From: Pseudomonas phage HPP-Temi
Sequence record: PP968062.1
Length of the DNA stretch: 64,000 bases
Direction: 5' to 3' (one strand)
The notes beneath the pieces were generated by a model. It was given only the letters and a program-made list of their open reading frames with translations, was not told the origin of the DNA and did not search any database. Positions 1-64,000 of this stretch are shown piece after piece (within the stretch, counting starts at the first letter, position 1; each line of letters opens with the position of its first letter). The position numbers and the translations under genes are program-made.

Positions 1-1263
1 AGGGTCCCATTTAACAGTCTTCAGGGTAGCACTGTGCATCTTCTTCAGAAAGATACTCAGGAAGCGACCACCCACCCCAGCGGCAGCTGCGGGAATACCG
101 TTTGGGTTCTCAGCAAGAGCTTTACCTGCACAAGTAGCACAGATGTTTTTGTCTCGACCAAGAATACCTTTCTCAACGTCGCGACCGGTCTTACAAGTCA
201 TTGGCCCACGAACATCGATAATATCCCCCATCAGTCCATCAATGTTTTCAGATGTAATCAGAATGGATTCCCCATTCTTAACCATCGTGTAACCGACAAG
301 TTCTTTTGCATTGAACTTATCAACACGGGTCGGAACACCGATATGAGTTTTGCAGTCCGGTTCGATAATCCGTACAGTACCAACCATTCGATAAATCGTC
401 TTAGTCGATTCACCACCCAGAGCAGTCTGAGCACCACGGCTATAGGAACCATAACGCAGAGAGTTGTTCATTACAGGCATGTGGTCTGTATCGATACCTT
501 CTTCGAGAGATTTAGAGATCAACTCAACAGAAGTACCATCAGAGAACGGAGATTCACCACCAAATAAATAGTGAACTTTCTTACGGACACCACCGAAGAG
601 CTTAGCGTGTTTAGCATCGTAGAATTCATACGACTCGTCATCAGCCAAATACCCTTCATCCAGCTTGATCAGTTCGTTACCGATCTTAGCCACGATGGCT
701 GGATCAGTAAGCTGGTCTTTATACTGTTCCAGAAGAGCAGCACGGACCTTATCGCGATCAGGGTGGGCAGTCATCGACTTACGAGTTACCGACGTCACAA
801 GGCTGTCTGCATACGCAGGAATAGCCAAGCAATGGTCAGCGAACATTAGATACTGCCAAACATAGATCTTACCGTCAGGAGCACGTTCAGTAACGTTACC
901 ATCCTCACGGTCATCGATCATTCGGTCCAGGAGTTCGTTCTCAATCTTGGACGGACTGAAATAGCCAGTCTGGAATGGGAAGATATCTCCGAAAGGAATT
1001 ACCAAGCAAAGGTAGTTAACGAATACGTTACCATAGGTAGTGCGTACAGGCTCGGTACCTTTATAGTTCTCGATTTCACCCGGTTGAAGGATGAATTCAT
1101 CGCGGAAGTGCAGAGGTGCACGTCCTTCAATGTAATCTTCGATGTAGATCTTTTCATCGCCATTAGGCATGTAGAACCACATCCGCCCTTCACCGAAGTG
1201 GGGCTTGTACGGCATGTCGGGAACGTCGTCATTATTAAGAACAACGTTGAACAAACTGTTCAT
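1..1263 (-). CDS. RNA polymerase beta-prime C-terminal-like subunit (5' part of the gene; it continues past the left window edge)
   Basis: My own translation of the minus strand from the ATG at 1263 is open to position 1. It contains ...TKTIYRMVGTVRIIEPDCKTHIGV... (compare E. coli beta-prime [28 protein letters not shown]) and TCKTGRDVEKGILGRDKNICATCAGK (the second Zn cluster [14 protein letters not shown]). The six-frame track omits it because the stop lies outside the window. The plus-strand ORFs 34..567 and 571..849 are antisense artefacts. Confidence 0.6.
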   Translation of the reverse strand, partial: MNSLFNVVLNNDDVPDMPYKPHFGEGRMWFYMPNGDEKIYIEDYIEGRAPLHFRDEFILQPGEIENYKGTEPVRTTYGNVFVNYLCLVIPFGDIFPFQTGYFSPSKIENELLDRMIDDREDGNVTERAPDGKIYVWQYLMFADHCLAIPAYADSLVTSVTRKSMTAHPDRDKVRAALLEQYKDQLTDPAIVAKIGNELIKLDEGYLADDESYEFYDAKHAKLFGGVRKKVHYLFGGESPFSDGTSVELISKSLEEGIDTDHMPVMNNSLRYGSYSRGAQTALGGESTKTIYRMVGTVRIIEPDCKTHIGVPTRVDKFNAKELVGYTMVKNGESILITSENIDGLMGDIIDVRGPMTCKTGRDVEKGILGRDKNICATCAGKALAENPNGIPAAAAGVGGRFLSIFLKKMHSATLKTVKWDP

Positions 1264-1312
1264 CCAAGCACGCTTCTTACAGAGACCAGCTTTGATCCCT
1301 AAAAGGAAATAG

Positions 1313-2197
1313 TCACGCAGTTTCATTTAGCTGCCCCATTTTGATTTCGATCTCACGGATCTCACGTTCCATAATCATTCGTTCCATGTCGTTCTCAGTG
1401 TATTCATCGAGAGACATCTTGACAGTACGGAAGATACCATCCAGGGGAAGATCGGAGAAGAATGCCAGGCCAACCATTTCATAGGCTGCTGCTTGAGCAC
1501 CTTTATTATCGAGTGAGTCCATGCTACTGGTCAGGAGTTCTAGCCAAGGACGACCGATACGCATACCTGCATTAGAGAGTTCCAGAACCATACTGAACTT
1601 ATCACGACCCAGAGTAGATAGGAGACGGTTCAGTACACGGATACGAGATACAGGTGCGGTATATTCATCGACATGACCACGAGTCATCATTGTATCCTGA
1701 ACGAGTCCTTTCAAAGCCTCAACAAACGATACAGATACTTCTTGAATCAATGGCCACATCTCATCAAAAGATTGACGTTCAAACATTGGTACAAGATGAG
1801 CAAGGATCTCTTCATTATCGAAGTCTCCTTGTAGGATCAATTCAATCTGATCCGGAAGAATATAGTGAGGTATGCCCAAGATGGTACGAACTACAGCAAG
1901 ACGTTGTTCTTGAGTAGCTTCATCCGATACCTTAATTTCATGGGCAGCCAGGACTTGATCATGTGCCACACGAATGATGTCGTCGATACGACCGAGTAAC
2001 ATCATTGTGTCAGCATAGTCATCCGCAATCGAACAGACTGTATGCAGTTCATCCAGAGCTGCCGAGTAATCCATTTCCTCTAGGGAAGCTACACAGTCGA
2101 GCATGATTTCTTTACGTTCTTCCATCACCAGAGGAGTGAGGATACTATCAAGCATTTCTTTCATTGGAATTATCCTGTATAAATGAATATCTAACAT
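1313..2197 (-). CDS. hypothetical protein (294 aa)
   Basis: Long ORF with an acidic, helical-looking composition. It lies directly upstream of the beta-prime C-terminal gene on the same strand. Confidence 0.6.
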   Translation of the reverse strand: MLDIHLYRIIPMKEMLDSILTPLVMEERKEIMLDCVASLEEMDYSAALDELHTVCSIADDYADTMMLLGRIDDIIRVAHDQVLAAHEIKVSDEATQEQRLAVVRTILGIPHYILPDQIELILQGDFDNEEILAHLVPMFERQSFDEMWPLIQEVSVSFVEALKGLVQDTMMTRGHVDEYTAPVSRIRVLNRLLSTLGRDKFSMVLELSNAGMRIGRPWLELLTSSMDSLDNKGAQAAAYEMVGLAFFSDLPLDGIFRTVKMSLDEYTENDMERMIMEREIREIEIKMGQLNETA

Positions 2198-2288
2198 ACG
2201 GTTAGGTTGCTGGTATTCTTTATAAACCGTGAAAAGTTACGTTTCCTGTTACATCTATGTTACTACACTATTTCCCAATGGAGCTTCA

Positions 2289-2885
2289 ATGACTAAGTTT
2301 AGTGAAATGCCGTTTAATCTGATGGACACTGCACATCATCCAAAGCCTACTCCTGAAGATGAAGCGAGACTCTCTGAAGCCCTTGATAAAATCTTTTCCC
2401 GTAATCCGCAAATGGAGCACAATCAAATGACCGCACTAACCCCGAAAGAACAACTGGACCAAGCAGTAGAAGCCTCCGCAGTTGCTGCTCAACAACTGAT
2501 AAAAGAAGATGGCTGGGCTATCCTTCGTGAACTGTATCGCGAGACGGCTATTGCCCTCAACGCTACCTCTATTGTTGTTCTCCCGGCTTTGGACCGTCGT
2601 GAAGAAATCCTGGGCAAACTCAGTGATCCTGAAGGCTTCTCGAAAGACCTGCAAAACTGCATGGCTGACGTTGAGCAGATGATCAACGCCCTGGGAGCTC
2701 TTCGTGTTCTTCATGTAGACAAAACTGGTATTCCGGAACTGGCTGATCTCGATCTGATCGGTAAGCTAACTCTGGGCTATGCAAATCTCCAACACAAGAT
2801 CGAAACAGGTGTTCAGCCTCTGCTGCTGGCTCTGGTCGCCAAAATGCAAGAAGCTGGTGTAGACACTGTTTCCTTCGTGAAATAA
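2289..2885 (+). CDS. hypothetical protein (198 aa)
   Basis: The track ORF begins at a GTG (2229). The more likely start is the ATG at 2289, preceded by GGAG with a 6-nt spacer (aatGGAGcttcaATG). Confidence 0.55.
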   Translation: MTKFSEMPFNLMDTAHHPKPTPEDEARLSEALDKIFSRNPQMEHNQMTALTPKEQLDQAVEASAVAAQQLIKEDGWAILRELYRETAIALNATSIVVLPALDRREEILGKLSDPEGFSKDLQNCMADVEQMINALGALRVLHVDKTGIPELADLDLIGKLTLGYANLQHKIETGVQPLLLALVAKMQEAGVDTVSFVK

Positions 2886-2896
2886 GGTAATACAAA

Positions 2897-4498
2897 ATGC
2901 AAGAGCTTGATATGGATAAAGAAGACAATTACCCAGCTGAGGGTAATTGGGAACAACAAGCTGGTGCAGCAGAACAGGGACCTACGGGTCCCACTCTGCC
3001 AGATGCCCCTGCTTCGGAAGAAGTAGCCTCTACTCCTCCTCCGGAACTTCCTCCTCTGGATATCGATCAGAAGGAAGTAAGTTTTACTGAATCTCGTAAG
3101 TGCTTCAGTGAGGCAATTCCTGGTTCCGCCTCTCTGATGAGTTTCATCCTTGAAAATCCCATCACCTTCAACAAAGTTCTGGAACGCCACAGTGCTCTCC
3201 TGAACGGAATGCAACAAGGTGATCTTACCACTACTAATAGCGATCGCGATTGGCTGATCTCTCTGGTGTCTGGTATGAACCACACCAACCTTGACCCGAC
3301 TCCTATCGGCGGCACTGAACGTCAAGGTTCTCACTGGCAACAAGGTATCTCGGCTCACGATGGTGACAATCTGATTCGTCCGGGTCGTCCTTCTCAGAAG
3401 ATCGATCGTAATAAACGTCACAGCAAAGAAGAGCTCCTGGCTTACCTAGCTAAGAAGTCTGGTCTGGGTGCTACCTACGAAGCATTTATGCCTCGTTCTG
3501 GTATCTGGCTGCGCCTGCGTGCTCCGACTCTCTCTGAAGTCGTAGCTCTGCAAACCGAGATGCAACAAGTTAAACTGCGTCTGGGTATGCAAACCAAAGG
3601 CATGTCGTTCTCGAACGCTGGTTCCGTAATGATGGACGCAATGACTAACCTGGCTCTGTCCTGTGTTATTGCTTCTAACAAGTCTTACGTAACTCCGTCT
3701 GACCTGGAACACGAACTGTCGATCTTCGACGAAGCACTGTTGCACCACGCACTAGCTTCTACCATGTACATCGATGGTTTCAACTACGACGTACCGTGTA
3801 TCGCTGATCCGGATAACTGTACCGCTCGCATCACTGCTAAGCTGAACATGTCTTCGATCGTTTGGTTCGATAACACTGTATTCAGTACTGAACAACGTAA
3901 GTTCATCGCTAAGAAATTTGCACCTGCTACTGATGAAGACTTCAAAGCTTATCGTGAAGGCTTTGGTATCGGTGGTAAGCGAGTGTTCTGGTTCGGTGAC
4001 ATCGGTGTTCGTCTGGCTATCCCGACCATCGCTCAACGTAAGATGGCTGCTTCCCAGTGGTCTCAGACTCTGATCGAAATGTCTCAAGGTACTTTCAACG
4101 AGCCACCTCATGGCATACAGCGTTCTGCTTACATTGATAAGCTGAGCAAAGCTACCATCGCTATGCAATACGCTCACTGGGTCGATGCTATCTACGAGAA
4201 AGACGATGAAGTAGAAGACTTTGACGACCAACTGATTTCCGATGATGAAGAGATCATTAGTGACTATCTGGCGAATACCTTGAGTGACCCTCAGTACTCC
4301 GATGACTTCTTTGAATCGGTTCATGAATACACTAACTCCTGTGTACTCGCAATCGTTGCTCTGCCTTCGCATAACTGCAAGCAGTGCAAAGGTCCTCAAG
4401 GCCAGGCATTCAACGAACGATTCCCGCACCTTGTACCGCTCGATCTGATGGCAATATTTTTCACGTTGGCGGGCCAGAAAGCCAAGCACCTGGAGTAA
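2897..4498 (+). CDS. hypothetical protein (533 aa) with an acidic, Pro-rich N-terminus
   Basis: 533-aa ORF with the SD-like element aagg upstream. The N-terminus DKEDNYPAEGNWEQQAGAAEQGPTGPTLPDAPASEEVASTPPPELPP looks disordered. The opposing minus-strand ORFs (2813..3421, 3752..4489) are Arg-rich and look spurious. Confidence 0.65.
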   Translation: MQELDMDKEDNYPAEGNWEQQAGAAEQGPTGPTLPDAPASEEVASTPPPELPPLDIDQKEVSFTESRKCFSEAIPGSASLMSFILENPITFNKVLERHSALLNGMQQGDLTTTNSDRDWLISLVSGMNHTNLDPTPIGGTERQGSHWQQGISAHDGDNLIRPGRPSQKIDRNKRHSKEELLAYLAKKSGLGATYEAFMPRSGIWLRLRAPTLSEVVALQTEMQQVKLRLGMQTKGMSFSNAGSVMMDAMTNLALSCVIASNKSYVTPSDLEHELSIFDEALLHHALASTMYIDGFNYDVPCIADPDNCTARITAKLNMSSIVWFDNTVFSTEQRKFIAKKFAPATDEDFKAYREGFGIGGKRVFWFGDIGVRLAIPTIAQRKMAASQWSQTLIEMSQGTFNEPPHGIQRSAYIDKLSKATIAMQYAHWVDAIYEKDDEVEDFDDQLISDDEEIISDYLANTLSDPQYSDDFFESVHEYTNSCVLAIVALPSHNCKQCKGPQGQAFNERFPHLVPLDLMAIFFTLAGQKAKHLE

Positions 4499-4563
4499 TC
4501 AACGAGGACCCCCGTCATAGTCGTCTGACAATTAACTTGGATGACTATAACGGGCACGTCACA

Positions 4564-4959
4564 ATGAACTCTTTCGGTCGTAGGACATCTAACGGTAAGA
4601 GTGCATTCGATGAACTCGTGCGGACGCTAGGAGCCGTAAGGCCAGTTATCGCTGAGATGATGACGCGCAAGGCTTATCATAAAGACTATGGTATTTTCGA
4701 TCACGATTCAGATGAAGCAGATCCTTTGGACTTGGTTCGCCTGCATCCTAAAGAAAACATCATTGAAGGTGGACCTGAGCGTACTTGGATTCGTAAATTC
4801 GTTAACTACAAGATCAATGAGATCTACGGAGTGTCGTTATTAGACTTCTTCGAGATTCCATTTAACCATTGCCTGTTTATGGTTGAACTCGCTGAGTCAA
4901 AAGCTCTGCAAGGTAGTATTCAGGCTAGACAGCTTGAGAAAGATCTTGGACTGAAATAA
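4564..4959 (+). CDS. hypothetical protein (131 aa from an internal ATG; the ORF is open from the GTG at 4384)
   Basis: This reading frame is open from 4384 and overlaps the last 115 nt of the 533-aa gene in another frame. The first ATG is at 4564. It ends at TAA 4957-4959, just before an A9 run and the hairpin at 4978. Confidence 0.4.
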   Translation: MNSFGRRTSNGKSAFDELVRTLGAVRPVIAEMMTRKAYHKDYGIFDHDSDEADPLDLVRLHPKENIIEGGPERTWIRKFVNYKINEIYGVSLLDFFEIPFNHCLFMVELAESKALQGSIQARQLEKDLGLK

Positions 4960-4977
4960 AAAAAAAATAAGGCATAC

Positions 4978-4999
4978 GCCCTCTCCCGAAGGAGAGGGC
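4978..4999 (-). terminator. Hairpin gccctctcc-CGAA-ggagagggc. On the minus strand it is followed by a T9 run (the A9 run on plus).
   Basis: Perfect 9-bp stem with a CGAA loop. It lies directly downstream of minus-strand gene 5011..5250. It is a member of the recurring hairpin family. Confidence 0.6.
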
Positions 5000-5010
5000 T
5001 ATATGTCGTC

Positions 5011-5250
5011 TTACACTTGCGCTTCGATCATCATGAAAAGACCACCCAAGAAGAGGGTTAACAACGCAACGATTGCAGCGCCCCACATGAGGACAGTGCA
5101 GATTGTGTTGATACGGTCCAACATGATTCGATCTTTCTTGGGTAGACGAGTACGACGGATATCGTCATCGTCTTTCACCAGTTTGGCTACAAACAAAGAG
5201 CCTGCAATAACTGCAAGCGCGATCCACCAGACGAGCATGATGGCTTCCAT
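5011..5250 (-). CDS. small membrane protein (79 aa, 2 predicted TM segments)
   Basis: Hydrophobic segments WWIALAVIAGSLFVA and LMWGAAIVALLTLFLGGLFMMI. Confidence 0.5.
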   Translation of the reverse strand: MEAIMLVWWIALAVIAGSLFVAKLVKDDDDIRRTRLPKKDRIMLDRINTICTVLMWGAAIVALLTLFLGGLFMMIEAQV

Positions 5251-5263
5251 GATGAACTCCTTG

Positions 5264-5524
5264 TTACTTCATAAACATCCAGGGTGGCATCTGTAGCGTC
5301 GTGTAGACACTAACCAAAGCCGTGAGGAGAAGCACTAGGTAAATAGCAAAGCTAATAGCCCAGCTAACACAGAGGAACATACAGAAGTACTTCCAATTGG
5401 GAAGCCACTTGCATACGCCCATTACGAACAGCCATGACACGATATAACCAATCAGGAACATCAGTCCTGGGAAGCTAATCGTAGCGTAGATAAAGGCAAT
5501 TGGGTTGGTGAACATCAGATCCAT
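5264..5524 (-). CDS. small membrane protein (86 aa)
   Basis: Multiple hydrophobic stretches (FIYATISFPGLMFLIGYIVSWLFVMGV; ISFAIYLVLLLTALVSV). Confidence 0.5.
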   Translation of the reverse strand: MDLMFTNPIAFIYATISFPGLMFLIGYIVSWLFVMGVCKWLPNWKYFCMFLCVSWAISFAIYLVLLLTALVSVYTTLQMPPWMFMK

Positions 5525-5532
5525 GTTGGTCC

Positions 5533-5721
5533 CTATTTAGGAAGCATGTCAAAGAGATGGTATCCTGCGTAGCCTGTAACAGCGATTATGACCATTCCAA
5601 TAAGAACCGTTACGATTCTATCCGACGGGGTCTTACCGCTTGCTACAAGCCCGTAGAACGTCGTTAAGCCTCCTATCAACAACAGGGTGAAGAAGGCAAA
5701 GACTATTACGGTCCAACTCAT
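5533..5721 (-). CDS. small membrane protein (62 aa)
   Basis: VIVFAFFTLLLIGGLTTFYGLVA and VLIGMVIIAVTGYAGY. Confidence 0.5.
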   Translation of the reverse strand: MSWTVIVFAFFTLLLIGGLTTFYGLVASGKTPSDRIVTVLIGMVIIAVTGYAGYHLFDMLPK

Positions 5722-5724
5722 AGG

Positions 5725-5925
5725 TCAACTCAGGAAGATGATGTAGAAGGCAGCGATCACCAGCAAGATTACCGCCAGGATTGCCGCCAGTGGACCGGAG
5801 ATATTGAAAGCTTTCGCCAACTCGATCGGCATGTGGGATGTTTTAACACCCAATGCGTGCTTCAGGCAATACACGGCGAACAGGATAATGATCAGAAAGC
5901 AGAAAACGTTAGACAGAAATGCCAT
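5725..5925 (-). CDS. small membrane protein (66 aa)
   Basis: FCFLIIILFAVYCL and LAAILAVILLVIAAFYIIFL. Confidence 0.5.
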   Translation of the reverse strand: MAFLSNVFCFLIIILFAVYCLKHALGVKTSHMPIELAKAFNISGPLAAILAVILLVIAAFYIIFLS

Positions 5926-5956
5926 GGTATTACTCCTTTAGAGGGGCTATATTCAT

Positions 5957-5998
5957 TGTTGTAATATAGGCTTTAAACCAGTTTAAGTACATACGACA
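5957..5998 (-). promoter_or_regulatory. early-promoter-like element, subfamily B (on minus: ...GCCTATATTACAACA)
   Basis: tgttGTAATATAGGctttaaaccagtttaagtacatacgac. It shares GTAATATAG and TTTAAA..TTT.A..T.CA with the copies at 41151, 53749 and 54525. The CTATATTAC lies ~36 nt upstream of the ATG at 5925. Confidence 0.45.
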
Positions 5999-6302
5999 GG
6001 TTAGCCATAGCAAACAGGGCTACTGTAAAGAACCCAAACCAACCGATGAAGTAGTAACGATAATCACGCCACCACTTGGGAGTATCATAACCATTCGGAT
6101 TGATTACAGCATTACCGATACCCAATACACAGGTCCAGATAGCTGCAACACCAGTAAGGATACTCAGCGTAGTGAACGGTAGATAAATATACGCTGCGAT
6201 AGGGATAGCAATAACCGCAACAAGAATGCAGAACATCAGGTTGGGGAAAGGAAGAGCACCGTGGGGAGCGTTTTCATAAGCGTGTTGAGAGAAAGTAGTC
6301 AT
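5973..6302 (-). CDS. small membrane protein (109 aa, with the start at the internal ATG)
   Basis: The track ORF runs to 6332. The ATG at 6302 has AAGGAAA upstream and avoids overlap with the upstream gene. Hydrophobic stretches include LMFCILVAVIAIPIAAYIYL and FIGWFGFFTVALFAMA. Confidence 0.5.
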   Translation of the reverse strand: MTTFSQHAYENAPHGALPFPNLMFCILVAVIAIPIAAYIYLPFTTLSILTGVAAIWTCVLGIGNAVINPNGYDTPKWWRDYRYYFIGWFGFFTVALFAMANLSYVLKLV

Positions 6303-6312
6303 TTCATTTTCC

Positions 6313-6585
6313 TTAGATGTTGGTAACAGCAATTACAAACAGGATCAGCGTAAAGTAAGTTAATACCAGGTAACATTTCTTTACGAACGTATGGATCAAT
6401 CGGGTCAACGCAATCTCAGAATACTCTATAGACTGCTTTATTAACGTCGGTTTGATGTTCTGTCCGGCTAAACGTAACATGTGTTTATAGTGCGCGGTTC
6501 TGTACTCCTCGCGGAGCTTCAGTTCCAATACATACATCATGACGGCTAATATCGGTGAAACAATAAGCAGGATCACAGGTGACAT
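6313..6585 (-). CDS. small protein with a hydrophobic N-terminus (90 aa)
   Basis: The track ORF starts at 6618. The ATG at 6585 is preceded by GAGGAAATAGAGAA and lies just after the hairpin at 6613-6630. N-terminus MSPVILLIVSPILAVMMYVL. Confidence 0.5.
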   Translation of the reverse strand: MSPVILLIVSPILAVMMYVLELKLREEYRTAHYKHMLRLAGQNIKPTLIKQSIEYSEIALTRLIHTFVKKCYLVLTYFTLILFVIAVTNI

Positions 6586-6612
6586 TTCTCTATTTCCTCT
6601 TCGTGGCATAAA

Positions 6613-6630
6613 GCCCACCCGGAGGTGGGC
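6613..6630 (-). terminator. hairpin gcccacc-CGGA-ggtgggc followed by TTTATG on the minus strand
   Basis: Lies between the stop of 6636..8171 and the start of the next minus-strand gene. Confidence 0.5.
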
Positions 6631-6635
6631 TATGT

Positions 6636-8171
6636 TTAGTGCATGGATATACGCCGTAGCACCATCGACAATGTCTTCCCAGCGAAATGTTCTCCTTTAT
6701 TACGTGCATATCTCACGTGATGCGGTATGTTCTCGCAGACCATGTAGGTCAAACGTGGGACTACGTCAAGGAAATCTTTCAGCTTACGGAGACGACCCAG
6801 AATTTGGATGTTGTCTTTCTTCGAGTCAGTTGCTTGGAGAAGCACTACCTCACGAAGGTTAGGAATGTCTACACCTGTACCGGATGACTTAATAGTAGAC
6901 ACCGTAATGTCGTTATTAAGTAGCTGATCGTAACTACACCCAGAGACATGTCCGTTAACAGTCAAGTCAGGGAACTTAGTCTTCAGGTATTTAACCAGCT
7001 TTTCAATGAAGGCTACAGTTGCACACAGGAGGAGTAGCTTCTGACCAGGTAAGCGGTCTTTCACATACACGCCTTCTGCAATACGACCAACCATCTTGAA
7101 GTATTCATCCATCCGCTTAGGATCTTTCATCATTACTGTTTCGTAACGCGCATGGTTATACGTGTTCTTAAACGGAGTCAGATAATCCTTAGGCTTGATC
7201 TTAGGTTCGGTGTAGAGTAACCCCATGCAGTTGATGTAGACGTCGTAGTTAGGCAACCGACACATCGTCTCGGCAGGCAACATCTTGTCAATCATCTTCG
7301 TCACGTAGGCATTCCCTGTGTAGGGAGTAGCCGACAGATATATCTGCTTATTAATGTTCGAGTAAATATCGATCCGGAAGGTTAGACCTGGATCCTCTTG
7401 AATCTCGTCATTGATTTGGCAGCCTGCTTGGATTGCTTCGTGGAACCGGGGCGGTGGTACATTATACCCGAGCTCATGGAGTCGGTTTCCGTACTTCTCG
7501 AAGTTATCAAGATATGCCCGGTAGGTAGTAGAAGAGATTACAATAACGTCAATCCCTTCAAGATCGTTTTCAACGCCACGATCAATCAGTTTCTGAAGCT
7601 CGGCGGAACCAGAGATTGTGATGTATCTCTGAGCAATGTCTTTGTACGTGTTCTGGAGAGCCTCAATCCAAATACCGAAGTACTTGGGAGGAACCATCAC
7701 AACGCAACGACACATCATCGAGGCAAGGGATGCTAGACTTGTTAGGGTCTTTCCTTTACCTGTTTGTAGGTCAACTCGTGCAGAGTGTAACCAGTCCCGC
7801 AAAATGTCTTCACGGATGATTTCCTGATAATCCCGCAGTACGTATTTTTCGTACATCTCGTAGGTAGCTGCTGCTGCCTTTGGGACAGGGATATCCTCAA
7901 TCTCGACTCGTTCTCTTGGGATACCTTTGTTCTCCAGATAACCGATCAGGTCTTCTAGTGAATTTCGGTGGATATAAGTCTCTGATAGATCTTCGAAACA
8001 ACCATAGTACTTTTTCTTGAGTTCCATGATGATTCGATTACCAGGGATCTTCTTAGGTTCTTTCAAAGAAAGCCCTTCAAGAAACCCCTGCATTTTAGCG
8101 AACGTTTCCCGAGTATACCCAGATAGTCGGACACCATGCGTATAGCGCTCAGCCTTGAGTATCGGTACCAT
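6636..8171 (-). CDS. SF2-type helicase/ATPase (511 aa)
   Basis: Walker A DLQTGKGKTLTS, the DExx-like QINDEIQED, and the helicase-C-like TIKSSGTGVDIPNL. The start ATG lies directly after TTTTTT, with no SD. Confidence 0.55.
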   Translation of the reverse strand: MVPILKAERYTHGVRLSGYTRETFAKMQGFLEGLSLKEPKKIPGNRIIMELKKKYYGCFEDLSETYIHRNSLEDLIGYLENKGIPRERVEIEDIPVPKAAAATYEMYEKYVLRDYQEIIREDILRDWLHSARVDLQTGKGKTLTSLASLASMMCRCVVMVPPKYFGIWIEALQNTYKDIAQRYITISGSAELQKLIDRGVENDLEGIDVIVISSTTYRAYLDNFEKYGNRLHELGYNVPPPRFHEAIQAGCQINDEIQEDPGLTFRIDIYSNINKQIYLSATPYTGNAYVTKMIDKMLPAETMCRLPNYDVYINCMGLLYTEPKIKPKDYLTPFKNTYNHARYETVMMKDPKRMDEYFKMVGRIAEGVYVKDRLPGQKLLLLCATVAFIEKLVKYLKTKFPDLTVNGHVSGCSYDQLLNNDITVSTIKSSGTGVDIPNLREVVLLQATDSKKDNIQILGRLRKLKDFLDVVPRLTYMVCENIPHHVRYARNKGEHFAGKTLSMVLRRISMH

Positions 8172-8191
8172 AAAAAATCAACGAGGGGAAT

Positions 8192-8211
8192 GGGAGAGCC
8201 GAAGCTCTCCC
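8192..8211 (-). terminator. hairpin gggagagc-CGAA-gctctccc
   Basis: 8-bp stem downstream of the beta-prime C-terminal gene. On the minus strand it is followed by ...GATTTTTTATG. Confidence 0.5.
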
Positions 8212-8227
8212 AACCTCGGCCTCCAGC

Positions 8228-10201
8228 TTAGAGCAGTTTGCCTCCCATGACCGCGAGATCGTAGGGATGGTCGTTCCTCAGTGTGTAGAGGAAACTGCCA
8301 GGATTGTTCAACGGCTCATGTTGCTTCTCGAACGACATCGCACCTGCCAACGAACGGGACATCATCAGTTTGTTGTATTTCTCAAACTGACCCGTTATAC
8401 CCGGCTTAGGCAGACGGTAATCGCGATCAGCGATAGAGCGCACCATCATAGCATAAACCAGAACCTCACAGTGAATTGCGTTCAGAGAGAACTTCTCGTT
8501 CAGCAGAGCCACAGTAGCCGCCAATGCATCAACGGGGTCTTTGTAGTTCTTAAGATAAGTCTTGCTAGTAAAACCTACCTTATCTGAACTCAGTTTCGAA
8601 CCTTCGGTATCACTACCGGAGTGCAGGAACGACTGGATACGCTTCATCACTTCGTACATGTTTACGTGCTTGTTCGGCAGCGTCAGGAACGGCAGAGTAA
8701 AGTCAAACCCAGCCATATCGATCACGATGTTATCGCGAGCATCCAGTTCCCAACGTACACGTTTGATGTGTTGTAGCATTTCAGTCGACAGACTAGCTCG
8801 ACGGTTATACAGCGATACCGTCAGAACGTCACCTTCATCCACCCCTTCCACAGTACGAACCAAACCGATGCGTGTCAGTTCAGAAGCACTAGGCGCTGGA
8901 TATGCACTCAGGTCATCAATCATCAGAATGTCGGCGAGGTTTTGTGCCTCGTTACGACCAATCATCAGACGGAAGCCTTTACCCGATAGTTCTTTCTTCA
9001 GGTACAGCGTTTCAGCAGCAGAGCCTGTACGCAGATACTTCGCTTCGATACCACCGATCTGATACTGTTCAACCGCGGAGGTTGCGTCAGTGTGTTTAGT
9101 CGACAATACCGCAGAGGTGATCTTGTCACCCATGGATACAGCAGACACCTGACCAATGACAGTTCCTTTCGGAATGGAGAAGCTCAGTCGACCATAGCAA
9201 CGGGAACATACGCCCTGAGGATCCGGATGCATACAACCCAGGATGGAACGCATCTTGATCTTCTTACCGATCAGATGTTTCTCATCACCTTTCAGCCAAT
9301 CCAGTTGCCCAGTCTGTTCATTCAGATAGTACTTACCACGCAGTGCTTTCAACGTACCCTGCATTACAGGGAAGTCGATCAGATGACCATTACAGTCACC
9401 AGTGTGCAGGTTCTGTACGTACTGAGCAATCAGCTGAGATTTCCGGTTGAAGTACTCGGTTACTCGCAGAAGCTCTTTGTTATACAGCAGAGCTTTTGTA
9501 CCGGAGCGGGATTCGATCATGTTTTCATACAGACCCCAGATACCGTCAATGTAACCAGTGGTACACGGTTCACTGAAGATGTCAGAGTTAATGTCTGTCG
9601 GAAAACCACGAGGACCATATGCCTGGAGCAGCTGTTCCATTTTCTGCGTACCCGAACGCAGGCCTTCGATGATGCTGTTACCACGGAACTGAGTTTCGTC
9701 GTTGAATGCCTCCTTAATCATGCCATAGGAAATATTCTCGATACCATGGGTAGTAGGCTGAACGTTTTCGTTTGCCTTTCGTACGGCCGGGTGGTTGTAC
9801 ACTTCCATGATATCGAAGATCGACAGAGTTGCGATGTAGGCACTCAGTCGAGTAGTGGTTTCGTTATACAGCCAGTTTTTACCTTCGATGGCCAGCTTAG
9901 CCAGAATCTCAGGATCAATCTGTTCACCACTCCAACCGTGAATACCCCAGATCACTTTGTTCAGATACTTCACCAGGGACTTAGAGGTAACCCGAGTGGA
10001 CGCCAGGTGATAGTCTTTCAGAACTGGTGCATCGGGGAAAGCTTTCAGTGGATACCAGAGCAGAACCGATAGCTTGGTGATCCGATCTTTTGCATAGAGT
10101 TTCTCTCCGTCATCAAAGACGATCTCATGCCATTCACTCGGAATGGACCACAGTTCGTCATAGCTCATGTTGAGAAGATCGCGTGCTTTATACTGCTTCA
10201 T
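8228..10201 (-). CDS. RNA polymerase beta-prime C-terminal-like subunit (657 aa)
   Basis: [18 protein letters not shown] matches beta-prime [44 protein letters not shown] matches the trigger-loop region [45 protein letters not shown] matches GARKGLADTALKTANSGYL. AAGAGGT lies 7 nt upstream of the ATG. The gene is immediately downstream of the beta gene. Confidence 0.7.
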   Translation of the reverse strand: [657 protein letters not shown]

Positions 10202-10227
10202 TATTTACCTCTTGGCCTACGGCCTGG

Positions 10228-12339
10228 TTAAACACCAGGCGCGTACTTGAACTGCAACCCACGGCATTCCAGCAAGTGAGACAGGAGTCCCACCGGACGG
10301 GAGTTACCGAACGGGATCTTAGAACGATCAACTGCCTTCTCGATGTTGGACGGCTGGTCCGCAGTCAGGATGGAGTTGATCACAGCAACGTGAGCTTCTG
10401 GGTTGTTGGTTTGGTCCAGCAACTCTACGGTAGGCAATGCACCCACAGTACAGTTATAAGAACGAGTCTCGGATTCACCGAACGAACGAATCGCGCTCTC
10501 ACGACCAGGAGTACTGGAACGATCAGAGTTATTCAGCTTCGACGGTAGACCGAACTGTTGAGTCTTCACAGATGCTACAGCCGACCAGTCTTCACCGATC
10601 TTTTCCAGAAGCATCATGTAAAGCGGACCGAGCAACATTGGATCTTTGGTAGTCACCTCTTTGCCAGTCTGGTCACGATACGTAACCGGAGCATATGTCG
10701 GACAGAACCGGGATTCCAGGATCTTGTTACTTGCAGTCGGCAGATGGACCGGATCGTCTACCGGAGAATACAAATAAGCAAACCCGTCACGCAGAACGTG
10801 TGCTACGTGTTGAATAGGGTTCGGATGATCCTTAACCATTCCATGCATAGTCGGAGTGACGATTGCATAGAAGTCCAGCAGTTCATTGAATGCGTACTTA
10901 ACGAAGTCAGCGTTGTTACGGATGTGGTTAACCACTGCATCCAGTTCATACGAACCATGACGCTCTAGCCCACATTCAATTCGGAGACGTTGAGCCAGAT
11001 CGCGAGATGCTGCACCGAAACCATGTTCATAGATACGACCATAGTTAGAACGACGCATAGTCGAGCCGCCAAAGATAACAACATCTGCAACGTTACCATT
11101 CACGTCACGAGGCATATCTGCTCGCTTCATGATCTTACAAACGACACCTTTTCCGCCATGAAAATCAGTAGCTTTATATGCACCGCCCGGTTCTTTAATC
11201 GATTCATAGGTGATTTCAACACGCCATTCATCAAGTTGATCCAGTCGATACATACGTGTCAGCTTACGTTGACCTTCGGCTTGAGGCAGATAGATCATCG
11301 CTTCTACTACAAGTTGACGAAACTCCTCGGTCATATGGAGGCGATCTTTACGGCGGGCAGACAGACCTTTATATACCTTGATGATCTCACGGTAATACGA
11401 AGCCAGGGCATCGTAGTACTTACGCAGTTGACCATCCATACCACTTGGAGTGAATGAAGGATTCTGGCGATCATCCCAATACACTTTGATGTCTTTAATG
11501 ATCGCACCTGGATCGCCAATTACAGCACGATCGAAAGTGCGGTCCAAAGTACGCAGTGCACGAGGAGTCATTTCAGCTGGAGACAGATCGTCATCAAGAT
11601 CACGTACTGCGAAGATCACACCATCATCACGAATACGTTCACCAATATCCGGGAACAGTTTGATGTTGTTGTCATCACCGTACATATTCAGGAAGAACGC
11701 TTTCTTACCAGCGCCACCAGTTGCAGTTGTGTAAGTGCGAGGAGCCATCTTCTCACGAAGGAACTCATCGCAGAAGACGAAACCGTCCTCAATAGTACCA
11801 GGCATAGAACCGAACATTACAGTTGCGTTCACACCCATGCCCAGCAGACCGTTTTCTTTAACAGTAGTAGATTGAGCGATCACAGTGTCCTTGGCGAACA
11901 TCTCACCTACAGACAGATTATTCCATACGTCTTTCTGCTTCTCCAGTTTGAATCCGAAGTCCTGGTGGAAGCTGAGGTACTCAGGTACATGAATCACACC
12001 GATCCGTTTGAACTCGTCGTAGTACTCCTCGTACACGATCGTAGTCACGGGGTTATGACGAATGGAACCGTTACCTACACCAGTGGGATATTTACGGATT
12101 ACGTTCAGTACCACACAGTCAGTTGGGAACCGAATGTCGAACGTATGTTCAGCGTAACGCATTTCAATGCCCGCCATTACCCGGCGAGGCTCGTTCCCTT
12201 CCACTACAGGCGATTGACCAATGTGGGACAACAGCATCGCGCCACGAGCAGCGGATGTGGTTCCGTAATACGGGTCAATTGCTGCGTGACCGAGCAACCT
12301 CAGGTTGATTTCACGGACAGCGTTTGCGAGACTTTGCAT
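10228..12339 (-). CDS. RNA polymerase beta subunit, C-terminal ~60% (703 aa)
   Basis: [52 protein letters not shown] aligns with E. coli beta [67 protein letters not shown] corresponds to the NFEDS region. A GEMEVWAL-like [17 protein letters not shown] is present. Confidence 0.75.
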   Translation of the reverse strand: [703 protein letters not shown]

Positions 12340-12370
12340 CTATAACTCCTGTTGATTCGTTGGTGCAGAA

Positions 12371-12399
12371 TGATTATATAGATGTGAAAATTATTTTTT
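12371..12399 (-). promoter_or_regulatory. early-promoter-like element, subfamily A variant (on minus: ...ATCTATATAATCA)
   Basis: tgatTATATAGATgtgaaaattattttt, about 32 nt upstream of the beta gene ATG at 12339. Confidence 0.4.
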
Positions 12400-12413
12400 T
12401 GTAGGATTCCTCT

Positions 12414-12776
12414 ATGGCATTTACAATTATGGAACAGACTGACAATGGCGGAGCATCGATGTTTTATGATCCTGCCTTCCGTTTGATTGTCGAAACCCAC
12501 ATTAACATTCTTAGGAATATCAATGCCGTTAGAGTTGAGATCCCTAATGAACTGTACTGGCAGTACGAAGGGAACTTTTACGGTTATCTAACTGAAATCG
12601 GCGTTGAGCCTGAACTCCATTGGATCTATTTGCGTGTTAATGGAATGGAGAATCCGAATCAGTTCGCTGCTGATGTACGTGATCCTCTGGATAAAGCTTA
12701 CAACAACGTTCTGATAAAACCGTCGAATAATGAGATTGGTGCGCTGCAACAGTTCTACACTAGTCGAAAATTTTAA
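12414..12776 (+). CDS. hypothetical protein (120 aa)
   Basis: An isolated plus-strand ORF with AGGA upstream. It ends 5 nt before the hairpin at 12784. Confidence 0.5.
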   Translation: MAFTIMEQTDNGGASMFYDPAFRLIVETHINILRNINAVRVEIPNELYWQYEGNFYGYLTEIGVEPELHWIYLRVNGMENPNQFAADVRDPLDKAYNNVLIKPSNNEIGALQQFYTSRKF

Positions 12777-12783
12777 AGCTAAG

Positions 12784-12807
12784 GCAGGGGACCCGAAGGC
12801 CCCCTGC
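12784..12807. terminator. hairpin gcagggg(a)cc-CGAA-gg(c)cccctgc followed by TTTATGCC, shared by convergent genes
   Basis: Palindrome between the plus-strand gene ending at 12776 and the minus-strand gene ending at 12819. Confidence 0.55.
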
Positions 12808-12818
12808 TTTATGCCGTC

Positions 12819-14159
12819 TTACACCAGACCCAGACCGTTAGTCTGGCGCATGCCAGCTACAGCTTGCAGGTACGGGTTAGCCGGTTGGCCATTGCCCATC
12901 ATCATACCCTGAGGCTGACCACCCATCCATGAAGGGATAGGAGCTGCGGCCTGGATACCACCTTGGTTCATGTTGCCCATGCCGTTGTTCATCATCATGG
13001 GTTGCATCATGGTACCACCCATGTTGTTCATGGGCATCATGCCATTACCTTGCATCATCATGCCGTTGCCCATGGGCATCTGCATCATCATTCCGGGTTG
13101 CTGCATCATCTGCGGTTGCGGATTCTGAGCTGCCATGAATTCACTCATGGAGACAGTATCTTTCTCTACAGGTTTGCTAACAGTAGCGGTCGGACGAGTC
13201 ATCTGCGGGGTAGCAGTTTGAGCAGGAGTAACGGTTGCTACTTGTTTCGATTGTTGAGCTTGACCAACTTCAGCAGTCTCCGGAGTATCTTCATCACGAC
13301 CACCCAGGTTGCCATTCAGCGGGGGAATCAGGTTGTAGATCTTCGGGAACTCGTCGATCAGATCCAGATCAAAGACCGGGATCGGACTAACAGGAATCTG
13401 AAGCGGGATTGCGTAACGATGAATCAGCTGGTTCAGCATCACGATTACTTTGTGATACGCGGTCAGCAGACTGGTGTAATACGGAGCTACACGGCTGGTA
13501 GTACCAAACGCGTATTCTTCCGGATTGTCACCAAACGGAACGACCAGTTTGAACAACGCGGTCAGAACCTTACGCTGCTTCTTGGCCATCTTGACACCGA
13601 GCACATCATCACTTTCGGCTTGCAGATCTTCCAGGATCGGGAAACGCACAATTGCCATGCGGTTCACTTTCTTACCGTCGTAGGTACCACCGTTCTTCAG
13701 GTATACGGCAACCAGACGATTTTTCTTGGTAGCTGCGGGCATCAGCTTCTCGAACAGACCGACAGTTGCTTTGTCAGCATCTGCCAGTTTCTTCAGGAAG
13801 TCAGTTGCATCCGGCGGAAGGTCCTTGTGGGACGACTTATCCGCTGCGATGGTCAGCAGTTGTTCGGCCATTTTGTGGACGACGAAACTGATGTGTGCTT
13901 TTGCTGCACGTTGCAGGTACTGGATCACCGGGGAAGTACCCCGGCGACTCAGCGCTTCACTCAGCGGGTGGAACGGCTGGAAGTCTTCACCGAAGCCCTT
14001 ACGTAGGAACTTGTCGGTCGGGATAACCAGACGCTTACCGTCTACGGTCGAAGGAGAAGCAGTGCCTACCGGATTGCGGAGGCTGATGTAACCTTCTTCA
14101 TCGAACTCGCAGGCGAACGAGGGGAGTACAGATTTATACGAGTCCAAGATCAACGACAT
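12819..14159 (-). CDS. hypothetical protein (446 aa) with a Met/Gln/Gly/Asn-rich low-complexity C-terminal region
   Basis: AAGGAG lies 6 nt before the ATG. The C-terminal ~110 aa are ...QNPQPQMMQQPGMMMQMPMGNGMMMQGNGMMPMNNMGGTMMQPMMMNNGMGNMNQGG...GGQPQGMMMGNGQ. Confidence 0.65.
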   Translation of the reverse strand: MSLILDSYKSVLPSFACEFDEEGYISLRNPVGTASPSTVDGKRLVIPTDKFLRKGFGEDFQPFHPLSEALSRRGTSPVIQYLQRAAKAHISFVVHKMAEQLLTIAADKSSHKDLPPDATDFLKKLADADKATVGLFEKLMPAATKKNRLVAVYLKNGGTYDGKKVNRMAIVRFPILEDLQAESDDVLGVKMAKKQRKVLTALFKLVVPFGDNPEEYAFGTTSRVAPYYTSLLTAYHKVIVMLNQLIHRYAIPLQIPVSPIPVFDLDLIDEFPKIYNLIPPLNGNLGGRDEDTPETAEVGQAQQSKQVATVTPAQTATPQMTRPTATVSKPVEKDTVSMSEFMAAQNPQPQMMQQPGMMMQMPMGNGMMMQGNGMMPMNNMGGTMMQPMMMNNGMGNMNQGGIQAAAPIPSWMGGQPQGMMMGNGQPANPYLQAVAGMRQTNGLGLV

Positions 14160-15768
14160 TGCTAGCTCCTTGGTTAATAGCGTTAGGCATCATGATGGGT
14201 GCAGCTACCGGGTGTTGGTAACCGACAGATTGCAGGGCTTGGTGCTGGGTCGGGTTCGGGATTACTTCTTGAACCAGCCACAGCATGTCACCCGAGAGGT
14301 TGGTTGGATGTTCAGCGTTACGAGTAATCATCGGAGAGAACAAGCTATCCGTGAAAGTCGGTGCAACGAAGCGAGACAGAGCTTGACCACCGATAGCGAT
14401 ATCGATGATAGAGTCCCCTGCCAGGTCCGAGTGCATCGAGATGCGGAACGGTAGTTGGTTACCACGAGTGATGTTGTTCAGGATATCGATCGACAGACGG
14501 CGCTCGAATTCCAGAATGTACTGACGCATGTCCAGGTTATCGATGATAGCCTTGGAGTTCTGAGGATGGAACTCGAACGAATAGTTATTCGGACCAGTAC
14601 CGTTGGTTACAGCGAACGAGCAAGTACGAAGGAAGGTATCCATCATGATCGACGGAATGGTTTGCGCCAGCAAGCTTGCACCGATAGAGGTGTAGTCTGC
14701 ACCACTCCAAACTTCAGAGTCTTCAGCTTGCGCTACTTTACGCATGGCACGACCATCGTTCATCGAGAACTGAGTTACTTGAGAAGTACCGGTCTCAGGG
14801 AACAGACGACGCAGGTCACGGAAAGTGATGTAACCGTTTTCCATGTAGCCAGCATGTTCTTTCAGAAAAGCCAGGAACGTGTTGGTGTGGATCTGTTGGT
14901 TACGGCATTGTGCAGCAGCCTCACCGAACATCACGTCCTTATCAGGAGCACCGAAGAGATCATCTCCTTGGTTTTCCATCGCGTTCTCTTTAACAGCGTG
15001 CTGGTAAGCACTTAGAGTATTCGACAGATAACGAGTCGGAGAAGTATCACGACGTTGACTGTACTTGTAAGCACCGCCTTCGCCTACCATGGTGCGATGA
15101 TCGATAGAACGGTTGATCATGCCATCGAACAGACCCGAGCTTTGCAGCTTTTGAGCAACGTGTGCAGTCTGACCAATACTGAAGATATCTTCAGGCCGGA
15201 TCAGGTGAGCAGTTGCACGAGAGAACATACCGTTCATACCGCCCATCATGTCTACCGGAGAAACGATCTGATTGGAGCCTACGATCGATGCTACGTGTTG
15301 CGGACCATGGATGGTTTGCTGGATCGCCTGAGCGATGATGGTTTCGGAGTTGAAGTAAATCCGCATGTCATCCGGCAGATAATTCTGCGACGCATCTGCA
15401 TGGTCGCTATAGCCGAAGAAAATACGTTGGGTCAGCGTACCTGCGATGAACGGATGTTGCTCGTTCACTTTCATCAGGAAGCGGAACCGGCGAGAACGCC
15501 AGCCATGTGCAATACCGACACTACCTTCTACCGACGCCTGGGGCGTGATAACGGAAGAAGCTACTTCTTGCACTGCACCAACCCGAAGGTTCATACCGCC
15601 ATTGGTGGCTTGTTCCAGTTGACGAGCTACTTCCTGGTTCGCGTTGATCGAGAACGGACGGATGTGTTGCTCTTGATAAGTGCCAGTTTCCACCAGAATA
15701 AAATTCTGTACGTTCAGCTTAGAGTTCACAGCTGCACCAGCGGAAATGCCCATGTTGATTCCGTGCAT
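14134..15768 (-). CDS. hypothetical protein (544 aa)
   Basis: Long ORF with AGAGG upstream. Its 3' end overlaps the next gene's start by 26 nt. Confidence 0.65.
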   Translation of the reverse strand: MHGINMGISAGAAVNSKLNVQNFILVETGTYQEQHIRPFSINANQEVARQLEQATNGGMNLRVGAVQEVASSVITPQASVEGSVGIAHGWRSRRFRFLMKVNEQHPFIAGTLTQRIFFGYSDHADASQNYLPDDMRIYFNSETIIAQAIQQTIHGPQHVASIVGSNQIVSPVDMMGGMNGMFSRATAHLIRPEDIFSIGQTAHVAQKLQSSGLFDGMINRSIDHRTMVGEGGAYKYSQRRDTSPTRYLSNTLSAYQHAVKENAMENQGDDLFGAPDKDVMFGEAAAQCRNQQIHTNTFLAFLKEHAGYMENGYITFRDLRRLFPETGTSQVTQFSMNDGRAMRKVAQAEDSEVWSGADYTSIGASLLAQTIPSIMMDTFLRTCSFAVTNGTGPNNYSFEFHPQNSKAIIDNLDMRQYILEFERRLSIDILNNITRGNQLPFRISMHSDLAGDSIIDIAIGGQALSRFVAPTFTDSLFSPMITRNAEHPTNLSGDMLWLVQEVIPNPTQHQALQSVGYQHPVAAPIMMPNAINQGASNVVDLGLV

Positions 15769-15788
15769 GTATTTTACCTCTTGAATTT

Positions 15789-17366
15789 TTACTGGTTGAT
15801 CTGAGCGAGGTGGAGAACCACTTCGGTGATCGTATGCTTGATGTTCGGAGGCGGAATCAGAACGTTGTTCTGTGCGATCTGACCAGAGAGTTTAAACAGC
15901 TCACTCGGGCCATGATAGATCCACGTGGAAGAACGGATAGACTGGTTGCAGTTGTTAACCGCAATACCGGCCATGTTGTCAGGCTTCGGAATCTCCCCGG
16001 ATTGAGGAACCTTAGCAAGCTTCATGTGCGGGTACAGTTCATCCAGTTGCGCCTTGTACTTCTGTGCGATCCGCGATCCGCTTCGAGTATTGCTAAGTTG
16101 ATTCGTCGAGCCATGTTCACCATGGTAAACAGGTTCAACTTGCATGAAGACTGCTACATCCAGGTAACCCCAGTGCCACAGCAAAGCCTGTGTGGTTGCC
16201 AGCAAGGTGTTCACCGGCAGCTTGGAGATATGGTAGAATGCACGTGCAGGGAAAGCCTTAGCCATTACCCATTGAGCAAGCAATACCTGGTGAGGACGGA
16301 TCTCGTAGTTCGCGACCTGATTCACGCAGCTAATGCACTTCCGCAGTTTCTCCAGATCAATGGTCGGATCTACTGTAGTTGCCAGCAGTTCGTAATCCAT
16401 TGCATCGATGTTGTAAGCTTCGATATCACCAGGGCTCACTCGACCTTTAGTCTTGTGGGCCTCGATGAACGAGGTCTTATCTTCATCATCACCACCACCG
16501 CCTTCCGGGCGCTTTTCGTTAACCCGATCAGTTGGGCTACGTTCAGCAGGGTTCAGGTTGCTACGCACGTAACGGAACGTGTTAGCTACGATGGAGTGGG
16601 ACATTGGATCGTTCAATGGAACAATAGTCAGTCGACGTACCAGAACCTTCGAGCGAAGGTGTACCGGAATCTCAACCGAACTCATACCCCGCCAGAGACT
16701 ACCCAATGTGGTCGGCTCATCTTCAACGCAGAATTTGACGTACCCTTCCAGTTTGTCGAATGCGACATCTACGTCTTCACCCACTTCGTCTTTTTCGAGC
16801 AACGGCCAGTTAGCAATCTCACAACGGCTGATAAGACCAACGACTTCGTTTTCCTTATGGAGTTCTTGATCCGTACCCGAATCAATGTATTCACCCCAGA
16901 TCGGAACCATCGGACGCAGAGCCAATGCAACTGTTGCCAGGTTGATGTAATCATGTTGCAGGTAAGTCTGCTCCCGCTTGGTATAGCGGGATTCATCAGT
17001 GATCGTTTTCTGGATCTCTGGTGGAATATGCAGGTTACCGATAGTCAGCAACCAACGACGGAGTTTGTTCATCGGCAATGCCGAGTACAGTTCGTGGATG
17101 TAATGAATCAGCGTACTGGAGATGTGCGCAGGTTCGAAGTCCATCTTGAACAGATCGTTGATTTTGACATAGCTGTTCCAAATACGATCTTGGTCAGCTT
17201 CATCACAACCTTCAAGGTAATCGTTGAATTCCTTGAACACCCGAGTAGGGTCGTTGAGTTTTACTTTGCTATAAGCTCGTGTACTCCACTTGATTTCGTT
17301 TCCTTTATGGCTCGTAGTCACTTCTACGAAACCGTTCCCTTGTACTCCAGTTACGTCAATACGCAT
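15789..17366 (-). CDS. hypothetical protein (525 aa)
   Basis: Long ORF with the GAGG SD. A subfamily-A promoter-like element lies about 30 nt upstream. Confidence 0.65.
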   Translation of the reverse strand: MRIDVTGVQGNGFVEVTTSHKGNEIKWSTRAYSKVKLNDPTRVFKEFNDYLEGCDEADQDRIWNSYVKINDLFKMDFEPAHISSTLIHYIHELYSALPMNKLRRWLLTIGNLHIPPEIQKTITDESRYTKREQTYLQHDYINLATVALALRPMVPIWGEYIDSGTDQELHKENEVVGLISRCEIANWPLLEKDEVGEDVDVAFDKLEGYVKFCVEDEPTTLGSLWRGMSSVEIPVHLRSKVLVRRLTIVPLNDPMSHSIVANTFRYVRSNLNPAERSPTDRVNEKRPEGGGGDDEDKTSFIEAHKTKGRVSPGDIEAYNIDAMDYELLATTVDPTIDLEKLRKCISCVNQVANYEIRPHQVLLAQWVMAKAFPARAFYHISKLPVNTLLATTQALLWHWGYLDVAVFMQVEPVYHGEHGSTNQLSNTRSGSRIAQKYKAQLDELYPHMKLAKVPQSGEIPKPDNMAGIAVNNCNQSIRSSTWIYHGPSELFKLSGQIAQNNVLIPPPNIKHTITEVVLHLAQINQ

Positions 17367-17397
17367 TTATACCTCATTGATGCTGGTGATACACAAC

Positions 17398-17427
17398 TGT
17401 AATATAGATCTGAGATATTTTTTAATG
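17398..17427 (-). promoter_or_regulatory. early-promoter-like element, subfamily A (on minus: CATTAAAAAATATCTCAGATCTATATTACA)
   Basis: tGTAATATAGATCTgagatattttttaatg. Consensus member. Confidence 0.5.
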
Positions 17428-17445
17428 TCAGGAAATAGAGGGCAT

Positions 17446-17490
17446 ACAGCATCTCTCGGTATTTACCAAAGAGATGCTGTAGTTTTTTAT
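17446..17490 (+). terminator. hairpin acagcatctct...agagatgctgt followed by GTTTTTTATTT on the plus strand
   Basis: 11-bp stem with a 13-nt loop. The T-run is on the plus strand only. It lies between two minus-strand genes. Confidence 0.45.
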
Positions 17491-18243
17491 TTAGAAGTCA
17501 GGAATGGAGTCGTCGAAACCATTATCCTGGAAACCACCACTAGATGGACGGCTGTAACCGGAAGGAGCACCACCGCTATTACCACCACGGTGGCCGCCAT
17601 TGTAACCGCCTTGACGTTGGCCACCGCCTTGACCACCACCGAAGTTAGCCGGGTTGGCTACGTTCTTAGCGTTCGGATCAAAGCTGGATACCATCATTTG
17701 GTAAATGATTGCAGTTGCGGGTTCGAGGAAACCAGTAGCGTAGGCTTCGGACATTTCTTTCGGGCTGATCGGAGAACCGTCGCCATTCAGGATGGTGTGA
17801 TACTTCGAAGGACCGAAGAAGAAGCGAATACGAGGACGCTGTTGTTGCGAGGAGATCAAAGCGATGTAGATTCGACCGGAGCTTTGTTCACGACCAATCA
17901 CCAGAGAAGTAATCGGAATGATCTTGTCGATCTTCTTACCGCCAACGAAGTCATCTTGATGGACGAACTTACGTTCTTGAGGAACTTCTTTACCATCGAC
18001 CAGATCACGTGCGTACTTCATAGCAGCAGCGAAAGTAGCGAGGTCAGTTTTGAACTCGATCTTACCGTTGTTCAGATCGCCGTTGACGTTAGTTTTAACG
18101 GTCAGGCGCGGAACGTTACCAAAGACACCGAAGCGAAGGTTAGGACGTTTCTGAGAACCTTCTACCGGATCGGCGTGCAGCCAGGTGGACATTACAGAGA
18201 AGGGAGAAAGTGCCGGGCCGTTACCTTGGGTTTGTTGAGACAT
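17491..18243 (-). CDS. single-stranded DNA-binding protein-like (250 aa)
   Basis: Gly-rich disordered C-terminal region (GGGQGGGQRQGGYNGGHRGGNSGGAPSGY) ending in the acidic tip NGFDDSIPDF (compare E. coli SSB ...DDDIPF). GGAG SD. Confidence 0.55.
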   Translation of the reverse strand: MSQQTQGNGPALSPFSVMSTWLHADPVEGSQKRPNLRFGVFGNVPRLTVKTNVNGDLNNGKIEFKTDLATFAAAMKYARDLVDGKEVPQERKFVHQDDFVGGKKIDKIIPITSLVIGREQSSGRIYIALISSQQQRPRIRFFFGPSKYHTILNGDGSPISPKEMSEAYATGFLEPATAIIYQMMVSSFDPNAKNVANPANFGGGQGGGQRQGGYNGGHRGGNSGGAPSGYSRPSSGGFQDNGFDDSIPDF

Positions 18244-18326
18244 GATGTGTTAGCTCCAATTGGATTAATTTTACACTTCGCGAAAGTGTTTCTACGTACT
18301 ATATCGGTGACCAGTATTCTTTCTGA

Positions 18327-19154
18327 TCAGCGCAGAAGTGCATAGGATTCTTTGAGTTCTTTACTGCCATGTGTTGTTATGTCATGGTAGATTTTGTCTT
18401 GTGTTGTAACAGGCGACCAACGTCTTGAAGCAGCTAGTTGCTTTAGTTGAGCCTTGATTGCTTTTGACTGCGCTTCGAAAACAACACCATCTCCGAACAC
18501 TTGTAAAGTGAACTTAGTGAAGGGGATCGGTGTATCCTCTTTTATGCCGTTAAGCTTGGTGTACCACAAGTTGTACGGTTTAATTTTCCCTGTGTGGGAT
18601 TCTAGCAGAAGAAGACGATCGAAATATTGTTTCCACAGTAGTTCATGTGGGAAATGCGTAATCAGAGCGATCGTACCCTGGGTTCGCACTGGAGCTCTAT
18701 CGATCTCCATTACTTCTATTCCTGCATCTTTCATTTGGTGCAGGAGTTCAATTGCAGCGTAGCGTTCGTACACTTCATATGCCATTTGCTTTGGCGTCTT
18801 GGCTTCTTTATAGATAGCCTTGGGGTATTCCCATTTGACCGAGTCTTTAGATGCGATATACCAACGCACCTTCACCTTCGATCCATGTTGCCCCAGTGCA
18901 ACCGGTATTGTTGCGATCTCCTGCATTAGGATAGTCACTGCATCAGCAGGGTTAACGCCATGGACTTTATCCGTAGCTACCGCTGAGTTAAGATTACGGG
19001 CCAACGTTCTAAGGTTGACCCAGATCTCTTTTACCGATTTAACGTCAATTGGGTGCTTGGTCTGATTTGGGTGAATTCCCAAGAACCCCTCAAAGGCAAG
19101 AGAAGTCCCGATACTAACGGGTATCTGACCGACGTCTCTTTCGATGAGTTCCAT
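18327..19154 (-). CDS. hypothetical protein (275 aa)
   Basis: Long ORF on the coding strand. Confidence 0.6.
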   Translation of the reverse strand: MELIERDVGQIPVSIGTSLAFEGFLGIHPNQTKHPIDVKSVKEIWVNLRTLARNLNSAVATDKVHGVNPADAVTILMQEIATIPVALGQHGSKVKVRWYIASKDSVKWEYPKAIYKEAKTPKQMAYEVYERYAAIELLHQMKDAGIEVMEIDRAPVRTQGTIALITHFPHELLWKQYFDRLLLLESHTGKIKPYNLWYTKLNGIKEDTPIPFTKFTLQVFGDGVVFEAQSKAIKAQLKQLAASRRWSPVTTQDKIYHDITTHGSKELKESYALLR

Positions 19155-19156
19155 TA

Positions 19157-20302
19157 TTAAGTCCTAACGAACGGGATAAGCCTTTCAAGGCACCGTATTT
19201 GCACTGTTGGATCACTGGTCACTTTCTCAATTTCATCTTTGAGTAGACCCGTGATTGTTTCGGGAGTAATAGCGATAAACTTCGACATGTCAAATTCTTT
19301 CAGACTTGTCGCTACACTATTCTTTTTCTTAGTAGCTTTTTCCACCAAGACCGACCATTCGTAGTTAGGATACTCAATACGGAATGTCTCGATGTCACCA
19401 TTAGCTACGTCCATCGGATCACATCGTAGACGAATAGCTGAGTACTTCGGAAGATCCGCTAAGGTTTCTTTAACTTTGTTCAAGAGTTGCTTGGTATCGA
19501 AACCATGCACTTCAAGAGTTACGTACTTCTTAGCATTTTTGTTCTGTATAAAGGTAGCAGTGAAATCACCGTTATCACGAACCACAAAGTGGAACAAACC
19601 TTTGTCGATCTCATCTCCATGGCAGATTCGATCGAAAGAACCAGCAGCGTAGATCCGTTCATGGATAGTCATGTTGTGTACATGACCAATCAGGATCTGA
19701 TGTTTTACCAGTTTGAGATATTCTGCTTCATCGTGAGTTGGTTCTTCCACGATAGAAGGAAGCTGATAGCTAAATGCCCCGTGCATAATAGCAAAGTCAA
19801 CTTGATCAATTCCTAGTGCAGCCATCTGTTCTTTCACTTGAGAAAGCGTTACAGCGGTAGACGGATGCCACTTGTCTGGGACATAAAGGAAATGAGCATC
19901 GAGCTTCTCATTGTACTCAATCGACAGAGTCTTCGAGTAATGGAGGTCGACTGGAATATCTACGTTGATTTTCTGTTCAACGAAAAACTGGGTTTGTTCA
20001 CGGTCATGGCTTGGTGTACCTTCAACAATTCGTAACATCACATTGTTAGCAGCGCAACGCATCATGAACGTAGTGGCCCAGCGGTTGATCTGGTGCACTG
20101 ACTCGTCGCCATAGTTCAACTGGCGATCAAACAGGTCACCAGTAATGATGACCATGTCAAGATCCTTTAACATCTTATCTGTGATTACCTTATCGAGGTT
20201 CAACAGAATGTGAGATGTAGGAGTTGTCCGATGGCCTAGGTGTACGTCACCTAGGCTTATATAACGGAAGGTGCCGGGGAACTTAGTCTTATCAGTCTTC
20301 AT
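19157..20302 (-). CDS. Mre11/SbcD-like metallophosphoesterase nuclease (381 aa from the internal ATG)
   Basis: Calcineurin-fold motifs LGDVHLGH, VIITGDLFD and IGHVHN. The start is placed at the ATG at 20302 (MKTDK...). This start overlaps the upstream stop (ATGAAGACTGA). Confidence 0.6.
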   Translation of the reverse strand: MKTDKTKFPGTFRYISLGDVHLGHRTTPTSHILLNLDKVITDKMLKDLDMVIITGDLFDRQLNYGDESVHQINRWATTFMMRCAANNVMLRIVEGTPSHDREQTQFFVEQKINVDIPVDLHYSKTLSIEYNEKLDAHFLYVPDKWHPSTAVTLSQVKEQMAALGIDQVDFAIMHGAFSYQLPSIVEEPTHDEAEYLKLVKHQILIGHVHNMTIHERIYAAGSFDRICHGDEIDKGLFHFVVRDNGDFTATFIQNKNAKKYVTLEVHGFDTKQLLNKVKETLADLPKYSAIRLRCDPMDVANGDIETFRIEYPNYEWSVLVEKATKKKNSVATSLKEFDMSKFIAITPETITGLLKDEIEKVTSDPTVQIRCLERLIPFVRT

Positions 20303-20903
20303 AGTCGTCGTCAAATGAGCTGCTTTCAGCCTGTTGACGTACAGCACCATTAGATCCTTTAACAGGAACACCCCCAGCGAGGGCGTACAATGGTTCCCCA
20401 CTTTCATTTTCGAAAGTGCGGTTGTACATCGCCAGGATATTGGCTAAAGGAATGAGAACACTTTTGTCCACGGAAGAAGTGATGGATACGCTACTCAGGA
20501 ATTCAGTGATGTACGGTTCGAGATCTTCAAGAGACCGCTCACGTTCCAGGGCAATGTAATCTACAACATGCGAGATCGATGCTGTAGTTGCATCCGCTGC
20601 CCACGACGTACTAGGTCGAGGATAAAGCGCTGGTACTACAAACAAGATCTTCGGTTCAGCTTCATTTGAAGCGACACGTAAAGGATTAGTTAGCTCCAGT
20701 ACATATCGACGATAACGAATTAGATTATCTGGATCCCAAGGACGAGTGAGCAGAGGGAGAACCTCTTTAATGAAGCGATCCTCCAGAATGATCGGAAGCT
20801 GCATCTCATCATTTGCGATGATCGTATCAAGGCAATCATCGATTGCACGTGTCACGTGGCGACGCCGAATTTCGTCAGCCGTATCAGTTTGCGGGTTGCT
20901 CAT
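20292..20903 (-). CDS. hypothetical protein (203 aa) with an acidic C-terminus
   Basis: Ends ...SSFDDDYED. Confidence 0.55.
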   Translation of the reverse strand: MSNPQTDTADEIRRRHVTRAIDDCLDTIIANDEMQLPIILEDRFIKEVLPLLTRPWDPDNLIRYRRYVLELTNPLRVASNEAEPKILFVVPALYPRPSTSWAADATTASISHVVDYIALERERSLEDLEPYITEFLSSVSITSSVDKSVLIPLANILAMYNRTFENESGEPLYALAGGVPVKGSNGAVRQQAESSSFDDDYED

Positions 20904-21480
20904 TTAGGTCACCTTGAACTTTTTCCAGAGCATCTTTCGAAGTCAGGATGTTAATGACGATAGCTTGTTGACCATCGAAGTATTCATCGTGTTGCTTCAA
21001 ATAGGCTACGAAAGGAGCAGTACCTTCGTTCTGGATTACATCGGGGGTAGAGGCCAGTGCGAAGTCAATACCACCATCTGCACGTTTGGTTGCGATGACA
21101 CTGTGTTCGTGCGGCATTACGTTAACGCCATCAACTACTTCAATGGTGAAACCGTACCGGCGGGCGGCAACTTCCTGAGTCATATGCTCCAGGCTTTCAC
21201 GAAGAGAAGAATTCAGACCACCGAAGAAACCAGCAAGGATCTTAACTACACGAAGTTCATGGAGATCTTCAGATTGAGTAAGGGCTTCCAGAATTTGTTT
21301 GATGGCATTCTCGCTAACACGTAGACGAGATTCCAGCTTCTCTACGGTACGAACCAGAGCTTCTACACGTTGAACCAGAATATCATGATCATCCAGATGC
21401 TCTGTTTCAGTAGCAGTATCCGAATTTTCATCCACCAGAGCATTTGCTGCTTCGAGTTGTACGTCTTCGATGTGTTGCAT
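20884..21480 (-). CDS. hypothetical protein (198 aa)
   Basis: ORF on the coding strand. Confidence 0.55.
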   Translation of the reverse strand: MQHIEDVQLEAANALVDENSDTATETEHLDDHDILVQRVEALVRTVEKLESRLRVSENAIKQILEALTQSEDLHELRVVKILAGFFGGLNSSLRESLEHMTQEVAARRYGFTIEVVDGVNVMPHEHSVIATKRADGGIDFALASTPDVIQNEGTAPFVAYLKQHDEYFDGQQAIVINILTSKDALEKVQGDLNEQPAN

Positions 21481-21485
21481 TTTAT

Positions 21486-21890
21486 TTACCCGTTGTTGAT
21501 ATTTGCGATACTCACGAGATGTGAGTTTTGGAATTGAACCAGCTTACCTACGGTATATTCTTTAACGCCATCTGTGACGATACCAGTAAACTGGATGGAG
21601 AATGCATCAGGATTATCCGGACTAGCCGGAATGATGTTAACGATAGCTTGCGCTGATTCACCAAACACTGTTTGCAGTTTGGTAGTTAGAACATCACGTA
21701 GGGCGAGTTCCAAATTCAGCATGTCGTTGGCATGTTCCTTCAGTAGATATTGGAGCGAAGTATTTTGTGTCCGATGTAGAGTGGACATCGACCTGTTGGT
21801 AGTTAAGAATGTGGAAAGAATGTAGTCAGCTTTAGATTCCAAAGAAGAAATCCAGCCATCAGTACCTAGTGTTGGAAGAGAGATTGTCAT
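21486..21890 (-). CDS. hypothetical protein (134 aa)
   Basis: ORF on the coding strand. Confidence 0.5.
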   Translation of the reverse strand: MTISLPTLGTDGWISSLESKADYILSTFLTTNRSMSTLHRTQNTSLQYLLKEHANDMLNLELALRDVLTTKLQTVFGESAQAIVNIIPASPDNPDAFSIQFTGIVTDGVKEYTVGKLVQFQNSHLVSIANINNG

Positions 21891-21921
21891 GGTAACTCCG
21901 AAAAAAATAATGGAAAAGTAT

Positions 21922-21941
21922 GCGGAGTCCTAAGACTCCGC
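21922..21941 (-). terminator. hairpin gcggagtc-CTAA-gactccgc followed by a T-rich tract on the minus strand
   Basis: On the minus strand: ...hairpin ATACTTTTCCATTATTTTTTTC. Confidence 0.55.
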
Positions 21942-21958
21942 TAACTACATCATTGGAC

Positions 21959-22381
21959 TTAATCGGACTCGACGAACAGGAAGTCAATGAAAGGATGACC
22001 GAAAGGTAATTCAATACGTTTACGGCTATATCCGTGACCAGCCATGTTCAACGCTTGCCAAATGCGTCCTTCGTGGATATCCACGAAGTGTACTTTATCA
22101 TGAGGGTCTTGGGAGATCTGAAGTTGAATCGAAGAAGGGAATCCAGGTGGCCCCATAACAGCGATCTCTTTCTTATCGATTACCTCTACACCTTCTCGTT
22201 CGAATACGCAATACCACTTATCTTGATCACGATGGATTTTGATTTCACGATCAGGATTAGTTGCACAATAAACAGCTAGGTTAGTGAATCCTTTTGGAGC
22301 CTGCATTTTGTGCGAGTAGCTATCCAAAGTAGGACGGCGCGCCTTATTGGGATCGGCCTTAAAGTTTACAGGTTCGATCAT
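21959..22381 (-). CDS. hypothetical protein (140 aa)
   Basis: ORF on the coding strand. Confidence 0.5.
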   Translation of the reverse strand: MIEPVNFKADPNKARRPTLDSYSHKMQAPKGFTNLAVYCATNPDREIKIHRDQDKWYCVFEREGVEVIDKKEIAVMGPPGFPSSIQLQISQDPHDKVHFVDIHEGRIWQALNMAGHGYSRKRIELPFGHPFIDFLFVESD

Positions 22382-22409
22382 GTGAACTTCCTTACTGCCT
22401 CATTATAAA

Positions 22410-22429
22410 GGAGTCCCCGAAGGGACTCC
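22410..22429 (-). terminator. hairpin ggagtccc-CGAA-gggactcc followed by ATTTATG
   Basis: Family member. Confidence 0.5.
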
Positions 22430-22439
22430 ATTTATGTTG

Positions 22440-23054
22440 TTAACCCAGCAAGTTCCCTACGGGACTAGTCGGGTCCATTTCGTTTGCATCTAGAGCCACG
22501 TTTACAAGGTTCCACGAACGGAGAACGTCAACCTTCTCATACAGAGACAGTTCTTTATCGCCTTCCGGGATTTCCTCGTAATACTGTTTAACCAAGGTGT
22601 GGTCATCATTGACAACCATTACTTCGTCCATCACTCGACGATAATCGTAGTGGCGTTCACCAACACGATCACCATGATGGTTAACGTACGACTCAGCGTA
22701 ACCCTCTACCATGTTGTTCAGATACATCCCACGCAGACGTTCCTGTGCCATGATGTACCGTTGCATGATCGGGTTTGCGGTCTGAAGCTGTTCGATCGTG
22801 TACAGTCCATGGATGCTGTTAGACATCCAACTGTTATCCGTCTTAGCAACAATGTTCCGCATTGCCTGCACCGCTGTACTGGTGCTGATCATTTGGTAAA
22901 GGTTTTGTGCTTGGTCAAAGAACGAAGTTGCCATCGAACTCAGGTTACTACGAAGTGTCTGAGAACGTTCACCCAACCAGTTCGTGGTATTTTGATCCAG
23001 ATGGCCACCAGCGACGATGTCCATCAAGTCGACGCCGTATGCCTGTTGTAACAT
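22440..23054 (-). CDS. hypothetical protein (204 aa)
   Basis: AGAGGAG SD. Confidence 0.55.
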   Translation of the reverse strand: MLQQAYGVDLMDIVAGGHLDQNTTNWLGERSQTLRSNLSSMATSFFDQAQNLYQMISTSTAVQAMRNIVAKTDNSWMSNSIHGLYTIEQLQTANPIMQRYIMAQERLRGMYLNNMVEGYAESYVNHHGDRVGERHYDYRRVMDEVMVVNDDHTLVKQYYEEIPEGDKELSLYEKVDVLRSWNLVNVALDANEMDPTSPVGNLLG

Positions 23055-23074
23055 GGATTACTCCTCTTGGATCG

Positions 23075-24541
23075 TTAAGCTGCTTTCGCCAACCATTCCT
23101 CCAAAGACGGAAGATAGTCTTCGTGAGCATAGTTGATGATCGTTTCTACAACCGGACCTTGGAGTTCCAGGTTACCAGAGATCTCGTGTGGATCATCCGG
23201 ACTCAGTACCCAAGTATGCGGTGCGATTCGTTCAGTTGCATCAGCCAGATAGTTATCGGGCATCAGCGTCAAGTTCAGCTGGTCACCATCGAAGTCGGCG
23301 TTAGGTGCTTTCAGGCACAGTACCGACATGCTGATGGAGTTATCTCGAATGTCATTCTTAATAACGGTGATGAAGAACTGCTGTGTCGAACCACGTTGCA
23401 GAGTCGGGTTACGGTGGAACACACACGGAAGACCTTTGTACTTCGATTCTGCAATGATCTCTTTAAACAGCTGATCCAGGACTTCGTTGTACTTCAGGAC
23501 GTTCTCGTAGATGAACGAGTTCGCTTGGCGAGTCGTCATACGGAACTTGCGTTTCAGTTTGTTGATCAGGTGATACTTCAACAACTGACAGCCGACGCCC
23601 CACGGAATGTGAAGTTCATCGTAATCATGCGGGTCACTAATGGAAGTAATTACCGCACGAGCAGTCAGGTTAAGACGACCACCCAATACGTGCCTACGAA
23701 CCAGACCAGGCTTTTGCGCGATCCGTTGTTTGTCGTAGTTCTCATGGAAGATAGCCAGAAGCTTCAGTGCACGAGCTACACGGTTTTGTACAGTGATTGG
23801 TTTCAGCGGGATTGCCGAACTGCCGATACTACTAATAGTCAGTACCGCATCGATTGCTGCGCCGATCGGCTTATCGATGTAAACACCCGAGGTCGTAGAC
23901 TCTACAACGAAACAGAGTTTAGTTGGGATCGGAATGTTCTTCGGGAACAGGTGTTCTTTGTTTTGGTTAACGAATGCAGCCATCTCACCTTTGTTGGTGT
24001 TGATGATACTGCTATCGAGCAAGAACTGGAAGATCGTATCGAAGTTCTGAACGAAGTTGTTCAATCCACGTGGGAACTGGCGAGCCAGCAACTTGTCGAG
24101 TTTCCGTTTGGTTTCTTTCGAACTGATCGTATCGTAATCAAACTGATACTGCGTGTTGGTCAGATACTCCAGGAAGTCGAACTCTTTCATCGACATGTAT
24201 CCTGAAAGCATAATCCACAACTCGGGACTCACCAGACGATCCACCCCTTCCGGTGCCCGAATCCACATCGAAGGAACGATGGGTCGGTTGCTCGTGCTTA
24301 CTACTGGTGTACCACAGTTATCACAGATTACCCCGAGCTTGTATGCTTCCGTGATATGTTCACAGTCACACGATGCCGAGTTCTCGATCGCATCTGCATC
24401 CTGATAATGGGAGAACAGATAACGTTGGAATTCCTCCTTTTGTTCAGCATTGCTGGTATTGAAGTCGTTTGCGAATACTACTTTACCTCTTTGGTTAGCG
24501 AGCATTTCGTCATGATTGACAACCTGAGCATATAGACCCAT
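23075..24541 (-). CDS. RNA polymerase beta-prime N-terminal-like subunit (488 aa)
   Basis: Zn finger SASCDCEHITEAYKLGVICDNCGTPV and the catalytic motif KAPNADFDGDQLNL. AGGAAG SD. Confidence 0.8.
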   Translation of the reverse strand: MGLYAQVVNHDEMLANQRGKVVFANDFNTSNAEQKEEFQRYLFSHYQDADAIENSASCDCEHITEAYKLGVICDNCGTPVVSTSNRPIVPSMWIRAPEGVDRLVSPELWIMLSGYMSMKEFDFLEYLTNTQYQFDYDTISSKETKRKLDKLLARQFPRGLNNFVQNFDTIFQFLLDSSIINTNKGEMAAFVNQNKEHLFPKNIPIPTKLCFVVESTTSGVYIDKPIGAAIDAVLTISSIGSSAIPLKPITVQNRVARALKLLAIFHENYDKQRIAQKPGLVRRHVLGGRLNLTARAVITSISDPHDYDELHIPWGVGCQLLKYHLINKLKRKFRMTTRQANSFIYENVLKYNEVLDQLFKEIIAESKYKGLPCVFHRNPTLQRGSTQQFFITVIKNDIRDNSISMSVLCLKAPNADFDGDQLNLTLMPDNYLADATERIAPHTWVLSPDDPHEISGNLELQGPVVETIINYAHEDYLPSLEEWLAKAA

Positions 24542-24582
24542 ACCTACTTCCTATTGTGTTGCGACAAAAAAAGGAGATAGAA

Positions 24583-24602
24583 GCGGCTCCCGAAGGAGCC
24601 GC
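24583..24602 (-). terminator. hairpin gcggctcc-CGAA-ggagccgc followed on the minus strand by TTCTATCTCCTTTTTTTG
   Basis: Family member. It lies just upstream of the beta-prime N-terminal gene. Confidence 0.55.
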
Positions 24603-24934
24603 CTTATCTACTATCGATGGACCACCAACGGAGCCTGGCACGATCCTAGCATCGTCTACAAAGCTTAACCTCCGCTCTTCTCTGTAGCACTTTGACACTA
24701 GAACCTTTTACCATCCATCGTTGTTTTGATCACACGTTGCCTTTTGAGCAACTCCTTTCGGTTAAGTGATCGATCACGCCCGTGTAGCGAGAGGTCGACC
24801 TAGACTTTACGTCCACTAGACGATTACTTCGCGGAACCTACTCCTAACCGTTATCACCGAAGTGAACCAGGGTCGCAGTATTTGAATCGGGATGCCAGCC
24901 TTCTGACACCCCTATCAACCGGGGGAGTTGTTTC

Positions 24935-26800
24935 TTAGTACAGAGTACCAACCGAACCAGCCATGTTCAGCTGGTAGCCACCACCAACGCCCATGCCGTT
25001 GACAACCTGAGCGGTAGAACCGACAGCGAAGTCTTGAATCATGGTGTTGCCGGTGAAGCGCTGAGCACCGAATACCTGAGCAACGTTGTCCATTGCTACG
25101 GTCAGACCGGCAGCAGCGATCGCCTTATCCAGACCCTCGATGAATTTCGGGTTGAAGATACCGCGATGTGCACGGGTGGTGTAAGTTACAGCGCCCAGGA
25201 ACGCACGGTCGTAGTTCTTGGATTGCTTGTTGCGCAGTTCCGGATGAATGTTCGGGTTGCACTGAGTACCGTACCAGGACATCCACTCTTGCTGGTTGCC
25301 TTCTGCGGCGTTCAGAGCACCGAGAGCGTCGAGGTCACGACGGTCACGTTTCTCATCGCCATCCCAGTAGTAGCCCTTGTTGATTTCGGTACCAGTCGAT
25401 GCAATGATCGGCTGGGTGTTGAAATCGAAGAAGCGCTCGAAGCCGCCACCAACCAGGTTCTGTACAGCGCGAATGATCGCGGCAGTAGCTTTCTGTTGGT
25501 TCGGGCCACCCATGGCATCCAGGAAGATCACGTCCAGAGCCGCGTTGTCGCCCATGCGGTCCAGGTCGATCAGGAAGGACGGGTTCGGACGAACCATGCT
25601 CAGCATCAGATCAGCGAAGTTCTGATCGGTGAAGGTGTCGGACTTGGTATCGATCTTCTTGTTCAGGTTGGACAGCCAACCCAGAGCACCGATGTCACCG
25701 AGGTCCTTCACTTTACCTACCTGAGGCAGGAACTTACGAGCCCAAGCCTGACCAGCAGTTACGCGGAAGGCGTTCGACAGAGCGAAGAGATACAGTTCCA
25801 GAGTGTTTGCCTTGATCCAGTTCGCCTGACGAACGTCAGTGATCAGGATCGCCGGGGAGAACGGCGGCAGCGGTTGGGTCTGTTGACCGAACATCTGGGC
25901 TTGCGGAGTCGGAGTGTACTCCAGGGTTACCTGTACCGACACCTGGTTCAGCATGGTGTCTGCTTCGTAGAACTCGTTCTCTTGCTGACCTTGCTTCTTG
26001 GTGCGGTTCAGGCTAACGAGGATGTCCGACTTGATCGGGTTACCAACGCTGTCCATTACCGGACGACCGGAGAAGTCCATCTTGGCAGCCAGGGTTTCGT
26101 CTTGGCCACGCAGCATGGCGATCTGGAACGGAGTCTCGCCAGCTTTCTTCGCCAGAACGTCATCACACAGGTTGACGGAGCGAATCAGGATGTCTTTCAG
26201 CAGGACTTCATCTTTCAGATCGAATTCAGCCGGGATCGGCAGCGGACCGGCCGGGTGTACTTCAGCCTTCGGACGACCGGTGGTCTGACGAACGAAGTCG
26301 CAGATGCGGTTCCAGTACTGAACGGTGAAGACGTCTTGCACTTCAACGTCAACGTCGAAGCGATCGTGGCTCATGCCGTTTTGAATGGTCACTTGGCGAG
26401 GAGCCAGGGTGATTGCCGAGTTCGGCATGATCAGCGGACGAACAACGATGATGCCGTTGCCACCAGCTGCATGCTTGACGATCAGCAGAGCGGAGTAGCC
26501 AACGCGGTTAGCGTCGCGGTCGAAACGCAGGATCTGGAAATCGTTTTCCAGGTCTTGATGGTCGATGGCATCTTTGCCAACGCGGGTCATTACTTGCAGA
26601 GCTTCGCTCGCACGGGCGTCGCCGCCATCAGTACGACCGGAGCGTTTGAACATGTTCGGCAGGCCGGAGATACCGCCTTGCAGAGTTTGAGGAGCGGATT
26701 GTTGCATGCGAGGAGCTTCCTGTTGTGCGCGCGGAGCAGCTTGAGCCGGACCGTTGTTGGCTTGAGCTTGGGTGTTTTGAGCGTCGGTATCACGAATCAT
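24935..26800 (-). CDS. abundant early protein (621 aa); candidate chimallin (nucleus shell) by size, position and expression signals
   Basis: Extreme codon bias (cgt/ctg/ggt/acc/gaa), which also makes the antisense frame open for 595 aa. Q/A-rich N-terminal tail. An early-promoter-like element lies 65 nt upstream. It is immediately upstream of the beta-prime N-terminal gene, as phiKZ gp54 is to gp55. No sequence motif confirms the call. Confidence 0.45.
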   Translation of the reverse strand: MIRDTDAQNTQAQANNGPAQAAPRAQQEAPRMQQSAPQTLQGGISGLPNMFKRSGRTDGGDARASEALQVMTRVGKDAIDHQDLENDFQILRFDRDANRVGYSALLIVKHAAGGNGIIVVRPLIMPNSAITLAPRQVTIQNGMSHDRFDVDVEVQDVFTVQYWNRICDFVRQTTGRPKAEVHPAGPLPIPAEFDLKDEVLLKDILIRSVNLCDDVLAKKAGETPFQIAMLRGQDETLAAKMDFSGRPVMDSVGNPIKSDILVSLNRTKKQGQQENEFYEADTMLNQVSVQVTLEYTPTPQAQMFGQQTQPLPPFSPAILITDVRQANWIKANTLELYLFALSNAFRVTAGQAWARKFLPQVGKVKDLGDIGALGWLSNLNKKIDTKSDTFTDQNFADLMLSMVRPNPSFLIDLDRMGDNAALDVIFLDAMGGPNQQKATAAIIRAVQNLVGGGFERFFDFNTQPIIASTGTEINKGYYWDGDEKRDRRDLDALGALNAAEGNQQEWMSWYGTQCNPNIHPELRNKQSKNYDRAFLGAVTYTTRAHRGIFNPKFIEGLDKAIAAAGLTVAMDNVAQVFGAQRFTGNTMIQDFAVGSTAQVVNGMGVGGGYQLNMAGSVGTLY

Positions 26801-26867
26801 GATTTGTTCCTATGTTTGTAACGTTTCTTGATCAAGAATGAGATCCAACAGTGTATTGGATTCAAAA

Positions 26868-26898
26868 CTGTTATATAGATCTCAGATTTTTTTTAATG
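26868..26898 (-). promoter_or_regulatory. early-promoter-like element, subfamily A
   Basis: ctGTTATATAGATCTcagattttttttaatg. Confidence 0.5.
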
Positions 26899-27008
26899 CA
26901 TTATAGACCGGAGGACCCGCTATAAAAGCAAGGTCATTTGAGGACAGTCAGTCTTCACATACTGTATTACATATTTGTTTCCTTAAGATTCAAACTCAGT
27001 ATGCTGAG

Positions 27009-27090
27009 TACTGGGGCATAGCTCAAATAGCAGGTCAGGACCTCACGGTCATTTCCTGTATTAAATAACTAGCCCCAGTATTTCTTTTCT
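27009..27090. terminator. long-range hairpin tactggggc...gccccagta (9 bp enclosing 54 nt) followed by TTTCTTTTCT (plus strand); second hairpin ctcag-tatg-ctgag adjacent
   Basis: Lies right after the stop of 27090..28649. It has U-tracts on both strands. Confidence 0.4.
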
Positions 27091-28649
27091 TACTCTTCGG
27101 TTGGAAGGTCAAAGAAGTCGTCTACGTTACCTCGGATACCGTGAACGATTGCGGCTGCTTCTTTACGAGAAGTTGCTTTAGCCAGTTGAGTAGCGTGCCG
27201 AATGAACACGTCCGAATACTCCTTCATCAGGGTGAGTTCCTGAGAACTGAGCTTGTCAGACTTCTTACCCAGTTGCTCTGCGATCTCACGGAGACCCGAA
27301 AGCCCATGACGAGCTTCCAACTTACCATTGACCACGCTATCGCGAACGAAAGCTTTAATGATGTCGAATGCCCAGAGGCGTTCTACGTCATCAGTGATCT
27401 TGGTGAAGTCAATCGACATCGGGTCACGGAAAAATTCCCCGCGACGAATGCTATCAGCAGAAAGAGCGGAAATTCGCATAGAGCGAGTGTTACCACCTTC
27501 CTTATTGATCGCATGCGCTTCTTTGGTAATGCGAGCCGATTCATCGATCAGGAGTTGAGCGATAGACGGACCAGCGAACTCTTCACGCAGTGCTTTGCGG
27601 TCAAGTTCATCTTGAGTCGGTTCAAGACTGGTAGTAAGGCGTTGTGCAATAGAAGGACGAGCCAGATCTTCCGGGCGAAGGACCAGCTTGTCTTCTGCTT
27701 CTGCGTAGTACATGTCAGTCAAACCAGGGTTCTGGAGCTGATTATTGATATTGGTGCTGTGTTCAACACCATTAACAACTTGGTCATAGCTCCGGAAAAT
27801 AGAGGGAACAGAACGCAAACGGGTGTTGAAATCCTTGCTATTAGCAATTGGTTCAAACGGAACATTGGGAGGGGAGTTACGTTGAGTACACTCGATAGCT
27901 TTGTTTTCCATACGACCGCTACTAACAAGCCACTCTTCGAACATGACTCCATTGATCTGACCTTCGGCACAGCACTTCTTATAGAAGCTGATGTACTTTT
28001 GGTAGGTATGTACACGGAGTCGGAATGCTTCTCCGTAATGTTCCATCAAATGGTTAACAAGGGGTTTGATGGTAAACAGAGGTTGAGGGGCATTGCTCTG
28101 GTTTTTGATGTCACCTTTCAAGGCCTTCGCCAACTCACGCAAGAACTTGACGTTGTAAGTGCAGAAGTCAGCGCAGGATTCCGGAGGCAACAGCATACCA
28201 CAGATTTCGGTAATGGCTTCAGCGATCAGTTCTTCATCGGTGTTACCGATGTTCAGGTATTCGTCCCGTTGATCTACACCTTCAACCAGTTCAGTATAAC
28301 GCCCAGATTCCAGAAGCTCGATACCTTTAGTGCGATTGCACCACCAGTCTTCGAACAGAGAATCACGAGTACCGGGAGCCTTCAGGAAAGAATCGTAATG
28401 CTCAATCATTGCTTGGACGCGATCCATGGTAGTCTTGGCGAACTGGGCACGGATGTGGCGATCAAGGGTATACGGAGAGACAGAGATGTCCGGAATGTTT
28501 TCCATCAGTTCGTTGAACATCGCTGTAACGAACTTCGGATTCTGGGTAGCAAAGAGCTGGTGATTCTGGGCACCCATAGTTTGATGGAAGAAGCGATCCA
28601 TTGCGGCGGTAACGATAGCGCGCCGATGGGGAGTATAACGGTTATCCAT
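27090..28649 (-). CDS. hypothetical protein (519 aa)
   Basis: AGAGGA SD. Confidence 0.65.
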   Translation of the reverse strand: MDNRYTPHRRAIVTAAMDRFFHQTMGAQNHQLFATQNPKFVTAMFNELMENIPDISVSPYTLDRHIRAQFAKTTMDRVQAMIEHYDSFLKAPGTRDSLFEDWWCNRTKGIELLESGRYTELVEGVDQRDEYLNIGNTDEELIAEAITEICGMLLPPESCADFCTYNVKFLRELAKALKGDIKNQSNAPQPLFTIKPLVNHLMEHYGEAFRLRVHTYQKYISFYKKCCAEGQINGVMFEEWLVSSGRMENKAIECTQRNSPPNVPFEPIANSKDFNTRLRSVPSIFRSYDQVVNGVEHSTNINNQLQNPGLTDMYYAEAEDKLVLRPEDLARPSIAQRLTTSLEPTQDELDRKALREEFAGPSIAQLLIDESARITKEAHAINKEGGNTRSMRISALSADSIRRGEFFRDPMSIDFTKITDDVERLWAFDIIKAFVRDSVVNGKLEARHGLSGLREIAEQLGKKSDKLSSQELTLMKEYSDVFIRHATQLAKATSRKEAAAIVHGIRGNVDDFFDLPTEE

Positions 28650-28690
28650 TTCATTTTCCTCTTTTGGTATTAGGGTGGATATATCAAAAC

Positions 28691-28720
28691 TATGATATAG
28701 ATTTGAAATTATTTCTAATG
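28691..28720 (-). promoter_or_regulatory. early-promoter-like element, subfamily A variant (TATGATATAGATTTgaaattatttctaatg)
   Basis: Lies 40 nt upstream of the minus-strand start at 28649. It also lies 10 nt upstream of the plus-strand ATG at 28731. Confidence 0.4.
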
Positions 28721-28730
28721 GACGAAAACC

Positions 28731-29816
28731 ATGTACATGCTATTCCGGGACGCCCCAGCGCGGCGCTTAGGGCAAGCAGTTGACCCAAAGATCGTCTATA
28801 TCCGTAGGACGTATCGGGAACTGATCAACGATGTAAAGAACTATTACCGTAAGGCTCCAAAGGCTGTCGGCGCGGCAAACATTTTCGCTAACATGATCCA
28901 ACACTTTATCATTGATTGGAAGATCGATGATGCTGCTTGGGCAAAGAAAGTAGAAGATCAAGCAAAAGGCTTGTCACGTGTATTTGGTCTAACCTCTGCT
29001 ATTAATAGAGGAAAGATCCATGAGAAGGGAATCACGCTAGGTCCAAACTGCGAAGAGATCGCAATCGCCAGCTATGAGAAGTTCGAGAAGGAGGGTCTCG
29101 GAAAGCGCTGGAGAGATCTTACTCCTGTTAAGTATCTTTACCATACCCGGACCGATGTGAATCTCCCGATGATGAACAATACAACTGCTGGTAAAGGTTA
29201 CGGTATCATTACCGTTAACATTCCCATGTTGTTGATTCAGTATCGTTACTGGCTACGTTGGCAACAACAGCGTGGTGTAGAACAGTTAGAGAACGCTTAT
29301 CGCTTTGTTGGGAGTATCGTCCTCCCCAACATGGTAGAGAGCTATTTGGATATTGCTTATTTCAATAGGTTATCTCGTCAAGCACAAGGTATCAAGTGTT
29401 TGAGTTTCCCTGTGTCTCATCCGTTCTATCTTACGGATATGACTCCTCGGATTGATAAGCTTGTTGAGAACGTGAACTTCGAGAACTCTATTAAAGGTAT
29501 CGAACTAGAAGGGCTGGCTTGGATTACTCCAGCAATCGTTAAGACTAACTTGTTCGAAGTCATGGAGATTCCTCGGGAACCCATCACGTATCAAAACGAA
29601 TGGGCTTACACTTTAGCTCGGTTACCTTACGTTAAGTATCTGGTAACTATGCTTAAGAAGAATCCAGGTTACGATCGTTCTCAGATGAACGAAGTGTTAA
29701 TCGATTTGATTGATGCTACAAACGACCAAGTCTTTAAGACTGCTGGTAACACTGAGATGGTTAAAGCATTGCGTCGTGACGTTGCTATCCTCATTGAAGA
29801 AATGAAAAAAACATAA
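28731..29816 (+). CDS. hypothetical protein (361 aa)
   Basis: Plus-strand ORF ending just before the hairpin at 29822. No clear SD. Confidence 0.55.
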   Translation: MYMLFRDAPARRLGQAVDPKIVYIRRTYRELINDVKNYYRKAPKAVGAANIFANMIQHFIIDWKIDDAAWAKKVEDQAKGLSRVFGLTSAINRGKIHEKGITLGPNCEEIAIASYEKFEKEGLGKRWRDLTPVKYLYHTRTDVNLPMMNNTTAGKGYGIITVNIPMLLIQYRYWLRWQQQRGVEQLENAYRFVGSIVLPNMVESYLDIAYFNRLSRQAQGIKCLSFPVSHPFYLTDMTPRIDKLVENVNFENSIKGIELEGLAWITPAIVKTNLFEVMEIPREPITYQNEWAYTLARLPYVKYLVTMLKKNPGYDRSQMNEVLIDLIDATNDQVFKTAGNTEMVKALRRDVAILIEEMKKT

Positions 29817-29821
29817 TAAAC

Positions 29822-29845
29822 AGCCCCTACCCGAAGGTAGGGGCT
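29822..29845. terminator. hairpin agcccctacc-CGAA-ggtaggggct followed by TTTATG
   Basis: Shared by convergent genes. The same 24-nt hairpin is at 40623. Confidence 0.55.
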
Positions 29846-29853
29846 TTATGTCG

Positions 29854-30276
29854 TTACTTAGAATACTCAAGCCACTTGTCATAGAGTTCTTTATCTTTCT
29901 CTCTGACAGCTTCTGCCCGAAGACTCTTCAATTCAGCACGAACAACCTTCTGTTTCACGAACTTATAACCGCTAACCCAAATACTGTCTTTGTCTGGAAT
30001 GTTTTCGCATTCAGCGAATACGTTGTCAAACAAGCGAATGTATTTTTGTTTGCGAAGACTATTGCGAACAACCTGCGATTTCAGTAACGGATACTTGGTT
30101 ACCAGTTGATCCCATGCTACTTTGTTGATGGATATACTGATGTGCGATATGTCGATACCGCGGTTAACGCTAACTGCCAACGCGGCCATACCTGTTACAG
30201 TGAAGTCGTTTGCAGAAAGATTGTAATGGCTTTTAACTCGACGTAATGGACCATGAATATGCGACGTATGATACAT
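29854..30276 (-). CDS. hypothetical protein (140 aa)
   Basis: GGAG lies 7 nt upstream. It was preferred over the overlapping plus-strand 79-aa ORF that starts at the hairpin's TATG. Confidence 0.5.
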   Translation of the reverse strand: MYHTSHIHGPLRRVKSHYNLSANDFTVTGMAALAVSVNRGIDISHISISINKVAWDQLVTKYPLLKSQVVRNSLRKQKYIRLFDNVFAECENIPDKDSIWVSGYKFVKQKVVRAELKSLRAEAVREKDKELYDKWLEYSK

Positions 30277-30293
30277 GTTAACTCCGACATAAA

Positions 30294-30311
30294 GCCCAGC
30301 CGAAGCTGGGC
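30294..30311 (-). terminator. hairpin gcccagc-CGAA-gctgggc
   Basis: On the minus strand it is followed by TTTATGTCGGAGTTAACATG, which is the next gene's start. Confidence 0.5.
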
Positions 30312-30318
30312 GTTTAAG

Positions 30319-31488
30319 TTAAGCCTGTTCACCTTCCGGTACAGAGACTTCTTCAACCGGCTTCAGGGGTTGACCATCAGCACGTTCTTGGAACTTGTCC
30401 AGAAGACGCTTTTGGTAATCCGGGATAGCCTGACCAGATACAGTCTCAACGAAAGAGCTCAGAGTGTGGTTCTTGAGGATCTCGCGTTTAATACCGTCTT
30501 GGGTCTGAGTTTGAATCTGACCCAGCTTAGCCAAGATAGAACCACCCATCAGAGCTTTCACCATACCAGACTTACAGTTGGTGATATGCTTAGAACGCTT
30601 GGCACCTTTCTTTTTCTTACGGCGGGTACGCATGCGGGATTCGATCGAATCGATTTCGGTCGGCTCAGCTTCAACAGTTTCCATTTTGCTCAGGTGTTGT
30701 TCCAGAAGGTCAGTAGACATTGCAGATTCAGTATCAGTAGATTCCAACATGATGTTGTTATGTCCTAGTTCACGAAGTTTATTGTACATGTAGAGACGGC
30801 TATTCGTTTTGGGAATGTCGTCCAATACAGGAGAGGAAATGATTTGGAGTTCGCCCGGTTTGAAGCCCTTGGTGAAAACGTCGTTAATACTCAACCATTC
30901 AGGAGGAGTAACGATACCATCGAACTTTGGCATTTCATTACATTCGGTATCGTAGGTGGGTATCTTTTTCATAAGTACCTCATGTCGTGTACCAGGTAGT
31001 TCACCGTTTTTGCTGATCAGGTTATTGTACTGGGTCCATAGTCTTTGGCTTTGCGAAGTTGTCGATCTTGTACCATGCAATACCCAGCTACGACGAACCA
31101 GGGTCATACCAGCCCAAAGAGTTTCTAGTTGATCCTTAGAGAGTTCTTCATGTTCTTTCATGAAGTTAGCGATAAGATCATCTAATTCTTGGAGTTCATC
31201 CGGTAGATATCCTGCAAGTGTATAACCTGAGTAAGAATCTGTAATCAGTTTGCCTTCCGGAGCGAATGCCTGACGTAGAGCAACATCAAAATGGCAGTAC
31301 ATGTTGTAATCCAACAGTAATGCTTGTTCCATATAGGGGTAGTCTAAGCCAAGTGTACAGATCTTTGCGAAACGGCTAGCTCCAGGTTGAGCAATCTCAC
31401 CACATAGATTACCATCCAGTACATTGTAAGTACCGAAAGGAAAAGATACAACTTCTTTATTTTGCGTTGGATTGGAATTATACATCAT
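30319..31488 (-). CDS. hypothetical protein (389 aa) with a Lys-rich patch (RTRRKKKKGAKRSK)
   Basis: Long ORF. Confidence 0.6.
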   Translation of the reverse strand: MMYNSNPTQNKEVVSFPFGTYNVLDGNLCGEIAQPGASRFAKICTLGLDYPYMEQALLLDYNMYCHFDVALRQAFAPEGKLITDSYSGYTLAGYLPDELQELDDLIANFMKEHEELSKDQLETLWAGMTLVRRSWVLHGTRSTTSQSQRLWTQYNNLISKNGELPGTRHEVLMKKIPTYDTECNEMPKFDGIVTPPEWLSINDVFTKGFKPGELQIISSPVLDDIPKTNSRLYMYNKLRELGHNNIMLESTDTESAMSTDLLEQHLSKMETVEAEPTEIDSIESRMRTRRKKKKGAKRSKHITNCKSGMVKALMGGSILAKLGQIQTQTQDGIKREILKNHTLSSFVETVSGQAIPDYQKRLLDKFQERADGQPLKPVEEVSVPEGEQA

Positions 31489-31517
31489 ATTTTCTCATCT
31501 GTGGATTTACGACATAA

Positions 31518-31537
31518 AGGAGTCCCGAAGGACTCCT
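31518..31537 (-). terminator. hairpin aggagtcc-CGAA-ggactcct
   Basis: Family member. Confidence 0.5.
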
Positions 31538-31542
31538 CTGGT

Positions 31543-31707
31543 TTAAAGTTTTCCGATGTAATCAATAATGATCGGTCCCTTGAACTCAATACCACTACGG
31601 ACTATGCGGTCGTTGCATGGTTGCTTGGCTGTAACGATAACCACATCTTTATTAAACGTGAATTTACGCATACGCTCATACAACGCTTTCATTTCGGGGT
31701 CAACCAT
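31543..31707 (-). CDS. small hypothetical protein (54 aa), not in the ORF track
   Basis: AGGTGA lies 5 nt before the ATG. MVDPEMKALYERMRKFTFNKDVVIVTAKQPCNDRIVRSGIEFKGPIIIDYIGKL. It fills the gap between the hairpin and the polymerase gene. Confidence 0.35.
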   Translation of the reverse strand: MVDPEMKALYERMRKFTFNKDVVIVTAKQPCNDRIVRSGIEFKGPIIIDYIGKL

Positions 31708-31717
31708 AGGTCACCTA

Positions 31718-33898
31718 TTAGTAGAAGTCGGAGATCAAACGGGTGTTACCTTTATCGATCAAGAAGATACCCAGGGATTCAAAAATCAAGTAGAACACAC
31801 CCATGGTGTTGGAGATGATCGTGCGAACATCAGCTACACGGGTAATCTCATCGGGAATACCGCGGTTTTCCACAACTGTCATCGGAACGTGGAAGTTGGC
31901 GATACCAGTCTTGTTGTTTTCCATTGCCCAACGTTTAAGGCGCATGGCAAGACCTTTATCTTCGATAGTCTCAACCCACTCATTAAAGCGAGTCTTGTTA
32001 TCGGTTGTTACAGAGATCTTGACGAAGCTGTACGGAGGTTCTTCGATTTCACCAAACGACGGGCTGCAAACTTCTTTCCAGAAAGTGTGCTTAGCATAGG
32101 TGGCGTTATCTTCAGACTTGTACGCATCGATCTTCTTGCACTTACCGGTGGTGAGGTATTCAGCTTTACCAGAACGAACCGAAGCGATGATGTCACGTTC
32201 CAGGTCTGCTACTTCTTTCAGCATTGCGGGAAGATCAAGTGGCTCTTCTGCTTTAATGGACTTAATGATGTCATCCATCATCCGCTTAGCAGTCTTGTTG
32301 ATCTTCGGTGGAACTTTAGAATCTCGCAGACCTACACCTTTAACTTCCATACGAGCTTTAGCGAACATTACGCCCTCCTGCGCGTCCTGAGACGCGTAAT
32401 AGTGTTTTGAACGTGTGGTCAAGGAAAGTACAGCGAAGTAGTATTCGTTCTTCATAGCCAACAAACGGAGCTTCTCTTTCGATACGCCCATGTTAGCCGA
32501 CTGAATGGCGAGGATGTGTGCAACCACACAGGACACCAGGAACACCAATGCAAACACCAGTCGCTTAGCTTCAGCGGTAAAGGTGATCTTACCAAAGAAC
32601 TCTTCTACCCAGTACTGCATGGTAAACATCGTGGAGTCAGTGTCGGAGATGACAGCTGCGCGGCGGTAAGCAGTTGGGAAAGCATGAATGCTAGAAGGTA
32701 CGTTCTTGGTCAGAAGGAGAGCATCAATCAAACGCTTGTATTTCCACAGCGTATCAGAGATGTTCTTACCTGTTGCATAAATCGTGTCGAATACTTCAGG
32801 GGATTCTTTGCTCAGCTTATCATAGTTCCGACCTTTAACCAGATCGAAGCAAATGAAGTTAGCCAGGAGTTGCAAGTCACCATCGTAAGTGTTGTAAACT
32901 TCTTTGGTAACCTTCTGTTCGTCAGTACCTAGTTGAGCAAGCTCTGTCAGGAAACTACGAATCAAAACTTTGTTGTGTTTGTAGACATGATACAGATCGC
33001 CAACATACATAACAGCCGCACGCTGCAATGGAGTGAAACCAGTAACCAACATCCGAATCTGTTCAGTGTAGTCACGATTCTGCCAGTAGTGCGCTGTGGA
33101 ATACAGAACCATTTCAATTACTTCATCCGGAGTCGGGTAATGCATATTGAAATGATCAATGCAATCTTTCAACTTCTTCATGTCGGTGTTGTTAGCAATC
33201 GACAGAAGGTTGGCTTTGGTAATCTCCGGACTATAGTAGTGGCGATTACCAGTGATGAACTTCTCGTTATTCGCGTTAGCATACGAGGTTGCAGTACGAC
33301 AAGTAGACGTCAAGCTGGAGTGAGTCGACTTGTAATACAGAATCGTTGCCGCGCTTACGGTTGCTCCACTGTAGGAGTTATTGTTAATTTTGAAGTTTTC
33401 TTGTTCGCCTTTGCGAACCTGTGCGAGTTCAGCTGCTTCCGGGGTACCTTCACCCTCAAGACGCATTTGTTCTTTCTTAACACGTTTACGGTTTGCTACA
33501 CCTTCAGCGATATACTGAGAGTGGGTAGACTGGCGCTGAGATTCCGGAAGATACACGGTCATACTCGGCGACAGCAAAAGATTCTGTTTTTCTACACGGC
33601 CTAAGAAACCCATGAAGGTGGTTTCTTTCAAACTACGATCGCCTTGAGGATTCTTGTCTAATATCAAGGTCTTTGGATTGTTCAGGGCAAACTGACCCTG
33701 AGGGCGAGACTGTTCCTTCACAAACTCCAAGCAGGTTTCAAATGGATCCCCCGTCATCGCGGAGATGTACAGAGCTTGATCGTTAAGATAACCTTCGATG
33801 ATGTTCAGGTCACGGGTGTAATCTTCAACCGGCAACAAGAACGGGTTAGGAGTGCTGATCTGGTCCATATTTCCTCTCTTAAAATTTAATCTTTTCAA
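31718..33898 (-). CDS. family-B DNA polymerase, polymerase-domain protein (726 aa)
   Basis: Motif B KINNNSYSGATV (K-x3-NS-x-YG) and motif C VISDTDSTMF (YGDTDS). A degenerate motif A may be SMTVYLPES. AGAGAGGA SD. Confidence 0.6.
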   Translation of the reverse strand: MKRLNFKRGNMDQISTPNPFLLPVEDYTRDLNIIEGYLNDQALYISAMTGDPFETCLEFVKEQSRPQGQFALNNPKTLILDKNPQGDRSLKETTFMGFLGRVEKQNLLLSPSMTVYLPESQRQSTHSQYIAEGVANRKRVKKEQMRLEGEGTPEAAELAQVRKGEQENFKINNNSYSGATVSAATILYYKSTHSSLTSTCRTATSYANANNEKFITGNRHYYSPEITKANLLSIANNTDMKKLKDCIDHFNMHYPTPDEVIEMVLYSTAHYWQNRDYTEQIRMLVTGFTPLQRAAVMYVGDLYHVYKHNKVLIRSFLTELAQLGTDEQKVTKEVYNTYDGDLQLLANFICFDLVKGRNYDKLSKESPEVFDTIYATGKNISDTLWKYKRLIDALLLTKNVPSSIHAFPTAYRRAAVISDTDSTMFTMQYWVEEFFGKITFTAEAKRLVFALVFLVSCVVAHILAIQSANMGVSKEKLRLLAMKNEYYFAVLSLTTRSKHYYASQDAQEGVMFAKARMEVKGVGLRDSKVPPKINKTAKRMMDDIIKSIKAEEPLDLPAMLKEVADLERDIIASVRSGKAEYLTTGKCKKIDAYKSEDNATYAKHTFWKEVCSPSFGEIEEPPYSFVKISVTTDNKTRFNEWVETIEDKGLAMRLKRWAMENNKTGIANFHVPMTVVENRGIPDEITRVADVRTIISNTMGVFYLIFESLGIFLIDKGNTRLISDFY

Positions 33899-34024
33899 GA
33901 GATGGCTACGCTAAAACGGGAAAAAAATTAGGACACCCAATGGATGTCCAAAATTGAGCGGTAGCACATCAAATTACTTTCACATATTGATGTGCCTTAG
34001 GGTAAAACTTCGCAACGACATAAT

Positions 34025-34042
34025 GCCCTCCCGAAGGAGGGC
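34025..34042 (-). terminator. hairpin gccctcc-CGAA-ggagggc; two further hairpins (33950-33981 and 33920-33938) with a T7 run on the minus strand
   Basis: On the minus strand: GGACATccattgggTGTCC TAATTTTTTTCCCG just before the polymerase SD. Confidence 0.55.
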
Positions 34043-34048
34043 GATATG

Positions 34049-34456
34049 TTATTCCAAGACTACCGAGTCCGGAACTTCGTTGTTCATCTTGCAAGCATCA
34101 ACAATGCGTTGCAGGCGACGTTCATCGATGTTCTGGAATACGAGGGTAGCTTTCTTGCCATTGTTAATGACAACGCTACCTTCACGAATCCAAGGGATAC
34201 CGAGGTACTGATGCTGACCACCTTCAAACTCAACACGGATGTAGCTGTATTGGGAAGGGTCATTCGGTGTACCCGCTGGGAGAGTCGGGTAAACGTTTTG
34301 GTGAGCAGCGATCAGATCGAAGCCCAGGATACGTACAAGGTTTGCGTCAAGGAAAGCGGCCAGGGTTACGTTCTTGAAGTTGTTACCGTACTGTGCGGAC
34401 GGGTGAACTTCAAAACTGATCTTCTGGCCAATTGCTACGTCGCGAATGGATGGCAT
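34049..34456 (-). CDS. hypothetical protein (135 aa)
   Basis: GGAG SD. Preferred over the mirror plus-strand ORF 34046..34462. Confidence 0.5.
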   Translation of the reverse strand: MPSIRDVAIGQKISFEVHPSAQYGNNFKNVTLAAFLDANLVRILGFDLIAAHQNVYPTLPAGTPNDPSQYSYIRVEFEGGQHQYLGIPWIREGSVVINNGKKATLVFQNIDERRLQRIVDACKMNNEVPDSVVLE

Positions 34457-34480
34457 GATTGACTCCGTTGGAACTGACTG

Positions 34481-34924
34481 TTAAGCACTCATAGGTTTGC
34501 GCGAAACCACAAATGCAAATGAACCGTTCATATCGATCGGCCACATTGACAGTACATCCAGCAAGGGATTATTCAAGCTGAATTCCTTGAAGACTTTATA
34601 CATCTCCACCACATTGATGTTTTCATCGTCAAGCAGATCATCAGTAGCACCTGCTGATTCGAGGATGTGTTCTCCGAAGTTGTTCATGACTTCACGCTGG
34701 AAGTAGAACAGGATACGCTTCCGAATTTGTTCTACCGGAAGCTTAATATCCTTACCCACGGTACCCGCCAGTTCATCTTCTAGCGAGTCATCCACTTCTT
34801 TCTTATCGCGCTCCACGATCCAACGATCCTGGTAAAAGCGCAAGCCGAACCGCTCTGCATACAGAGCTCCAGCTATGGTTCCTGCAATGACGAGATCATG
34901 CATCATCTTCCGGGCCCAACCCAA
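34481..34924 (-). CDS. hypothetical protein (147 aa)
   Basis: ORF on the coding strand. It slightly overlaps the upstream gene. Confidence 0.5.
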   Translation of the reverse strand: MGWARKMMHDLVIAGTIAGALYAERFGLRFYQDRWIVERDKKEVDDSLEDELAGTVGKDIKLPVEQIRKRILFYFQREVMNNFGEHILESAGATDDLLDDENINVVEMYKVFKEFSLNNPLLDVLSMWPIDMNGSFAFVVSRKPMSA

Positions 34925-35678
34925 TCTGTTCTTTGGTTACGTATAACGGAGAGTTGATCTGCCGTTGATAAGCAGCTCGATCTTCCGGTGGCAACATTGC
35001 CAGTTGGAGTTCCTGTTCTCGTTCAAGTCGGGCTTGTTCACGGAAAGGATTGTCTTCAGGTCTATACGGTTCACGTACATGAGGGCCATCAGCTACATCG
35101 CCAACATAAGGTGTGTCGGGGTTATCTCCCACTAGAACATAATAGCTGTCATACTGACCAACTGCAAAGTTCTCAATCTTATCGATCAGACACCCGTTGT
35201 TTTCGAGGTCGTCGATTGCTGGTTTTAGACACTCTCCTAACATACCGGTAGTCTCAGCAAACTTAGCTTCCAGATAAACCATCGTCGTAGGATCTTGTAC
35301 CAATTGTGCTTTTACACTAGGGAAGTACTCATCGACGTAGTGAGCGAAACCCACGTTATCTTTGGCTGGAGCTGTGAGAATGTACTCAACGTGTTTGTTA
35401 ACGCAATCCTGCATCAAGGCAATGACCGAGTCTTCTTCAGCAACGTGATCGTTTTCGTTCTTCGGAACGTGGGACTGGATCATTTTGTTTCGAACAACAT
35501 CGGTCATCTGAACAATCTGCCGATCAATCACTTTCGAGTTGATCATGATCCCGCAAGTACGGGGACCAGCAGATTCTTGGATCTGGGTTTGAGCGATGTG
35601 ATGGGCTCTATTAGCCACACCAATTAGATCAATGGTGCCGTCCGAATTGAAGACACCGTGCATTGCTTGAACGTTCAT
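34896..35678 (-). CDS. hypothetical protein (260 aa)
   Basis: GGAGG SD. Confidence 0.55.
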   Translation of the reverse strand: MNVQAMHGVFNSDGTIDLIGVANRAHHIAQTQIQESAGPRTCGIMINSKVIDRQIVQMTDVVRNKMIQSHVPKNENDHVAEEDSVIALMQDCVNKHVEYILTAPAKDNVGFAHYVDEYFPSVKAQLVQDPTTMVYLEAKFAETTGMLGECLKPAIDDLENNGCLIDKIENFAVGQYDSYYVLVGDNPDTPYVGDVADGPHVREPYRPEDNPFREQARLEREQELQLAMLPPEDRAAYQRQINSPLYVTKEQIGLGPEDDA

Positions 35679-36127
35679 TTGGGAGCCTCCACTGAAAGCA
35701 CCATTATTGAGAGTTTGTATTTGTCATAACCTACTACGTTCACAGTAGAAATTATCTCTGATTTCTCCAGGAACGAACGGAGGGTTGAAACCATATCGTC
35801 TTTGTAGGTGCTTACGCAGACATCCATCAATTCTCGAAAACGGAGCCGCCAGTCGACTGCTTCACCATCGTCGTTAATCGTCTTTATGATGTCCTGACCA
35901 TCGAAATCTTCGCTAATGAGGGAAAGATATGCATCCTCCAAATAAATCTCGTAGAAGCTCTCCCAGACGGGTAAGTGGAAGTGTCCGACGTACTGCCGAA
36001 CACAGTCGGCAAAATAAGTCAGAACTCGCTTAACTAGAAGCGCGTTTTCTTCCTTTACCAACTGGTCGACTAAAGTCTTCGATTCGAAAACTAGTAACGA
36101 TCGCATGCTGTTGCCACTTACTCCCAT
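35675..36127 (-). CDS. hypothetical protein (150 aa, with the start at the ATG at 36127)
   Basis: GGAG lies 7 nt upstream of the ATG at 36127. The track ORF extends to 36187. The gene overlaps the upstream gene by ~98 nt in another frame. Confidence 0.45.
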   Translation of the reverse strand: MGVSGNSMRSLLVFESKTLVDQLVKEENALLVKRVLTYFADCVRQYVGHFHLPVWESFYEIYLEDAYLSLISEDFDGQDIIKTINDDGEAVDWRLRFRELMDVCVSTYKDDMVSTLRSFLEKSEIISTVNVVGYDKYKLSIMVLSVEAPK

Positions 36128-36515
36128 AGTACTCCAACAGGAACCGAGCAGCTGTACCCTTGAACATAATCGGGAAGATCGTCGCAATCCCTCTTGGCAA
36201 TGAGCGCAGGAAGGTTATCGCGTGTTCTAGGAACAACTCTTGGTATCTCTCTGCCAGTTTACCATTATAGCTAAATTGTGGGATATCTACATCCGTCGGT
36301 ATTACCTCTGGGTTCTGGTTAAGCTTCCTAGAAACCTCTAAGACCCAAACAATCACATCATCCCAAACACCACCGGGGCCGTAACCTTTGAACTCCTTCT
36401 TTTTAAAGATGGTTCTATGAAGACGTTCTAGCTCCTCGTAGTTAGGGAAGAATATCCCCAAGTCCATCGAGAAGACTAGGGACGCGGGTAGCGATGACAT
36501 ACACTGCATCTCCAT
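36030..36515 (-). CDS. hypothetical protein (161 aa)
   Basis: ORF on the coding strand. It has overlaps of 74-98 nt with both neighbours. Confidence 0.45.
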   Translation of the reverse strand: MEMQCMSSLPASLVFSMDLGIFFPNYEELERLHRTIFKKKEFKGYGPGGVWDDVIVWVLEVSRKLNQNPEVIPTDVDIPQFSYNGKLAERYQELFLEHAITFLRSLPRGIATIFPIMFKGTAARFLLEYYGSKWQQHAIVTSFRIEDFSRPVGKGRKRASS

Positions 36516-36822
36516 AGGTTCTTAGGTAACGGAGTTCGATGACATGATCTGGGAGGACTGAAAGGATCTCACTCATCTGCTTGCGGATTGTTCGGACAAG
36601 ATGCTTACCAGTATCTGCGTCCATGAAGACTTCAGTAATAATAGCATCGTCGTCCAGGTCAGTTCCGTGTCCTATCTCCGCTTCAGCCATTAGGATAGCT
36701 AAAGCGTTGATATCGGATACCGTGAAACCAGCCAGATCAGCCCATGATTCAACTTGCCTTGAGCGAGGACCATAGAGTACGTCCATGGATAGCCTCACGA
36801 ATATCGTTTCACGCAACTTCAT
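36442..36822 (-). CDS. hypothetical protein (126 aa)
   Basis: ORF on the coding strand. Confidence 0.45.
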   Translation of the reverse strand: MKLRETIFVRLSMDVLYGPRSRQVESWADLAGFTVSDINALAILMAEAEIGHGTDLDDDAIITEVFMDADTGKHLVRTIRKQMSEILSVLPDHVIELRYLRTYGDAVYVIATRVPSLLDGLGDILP

Positions 36823-37225
36823 ACTCCACTATTAAGTAGACTGTATCGGATTTCTCATCAAAGTAAACTTTTCTATTCCGATAGTCCAGAACCAACGCAT
36901 CCGGAATCATGTAACCAATTGCCTTTACCCGGTTCATCACGAACTGTACGATCTTGTCATCGAGCTCAACTCTTCTCTCTTCCGGTACCTCTTGCAGTGT
37001 ACGATAACCGAATATCAGTAGAATCGAGTCTTCCAGATTGCTTACTTTGTAACGTCCAGTTTCAGGATCAAACCCGATACCATGATCTACTTGCCAACAG
37101 ATCGTACTGGCAATAAGATCCACGATACCATCAGTACCGATATAGTCCCGGATCTCATAGAAGCTCTCGTCGATGAGCCCAATGAAGTCCGAACCTTTGA
37201 AAGTTAATAATAGCTGTTCTTTCAC
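36809..37225 (-). CDS. hypothetical protein (~139 aa from the GTG; the ORF is open to the ATG at 37243)
   Basis: The first ATG (37243) is the TATG of the upstream hairpin tail and has no SD. The GTG at 37225 has GGAG 9 nt upstream. Confidence 0.45.
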   Translation of the reverse strand: MKEQLLLTFKGSDFIGLIDESFYEIRDYIGTDGIVDLIASTICWQVDHGIGFDPETGRYKVSNLEDSILLIFGYRTLQEVPEERRVELDDKIVQFVMNRVKAIGYMIPDALVLDYRNRKVYFDEKSDTVYLIVEYEVA

Positions 37226-37270
37226 GATTTGACACTCCGGCATAAAGCCTCCAATAAAGGAGGCCCTATG

Positions 37271-38290
37271 TTAGTTGTTTTCCAAATACCAGCGTTCTGC
37301 GATAGCACGTTGTTCCGGAGGCAGGTAATCGTTACGGAGGAAAGATGCAACGAGATCCATCATTTCTTTTTCAGTGCGATCAGTGACTTTGGTTTCATAC
37401 AAAGCCAAGATGTTACTGGAGCTGTATTCCAAGCTGTACTTCTTATCACGTTTAACGTAAGTAGAGAAGTAGCTCAGGCCAAATGCTGCAATGACCTTAC
37501 GCACGTAGTTCTGTTTGAAGTCCTCCATGTTGGCAATACCAACCAGAGCAAACATGTCATCGTTCAGTTGGGGACAGATCGGGTCCAGATGAATCATCGG
37601 ATACATCGTGGTCAGGGTATCCAGGAAGACCGCAGCCATTGCACGGTTAGGATTCTGTAGGAAGTCGATTACTCGTTGAACACGAGCAGGTGTACGTTGT
37701 TTACCCATCATTGCAACTGCGCGAGTCAGGGTGTTCGGATCACGCATCACTGCGCCAAATGTACGCATGAACTCGCTATGCAGATACGATACCAACGAGG
37801 TACAGTTCAGAGCGATCTCAGCATGACTATCATCGTTGTGTTGATCAGTCAGTCGATAGTATTCTTGAATACGATGGTCTTCACCTTCAGCCAGGCCGAT
37901 CAAGCCACCAACGCTAACCGGTTTCCACTCAATGTAGGTACGACGATCGATGTGATGTTCGAGTTGTTTATCAATCTCGATATTCACGCCTTCCCAGATT
38001 GCGTCACTAGCGAAAGCCTTATAGACTTCCAATTGTTTCTCATCTAGGGTTCCAGGTTGAACACCAAACAGTGCTCCTGCTTTATAAGCTTCATAGTCGA
38101 TCTCGGTTTCGAATGCACTCCGGCTAGTAAGGATCTCTTTAACAGTCAGGAATACCAACTGAGTTGCGGTACTACGAGTAGGCCGCGGGAGAACCAGTTG
38201 TGGATTGCTTTTAGTAAAGTGTTCGAGATACGCAAACAGGACATCTACCTGTGGTTGAATCTCTAGCACTACAAACCGTTTGGACGACAT
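37271..38290 (-). CDS. hypothetical protein (339 aa)
   Basis: GGAG SD. Confidence 0.6.
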   Translation of the reverse strand: MSSKRFVVLEIQPQVDVLFAYLEHFTKSNPQLVLPRPTRSTATQLVFLTVKEILTSRSAFETEIDYEAYKAGALFGVQPGTLDEKQLEVYKAFASDAIWEGVNIEIDKQLEHHIDRRTYIEWKPVSVGGLIGLAEGEDHRIQEYYRLTDQHNDDSHAEIALNCTSLVSYLHSEFMRTFGAVMRDPNTLTRAVAMMGKQRTPARVQRVIDFLQNPNRAMAAVFLDTLTTMYPMIHLDPICPQLNDDMFALVGIANMEDFKQNYVRKVIAAFGLSYFSTYVKRDKKYSLEYSSSNILALYETKVTDRTEKEMMDLVASFLRNDYLPPEQRAIAERWYLENN

Positions 38291-38306
38291 TGTATTGCTC
38301 CGTTTG

Positions 38307-38711
38307 TTAATTGATAGGTATTGACAAGTAGATTACAGAACCGATTCGTTTGTAACCAACATGCATCCCAGAAGCTTCCACTGGAAGATTGAGTATGTTG
38401 TACAGTAATGATCGTGCATCGGTCTGGGCATTCATCCATTCGATTTCACGTTGGGTGTTCCTATAAGGAGCATACCCCATCACGTAACAACATTGGAAAG
38501 AGTTTATGGAGTTCTGAATGAAATCATCGATCAACCGATTCTTTGCTTCGACTAATAGCCCAGCAATTTCCACAGTATCTAGTCCGACCATCTCACAAGC
38601 TTTGACTCTAGCTAAAGCCATGAAGGGCGGTCTAGTGATCTCATTAATGACTCCGATCAGATCGAAGGCATGTAACTGAACTTGCCGTTGTACTTGAAAG
38701 TTTTGTAACAT
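38307..38711 (-). CDS. hypothetical protein (134 aa)
   Basis: A promoter-like element lies 30 nt upstream. The SD is weak. Confidence 0.5.
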   Translation of the reverse strand: MLQNFQVQRQVQLHAFDLIGVINEITRPPFMALARVKACEMVGLDTVEIAGLLVEAKNRLIDDFIQNSINSFQCCYVMGYAPYRNTQREIEWMNAQTDARSLLYNILNLPVEASGMHVGYKRIGSVIYLSIPIN

Positions 38712-38737
38712 TTTAGTATTCCGGAAATCACTCAGAA

Positions 38738-38768
38738 CTATGATATAGATTTGAAATCTTTTAAAATC
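38738..38768 (-). promoter_or_regulatory. early-promoter-like element, subfamily A variant (cTATGATATAGATTTgaaatcttttaaaatc)
   Basis: Near-identical to the copy at 28691. Confidence 0.4.
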
Positions 38769-38858
38769 GCCACAGAACCCCGTTGTATATGATACCCCTC
38801 CTGGGTATTATCTCCATTAGGGTTTATTCACTGGTGAGCTTCCTAGGGGCGTTAAAAC

Positions 38859-39671
38859 ATGAATGCTATTCAATACGCACTTCGCGATTTGCCTTTCCGG
38901 ATCCCCCGTCAGATTCTAGAGTCTGTTTTCATTGGTAAAGAAGCAGCAGAGAATGCTGCTGTTTGCGGTGAAGTAATTTCTCTAGAAACCCGGATTCGTG
39001 AGGCGGTATTAGAACCACGTGTCTTTGCAGACATGAACTTGATTGGCGGTAGTAAGACTTACATTCCGCTGGACTTCCCTGTTAAGTCCGAGTACGTCGA
39101 TCCGTACACAGTTATTTACTACATCCCCGATGAGTATACCCAACAACGTCCCATTGTTCAGGTATTTAGTATCCACTTCGGTATCCTGGGTTACCAGAAC
39201 TCTGGGTATGCCATGCATTACAACGAATCCACAATCGGTGCTGAATCTCGTAAGGTACTGGACTCTGCTCGTCGTTTGCCTGTAGCTCAGACTGCTTACA
39301 TCAACTTGATCAACCATAACACCGTAATGGTTCGCTTCATCTATTTACCTTCGCACGCTGCCTATCTAGCATGCCGTTTGGGTAACGATGACGAGCTGTT
39401 GAATATTCGTCCTCAAGCAATTCCCGTTTTCTCTAAGCTCGTTGAGTATGCTGTTAAGGCTTACTGCTATAATGAGCTATACATCAGCATGGGCGAGGCT
39501 CAGTTGTCTGGTGGTCAAGAGCTCGGTGTATTCCGTGATAAGGTTTACGAATGGTCTGAAGCAAATGATCTCTATGACGAGCAGCTGAAGAAGTGGAGGA
39601 AGGTATCCCGGAACTTCAATGATCCTGAAGGTAACCGACACCATATCCGTACAATCATGGCGGCGCCTTAA
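38859..39671 (+). CDS. hypothetical protein (270 aa)
   Basis: Plus-strand ORF in a two-gene plus-strand island. The SD is weak (AGGGG). Confidence 0.55.
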
Positions 39672-39689
39672 GAGCGAAGGTGTTTTTAT

Positions 39690-40607
39690 ATGTTCGAGTC
39701 TCTACTCGCTACATTAGTTAAAGCTAATCTTGGGTGGCAGGGGATTCCCGTACAGGGTCCTAACATGCCTGTTACTCGGGTAGGTGCGCCTGCAACTCTA
39801 CTTAATGGTAAAGTGTATATTGCAGGTGGTGGCACGCAAGGTGGGACAAACGGCATATCCACCACGACATTAATGACGTATGATCTCGCCACTGGTACGT
39901 ATGATCAAAACTTCAGTACTGTTCCATCGTCTGTATATTTCTCTGGTATCGTTAATGACGGAACTTATCTATATCACCTAGGTGGGGCTACATTCCCTGG
40001 TAATGCTGTTAATAGCACCTTTGTTAGAATTGATCCAGTTACAAAAGAAAAGCTGGTTTTGAAATCGCCACCGGTGGCACGGTATGATTTCCATATGTTC
40101 TATGAGTCAGGCTTTATTTACACGTATGGCGGTACCCCGTCAAACGACGTGCTAATGAAATATAATATCGCTACTGACACATGGGAAACTGTAACCCAGC
40201 CAACTCTTCGTCCGCCAGCTAGAACTTCTTCTGCTAGTGTTTATTTGAATGGTAAATTCTATCTAATTGGTGGCGTTAGTAATCGTAGCGATTTCTGGGA
40301 ATATACGTTGTCCACAAATACGTGGGTACAACTAAGTAACTTCCCGATCACTACCTGGGTTGGTAGTGGTTTCACTATGGAAGGTCGGATATTCCTGATG
40401 CCTGGTGCACCATTAATCAATAACAGCGCTAATAAAAATATCTACGAATATTTGCCCAATGAGAATAAATGGGTATTGTTCAAGAACGTAGCTAACATTG
40501 TATTCAATTCGAGTATAGTGTCAGATGGAAAGCGTTTGTATTGTTTCGGTGGATCTGGTAACAGTTCTGTTAACGCAGCCAGTAACGCAATGTATTATCT
40601 AAAGTAA
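39690..40607 (+). CDS. Kelch-repeat beta-propeller protein (305 aa)
   Basis: Six repeats of the form hydrophobic-x-GG...Y/W: KVYIAGGGTQGG..TYDLATGTY, YLYHLGGATFPGN, FIYTYGGTPSN..DTWE, KFYLIGGVSNRSD..NTWV, RIFLMPGAP..NKWV and RLYCFGGSGNS. GAAGGTG SD. Confidence 0.6.
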   Translation: MFESLLATLVKANLGWQGIPVQGPNMPVTRVGAPATLLNGKVYIAGGGTQGGTNGISTTTLMTYDLATGTYDQNFSTVPSSVYFSGIVNDGTYLYHLGGATFPGNAVNSTFVRIDPVTKEKLVLKSPPVARYDFHMFYESGFIYTYGGTPSNDVLMKYNIATDTWETVTQPTLRPPARTSSASVYLNGKFYLIGGVSNRSDFWEYTLSTNTWVQLSNFPITTWVGSGFTMEGRIFLMPGAPLINNSANKNIYEYLPNENKWVLFKNVANIVFNSSIVSDGKRLYCFGGSGNSSVNAASNAMYYLK

Positions 40608-40622
40608 AAAAAATAAAGCATA

Positions 40623-40646
40623 GCCCCTACCCGAAGGTAGGGGCTT
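40623..40646. terminator. hairpin agcccctacc-CGAA-ggtaggggct (identical to 29822), with an A8 run before and TTTATG after
   Basis: Bidirectional, between convergent genes. On the minus strand it is followed by TTTATTTTTTTTAC. Confidence 0.6.
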
Positions 40647-40653
40647 TATGCCA

Positions 40654-40884
40654 TTACGATAAACGTTCCAAACAATCCAGAACATCGACCGGATCACACT
40701 TCATGCAGAGGAGATCAGAAACCGAAGCAGAAGACTCGGCTACGAGTTCCAGATTCCCGTCGTTGATGATGACCTTATCACCCTGAACAAAGACATCCCA
40801 ATCACCATAGGTCCAACGACCTTGAGGATTGGCTTCAACAACACGTTTGGTTTCAGCTTGAACTTTATCGAAGAAAGCTTGCAT
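40654..40884 (-). CDS. hypothetical protein (76 aa from the internal ATG)
   Basis: The ATG at 40884 has AAGGA upstream and avoids overlap with 40896..41120. Confidence 0.45.
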   Translation of the reverse strand: MQAFFDKVQAETKRVVEANPQGRWTYGDWDVFVQGDKVIINDGNLELVAESSASVSDLLCMKCDPVDVLDCLERLS

Positions 40885-40895
40885 GTTGATATTCC

Positions 40896-41120
40896 TTATA
40901 CGTTTTTCAGGATGGTTACGATCATCTGTTTCGGAGTTACACCCAGACCCAAGCAATAACGACGGAACGTATCGCAAGGTTGAGTGGCTTTCCGGTCAAT
41001 GACGTTAAGATGGAAGCACATGTTACCACGGGCATCCAAGATGGTTACGAACTTACTATTACTGGTTACTCGGTAATCACGACCGAGAACCTTTACGGTT
41101 TTGTACGCATGGCTATTCAT
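40896..41120 (-). CDS. hypothetical protein (74 aa)
   Basis: AAAGG SD. A subfamily-B promoter-like element lies 34 nt upstream. Confidence 0.45.
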   Translation of the reverse strand: MNSHAYKTVKVLGRDYRVTSNSKFVTILDARGNMCFHLNVIDRKATQPCDTFRRYCLGLGVTPKQMIVTILKNV

Positions 41121-41150
41121 GTCGTGATACCTTTAGGGTTTATTATCACG

Positions 41151-41186
41151 TTTGTAATATAGCCTTTAAATTGGTTTGAATGTAAA
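41151..41186 (-). promoter_or_regulatory. early-promoter-like element, subfamily B (TTTGTAATATAGCCTTTAAATTGGTTTGAATGTAA)
   Basis: Identical over 35 nt to the copy at 54525. Confidence 0.5.
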
Positions 41187-41203
41187 AAGAAAAACGGAAT
41201 AAA

Positions 41204-41223
41204 GCCCACCCCGAAGGGTGGGC
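41204..41223 (-). terminator. hairpin gcccacc-CCGAAG-ggtgggc
   Basis: Family member downstream of 41243..41671. Confidence 0.5.
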
Positions 41224-41242
41224 TATTCTTTAGCAAGTCTAA

Positions 41243-41671
41243 TCACCAGTAGCGGCGAAGGAAGACATCGAGATCTTGTACAGCGCGATGGTCTTTAGCA
41301 CGGATTTTGGGGTCACGTGTTTCCACCTTCTCCAGAGCCTCAAAAGATTCTTTCAGATGGGTCGGATGGAGTACTTGAATCTCGTAGCTGTTAACTACTT
41401 GTTTCTGTTGCTCCGGTGTCATTTTCCGCAAACGGGTGAAATCGTAGAAGATGATGAACTTACCTTGATCATCTTCAGTCTCCTCGTTCCCTGCTTCAAT
41501 CCAACGATTGTACTGAGCGGGGGTCAAGAAGATGTCGATGGTATTGACTTCCTTACGCAGGTTGTAAATAACCATTGCACTGAGGTGACCTAGAGCCATC
41601 TCTTCCGGTGGACACTTGTTGGTAGTTGCCCAGGTTTTCATGATTTCGACAATGTGTTCACGTTGGGACAT
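41243..41671 (-). CDS. hypothetical protein (142 aa from the internal ATG; the track ORF starts at the GTG at 41749)
   Basis: The ATG at 41671 avoids a 52-nt overlap. Confidence 0.45.
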   Translation of the reverse strand: MSQREHIVEIMKTWATTNKCPPEEMALGHLSAMVIYNLRKEVNTIDIFLTPAQYNRWIEAGNEETEDDQGKFIIFYDFTRLRKMTPEQQKQVVNSYEIQVLHPTHLKESFEALEKVETRDPKIRAKDHRAVQDLDVFLRRYW

Positions 41672-41697
41672 GTGGGTTACTCGATAGTGATTACATA

Positions 41698-41946
41698 TCA
41701 GTAGTTTTGGAGTGTCTTTCCAATACAGAACTGAGCCGTGCTGATCCACTGCCGAACCTCACCCTGCGTAGAGGTGAGCTCGATCTCATCTCCTTTCAAT
41801 GTAGCGGTGAGGTACTCTTTAGTATGTCCACGCGACCGACTGGTCAGAGTGATAACGTCACCTTTCTTCTTTACAGCCAGGCGAGTATAGCTGTCACCCG
41901 CAACACAGGTTTCATCCAGCCCGAGATCGAGCCACTCGCGAATCAT
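41698..41946 (-). CDS. hypothetical protein (82 aa from the internal ATG)
   Basis: The ATG at 41946 lies 14 nt after the upstream stop. The longer ORF to 42051 would overlap by 92 nt. Confidence 0.4.
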   Translation of the reverse strand: MIREWLDLGLDETCVAGDSYTRLAVKKKGDVITLTSRSRGHTKEYLTATLKGDEIELTSTQGEVRQWISTAQFCIGKTLQNY

Positions 41947-41959
41947 TTCTTTAAGCTGT

Positions 41960-42526
41960 TCATGTGGGCTTTGCACAAGACTTCTCCATTTCTTTAATTG
42001 CCAGTAGAATACCAGCACGTGATGGAACGGGTTCATCACCAGAGTAATCAAACGTCACTACCTTATTGGTGAGGTCGACCTCTACGGGCCATTGTCTCAG
42101 ACGCGACGCGGTATGACGGATCCACAGAATATCCTTATCGATAGGAGAGCTGTAGAACTCCAGGTTATTATGCACACTGTCCTTCCACGATTCACGGGGA
42201 AGTTTGGACACCCAATCGACTACAGTCTTTTCGAACGAACGATTGACGATGAACTGTAGCGCGTTGTAGATTTCCTCTTGAACACTTTCCTGATCTTCCG
42301 CCCAAAGGCAGTTGATGCGATCAAGACGTTTCGAAAGGGGATCAAGTTCAAACACAACGTCCGGGCACAGGCGTTTACTAGGATCAGTACCCTGCATCAA
42401 AATAGAACGTTGGTCCGGGGAATACCAGAGTTGGAGATGGCGTTTGGTCCGAGTATCGATACATGCAGAACGCTGACGGCCGAGAAGTCTCCAGATCTGG
42501 ATCAGGGTAGCAATATCGTTAAACAT
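41960..42526 (-). CDS. hypothetical protein (188 aa)
   Basis: AGGAGA SD. Confidence 0.55.
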   Translation of the reverse strand: MFNDIATLIQIWRLLGRQRSACIDTRTKRHLQLWYSPDQRSILMQGTDPSKRLCPDVVFELDPLSKRLDRINCLWAEDQESVQEEIYNALQFIVNRSFEKTVVDWVSKLPRESWKDSVHNNLEFYSSPIDKDILWIRHTASRLRQWPVEVDLTNKVVTFDYSGDEPVPSRAGILLAIKEMEKSCAKPT

Positions 42527-42546
42527 TTCTGTCTCCTAAGGACATA

Positions 42547-42568
42547 TGCTCTCCCTTTCACGGGAGAG
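42547..42568 (-). terminator. hairpin gctctccc-TTTCAC-gggagagc followed by ATTTATG
   Basis: Family variant with a 6-nt loop. Confidence 0.45.
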
Positions 42569-42571
42569 CAT

Positions 42572-43069
42572 TTATGCCGCTTTTTCTTTTGATGTTTCGG
42601 TTAGTAACACACCCCATCCGGGATGACTCTTTCGGTTGAACAGTAACGGCTTACTTCGTATATACGGAGCATCCTCTGTTAGAACGGTGAATGTACAATG
42701 ACCGGGGTTGTCATCAATCTTGAAATAGAAGTTATCTTTCAGGTCATCTACCTTAGTAATGTTCAGTGGAATCAACATCCCACCCCCATGAACATACCAA
42801 CGTTTGTAAATCCTTTTAGCAAGCCTATCCTCGACCACGGGATTAGACTGGAACCGAGCTATCCTCAAACGCATTCCATTGACTTCAGACCACGCATCAA
42901 CTTTGTCGTAACATGTAACTCCGTCCTTCTGGAATACAAATACAAAGCCTTCAAGAACGCCGACTAGTGTGACGGCATGGTGTAACATCGCTGTGTAACT
43001 GGAGAGTTCGAGGTCAAGCTCAGCTGCCATTAGCTCATCGAGCTTTTTCGCTGCTGACTTAGCCATCAT
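42572..43069 (-). CDS. hypothetical protein (165 aa)
   Basis: ORF on the coding strand. Confidence 0.55.
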   Translation of the reverse strand: MMAKSAAKKLDELMAAELDLELSSYTAMLHHAVTLVGVLEGFVFVFQKDGVTCYDKVDAWSEVNGMRLRIARFQSNPVVEDRLAKRIYKRWYVHGGGMLIPLNITKVDDLKDNFYFKIDDNPGHCTFTVLTEDAPYIRSKPLLFNRKSHPGWGVLLTETSKEKAA

Positions 43070-43146
43070 TCCTCCTTAGAGGTTCAATCAGGTTTCATTG
43101 GTGATTCCTTACTTCTGTGGGTTAGTACAAAGGATTGTGGTATCAG

Positions 43147-43569
43147 TTAAAGCTTCGCATAACGCTCATAGCGAGCGATACCACGTTCACTGACGTCCTT
43201 ACGCCACTTAACCATTTCAACGGCGTTCTGACGCGCTACAGTGGCCCAGCCGCGTGCATCATCCATACGGGTACGTTGTTGGATAGGGCTGCCCGACAAT
43301 GCTTCGACGAACTCATCGTCAGGAAGATCTTCTTCTTTGTAGAAGGAATCGTCAGCCTGGATGAAATACACCAGATGCTGGAGAGCTGCTCGGGTTTCTG
43401 AATCGCTAACCAATGCCTTCATTGCAGAACGCATGGTGTTGTTATCGACATCACAGTAGATAGCCAGTTCGCCAATGGTAATACGATCACCTTGGGAAAC
43501 CGTACGCATCAGAGCTTCAGTACTATCAACAGCGATCTTTGTAAAACGTTCAGCGGTAAGCTTGATCAT
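43147..43569 (-). CDS. hypothetical protein (140 aa from the ATG; the track ORF starts at the TTG at 43584)
   Basis: AGGGAA SD. The ATGA overlaps the upstream stop. Confidence 0.5.
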   Translation of the reverse strand: MIKLTAERFTKIAVDSTEALMRTVSQGDRITIGELAIYCDVDNNTMRSAMKALVSDSETRAALQHLVYFIQADDSFYKEEDLPDDEFVEALSGSPIQQRTRMDDARGWATVARQNAVEMVKWRKDVSERGIARYERYAKL

Positions 43570-43808
43570 TTTTGTTCCCTGCAAATGAAAACGATTTTGG
43601 TGGAACGGTTCACGTTACTCACATGGAGTTCGTTATTGTCTCCACGATGATAATCCGCGATCCAGTTATTACTGTTATACAAACTGCGGTGTTGCTGAAC
43701 TACCGCTTTACATACATCAAGAGAAGACACAGGTACAGTTGATTCCTTTACCGATGGAAGTTCGCCAACCACGGCAGTAGAAATAACAGTAGCTAGAACC
43801 CAAGACAT
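43566..43808 (-). CDS. small protein with a signal-peptide-like N-terminus (80 aa)
   Basis: MSWVLATVISTAVVGELPS.... GGAG SD. Confidence 0.5.
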   Translation of the reverse strand: MSWVLATVISTAVVGELPSVKESTVPVSSLDVCKAVVQQHRSLYNSNNWIADYHRGDNNELHVSNVNRSTKIVFICREQK

Positions 43809-43823
43809 AATTAATCTCCAAGA

Positions 43824-43841
43824 CGGAATAAAAGGGGAGCC
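43824..43841 (-). terminator. hairpin ggggagc-CGAA-gctcccc
   Basis: Downstream of the PhuZ gene. Confidence 0.5.
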
Positions 43842-43857
43842 GAAGCTCCCCAGTTAT

Positions 43858-44805
43858 TTACAGAACGAAACCGTCATCAGAACGGTTGTCATCGATATCA
43901 ACGATTGCTGCACGCTGGGTATAGCGAACCTGCTGACGATGGTGTTCTTGTTTCTGATCCAGCAGCGATTTGATGCGTTCCTGAATACCTACCGAATTGA
44001 TTACGAAGTGCAGCTGTTCAGACAGAGCATCTTCATCTTCCGGAGAGGCGATACCAACAGTGCGAACGAACGGGTTACCATAGGCAACTTCTTTCGCGGC
44101 ATCGGTGTACAGGGAAGCAACAGAGATCATCTCGGGAACTGCGGCAGCTTCCTGACGAGAAGTGTGGATGTGCAGTTCACACAGTTGCGGCTGGATGTAG
44201 CTGTGCTTGTTGGTGAAACGAGCCCAGTGATCCAGGTCCAGAACATCCAGACGAGCGTGCTTCTGGTTGGACAGGTAGATCAGCGAGTGTACAGCGAACA
44301 CTGCATCTTTGTCGATCTCGGAGTATGCGACGCCATTGACGTTCTCGATCGGACAGATGCTGATCGGAGTATTGGTTGCAGCAGCGATACCTTCCAGGGT
44401 CTTCATGGTGTCGATGTCGTTCTGAAGAACTTCAGTCGATTCAATACCACTGATGACCACAGCTACAACAGTCTCACCAGCTTTTGCCAGAGCCGATACC
44501 AGCAGCGGACCGAGAACCGAACCAGAACCACCACCCATGGAGAACAGAACAACGTTGAAGTCGCCTGCCGGGTAGCGTTCGAGGAAAGGAGCGATCTGAT
44601 GACGAACCTTCGGCATGATGAATGCACGATTCTTACCTGCACCACGGGTACCCTCTGTCAGGTAGACGCGTTCAAGATCGTGATCAGCAGTCACGTTCTT
44701 ATCGCAGGTATCGATGTACACCAGATCCGGATGCCATTGAAGGTTGACGCCAACGTTCAGACCAGCACCACCACAGCAGTATACACGAGTTTTAACTTTA
44801 GTCAT
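43858..44805 (-). CDS. phuZ: PhuZ-like phage tubulin (315 aa)
   Basis: N-terminal GTP-binding loop RVYCCGGAGLNVG. Tubulin/FtsZ signature variant SMGGGSGSVLGPLL. An acidic C-terminal tail ...DIDDNRSDDGFVL. AGAGGA SD. Confidence 0.8.
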   Translation of the reverse strand: MTKVKTRVYCCGGAGLNVGVNLQWHPDLVYIDTCDKNVTADHDLERVYLTEGTRGAGKNRAFIMPKVRHQIAPFLERYPAGDFNVVLFSMGGGSGSVLGPLLVSALAKAGETVVAVVISGIESTEVLQNDIDTMKTLEGIAAATNTPISICPIENVNGVAYSEIDKDAVFAVHSLIYLSNQKHARLDVLDLDHWARFTNKHSYIQPQLCELHIHTSRQEAAAVPEMISVASLYTDAAKEVAYGNPFVRTVGIASPEDEDALSEQLHFVINSVGIQERIKSLLDQKQEHHRQQVRYTQRAAIVDIDDNRSDDGFVL

Positions 44806-44823
44806 TTCGATGTTTCCTCTTGA

Positions 44824-45126
44824 TTAACCTTCTACGATTGAAATCAGTTCGCCACGCTCAGCTTCGTTGAGCTGGGCAAACAGGTATTCACCTACTTCAG
44901 CAGAGAGGGCTCCGAGTTGCCATTGAGCTTTCTCTTCATCGGTAGCTTGAGCAAACACTTCCGGATGGATTTCTTCCAAGAATACCAGAGCGAGTTTATT
45001 GAACTGGCTCAGGGTATTGATGTTGAACTGGATAATGAACTTGTCGACTGCGCGCTTATCATCAAAGCAAACAGTCTTCGTGGTCATTCCAAAGTGAATG
45101 CTACCAAACTCTTCAATTTCACACAT
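44824..45126 (-). CDS. hypothetical protein (100 aa)
   Basis: ORF on the coding strand. Confidence 0.5.
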   Translation of the reverse strand: MCEIEEFGSIHFGMTTKTVCFDDKRAVDKFIIQFNINTLSQFNKLALVFLEEIHPEVFAQATDEEKAQWQLGALSAEVGEYLFAQLNEAERGELISIVEG

Positions 45127-45149
45127 AGTAACCGTAACTCCGGTATTTG

Positions 45150-45914
45150 TTAGCTAAGAACTAACTCTTGGTCTTTGAACGAATTGAGATAGACTTTAAC
45201 CTGAACATCGACTCCAAGATAGTAACCTACCATCAAGGTTACCGTACAGTTATCGTGAACCATGGTGTTAACAATGGATACATTGTCCAGATTAGCAAAA
45301 TTCTTGATTGTCGGCGTTATCCGATAAATCTTCGGAATCGACTCGAAGTCAAACTCGTGTCTTTCGCTAACCTTCAGCGTATTCAGATCCACGAACGTGA
45401 TTGTCTTTGGACGACAATATTCATCAACTTCGACATGTTTAATCGCAGATGGCGTATTCTCAGGAACTAGAAGCTGATATACACGATCATTACTGTAGAA
45501 AGTAATACGACCCATCTCTTGGTTCAGCCATTCAGTCGGCTTATAGAAACTAACTGAGTGCACCGCGGTATCAAAGCTCATGGAGCTCTGTACATCGAAG
45601 AATACGTAGCCATCGGAGATCATGTGCTCTACCAGTTTCTGATAGTGCTCACCCAGACGGTGTAAAGTTTGGCGAGTAGCAATAGAACCGAAGAACGCAC
45701 CCAAGTTCTGGCGGGTATGCTCCAGGTTAGATTCACTCGGAGCGTAAGTCTCCTCGAACTCTTTCTTGGTAACGTTCCATTCGGAGATCTTCAGGAAGAT
45801 GTCATTGGTAACAGGATGAACTGCACCAAAGGTGATTTCATCTACGTTTTCAATAACTAGGAAGTTTTTAAAGATCTCTTTGATCTTGGGGAACTCGGTT
45901 CCAATGGACTTCAT
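45150..45914 (-). CDS. hypothetical protein (254 aa)
   Basis: ORF on the coding strand. Confidence 0.55.
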   Translation of the reverse strand: MKSIGTEFPKIKEIFKNFLVIENVDEITFGAVHPVTNDIFLKISEWNVTKKEFEETYAPSESNLEHTRQNLGAFFGSIATRQTLHRLGEHYQKLVEHMISDGYVFFDVQSSMSFDTAVHSVSFYKPTEWLNQEMGRITFYSNDRVYQLLVPENTPSAIKHVEVDEYCRPKTITFVDLNTLKVSERHEFDFESIPKIYRITPTIKNFANLDNVSIVNTMVHDNCTVTLMVGYYLGVDVQVKVYLNSFKDQELVLS

Positions 45915-46039
45915 TTCTTTTCCTCTTTGGGGTGTACCAGGAAGGTAAAGCCCGATCCATCATTGTGGATCACCAGTTCCAGAGTACCACCCGTGTTGAT
46001 GGCATGTTGCATGAGACGGTTGTAATTGATTGCGCTCAT
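45911..46039 (-). CDS. small hypothetical protein (42 aa), not in the ORF track
   Basis: GAGGAAA SD, then ATG. MSAINYNRLMQHAINTGGTLELVIHNDGSGFTFLVHPKEEKK. Its stop overlaps the next ATG (AAATGAAG). Confidence 0.35.
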   Translation of the reverse strand: MSAINYNRLMQHAINTGGTLELVIHNDGSGFTFLVHPKEEKK

Positions 46040-46049
46040 TTGTATTTCC

Positions 46050-46271
46050 TCAGATGATGATTTCTGAAACGGGTACCACGCGAATATTCAATACAGTCGG
46101 AGATTGATGCTCGCGACTAACCGTTGCCATTATCACAGCGGGATAAGAGCAACGAATTGTGTTGGGGGAGATCATGTCCACTTTGAATTTCTGGTACATG
46201 TGTTTGATAAGTTCATGGACATCGTCATCGTTTTTTACAAGGAACAAAGAATCGGGGATCAATGTTTTCAT
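46050..46271 (-). CDS. hypothetical protein (73 aa)
   Basis: First gene downstream of the promoter-like element at 46308. Confidence 0.45.
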   Translation of the reverse strand: MKTLIPDSLFLVKNDDDVHELIKHMYQKFKVDMISPNTIRCSYPAVIMATVSREHQSPTVLNIRVVPVSEIII

Positions 46272-46307
46272 TTTTGGTTTTCCAAGTTTTGGGATAGTAT
46301 TCCTCTA

Positions 46308-46335
46308 GGTAATATAGATCTAAGATTATTTTTAC
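46308..46335 (-). promoter_or_regulatory. early-promoter-like element, subfamily A (gGTAATATAGATCTaagattatttttac)
   Basis: Lies 35 nt upstream of the ATG at 46271. It would head an operon that ends with phuZ. Confidence 0.5.
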
Positions 46336-46437
46336 TATTGGGTGGATGGGGCTTTGTAGCCCCACGACACCCTCTTCCAAGTTTTGCGACATAGTCGTTT
46401 TTTGTTTCCCTACCCCTGACTAAAGAATAAGGAAATT

Positions 46438-46475
46438 ATATATGGGACCCCCCCAAAGGGTCCCCCCCACATATA
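46438..46475. repeat. palindromic C7/G7 element TATATGGGACCCCCCCAAAGGGTCCCCCCCACATATA (on minus: G3-N1-G3-N7-G3-N1-G3, a potential G-quadruplex)
   Basis: GGGACCC/GGGTCCC form a 7-bp stem. There are two C7 runs (G7 on the minus strand). It is flanked by the TATATG/CATATA arms. Confidence 0.5.
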
Positions 46476-46612
46476 ATTACTATTTATATAAAAATTCTTT
46501 TAGAAGAAAAAGCTTTGAATAATGAAAATACTCTTTATTAAAGAATTCTATTCTTCTACTACAAATTACTTATGCGCGGCCCGGCCCCGCGAAAAAGAAA
46601 AAAAGAAAGCAA

Positions 46613-46632
46613 CCCTCTCCCGAAGGAGAGGG
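46613..46632. terminator. hairpin ccctctcc-CGAA-ggagaggg, bidirectional
   Basis: On the minus strand it is followed by TTGCTTTCTTTTTTTCTTTTT. On the plus strand it is followed by TTTATGCC. Confidence 0.6.
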
Positions 46633-46641
46633 CTTTATGCC

Positions 46642-47427
46642 TTAACGGTTACTTAGCTTGACCATGGAAACAAATTTATCATCCCAGGTCAGTTTGTCCA
46701 TGTCGAAGTAACGTTGAGGGTACATGGTGAAACCAACAGCCGTACCATGGTAGATGCTATCTGGATCATTCACAGCAATCACAGTAGAACGAGTGTACTC
46801 ACCTGCATAATTTTTCATTATGTGGACGAAGGACTTAATGTTCTTATTGCCTGTCAACCAAGTCATGCGACGCTGAGCTACTTCAGCGAAACGAAGAACT
46901 TCAGAACGTACCCACTGAGGATAATGGGTAACGTTGTTGTTCTCTAGAGGAACGACACGATCGACATCTTCCTCAAGATCACCGAAACTAAAACCGCTTA
47001 CCAAACCAACGATCTGGAAAAAGACTGGCTTCTCTGCCATATCGGTGATGGTTTGATACATGCCGTTACTAGTACAGGCGAAGCCACGATCTGCAAACTC
47101 ATCCATTATGTCGGTGTAAGCTCGCTGAATACGAGGTTCGATCCAGCAGCAACGGTCGACGTAATGTTTAATGAGAAGACCCTTGACGTGCTCTTTGTAA
47201 CTTTCTTCATCGAACGAAGAGTTCAGGCCACGCACGTTCAGATAAGAACGATCACGTCCTTCAAACGTAAATGTAGGCTTACTCCAGCCACTGTGGCTTT
47301 CAACGAACACACGGATGGTGTAGCTGTCCAGCGCGCCATTTCCGGTCACGTTGTACCAAATTGTGTCGAGGTGGTTCTTGGTTAAGCCGAGGTCGAGAGC
47401 ATTGAAACTGAAATCGATGTCAGACAT
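46642..47427 (-). CDS. hypothetical protein (261 aa)
   Basis: AGGAG SD. Confidence 0.6.
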   Translation of the reverse strand: MSDIDFSFNALDLGLTKNHLDTIWYNVTGNGALDSYTIRVFVESHSGWSKPTFTFEGRDRSYLNVRGLNSSFDEESYKEHVKGLLIKHYVDRCCWIEPRIQRAYTDIMDEFADRGFACTSNGMYQTITDMAEKPVFFQIVGLVSGFSFGDLEEDVDRVVPLENNNVTHYPQWVRSEVLRFAEVAQRRMTWLTGNKNIKSFVHIMKNYAGEYTRSTVIAVNDPDSIYHGTAVGFTMYPQRYFDMDKLTWDDKFVSMVKLSNR

Positions 47428-47460
47428 TGTAGACTCCTGTTAGGGGATGGAATATCACTA

Positions 47461-47487
47461 CTGTAATGTAGATCTAAAAACAAATAC
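47461..47487 (-). promoter_or_regulatory. early-promoter-like element, subfamily A variant (ctGTAATGTAGATCTaaaaacaaatac)
   Basis: Lies 35 nt upstream of the ATG at 47427 and immediately after the hairpin at 47496. Confidence 0.4.
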
Positions 47488-47495
47488 AACATAAA

Positions 47496-47513
47496 GCCTC
47501 CCCGAAGGGAGGC
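47496..47513 (-). terminator. hairpin gcctccc-CGAA-gggaggc followed by GTTTATA
   Basis: Family member. Confidence 0.5.
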
Positions 47514-47520
47514 GTTTATA

Positions 47521-47826
47521 TTACTCGATTTCAACCCAAGGGCGAAGATCCATTACGGTCGGAGCAGCTTTCTTGATGTAAGCCAGAATAGCAGCTTTAT
47601 CAACAGTAGGCTTCAAAGCAATACCAATTACGATACTGTCTTTGTTACGAACTAGTTTACGGACCTGGTTGCTCTCCAGACGCTGTTCTTCGAAGAACAG
47701 TTTACTGGGGAAGGGTAAGTCATAGGGAAGCTGGAAAAGCTTATGTAGGACCATTGGAACGGTTTCCAGAGGGGTACCTAGTTCAGCTTTGATTTCTTCC
47801 AGAGTAACTTCAAATTGCGTAGCCAT
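47521..47826 (-). CDS. hypothetical protein (101 aa)
   Basis: AAGGA SD. Confidence 0.5.
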   Translation of the reverse strand: MATQFEVTLEEIKAELGTPLETVPMVLHKLFQLPYDLPFPSKLFFEEQRLESNQVRKLVRNKDSIVIGIALKPTVDKAAILAYIKKAAPTVMDLRPWVEIE

Positions 47827-47835
47827 ATCAAATCC

Positions 47836-48603
47836 TTAGATTGTGTAGTATTCGTGATAACGACGAAGCTTATCGTCATCCAGAGCGATCTCTTGATAAC
47901 TGATAGTGATCTTCATGTGGTTCCACGGAGAACGGAATGCACGACCCGTTAGGGATACTTCACGATAGTCATTTACTTTTTCATCGACCACGGATTCCTC
48001 GAATACAACACCGAGCTTACCGAAACGTTTAATGAGCAGTTCAATGGACCGACCCAGTTCACCAGGAACATCAGGGAACTCAGTAGCAGATGCAATACGG
48101 GGCATTACTACCGGACCGTCTTCAACTTCGTAATTAACTTTGAATACAACTACGCCGAGATCGGTTTTGATGGGACGGAAAATCCGATAGCCGTCTTTAT
48201 TTAGACGCAGAGTGTAACCGTCATCAGGATATGCTTCTTGTAAAGCCTCTAGATGATCCTCCAGTGCACGAACGATACTCCGGTTGTACCGTAGCTCCCT
48301 TTCTCGGTAATCGCGTTCAAACGCTTCTTGGGGGCCTTCTTTTGTGAATTCTTTTACGACCGTATATTCGATTGTCTCACCAGTCAAGTGATCAGTGATA
48401 ATAAACAAATAGGTCATCGCATCGACCAGAGAGTGTTGGACACTGTACCGTTTTACGTCACACGGGACTGCGTCTGCACGCTCTTCTTTGAGATAGTCAA
48501 ACATGTCTTTGAGATGAGCCCATACGTCACAATTCGTACCGAGCCCATCGATGTCAATAGACGTATCTGGAACTTCTCTTTTAGCGCAGCAACTCATACG
48601 CAC
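47836..48603 (-). CDS. hypothetical protein (255 aa)
   Basis: AGAGGTG SD. Confidence 0.6.
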   Translation of the reverse strand: MRMSCCAKREVPDTSIDIDGLGTNCDVWAHLKDMFDYLKEERADAVPCDVKRYSVQHSLVDAMTYLFIITDHLTGETIEYTVVKEFTKEGPQEAFERDYRERELRYNRSIVRALEDHLEALQEAYPDDGYTLRLNKDGYRIFRPIKTDLGVVVFKVNYEVEDGPVVMPRIASATEFPDVPGELGRSIELLIKRFGKLGVVFEESVVDEKVNDYREVSLTGRAFRSPWNHMKITISYQEIALDDDKLRRYHEYYTI

Positions 48604-48653
48604 CTCTATAATGGTATTTAGCTTTCACATGATAAAAGAAAAAGGCGACATAT

Positions 48654-48673
48654 AGCCTCTCCCGAAGGAGAGG
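48654..48673 (-). terminator. hairpin gcctctcc-CGAA-ggagaggc
   Basis: Family member. Confidence 0.5.
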
Positions 48674-48684
48674 CCAATGCCAGG

Positions 48685-49032
48685 TTAGGACTTCACCTGT
48701 TCATCCAGGGAAGCAAGAAACTTCTCCCAAGCGGGGTAAACCCCATCAAGGTAGTAGCTATTCTGAGTAGTCTTTTTCAGGGACTCTACGGAACATTCTT
48801 CAGGATCCCATTGATTATCGCCACCGCTACCAGGACTGAGTCCATAGCAGCTGCAATGTGAACCGTGGACTTCGTAGTACTTACCATCGCGCTCAAAGAG
48901 CACGAAGGCATGACCCGTGTAATCCTCGTATTCATACCACGCAAAAAGAATGGTAGCGTTATCAAGTTCACCGTTAATCAGGCCAAACTCAGAAATTACA
49001 TCTTGCTCACTTTCAAAAATACCGAAGTACAT
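48685..49032 (-). CDS. hypothetical protein (115 aa from the internal ATG)
   Basis: AAAGGTGA lies before the ATG at 49032. The track ORF starts at 49110. Confidence 0.45.
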   Translation of the reverse strand: MYFGIFESEQDVISEFGLINGELDNATILFAWYEYEDYTGHAFVLFERDGKYYEVHGSHCSCYGLSPGSGGDNQWDPEECSVESLKKTTQNSYYLDGVYPAWEKFLASLDEQVKS

Positions 49033-49137
49033 GATTTCACCTTTATGTTGTCTTTGCGGAATGCAAACGCTTTGCATCGTTCGTGCAAGATAGACAACAG
49101 GGAAATCCAACCTGTATTAAATACTAGACATCAGTAT

Positions 49138-49524
49138 TTATTCATCATCAAATTCGATGACTAAACCAATTTTCTCGTAGAGTGAGATCGCTGCCTCATT
49201 CTCTTTGTGGACAACTACTTTCTTAGCTTGGGTGTACCGTACCAGCTGTTCGCCATATCCCATGCCTTGAGCTGACTCTGCAATGTACAGACAGTCTAAA
49301 TGCATTTCAGGAATATAGACGATTGCATAACCACGAAGATCACCATCAAACCAAATACCGTAGGCTTTCCTAGACTGAGCGAAAGCCTTATTGGTTAACA
49401 ACGTTCGGATATTGCCTTTGTAATCAAGCAATGATTCCAGATAGTCAGGGAGGACAACTAGTGTCCTCTCGACTTCTATGAACTCACCGATTACCTCATG
49501 TCGAATCTCACCGATCTCTAACAT
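49138..49524 (-). CDS. GNAT-family N-acetyltransferase-like protein (128 aa)
   Basis: Motif A AESAQGMGYGEQLVRY and motif B NEAAISLYEKIGL. Confidence 0.5.
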   Translation of the reverse strand: MLEIGEIRHEVIGEFIEVERTLVVLPDYLESLLDYKGNIRTLLTNKAFAQSRKAYGIWFDGDLRGYAIVYIPEMHLDCLYIAESAQGMGYGEQLVRYTQAKKVVVHKENEAAISLYEKIGLVIEFDDE

Positions 49525-49527
49525 GGA

Positions 49528-50151
49528 TTACCCAAAGATCTTGACGAACGCCTCCGGCCAAAGCATGGTCGGGAAATCAGCGCCGTTCAGTTCAATAACC
49601 AAAAGACCGCGTTCCAGCTTAAGCCGGATGATATCGGTCTCATCCATTTCGCGTTCAGCTACATTTGCCATGTAGGCAAACACAGCTTCGTTCGGAACCA
49701 TGTAAGTCCCATCCACATATGCCTTTACAACCAGCAGGAAGTTCTGGCAACGGATGTAATAGGTTTCACTGAGTTCATCATAGCAGAACCGAGCACGGAA
49801 TGCCTCACGTTGATACATGGAGTTAATCAGTGCCTCGATATGGCCAATTACAGCCATAGCCTTCATCACAGTGAAGTGAGTGTGATTCGTACTCATCCAG
49901 ATCCGATGAACTTCAGTGGGAGTCAGATCAACAGCGGACATCGGAATCTCGACAGCCGAACTATCGTAGACTTCAATACAGTCGTTGGTGTACTCACCAT
50001 TAACCATGAAGCGGAAGACGTTACCGTCAGCTTCATATTCCCACTGCCGACCTTTCGAGCGAACCAATCCATCCAGAGTTTGAGCAACGATATCAGACTT
50101 GCTAGGGGACTTGAAGATTACTTCCGGGAAATGCAGAGCGGGCTGGGACAT
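49528..50151 (-). CDS. hypothetical protein (207 aa)
   Basis: ORF on the coding strand. Confidence 0.55.
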   Translation of the reverse strand: MSQPALHFPEVIFKSPSKSDIVAQTLDGLVRSKGRQWEYEADGNVFRFMVNGEYTNDCIEVYDSSAVEIPMSAVDLTPTEVHRIWMSTNHTHFTVMKAMAVIGHIEALINSMYQREAFRARFCYDELSETYYIRCQNFLLVVKAYVDGTYMVPNEAVFAYMANVAEREMDETDIIRLKLERGLLVIELNGADFPTMLWPEAFVKIFG

Positions 50152-50160
50152 GATAACTCC

Positions 50161-51165
50161 TTAGAAATCGACAGTGATGGTTACTTCGTCTTTGTTATCG
50201 TCAATAGCACGAAGACTGATGATGGTTTCGTTATGACGAACGGAGCGAGAGATCGATACCAGTTTAGTGGCACCGAGGGCATGGAGTGTATCCATGATTT
50301 CTTTGGCGCTAACCAGAGGAGCTTTGTCCATGTAACTGGTCAGCAATACTTCGGTGCGTTCCAGAGTGAGAGGTTCAACGAATGCGGTCTGTTGATCAAT
50401 CGATTGGTAGTAGCCGAATTGACAGATGACGTACTTACGTTTCAGGATACCATCCACCTGACTAACCACGTCTACGCGACGATGCGAGTAGTTATAGTTT
50501 TCCAGAACGTACAGGTTATCCGGATACAGGGGAGCCAGCTTATCAACGAAACCATTTGCAGCTTCACCGATAGTTGAGTCGAGGTGCAACATGACATCAT
50601 CACTAGCGTAGTCGATATTGATCTTAGCGTAAGGCTTGGCATCAACAGTACGATTTGCTTGTTGTTCGGAATGCAGGTAATTCAGTGTATAGCCTTTATC
50701 AGCTACTTCGCTGGATACCTTAGCCAGTAGCGTCAGAAGCTCGCTACCCGCCGGACTCTTTTCAGCGTACTCGGCATAAAGCATAGCCAGCTCTTTGCTC
50801 ACCGATACCTTAGAGAAGTCAACCGAACGAATGATGACGGCATTGCTGGTATTGCGATAAGGTTCGTAATAACCATCCTCTTCACCAAAACCACCGTAGC
50901 CATTACCGTACTTACGAACGATGCCAATGGAACCGATCATCTTGCGAGTGTTGAGATCAAAGATATATTGATTCAGTCTCGGGCACTGGTTTACAGAGAT
51001 AACCGATTGTTCGTAGCCAGTGTTGTACCAGTCGCTCACCAACAGGTTACCATGGATACCAGGTTCGACCAGATCAAGGCCAATGAACTTAGCCGACCAA
51101 TTTGCCCAGGTGAATTTGGGCTCTTCACGTTTTACAGCTTCTTCTTTTACAACAACATTGGACAT
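50161..51165 (-). CDS. hypothetical protein (334 aa)
   Basis: AGAGG SD. A promoter-like element lies 40 nt upstream. Confidence 0.6.
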   Translation of the reverse strand: MSNVVVKEEAVKREEPKFTWANWSAKFIGLDLVEPGIHGNLLVSDWYNTGYEQSVISVNQCPRLNQYIFDLNTRKMIGSIGIVRKYGNGYGGFGEEDGYYEPYRNTSNAVIIRSVDFSKVSVSKELAMLYAEYAEKSPAGSELLTLLAKVSSEVADKGYTLNYLHSEQQANRTVDAKPYAKINIDYASDDVMLHLDSTIGEAANGFVDKLAPLYPDNLYVLENYNYSHRRVDVVSQVDGILKRKYVICQFGYYQSIDQQTAFVEPLTLERTEVLLTSYMDKAPLVSAKEIMDTLHALGATKLVSISRSVRHNETIISLRAIDDNKDEVTITVDF

Positions 51166-51202
51166 AACACAAAACCTCTTTTAACGGATTGATTTAGCTT
51201 GC

Positions 51203-51230
51203 ATGTAATATAGATCTAAGATAATTTTTA
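51203..51230 (-). promoter_or_regulatory. early-promoter-like element, subfamily A (atGTAATATAGATCTaagataattttta)
   Basis: Consensus member. Confidence 0.5.
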
Positions 51231-51264
51231 GCGCAATGATCTGATTAATCCAAGAGGTATAGCC

Positions 51265-52509
51265 ATGGCTCTCACTATCCGTCAAGTTCTTGACAAGCAT
51301 TTCGAAGATGTCAAGTTTGACCGAGACCTCTGTAAACGAATCATCGACTACACAGTCCGTTACATGAACCGTAACGAAGATCACTCGGCCTTCTTTGGTG
51401 GAGTGTTACTAGGTGTTCAGGAAGTTCGCTTCTATGATACTGACCGTGAAATTTGGTTTGATGACGTGCTACGTGTAGATGACGATCTACTCCGTCACGA
51501 CTTCGTTAAAGCAGAAGGGATCGATCCTACTCACATTGTGGCATCTGACCCGTTCAACCATATTCCCGGCTACTTGACTATTCAACTGAATAAACGTAAC
51601 GATATTCCGTTGAACATCAAACAAGAAGCTATTACCTGTGCTTTCATGGTACTGCACTTTAAGTACCTGACTTCGTTGTTGGTCCGTCGTTTCAAATACC
51701 CGGCTAAGCGTGAAGTGGCAGAGGCTACGTTTGCTGCTCTCAACTACAAATTCGACATCAAAGCGATCGGTAGTTGGGGTAAGTTGATTCGCGAGCGTTC
51801 TGAAGGTATCTCCTCGAACGACACGTCTAACATCTACTACTCTTATCTCCACGATAAGCAAGAAGACAAAGACGGTTATATGTCTAAGCGGGTAGTAACC
51901 GATACTCAGTCCCGTATTCGTGAACTGATCAACAAGTACTACGAAGTTTATATCCGTACCCTGCAATCCGGTGCAAAGTTGGTTATGACTTCTGACGTTG
52001 GCGTTAACACTGACGGTGATCAAATCCTTCGTGATAAGATCAACGGTTATTCTGGTTATCTACGTTACATGCATGGCGTGGTTAACAACGAACAGAACTT
52101 CATCCGTCCTGAGCTCTTAGGTGTAATCGAAAACTCGATGGCGGCAATGCCACCTAAGCTACTGGTCGAATCTCTTCAGTACATGTCCCGTAACTACGGT
52201 CAACCCCGTATGGGACACTTGGAGAAACTAGTAGATGAGTGCTTGCTGTATGCATTCGATTACATGCAGTCCATTAAGACCTCTGTACAGCGCAATACAG
52301 ACCTGAACGGCATCATCGTGAAGATCCGTGCCAAACTCATGGCATCGCGCTCTGAGGACCCTCGGGTGCTCTTTATGAGGGATACGGGAGAGGCTATGGT
52401 CAAGGAAGCTACGAAGATTAAGAACCCTGCTGTAATCGCAGCAACCCGTACAGGTATCATGCTGTACATTATCCTTCGTGCAATGACCCGCAACTACTAC
52501 TCCCGATAA
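51265..52509 (+). CDS. hypothetical protein (414 aa)
   Basis: AGAGG SD (caAGAGGtatagccATG). Codon usage matches the phage. The minus-strand ORFs inside it look spurious. Confidence 0.6.
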   Translation: MALTIRQVLDKHFEDVKFDRDLCKRIIDYTVRYMNRNEDHSAFFGGVLLGVQEVRFYDTDREIWFDDVLRVDDDLLRHDFVKAEGIDPTHIVASDPFNHIPGYLTIQLNKRNDIPLNIKQEAITCAFMVLHFKYLTSLLVRRFKYPAKREVAEATFAALNYKFDIKAIGSWGKLIRERSEGISSNDTSNIYYSYLHDKQEDKDGYMSKRVVTDTQSRIRELINKYYEVYIRTLQSGAKLVMTSDVGVNTDGDQILRDKINGYSGYLRYMHGVVNNEQNFIRPELLGVIENSMAAMPPKLLVESLQYMSRNYGQPRMGHLEKLVDECLLYAFDYMQSIKTSVQRNTDLNGIIVKIRAKLMASRSEDPRVLFMRDTGEAMVKEATKIKNPAVIAATRTGIMLYIILRAMTRNYYSR

Positions 52510-52527
52510 AAAGAAAAATGACATATT

Positions 52528-52549
52528 GCCCTCTCCCGAAGGAGAGGGC
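52528..52549. terminator. hairpin gccctctcc-CGAA-ggagagggc (identical stem to 4978)
   Basis: Between convergent genes. On the minus strand it is followed by CAATATGTCATTTTTCTTTTTATC. Confidence 0.55.
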
Positions 52550-52557
52550 TTATGCCG

Positions 52558-52773
52558 CTACTTGAACAAGTGATCTGCCAGGATAATGATAAACAAAGCA
52601 AGGCCAGTGTTACGACCCCCTTTGAATATACGTACCCACCACTTGGACTTCCTCAAAGTAACTTTATCACGCTGATCAACTTTCTCTTGACGATACTGCT
52701 TCTTGGAGAACAGGTATCCGATGTTCAGGATCATGCTAACCATAAACAGTCCAGACAATCCGACAGCAACCAT
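52558..52773 (-). CDS. small membrane protein (71 aa)
   Basis: MVAVGLSGLFMVSMILNIGYLF. Preferred over the mirror plus-strand ORF that starts at the hairpin's TATG. Confidence 0.45.
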   Translation of the reverse strand: MVAVGLSGLFMVSMILNIGYLFSKKQYRQEKVDQRDKVTLRKSKWWVRIFKGGRNTGLALFIIILADHLFK

Positions 52774-52976
52774 TAGTTGTTGTAATCGATTACAGAAGCT
52801 AACAGATCAGCGGCAGTCCGATCGTCAGCGTTCCATAGTTTATCACACCACTCCTTATCTTCAGGGTTGGTGATCTTGTGGAGTTCCATGTGGTTATGGA
52901 ATGCTTGTCCCCAACGTTGAGACTTGTCGGGGTTGGTGAACGTAGCCAGACGGCTATAGGGAATTGTTATTGCCAT
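52773..52976 (-). CDS. hypothetical protein (67 aa)
   Basis: ORF on the coding strand. Confidence 0.45.
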   Translation of the reverse strand: MAITIPYSRLATFTNPDKSQRWGQAFHNHMELHKITNPEDKEWCDKLWNADDRTAADLLASVIDYNN

Positions 52977-52979
52977 AAC

Positions 52980-53345
52980 TCACCGTATGCATTTAAGGGA
53001 ACGTTTGGTCTGTTCACTCAGAGGACCAGAACAATCATTGGTCTTCATGGCGATCAGGGTTTGGTAGAACTCGGTCAGCATCGGACGATAGAAATCGATT
53101 TCCTCCACAGTGAACTTACCCGCGGGGAAAGCGATCGTGTAACCGTCTTTCGGTTGACCGTCATATTCGGTGAACAGATCACCATTGTCAACGTAGTTGC
53201 AGATACCCTGGTTACAGTAGATCAGATCAGAACTGTCTACCATCTCGGCGTACAGTTGAGCATCGTATTCCACCGGATTGAACGGGTTAGCTACAGCAGC
53301 TTGCATTGCGATGGCGGATACTACAGCGATGATCAGTTTACGCAT
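52980..53345 (-). CDS. secreted/periplasmic protein (121 aa) with a signal peptide
   Basis: MRKLIIAVVSAIAMQAAVA followed by NP.... It has 4 Cys. Confidence 0.5.
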   Translation of the reverse strand: MRKLIIAVVSAIAMQAAVANPFNPVEYDAQLYAEMVDSSDLIYCNQGICNYVDNGDLFTEYDGQPKDGYTIAFPAGKFTVEEIDFYRPMLTEFYQTLIAMKTNDCSGPLSEQTKRSLKCIR

Positions 53346-53357
53346 TTTGTTTAGTCC

Positions 53358-53717
53358 TTACTTGGCAGTCTTGAAGTGGTTGATTACAGCGTTGATCAAC
53401 ATCTCTTCGATGTCGACCTTCTTGTACTGAGGTTCCGAGTTCTCGTCTTCTTCCATATCCCAGTAGATAGTGGCACGCAGCAACGCGGGTGCTGTGAAAC
53501 GAATGATCTTACCGGTAGCATCGAACTCTACGCTGAACATGGCGTATTGCTCAGAGGTACCGTCTCTGTAGAAGATGAACGCTCCGCCGAAAGTACGAAT
53601 CTCCAGTTCACCGAACTTGCTGATACGGACTTGTCCATCGAAGTACTCGCTCTTGACGCGCATGTTGTCTTCGATAACGGTGAACAGTTCTTTGAGAAGC
53701 TCCTGGTTGAGTTGCAT
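53358..53717 (-). CDS. hypothetical protein (119 aa)
   Basis: A subfamily-B promoter-like element lies 35 nt upstream. Confidence 0.5.
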   Translation of the reverse strand: MQLNQELLKELFTVIEDNMRVKSEYFDGQVRISKFGELEIRTFGGAFIFYRDGTSEQYAMFSVEFDATGKIIRFTAPALLRATIYWDMEEDENSEPQYKKVDIEEMLINAVINHFKTAK

Positions 53718-53748
53718 TCGTAGACTCCTATTGGGGTATTGAATTCAC

Positions 53749-53787
53749 ATTTGTAATATAGTCTTTAAATAGACTTCAATGTAAGAC
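53749..53787 (-). promoter_or_regulatory. early-promoter-like element, subfamily B (TTTGTAATATAGTCTTTAAATAGACTTCAATGTAAGACG)
   Basis: Contains the internal palindrome AGTCTttaaatAGACT. Confidence 0.45.
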
Positions 53788-53794
53788 GACATAA

Positions 53795-53813
53795 AGCCCA
53801 CCCGAAGGATGGG
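53795..53813 (-). terminator. hairpin gcccacc-CGAAG-gatgggc (one mismatch)
   Basis: Family member. Confidence 0.45.
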
Positions 53814-53821
53814 CTTGTTGA

Positions 53822-54460
53822 TCAACGAGTACTGTAGTACTTGTAGATCAGACTGTAGTTACCGCCCTGCTGCTTGGCAGTGCGATCCAGCGCCTCGCAT
53901 TCGGCTTTGCCGTTGCGATAGACTGCCGAATCATCACTGTAGCTGTAGTACCAGTCGGCCTTCTTGCAGTGTTCTTCGAACACCTGCTCGTCCTCGGTGA
54001 GGACACCCCAGTTCTGGGTGGCTTTGACTGGTTCCACAGGAGCCGGCTTGGGAGCCGCCAGCTCTTGTTGCAGCTTGGCGATATCGTTGGCGTACACACG
54101 CGCAGCGAAATACCCAGCCTTGTCGGACCGACCGCGGGCTTCATAGCGCACCCGCATGCCATCCAGCCCATAGACCCGAATCCCATCCACCGAGGTCACT
54201 CCCATGAAGTGACCCTCGTGCAGAGAGACGCGGTCATTGAACCGGATCATGCGGCGACCATCCACCGTCCCCACGAAGTTCTGGGTGGACTTAGCCACGG
54301 CCTCGAACAGCGTGCTGCCGACATCGAAACACGCATGGTCAACGCTGTCCAGCAACCCGTAGACCAGCAGGGCAGTCGTCTCACAGGCGACTACCTCGCA
54401 TGCAGGGGCATAGGCCAGAACTTCTTGTTGCAGGGCCAGCAGTTCGTGTTTGTAGATCAT
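53822..54460 (-). CDS. hypothetical two-domain protein (212 aa) in a GC-rich (~58-60%), compositionally atypical gene
   Basis: Codons shift to ctg/gcc/ggc/cgc/gtg, unlike its neighbours. A Pro-rich linker AAPKPAPVEPVKA separates an N-terminal domain from a C-terminal ~60-aa domain. The antisense strand carries a 179-aa ORF because of the GC bias. Confidence 0.6.
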   Translation of the reverse strand: MIYKHELLALQQEVLAYAPACEVVACETTALLVYGLLDSVDHACFDVGSTLFEAVAKSTQNFVGTVDGRRMIRFNDRVSLHEGHFMGVTSVDGIRVYGLDGMRVRYEARGRSDKAGYFAARVYANDIAKLQQELAAPKPAPVEPVKATQNWGVLTEDEQVFEEHCKKADWYYSYSDDSAVYRNGKAECEALDRTAKQQGGNYSLIYKYYSTR

Positions 54461-54524
54461 GGTATTCTCCTATTGAGTTTGAAAAGCCAACCATTTGGCC
54501 TTTTCTAATGGGGTATTGATCACC

Positions 54525-54565
54525 TTTGTAATATAGCCTTTAAATTGGTTTGAATGTAAGACGGC
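54525..54565 (-). promoter_or_regulatory. early-promoter-like element, subfamily B
   Basis: Identical over 35 nt to the copy at 41151. It lies ~65 nt upstream of the ATG at 54460. Confidence 0.5.
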
Positions 54566-54570
54566 ATAAA

Positions 54571-54590
54571 AGCTGCCCCTAAGGGCAGCT
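54571..54590 (-). terminator. hairpin agctgccc-CTAA-gggcagct followed on the minus strand by TTTTATGCC
   Basis: 8-bp stem. Confidence 0.55.
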
Positions 54591-54592
54591 AT

Positions 54593-55213
54593 CTATACTT
54601 CAACCAGAATTGGTCGCCAACCCGAGTTAAGGTTAGCTACACTTTTAGTCGAAATGCCGATGTCGGTAATACCGTTTTGGTAACCACGGCGAATACAGTA
54701 AGTAGAACCCGATGCCAAAGACGATTCCTGACAATAATTCGAGCGGCCTTGTGTATCAATGGTTTCATCGATACCCAGATCAGCCTTACTTAAGTTAGCC
54801 TGGATAGTACCGGTAAATCCAGCAGGGCGACTAGCAGCAATGGGGTACATGAATGTGTTCCATTCCCCACCAGGTGTATCTCCAGGGTTAGTGGTTGCAC
54901 CTGTCATCAAGCGCACCGTAAACGCTCTATCACCTACTGGAATATTCTTACCCGTAACCAGACTAAGTCGATTGAGTTCATCCCAGGTAAAGGAAGTACG
55001 AATAGCTTTCTGAGGTATGTAGTATTCTTTACCGTTAAGTTTAAACATCAACCATTGTGCATTTGTATTGATCGCTGTACCCATACCCAGTTGAGTAAGG
55101 GCCGCCACGTTGGCGAATGTGATGAAATTCGCTTGGGAGACCATACCAACATAAAGAGGTTCCCCAGGTAACAGAGTCTTTCGACTTCCCGTAGATAACA
55201 GTATTTCCAACAT
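54593..55213 (-). CDS. hypothetical protein (206 aa), possibly structural
   Basis: AGGTGA SD. Gly/Thr/Asn-rich. Confidence 0.55.
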   Translation of the reverse strand: MLEILLSTGSRKTLLPGEPLYVGMVSQANFITFANVAALTQLGMGTAINTNAQWLMFKLNGKEYYIPQKAIRTSFTWDELNRLSLVTGKNIPVGDRAFTVRLMTGATTNPGDTPGGEWNTFMYPIAASRPAGFTGTIQANLSKADLGIDETIDTQGRSNYCQESSLASGSTYCIRRGYQNGITDIGISTKSVANLNSGWRPILVEV

Positions 55214-55233
55214 AGGTCACCTAATAAACATAA

Positions 55234-55251
55234 AGCCGCCCTCAAGAGCGG
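55234..55251 (-). terminator. hairpin gccgc-CCTCAAGA-gcggc followed on the minus strand by TTTATGTTTATT
   Basis: Lies between 55259..55471 and 54593..55213. Confidence 0.45.
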
Positions 55252-55258
55252 CCGTATG

Positions 55259-55471
55259 TTAAGCGTACTGTGCATTCGCCTCTACGGGCAAACCACGAGC
55301 GACGTTATCTGCATCGGTAGCCACAGATGCGGCTACACGATTCATGCGATGCCAAAGACCATTGTCTTCAGCAGCCACATCCGCAGATATCAGATCGTTG
55401 TACTTCTCAACGGAACCCCCTTGGGCGGGAGCCTGCATCGAAGCATCGTCCAGCTTCAGGGGATTAGCCAT
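55259..55471 (-). CDS. hypothetical protein (70 aa)
   Basis: Its start overlaps the upstream stop (TAATG). Confidence 0.45.
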   Translation of the reverse strand: MANPLKLDDASMQAPAQGGSVEKYNDLISADVAAEDNGLWHRMNRVAASVATDADNVARGLPVEANAQYA

Positions 55472-56346
55472 TAGTCAGCACCATCGTAGGTTACACGGTT
55501 AACAGCGGATTTTTCCAGCTGATCACGCAGACCGATGTTCGCCGCCCGAACGTCAGCGGAGATGGATTCGATCCAGCCGCGTTGTTCGTTCGGGTTCATG
55601 CCTTTAATGTTCAGCGTACGGAACAGTTGACGAGCGTACATGGTCACACCTTCAGATACGTCAGTCATCGCAGAGAACTCGATCGAGAGATCAAGGTTCT
55701 GACCGATCTGAGCAGCATCCTTACGGCTTTCCCATTGGCCAGTCGACAGCGGGAACATGTTAGTGCACAGGTATGCACTCACCACGTCCTGGAAAGTCGG
55801 GTCCGGCTCGATGAACAGGATAGTAGCACCGTAGAAGGTAGCATCGTATTTCTCCGGCGGAACGTTACCTTCAGCAACGATACGCGGGATCTTGGTGTTC
55901 TCGTCACCGATACCATAGGTGATCCACCACTTCAGGTAGCGCTGAATAGCACGACCTTGCAGTTCCCAGCAACCCAGCGACGGAGTCGAACGAGCACGGG
56001 TAACGTTGGTAGCAGCTTGAATAGCTTCACCTGAACCACCCCACGGTGCTTCAGCGGTATCAACAGTAACAGTCTGCTGTAGGCCATCGATAGTACGAAC
56101 ATGGTTCTCTACCAGGGCTTTCAGCGAACGAACCAGTTGACGGCTGTTGCTAGCGTATTGGAAGAAGCGGGGAGCTTCCAGAAGGAACGGGACGAGGTTC
56201 CGGCTAACGTAAGGAGTGTTGCTCGCAAGGTTAGCCAGATCAGGACGGAAGACATCCGTACCAGCCTGAGCCAGGTTGATGGTGTTCTTGGAACCACCTG
56301 CACCGTAGCCGGACTGAGGAGCCATCGGGTCATTATAACGTTTCAT
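55471..56346 (-). CDS. virion structural protein, candidate tail tube (291 aa)
   Basis: GAGGAA SD. Strong codon bias. It lies immediately downstream of the 697-aa candidate sheath gene, with no early-promoter element. The call is an inference from size and order (compare phiKZ gp29 and gp30). Confidence 0.4.
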
Positions 56347-56378
56347 TTCGATTCCTCAAAAATGAGTAGTTACCGAGC

Positions 56379-58472
56379 TTATTGCTGCTCGGTAACGTTC
56401 TCGCGGCGAACGGTTTCCAGTTGGAAGTTCAGCGTGGTGCGCGGGTTGTTAGCCGCAACAGTCACGGTGCAAGTCCAGCTAGTGCCATTGTTCTCATCGA
56501 TACCAGTGATCTCGGTACGCGGGATTACGTCAACACGACCACCGAACAGGTCACGAGTACGATCAAGGATCTCTTGGTCGCAACGTTCAACAAGCTGCTC
56601 TTTAGTCAGGAAGGCGTTACCCGAGAACTTAGCATGGATCTTGTGGATCAGGCGCATGATAACGCAGCAGATGTTCACAGTGATCGGGCTAAGCAGAACC
56701 GAGGTGTCGTCCTGGTATACAGAACGCAGGCACGGGTAGTAGTTCGAACGATGGTCGTACGAAGTGGAATAGGTCGCACCGTTAGCCCACAGGTTAGCCG
56801 AAGTCCGTGCGTTGAAGAACGGTACGTTCAGTTTCTTAACCATGGTTACACGGTTGTTTGGATCTACGTCCATCTCTGCGCCCGGCCGCAGGATGCCGGT
56901 ACCGGCGCCAGCGTAGCGAGCCCACATCATGGCAACGTCTAGCAGTTGCGGTACAAACTTGTTGTAACCACCACCTACCAGCTTACCAGATTGCATTACG
57001 ATCATGGCACGGCAAACAGGAGTACCGTACAGGGTTGCTTCCGGGAAAGCCTTCAGACGAGTCATCAGAGCTTGTACACGGGATACTTCTTCAGAAGCCG
57101 TAGGCATCCGAGTTTCACCTTCTACGAAAGTGGTGAAGAAGTATTGTACGTCGCGGCGAGCTGCTAGTACTTGCATTGCCTTGTACTTCGATGCCATCGG
57201 AAGACCGGTATCGTACAGAACGCCGAACTGATACAGTGCAACGTTTTCGTACTGGTCACCCAGCTTACCGAAGTTGGTGTTTTCAATATCTACCAGCTTG
57301 ACGTATTCATTCAGGTCGGTAGTACCATCTTTACCACCTTGGGCATAGACAGTAGCATTCTTACCGAGCAATACGCCACCTTCGATCGGACCTTCCAGTT
57401 TGATGGATTGGTACGGATCACCGTCTTCGCCGAGCATAGTCAGGAAGTCGATTTGACCAGGATCGGTAACGGTAGCAGCGATAGCCGGGTTTACACGGTT
57501 CTCGGCATCGAAGATGATTTCGCGAACAAGTTCAACGTTATCACGGTAAACGAAGCACTGGGAGAACGGGCTATAAAGCGGGGACATACCCGACTCAATA
57601 CCGTCGTCATTGTACTGGTCGATCAGAACTTCGTCGATAGTCAGATCACGGTCATACTGCTCGGACCAAACGCCTTCGTCGAACGATACGTTAACGTAGT
57701 CTTCGTCGGTCTTAGTCTTAATGATGATCGGAGTGCTGGTACCATCCATGAGTTCAACGAACTGCATGCGATACAGACGAGTCTTGAAGCGTTGGCCAGT
57801 GAATTCATCGTAGCCATCCGGATCCAGTTGGGTCGGAGCCCAAATGCGCATACCCAGGTTGTTACCCGGTTGACCGAAGAACGAAGCAGGAAGTTCGAAC
57901 AGCGGATATACGGTGGATTGGCTACCGTCCATACCCGAAACCATAGTACCCGGCAGAACACGTTGAGTGCCAACCTCAGATTGGTTATCAGGGATCAGAA
58001 CGATACGAGCGCGATAACCTTCGACAGTGTCGGTACCCGAAGCAATCGGACCATTACCTACGTCAGTTACAGCGTCAGGATAGTTAAAGCCACTGAGACG
58101 AGTAACAGAAGCCGGGATCATATCTTGCACCATTTCCAGGGCAACGATGATACGAGCGGAGTTACCAGCGTCTTCAGGTTTTAGGCGCTTAACGTAGAAA
58201 CCGTTACCTTGTCCCAGCAGGTTCAGAGCCAGCAGAGATTGCTGGTTGAAATACTTGCTACGGGGATCAAGAGAGTTTTGACCAAAGATCGAAGCAAAGC
58301 CGTCTTCGGAGTCACCTACATAAGTGGTTTCAGTTGGGCCAGTCTCGGTGAAGAGACGAAGCAGAGGAGTGTGTTGGGCGAAAGTAATCTCGGGACGAAT
58401 GAACGCCCGACGGCTACGATCTCGAATCCCGTTAAACACAACCTTAGGAACAGCGTTGTAGTACGTGGACAT
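56379..58472 (-). CDS. virion structural protein, candidate tail sheath (697 aa)
   Basis: GGGAGA SD. Highly biased codons. Its size matches phiKZ-type sheath proteins (~695 aa). No catalytic motifs. Inferred, not shown. Confidence 0.45.
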
Positions 58473-58603
58473 CTTTATGTTTCTCCCAGATGTGGAGCTT
58501 TAAACTCGATGTTATGAGTGTTAACTAACAGTCAATCATAAATATTGTTCATAGTTGACTGTGCTAGTTATTTTTCCCTACCCATGAAAGGAGTAAAACG
58601 GTA

Positions 58604-59539
58604 ATGTTTTCGCTACCGTATCAAACAACAGTCTGTGGGATCTACCCTAAATACCAACAGGTGATCGCAGCAGCCCGTCGGGCAGAAATCGATATGCCGT
58701 TCCCCCAAGTAGAAACACCTGGTGGGAACATTCTGATGAACTCTGCGTTCGTAACTCCCCGTGAAGAACACGAGAACGTTCCGAACTTCACTCAGATTAT
58801 CAATGTAGGCGAACCTAATAAACCACGGCTTCTTGTAGATAGCCGCCAATACATGAAGTTCGATCAGCGCTCGAATCAGTATTCTCTGATCGCGCAGAAC
58901 GATTGGCAGTTCCAATGTGTTCGTCTAGCTTTGAATAACCGCCTACTTTCTGGCGATGAAGCTTTCTTCAACCGCCTATCGGACCTACCCGCTAAAGTGT
59001 TCCATCGATGGGTTAGCGGAGTATTGATTACTCGCTACAATCTGCCGATTGAATCGCAGATGGCACTCTTCGTTATTACTGCCTACTACTACTACGCAAT
59101 GACCACTCCTGAACTTCGTCAGCCTGGTCAAGCACGCGAGCAGTTTGCATCGATCATTTCTCGGACCACTTCTGTGCCCCCGGACTTTGTACTCGATGTA
59201 GCAGCAACGATGGGTAAACTGGAGAATGCCTCCGACCTCATTCACGAGATGTCGGTTAACTCCCGTCAACAGCGCACCGGTGAACTGAAGTTTGGTGACC
59301 TGTTTGCACTGATCTCTACTTCTTGGTTCGGTGTTAACTCCCGTGAAAACGTGGGTGTAGCACTCGAACATCTACCGACTTTCATTGCTATGCTTTACAT
59401 GGCAATTGCAGAACGCTCATACCGTAAAACAGTAATCACCCAACGAGCAGAATCTCTTGGTCGTGGTAACGAACTGAAGGTCTTCACTGACCTCGTATTT
59501 AAAGCGGTATCCGAGCAATTCACACGTCAGTATCAGTAA
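58604..59539 (+). CDS. hypothetical protein (311 aa)
   Basis: AAGGAG SD (gaAAGGAGtaaaacggtaATG). Confidence 0.6.
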   Translation: MFSLPYQTTVCGIYPKYQQVIAAARRAEIDMPFPQVETPGGNILMNSAFVTPREEHENVPNFTQIINVGEPNKPRLLVDSRQYMKFDQRSNQYSLIAQNDWQFQCVRLALNNRLLSGDEAFFNRLSDLPAKVFHRWVSGVLITRYNLPIESQMALFVITAYYYYAMTTPELRQPGQAREQFASIISRTTSVPPDFVLDVAATMGKLENASDLIHEMSVNSRQQRTGELKFGDLFALISTSWFGVNSRENVGVALEHLPTFIAMLYMAIAERSYRKTVITQRAESLGRGNELKVFTDLVFKAVSEQFTRQYQ

Positions 59540-59549
59540 TGGGTGACTA

Positions 59550-62246
59550 ATGAACGACTATCTATTGCGCTACGCAATTGAGAACGTTTGGTGTAACCCC
59601 ACTCAGGATCGACAGTTCGTTTATAAGCTTCGTCAACTTACCCCGCGCTACGGTGTGCGGGGGAGTTACGTAGTTGAACATGAACGCTATAAACTTCCCC
59701 AAGTCTCCACTCGCGACTTCTGGCATGTCTATCAGATCGGCCAAGTTATTCCCCGACACCTTGGTGTACCCAAGCTGTTGAATAATTGGATTAGTCTCGA
59801 ACAACTGGGTAAAGAGGTTCATACCCTCGCAGAAGTTTATGTCAGTAACGGTATTCAGTTCCCTCGGTCTGAAACCTACGTCCTGGTTACTCAAACGCAA
59901 AACCTGCTTGTAGCAATCCGTCGCAATGATCGGTTCCCCGATCTGGATGAACCAGAGAATAACCCATACCTGCACGTCTACCATAACGCTTACTTCAACT
60001 CTAAGCGTAGTGATGTGGCTGCAAAGCGTTACATTGATGTCCTGACTATTACCCCCAGTTCTAACGAAGAACTCCGTCAGTTCCAGATTAAGATCATGGA
60101 CCTGGTTGCACTGAAAGGTGGTTTCCCGCAATACTTCGTTAATGGTCGGTTTGTTCAAGAGATCTCTCTCGTAACTGCTGGTCCTGGTGACTACTGTGAG
60201 TTCATTCTTGACCCCACTATCAAACGTGTGGTTGATCTTGATCTGCGTAACCTCAAAACTTTCAATTCAACTCTTGACAAAGAGCGTAAATATATCCTTC
60301 ACTACGACGACAAGACTGTCAATCAGATTGAGTTCTATGATGACCTTGATGTCTATCTGTGTAAGCGTGGTACCCAAGCTGGTCGCTTCAGTGGTGTGAT
60401 GTATCATCACAATGAAGGTAACTGGCTGCGGATGTTAACCCATAAAGACTACTCTGCTCCCGTAGATCGGATTCAGTCCTTTATCACTAATCATCCAGAA
60501 GATCCGCGTCATGCGAGTGATCCTACTCGTTGGCCTTCTGATCTGTGGACTGGTATCAACGATAAGTTTCTTCGTTTGTATATTCGTCACTCTGGTTATG
60601 AACGTCCTCTAGTTGCAGATGTAGGTCGTATCCAAGAACTGTATCGACTGAGCTCTGCTAACATCCTCCGTGCAATGACTGGTGCTGATGCTACCTGTCC
60701 ACTATGGCGGGCTGAGAATCTTGAGAAGTCTGCATACGTACAGTTCATGTCCGCTGATCCGAATGTGATCTATCCGATCGCTTTCCAAGATCCCGACGAA
60801 ACCTCTCAAGGTAAGATCGATGCACAGAACTTTGCAGGTGATGTTTTCGGTTACCACAAAGCTGCTGATATCCAAGCGCATAACCCAACTAAGGTCCACA
60901 CGGATCAAGGAACGGTTTACGCTAAACTCCCGTACAACTACTGGGAGAATGCCACCATCTTCGAATATGATGCCAAAGGTATCCTGCTCGGTTATTACCA
61001 CCACGTTGCTGGTCGACGCTGGCGTGTAATGAACCAAGTTGAATGTAAGATGGTTGAGTGCATCACAGGTAAAGGTGATACAAACCTCCACGGTATTTAT
61101 GGTAACGGTACAGTTGACCTTTCCGAAGGTTATAACTTCCGTCTATATGCCTGTAAGGTTTGGGCCGGTGTTCCGACTAACGAGTGGATTGACATCACTG
61201 ATCTGCCAAACCGAAATGACTGGGGCTTCCACGATACAACAGATCTGAAACACCCGAAATGGACTTGGACTGCTAAGCCGAACGAGTGGTATGGTTACGT
61301 CCGTATGGACAACTATTTCTACTTGAAGGAAATGCGGTTCACCAAAGACCAAGGCATTATCCGATTCGGTATCGATAACTGGGAAGAGCACAGCGGTGAG
61401 CTTGTCAATAAGCTCATGGAAATCCCGTTTGGTCAACTTGATATCTTCTTGAACAATCGTCCGATCATCAGTGGTTTGGATTATTTCGATAAGGGTATCA
61501 TGACAGTACTGAACAACCACGAATATCTAGTGGACGGTGTTAACACTGTTCTGGTCCGTGGTACGGGTTATTGTACTGCTGATCTCCAGCGTTATCAACC
61601 GAGTGAAGTAGGTTGGGTAGAATACAACGTTCTATCTAACAACGGGATCTACGATATCCATACGCACAAGATGCAACGGATCATTGTTGATGGTCACTAT
61701 CGTGCCCGTGAAGATCTGGTATTCGAGGAAGATAACAATTCCCTAGTCATCAAAGATGAAAGGAACGGTGCTCCCTTCCAGATCCAAACTCCGCAATCCA
61801 CTTTCCGTGATGTATACGACACTGATCATAAAGCACGAGTTGCAGATGACGAACGAGACAAACAAGTCTCTGACTACATGACTGCGTATTTCCCGAAAAG
61901 GACTCGTACTAAGGTTGACTCGATTCCCCGTCGTTATGTAGTTTACTCTTCGTTCTCGACGAAGATACTGCATGATATCGTTAAGGGAACACTGAAGCCT
62001 CCGTTGGTCAATGGTCGTTACAGCGAGATGGATATTGCTCGTGTAATGGCGCCCTATGAGTGGTTGGTTCCGTTTGATATTCTAAACACCGACTACAACA
62101 CCAACCATGTGGTAGTTTATCCACATTGGCACAAAGATCCGATTGGACTTGATACTGATCAATACGAGTTTTATAAACGTGTTCTGAAGATGTATCTGCA
62201 ACGTCCTATGGACATCGCGCCATTCGTATACCTAACGAGGACTTAA
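59550..62246 (+). CDS. hypothetical large protein (898 aa), probably a virion component
   Basis: Long, well-biased ORF. It is divergent from the candidate sheath gene. Confidence 0.65.
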
Positions 62247-62247
62247 C

Positions 62248-63912
62248 ATGCTTCCTGTACCTTACGGGAATTCCGACTACCTCGACCCTAATCGGGGTTG
62301 GTGGGTTTGGAATCGCAAAGATATCGTCCAGAAACCTGGGCAAGTAAATAAGTGGGTCCCCAATATCGGGGACCTCGTTTGGGACCGCGAGAATGGTTGG
62401 TTCACGGTTGAGGATGTCGAAGAGGGTACACACGTACCGACTCTGAAAGAATGGTATCCGCCAACTAAGGTCGACCCTGACGGTGAAGAGAACGTACTGG
62501 TTGGCGTAGGTCCCGGCTATAGCTCCGAAAGCTATCGTTTGTTCCTAGATACCAGTGTTATTCCTCACACCCTCGCTCCTGATAAGCGGCTGCACTTCTA
62601 CGGTTCGATGGTCTCCAGTTACAAAGTCTTCCTGGGTAGTGATATCTCGGAAGAGTTCGGTAAGATCATTTCTGCTTTCTATACCCCGTCTGGTGATTAC
62701 ACTGGTCCACTTATACCCGTTGAGACGGTACCGGTCCCTGGTGGCTCTCAGAACGTCATTAAAGCGCCTATGGTTGGTTTCACAGCCGAGGAGATGGATG
62801 ACGGTCAGCGTTGCACCTTGGTGGCCTACGACGACCTGGGTGGGGTTGTATCGGTAGCTCAGCTTCTGGTACAGAACACGAAAGCAATCCGTCAGTCCGA
62901 TGCATCCAAGAAATACATCGCCGGTATTGAGATCGACAGTCCGTTCCTGTCTGCTGCTGATCCGAAGGTTATTGAATTCCCGCTTAACGTTAACGTTGAG
63001 TCTCTCCCGATGGTTGGTGTTATCAACTACCGTGGTGGTTCTCGTGTACGTCGCGGTATTGATAACTCCACAATGTTCCTGTTCGGTATGGAGAACTACA
63101 TCGCAACTGAAATCGGTCAAGAGTTCCCGTTGACTCTGGCTTATCAGTTAGCTGACGATGAAATCTCCTATGCCCTGACTCCGACTGCAAACCGTCGGAT
63201 CACTGAGAACTACATTGCTCGGACTACTGCTGCTGATGGTGCTTACGAATGTCGTCTGTTCGTATACCCGGTATGGCAAAACGTTACTGCTGGCTATCGT
63301 TTGGAGTTCTGGCTCTACAACCTGGATCGTCAACGTTTCTACAACGTTACTTCCCTGGTCGAATTGGGTGTTAACTCTGCTCCGTTCAACCCGAAAGGTT
63401 ACGGTAACCTTCAGACGCTGACTTACGCTGTTAACCTGAATAAGGTTGATGGTCGTTTCGCTCCGCATCGTTTCGTTACTACATTCCAAGTTGCCCTGTT
63501 GACCTCCGGTGAGAACCGTGACGCTAACTGGGAAATCTACACTCGTCCTGATGTAGAAGCTGCTTATGGTCGTGGCCTGAAAGCAGACCTGGAATACATC
63601 CAAACTAACGCTTGGGATCTGCGCCTGCAAAATGGTGCTAACACCAAGGAAGCTTGGCTACGGAAAATGTACGAAGCTGCTGAGCCTCTGATTAACCCGA
63701 ACTCTGAAGTCGTTGCTCCGACTCCGACCCACTTCGTTCTACATTTCCTGCACAACAAGTACGAGTTCAGTGTTGAACAGTGGAAAGATAAGCTGCGTGT
63801 TAACAACGATCTGCAAGATGGTGAGCTTCTCTACATCCAATGGATTCGTCGTGAATACGACACTGATCTTCAGTTGGCAATGACCGGTATTCCGATTCTG
63901 AAACGCGGTTAA
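62248..63912 (+). CDS. hypothetical protein (554 aa)
   Basis: Its start lies 1 nt after the upstream stop. It is followed by the hairpin at 63921. Confidence 0.65.
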
Positions 63913-63920
63913 AGACATAC

Positions 63921-63941
63921 GGCCTTCCCTCCGGGGAAGGC
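63921..63941 (+). terminator. hairpin ggccttccc-TCCG-gggaaggc followed by TTTATGC
   Basis: Family variant with a TCCG loop. Confidence 0.5.
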
Positions 63942-64000
63942 TTTATGCTGTAAAATATACCCTAAAGGTATGAACACTTTGTTTCTTTAAGGAAACGGTC

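Follow-up and report, generated by a model that had tools for sequence, protein, structure and literature searches.

A hyperconserved single-copy hairpin element in the gap heading the PhuZ operon of Pseudomonas chimalliviruses

In Pseudomonas jumbo phages related to phiKZ, the gap at the head of the operon containing the tubulin PhuZ carries an element which is far more tightly conserved than the adjoining genes, and the conserved object is a long hairpin with fixed flanks, not a G-quadruplex. The element was analysed in a 64,000-nucleotide stretch of DNA from Pseudomonas phage HPP-Temi (PP968062.1; referred to as the window), which belongs to a phiKZ-like (Chimalliviridae) phage with ~80-82% identity to the Pawinskivirus PS119XW, PA1C and their relatives. 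The element is hyperconserved and present in single copy at a constant position; it has a covarying stem, an asymmetry between its two strands and conserved flank motifs, and is distinct from the early promoters. Our reading, held tentatively and at somewhat less than an even chance, is that the palindrome at its centre is the apex of a candidate conserved, single-copy, sense-strand control module, acting on transcription or RNA, that heads the PhuZ operon of Pseudomonas chimalliviruses.

The features of the locus are listed below. The gap covers positions 46272-46641 (370 nt); an earlier note on this DNA took it for the longest non-coding gap of the window, but in a crude ORF tiling three candidate gaps at other places are longer (393-504 nt). 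Along the minus strand the order is the 261-aa gene, its terminator, a GC hairpin, the 100-nt AT-rich tract, the palindrome, ~100 nt with hairpins, and the early promoter, which is followed by genes of 73, 42, 254 and 100 aa and then by PhuZ (43858-44805). Since all the neighbouring genes are on the minus strand, the G-rich strand of the palindrome is the sense strand, and the placement on the non-template side proposed earlier holds.

Features of the locus, in the order in which they are met along the minus strand (positions are those of the window)
Feature	Position	Strand	Remarks
261-aa gene	46642-47427	minus	upstream of the element; preceded by a variant early promoter
Canonical terminator hairpin of the 261-aa gene	46611..46634	unstranded	followed by a T-run on the minus strand and by the phage-typical tail CTTTATGCC on the plus strand, hence seemingly bidirectional
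GC-rich hairpin CGCGGGGCCGGGCCGCG, then CATAAGTAAT	46575..46591		kept in several genera
Extreme AT-rich tract	46471..46570	unstranded	17% GC; abuts the hairpin; ~81% identical to phiKZ
Small upstream hairpin(s) AAGAAT-AGA-ATTCTT / CTTTA-A-TAAAG	46534..46555	minus	read by eye
Small palindrome TTCTTCTAAAAGAA in the AT tract	46495..46508	unstranded	TTTTCTTAAAAGAAAA in relatives; CCTTAAAAGG in L133
Upstream flank motif ATAAATAGTA (consensus ATAAAKAGTA)	46478..46487	minus	unique in the window; in all 18 aligned variants
Full hairpin	46434..46478	minus	14-bp stem, 46465-46478 with 46434-46447, including G.U pairs; apical G/C-rich region 46448-46464
Core palindrome	46438..46475	minus	TATATG-T-G7-ACCC-TTT-G7-TCCC-ATATAT
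TATG	46470..46473	minus	match to the late-promoter consensus just before the G-run; activity predicted from sequence only
Downstream flank motif TTTCCTTATTCTTTAGT, pyrimidine-rich	46419..46435	minus	also in Noxifer and L137
Further predicted hairpins 3' of the element	46340..46435	minus	almost invariant between window and Pawinskivirus, partly kept in PhiPA3
Canonical early (vRNAP-type) promoter ...TCTTAGATCTATATTAC...	46297..46347	minus	drives the operon from the 73-aa gene to PhuZ; PWM 38.8, among the 12 top sites

The earlier minus-strand reading of the core palindrome (TATATGTGGGGGGGACCCTTTGGGGGGGTCCCATATAT) is correct, and its C7 runs (46448-46454 and 46462-46468) are indeed the sole G or C runs of at least 6 nt in the 64-kb window. 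The number of C7/G7 runs (2 per 64 kb) is unremarkable, as shuffled sequences average 2.9. What goes beyond chance is that the two are paired 14 nt apart and, above all, that they are conserved in more than 60 independent genomes. The GC content of the AT-rich tract is the lowest of any 100-nt stretch in the window, the next lowest being 28%, and the other low-GC spots are early promoters. At the small hairpins within the tract, relatives carry CTYC-GAYA-GRAG with apparent compensatory changes, as judged by eye with no formal count. One of the predicted hairpins 3' of the element pairs a CU-rich motif with AGGGGTAGGGAAA; support for this group of hairpins is weak, with 2 compensatory pairs only and a poor PhiPA3 alignment.

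Searches with an 86-nt query matched the element once and no more per genome in 61 records of Pseudomonas jumbo phages, among them phiKZ and ~40 close relatives, PhiPA3, Psa21, RVTF4 and D6 and, with weaker matches, 201phi2-1 and Noxifer. A single copy was likewise found in the window, with a covariance model, and in the first 50 kb of phiKZ. The palindrome is identical or nearly so in Pawinskivirus, phiKZ, PhiPA3, Psa21, RVTF4 and D6. Its ~35-nt core is the same across genera even though PhuZ of the window shares only 38% identity with its counterpart in phiKZ or Psa21, and similarity between the upstream 261-aa protein and phiKZ gp37 was not detectable. When the window was compared with six Pawinskivirus genomes, the mean column identity was 97% in the intergenic region as against ~82% in the surrounding 1.1 kb. 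With a 7-kb query, blastn against phiKZ returned two islands only, the element (81%) and part of a virion structural gene (67-69%). Taken together, a non-coding island of ~120 nt stays about 80-100% identical while the neighbouring proteins drop to 38% or lose homology, which places it among the sequences under the strongest constraint in the genomes of this group.

In every genome examined, the element is found in the gap heading the PhuZ-containing operon, in the orientation of PhuZ and 0.3-3.5 kb upstream of it. The genes upstream of the element and those between it and PhuZ vary among phages, and the element is tied to the downstream PhuZ operon rather than to the variable upstream genes. 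The conservation check in related phages suggested in the earlier note thus finds the element kept across genera, structure-forming, under selection and in a regulatory gap. The concern that the homopolymers could be assembly artefacts is dispelled, because more than 60 independently assembled genomes carry the element. Host mimicry was considered and rejected; the core had no match in 185,579 bacterial and archaeal genomes and is therefore not host-derived.

Distant homologues were collected from PhuZ-anchored IMG/VR loci and by a metagenome pattern scan. A different apex between the same flanks was seen in 201phi2-1, L133-L136, L271, Phabio (L143), Noxifer, L137 and L273, and L274 has the apex of the window on a variant lower stem. 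Constant in the 18 aligned variants are ATAAAKAGTA upstream, TTCMTTATTMYT(W)AG downstream, a hairpin between the two, a G-rich 5' arm and a C-rich 3' arm; the invariant downstream flank sequence is TTCCTTATTCTTAG. In the divergent Noxifer and L137 the flanks are kept only in part. At the other PhuZ loci (L138, L142, L145-L148) no homologue was detected by nhmmer, the covariance model or a hairpin scan. An apparent second family (L021, L033 and others) from a first IMG/VR pattern scan, in which most matches were due to chance, turned out to be coding sequence. A second scan yielded, among the matches listed, one further copy, a near-duplicate of the L140-type group-1 variant. The matches of a 341-nt query in Salmonella and Erwinia phages corresponded to the neighbouring terminator and early promoter only and not to the element.

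Minimum-energy RNA folding gave a continuous 14-bp stem (AATTATATGTGGGG / TCCCATATATAATT) with two G.U pairs, topped by a guanine internal loop and a small CCC/GGG helix. The stem was recovered in the RNA folds of 17 variants, with the first, variable G-run placed in the internal loop. The TATATG/CATATA arms noticed earlier are present, but the pairing reaches beyond them to the whole 14-bp stem. Likewise, GGGACCC and GGGTCCC are complementary and the plus-strand DNA fold does contain the 7-bp stem attributed to them, although the best-supported pairing is the 14-bp register. As DNA, the 38-mer forms an 8-bp stem on the minus strand and a 7-bp stem on the plus strand, and its folding is only modestly above that of shuffled sequences (z = -1.9 and -1.6), with z = -2.5 for the 64-mer. 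The 14-bp register is favoured over the 7-bp hairpin by a variant in phiHQ and by the variation in G-run length. The T-to-C change in GGGTCCC of phiHQ would set A against C in the 7-bp hairpin, but in the 14-bp stem it turns G.U into G-C; across the alignment, 9 sequences have G.U at this pair and 8 have G-C. The first G-run has 6, 7 or 9 nt among phages and the second always 7, the surplus guanines being unpaired in the long-stem fold. These differences in length are also compatible with the slippage hotspot suggested in the earlier note.

Covariation was assessed on the 18-sequence alignment. The stem had 94.3% of its cells paired as compared to 39-54% in slid controls, and five pairs carried double changes (AU/UA, UA/AU/GC, AU/GC, UA/CG, GC/AU), a number that was 0-1 after sliding. 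The observed covariation score was not reached in any of 500 shuffles, and RNAalifold recovered the identical stem independently. Among the variants, the lower AU-rich stem occurs in compensatory versions: AATTATATG / CATATATAATT, AATAGTATG / CATATACTATT, AATAATATG / CATATATTATT, AATATTAT / ATAATATT, ATATTG / CAATAT and ATTTATAGGGG / CCCCTATAAAT. The helix is backed by compensatory substitutions beyond the controls, the generic mark of a structured cis-regulatory RNA hairpin. An outer helix, AAUAG/UUAUU, was also considered and is not supported. It exhibits zero covariation and is broken without compensation in two variants, and for this reason the flanks are taken to be constrained as sequence and not as a helix.

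The two strands are not equivalent. In a scan of the window, the covariance model built from the alignment scored 94 bits on the minus strand and 24 bits at the same place on the plus strand, with 19 bits or less elsewhere. The sense strand folded better than the antisense strand in all 17 variants, by 0.6-9.4 kcal/mol, the reason being that G.U pairs at several places in the sense-strand stem would turn into A.C mismatches in its complement. In these computed folds, the asymmetry points to, and does not prove, folding of the sense strand, either as RNA or as single-stranded DNA.

Transcription-like signals are present on both sides of the apex. The published consensus of the phiKZ late (nvRNAP) promoters is T(-3)ATG(+1) (PMC4666361, PMC7598289), in which TATG is needed but insufficient, undefined downstream sequence being of importance as well (PMC4666361, PMC12809450). 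By itself TATG is common in the genome; at the element it is found in 16 of 20 variants and is missing in Phabio, Noxifer, L137 and L273. ATAAAKAGTA is absent from the published promoter consensuses examined. Downstream of the hairpin, CTTATTCT (46423-46430) fits the YTTATKYY tail of phiKZ-type intrinsic terminators, for which the motif BCCYCCCCHWWDGGGRRGGBYTTATKYYGT has been reported (Putzeys et al. 2024, PMC10914365).

For the early promoters, a PWM was built from 14 sites (window and phiKZ), the extended consensus tested being A-rich...TTTAAAG.CTATATTAC-N5-TG. It sets its seven training promoters, together with some five more variant sites, apart from the background, and its top 12 window sites are all on the minus strand. 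The element scored -6.6, as against 36-57 at the training sites and 13-39 at the further variant sites, and its identity as an early (vRNAP) promoter was rejected. No canonical early promoter is found between the element and the next gene in phiKZ, Psa21, RVTF4, D6 and 201phi2-1.

The control module proposed above could operate as follows. The AT-rich tract, ATAAAKAGTA and TATG would form a dedicated promoter, with the non-virion RNAP as the probable polymerase; otherwise, transcription would enter by read-through from the upstream unit. The transcript would fold into the 14-bp stem, AU-rich at its base and G-rich/C-rich towards the top, and would continue into the pyrimidine/U-rich tail UUUCCUUAUUCUUUAG, which bears the UUAU signature of the terminators of this group. 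As the hairpin is followed by such a tail, it is proposed to be a leader attenuator/terminator and/or a terminal stabilising hairpin. It may determine the level of transcription into the PhuZ operon or give rise to a short hairpin RNA, and a phage factor would recognise the sequence-invariant apex. We infer here that the element is transcribed, and likewise the polymerase, the role in termination or stabilisation and the binding of a factor. Promoter-proximal terminated short RNAs are reported to be common in these phages, with 17 candidates in phiKZ and 11 in 201phi2-1 in the published transcriptomes.

Some observations weigh against the module. An RNA beginning with the G of TATG would not include the 5' arm of the covarying stem, and TATG is itself missing in four variants. 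The resemblance to terminators is partial. Compensatory changes in the palindrome are equally expected for a symmetric DNA-binding site, and the flanks, which lack covariation in the outer helix, are not constrained as pairs. With a terminator upstream and an early promoter downstream, the gap may be poorly transcribed in the window.

The main rival, which we consider unlikely though worth serious weight, is a candidate cis site acting at the DNA level, at which replication might originate, packaging might start or a symmetric protein might bind. The AT tract would then be an unwinding element and the GC palindrome a recognition or priming site, and transcription from TATG might provide an R-loop/G4 primer. 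The strictly single copy per ~300-kb genome speaks for a site of this kind, as does the conservation of sequence, and not just of structure, over ~120 nt including the unpaired flanks and apex. The most AT-rich tract of the window abuts its only G7/C7 runs and contains several small palindromes; the juxtaposition of an AT-rich unwinding element and a palindrome is a recognised property of origins. L273 keeps the direct repeat G7ACCC / G4AGGACC while its pairing weakens, and the distribution of the apices is incongruent with PhuZ similarity, as expected from co-evolution with a binding protein. Moreover, an origin or pac site of these phages was not found described in the literature searched. 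However, there is no GC-skew inflection at the locus and no switch in gene orientation, the genes on both sides being on the minus strand, and the position of the element is unrelated to the ends of the deposited linear records. AT-richness is also a hallmark of promoters here, as the next lowest-GC windows are early promoters, and the consistent folding advantage of the sense strand together with the G.U pairs points to RNA. The specific proposal that AT tract and palindrome together are a cis element working at the level of DNA in nucleus-forming Pseudomonas jumbo phages seems improbable. Its most attractive version is an origin, by analogy with mitochondrial CSB II and the T4/ColE1 origins, in which the phage polymerase, transcribing from TATG through the G-runs, would leave an R-loop/G4-stabilised primer beside the easily melted tract; the alternative version is a packaging start.

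It is quite unlikely that the element does nothing more than act as a plain intrinsic terminator, or insulator, putatively separating the upstream unit from the PhuZ operon. Such a function would suit a hairpin whose U-rich tail bears the UUAU signature, the element is the first strong hairpin past the upstream gene in phiKZ, Psa21, RVTF4 and 201phi2-1, and a terminator scan reported a weak terminator-like site at this place. The canonical terminators of these phages, however, look different and diverge fast. Their GC stems of 7-10 bp have a C-rich 5' arm, are closed by a tetraloop and run straight into TTAT, and in the window the tail reads TTTATGYYGT; the one neighbouring the element is not conserved in phiKZ. 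In the window, a canonical terminator is already present 130 nt upstream. The invariant apex, the conservation of 70-100 nt upstream and the single copy would be left unexplained by termination alone.

A G-quadruplex formed by the sense strand or its RNA, or an i-motif on the opposite DNA strand, is predicted from the letters of the palindrome, but we regard it as very unlikely to be the functional structure. The motif as such was read correctly in the earlier note: G7-ACCCTTT-G7 on the minus strand is an exact G3N1G3N7G3N1G3 with loops of 1, 7 and 1 nt, and G4Hunter (25-nt windows) reaches a maximum of 1.92 in the window sequence. It is invariably the sense strand that carries the G-rich arm, and the G-richness of the 5' arm is kept in all variants (G4Hunter 1.1-2.2). 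As a conserved feature, however, G4/i-motif capacity does not survive comparison, the canonical motif being present in just 7 of 20 distinct homologous variants. In PS119XW, PhiPA3 and RVTF4 the core differs from that of the window only by a G6 run, by which the motif is lost, and every variant with a different apex is also without it. The complementary C-tracts compete for the same guanines, which are used in the Watson-Crick and wobble pairing backed by covariation. A textbook G4 motif can thus arise as a by-product of selection for something else. As for a plus-strand small protein (MGPPQRVPP...), annotated over the element in the GenBank records of PA1C, HHBS36_1, phiHQ, PhiPA3 and D6 and preceded by AAGGA 8 nt before the ATG, it can hardly be credited, since neither frame nor start codon is conserved: length and frame shift with the G-run (10 aa in phiKZ, 26 aa in the window), the start codon is missing there in the 201phi2-1 group, and the SD-like AAGGA becomes AATGA in Psa21, D6 and 201phi2-1.

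The element was also compared with what has been described. Rfam gave no match at the gathering threshold in the window, only sub-threshold chance matches with E up to 10, and an ARAGORN scan for tRNA found nothing. The core sequence string was found in no paper of a literature text search, and the locus was not found in a search of the main texts of the phiKZ/201phi2-1 transcriptome and Grad-seq papers, of Tn-seq preprints and of a 2026 review. The published conserved sRNA of 201phi2-1 (upstream of gp277 / phiKZ gp182) and the published Grad-seq ncRNAs (PHIKZ298 3'UTR, p40 5'UTR) are at other loci. Chimalliviruses are important models and phage-therapy candidates; their replication origin, packaging site and most of their RNA-level regulation are not described in the literature searched. 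Whichever factor recognises the element, whether polymerase, RNA-binding protein or replication/packaging factor, probably has a central part in the infection cycle. For further work the element provides a small and precise target for mutagenesis, a bait for the factor and a diagnostic marker for this phage group.

Among known systems, phiKZ-type intrinsic terminators share with the element a G/C-rich hairpin followed by a pyrimidine-rich TTAT tail (YTTATKYY in CTTATTCT). The element differs from them in having reversed arms (G-rich 5', C-rich 3'), no tetraloop, and a 10-bp AU-rich lower stem that places TTAT 13 nt from the GC helix; unlike them, it is single-copy and sequence-invariant across genera and has conserved upstream flanks. 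Its 5'UTR/intergenic position is that in which short terminated RNAs of phiKZ and 201phi2-1 are reported. With the phiKZ late promoters it shares TATG just before the G-run in 16 of 20 variants, but TATG is missing in the other 4 and ATAAAKAGTA is outside the published consensuses examined. The canonical G-quadruplex formula (G3+N1-7)x4 is fitted exactly by the window, as against 7 of 20 homologues, and the same guanines are part of the covarying helix.

Transcription-primed origins with G-rich elements are known from mitochondrial CSB II, ColE1 RNA II and T4 oriF/oriG. Similar to these, the element has a promoter-like site, non-template G-runs and an adjoining extreme AT tract; in contrast to them, its AT tract is upstream and not downstream of the sense TATG, and the number and spacing of its G-tracts are not conserved. 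Centromere-like sites are located upstream of tubulin and actin partition operons, namely tubC of TubZRC and parC of ParMRC. Like tubC/parC, the element is a unique DNA site with repeats, placed shortly before an operon that encodes a tubulin homologue. It differs in having only two 11-nt direct repeats, and six PhuZ loci from other contigs are without it. To our knowledge there is no TubR-like adaptor for the PhuZ system, in which the filaments are cytoplasmic and the phage DNA is enclosed in the phage nucleus.

Cis-acting leader hairpins of phages include lambda nut/boxB, HK022 put, the T7 RNase III sites and 5'-terminal stabiliser hairpins. The element resembles these as a single- or low-copy hairpin at an operon boundary, with a sequence-specific apex, a covarying stem and sense-strand specificity. 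It differs in being without sequence or Rfam similarity to them and in that chimalliviruses use non-canonical RNA polymerases. The element thus mixes a late promoter motif, a leader hairpin and a terminator tail and fits the definition of none of these; it is best described as a previously undescribed conserved non-coding element of Pseudomonas chimalliviruses.

Comparison of window 43000-50000 with phiKZ revealed that the genes between PhuZ (phage tubulin) and the element, the conserved G-rich hairpin heading the PhuZ operon, vary by genus, as do those directly upstream of the element. In phiKZ, Dip (gp37) lies upstream of the element and one gene precedes PhuZ. In the window, the upstream position is occupied by a 261-aa gene unrelated to Dip, and four genes precede PhuZ. 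Despite these differences in gene content between genera, the place of the element is constant throughout.

The stretch of about 100 nt that separates the element from the next early promoter (46340-46435, minus strand) is nearly invariant between the window and Pawinskivirus; coding DNA is about 82% identical. Folding of this stretch gave three more predicted hairpins beyond the element. At least one of them, the last, is retained in PhiPA3 with a G-C to A-U exchange (GGGGC/GCCCC versus GGGAC/GTCCC). In the genera of the window, Pawinskivirus and PhiPA3, a single longer non-coding RNA may include this stretch.

The early-type promoters of the window, about 12, are all on the minus strand and share the extended consensus ACATT.AAA....TTTAAAG.CTATATTAC-N5-TG, with one-base variants in some (CTACATTAC, CTATATAAC, CTATATCAT); the early promoters of phiKZ are nearly the same. 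The canonical terminators consist of a GC stem of 7-10 bp, a tetraloop and a TTTATGYYGT tail. Since a TTAT-type tail is present on both strands at several of them, these look, from their sequence, bidirectional, even between flanking genes of the same direction.

Features of the window and of related loci

Feature	Phage or locus	Position or accession	Strand	Remark
Early-type promoter	window	5949-5999	-	extended consensus
Early-type promoter	window	12361-12411	-	extended consensus
Early-type promoter	window	17387-17437	-	extended consensus
Early-type promoter	window	26858-26908	-	extended consensus
Early-type promoter	window	28680-28730	-	extended consensus
Early-type promoter	window	38728-38778	-	extended consensus
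Early-type promoter	window	41142-41192	-	extended consensus
Early-type promoter	window	46297-46347	-	extended consensus
Early-type promoter	window	47451-47501	-	extended consensus
Early-type promoter	window	51193-51243	-	extended consensus
Early-type promoter	window	53741-53791	-	extended consensus
Early-type promoter	window	54516-54566	-	extended consensus
Canonical terminator	window	22410-22429		example
Canonical terminator	window	29822-29845		example
Canonical terminator	window	43834-43851		example
Canonical terminator	window	46613-46632		example
Canonical terminator	window	47496-47513		example
GC-rich hairpin upstream of AT tract	window	46575-46591
GC-rich hairpin upstream of AT tract	PhiPA3 (L008)	about 2408-2440
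GC-rich hairpin upstream of AT tract	Psa21 (L009)	about 2496-2516
C9-C10 homopolymer after element	D6 (L012)	about 2560-2575
C9-C10 homopolymer after element	L139 and L140	about 4990-5005
C9-C10 homopolymer after element	L259
ORF over element	PA1C	QBX32174.1
ORF over element	HHBS36_1	XOD41792.1
ORF over element	phiHQ	XYM48902.1
ORF over element	PhiPA3 (gp023)	YP_009217105.1
ORF over element	D6	WDS62408.1

Small structures were also seen in the AT tract adjoining the element, on comparison with loci of relatives (L008, L009, L011, L012, L133-L136, L271 and L274). The stem of a mini-hairpin (46534-46555) appears, by eye, to carry compensatory substitutions between phages (CTTC-GATA-GAAG, CTCC-GAYA-GGAG, GATAAAC-TT-GTTTATC, AGATC-GAATA-GATCT), and a small palindrome (46495-46508), TTTTCTT-AA-AAGAAAA, reads CCTT-AA-AAGG in L133. 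Upstream of the tract, a GC-rich hairpin followed by a CATAAGTAAT-like sequence is kept in several genera; in D6-like phages the corresponding stretch appears to encode an Arg/Ala-rich C terminus, that of an ORF lacking annotation.

In D6-like phages, a C9-C10 homopolymer (TTAGACCCCCCCCC / TTAGTACCCCCCCCCC), absent in the window, directly follows the element and could pair with its G-runs. In GenBank records, small ORFs labelled 'hypothetical protein' span the element and run in the opposite direction to the genes around it. These are probably annotation artefacts, because their frame and length vary with homopolymer length.

PhuZ similarity does not predict the type of apex, the G/C-rich top of the hairpin, when loci L132-L144 are compared with the window. 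This mismatch suggests either that the recognition partner switched in a lineage-specific manner or that phages have exchanged the element: the 201phi2-1-like phages have a different apex although their PhuZ is 47-52% identical to that of the window, and phiKZ and Psa21 share the exact apex of the window although their PhuZ is 38% identical.
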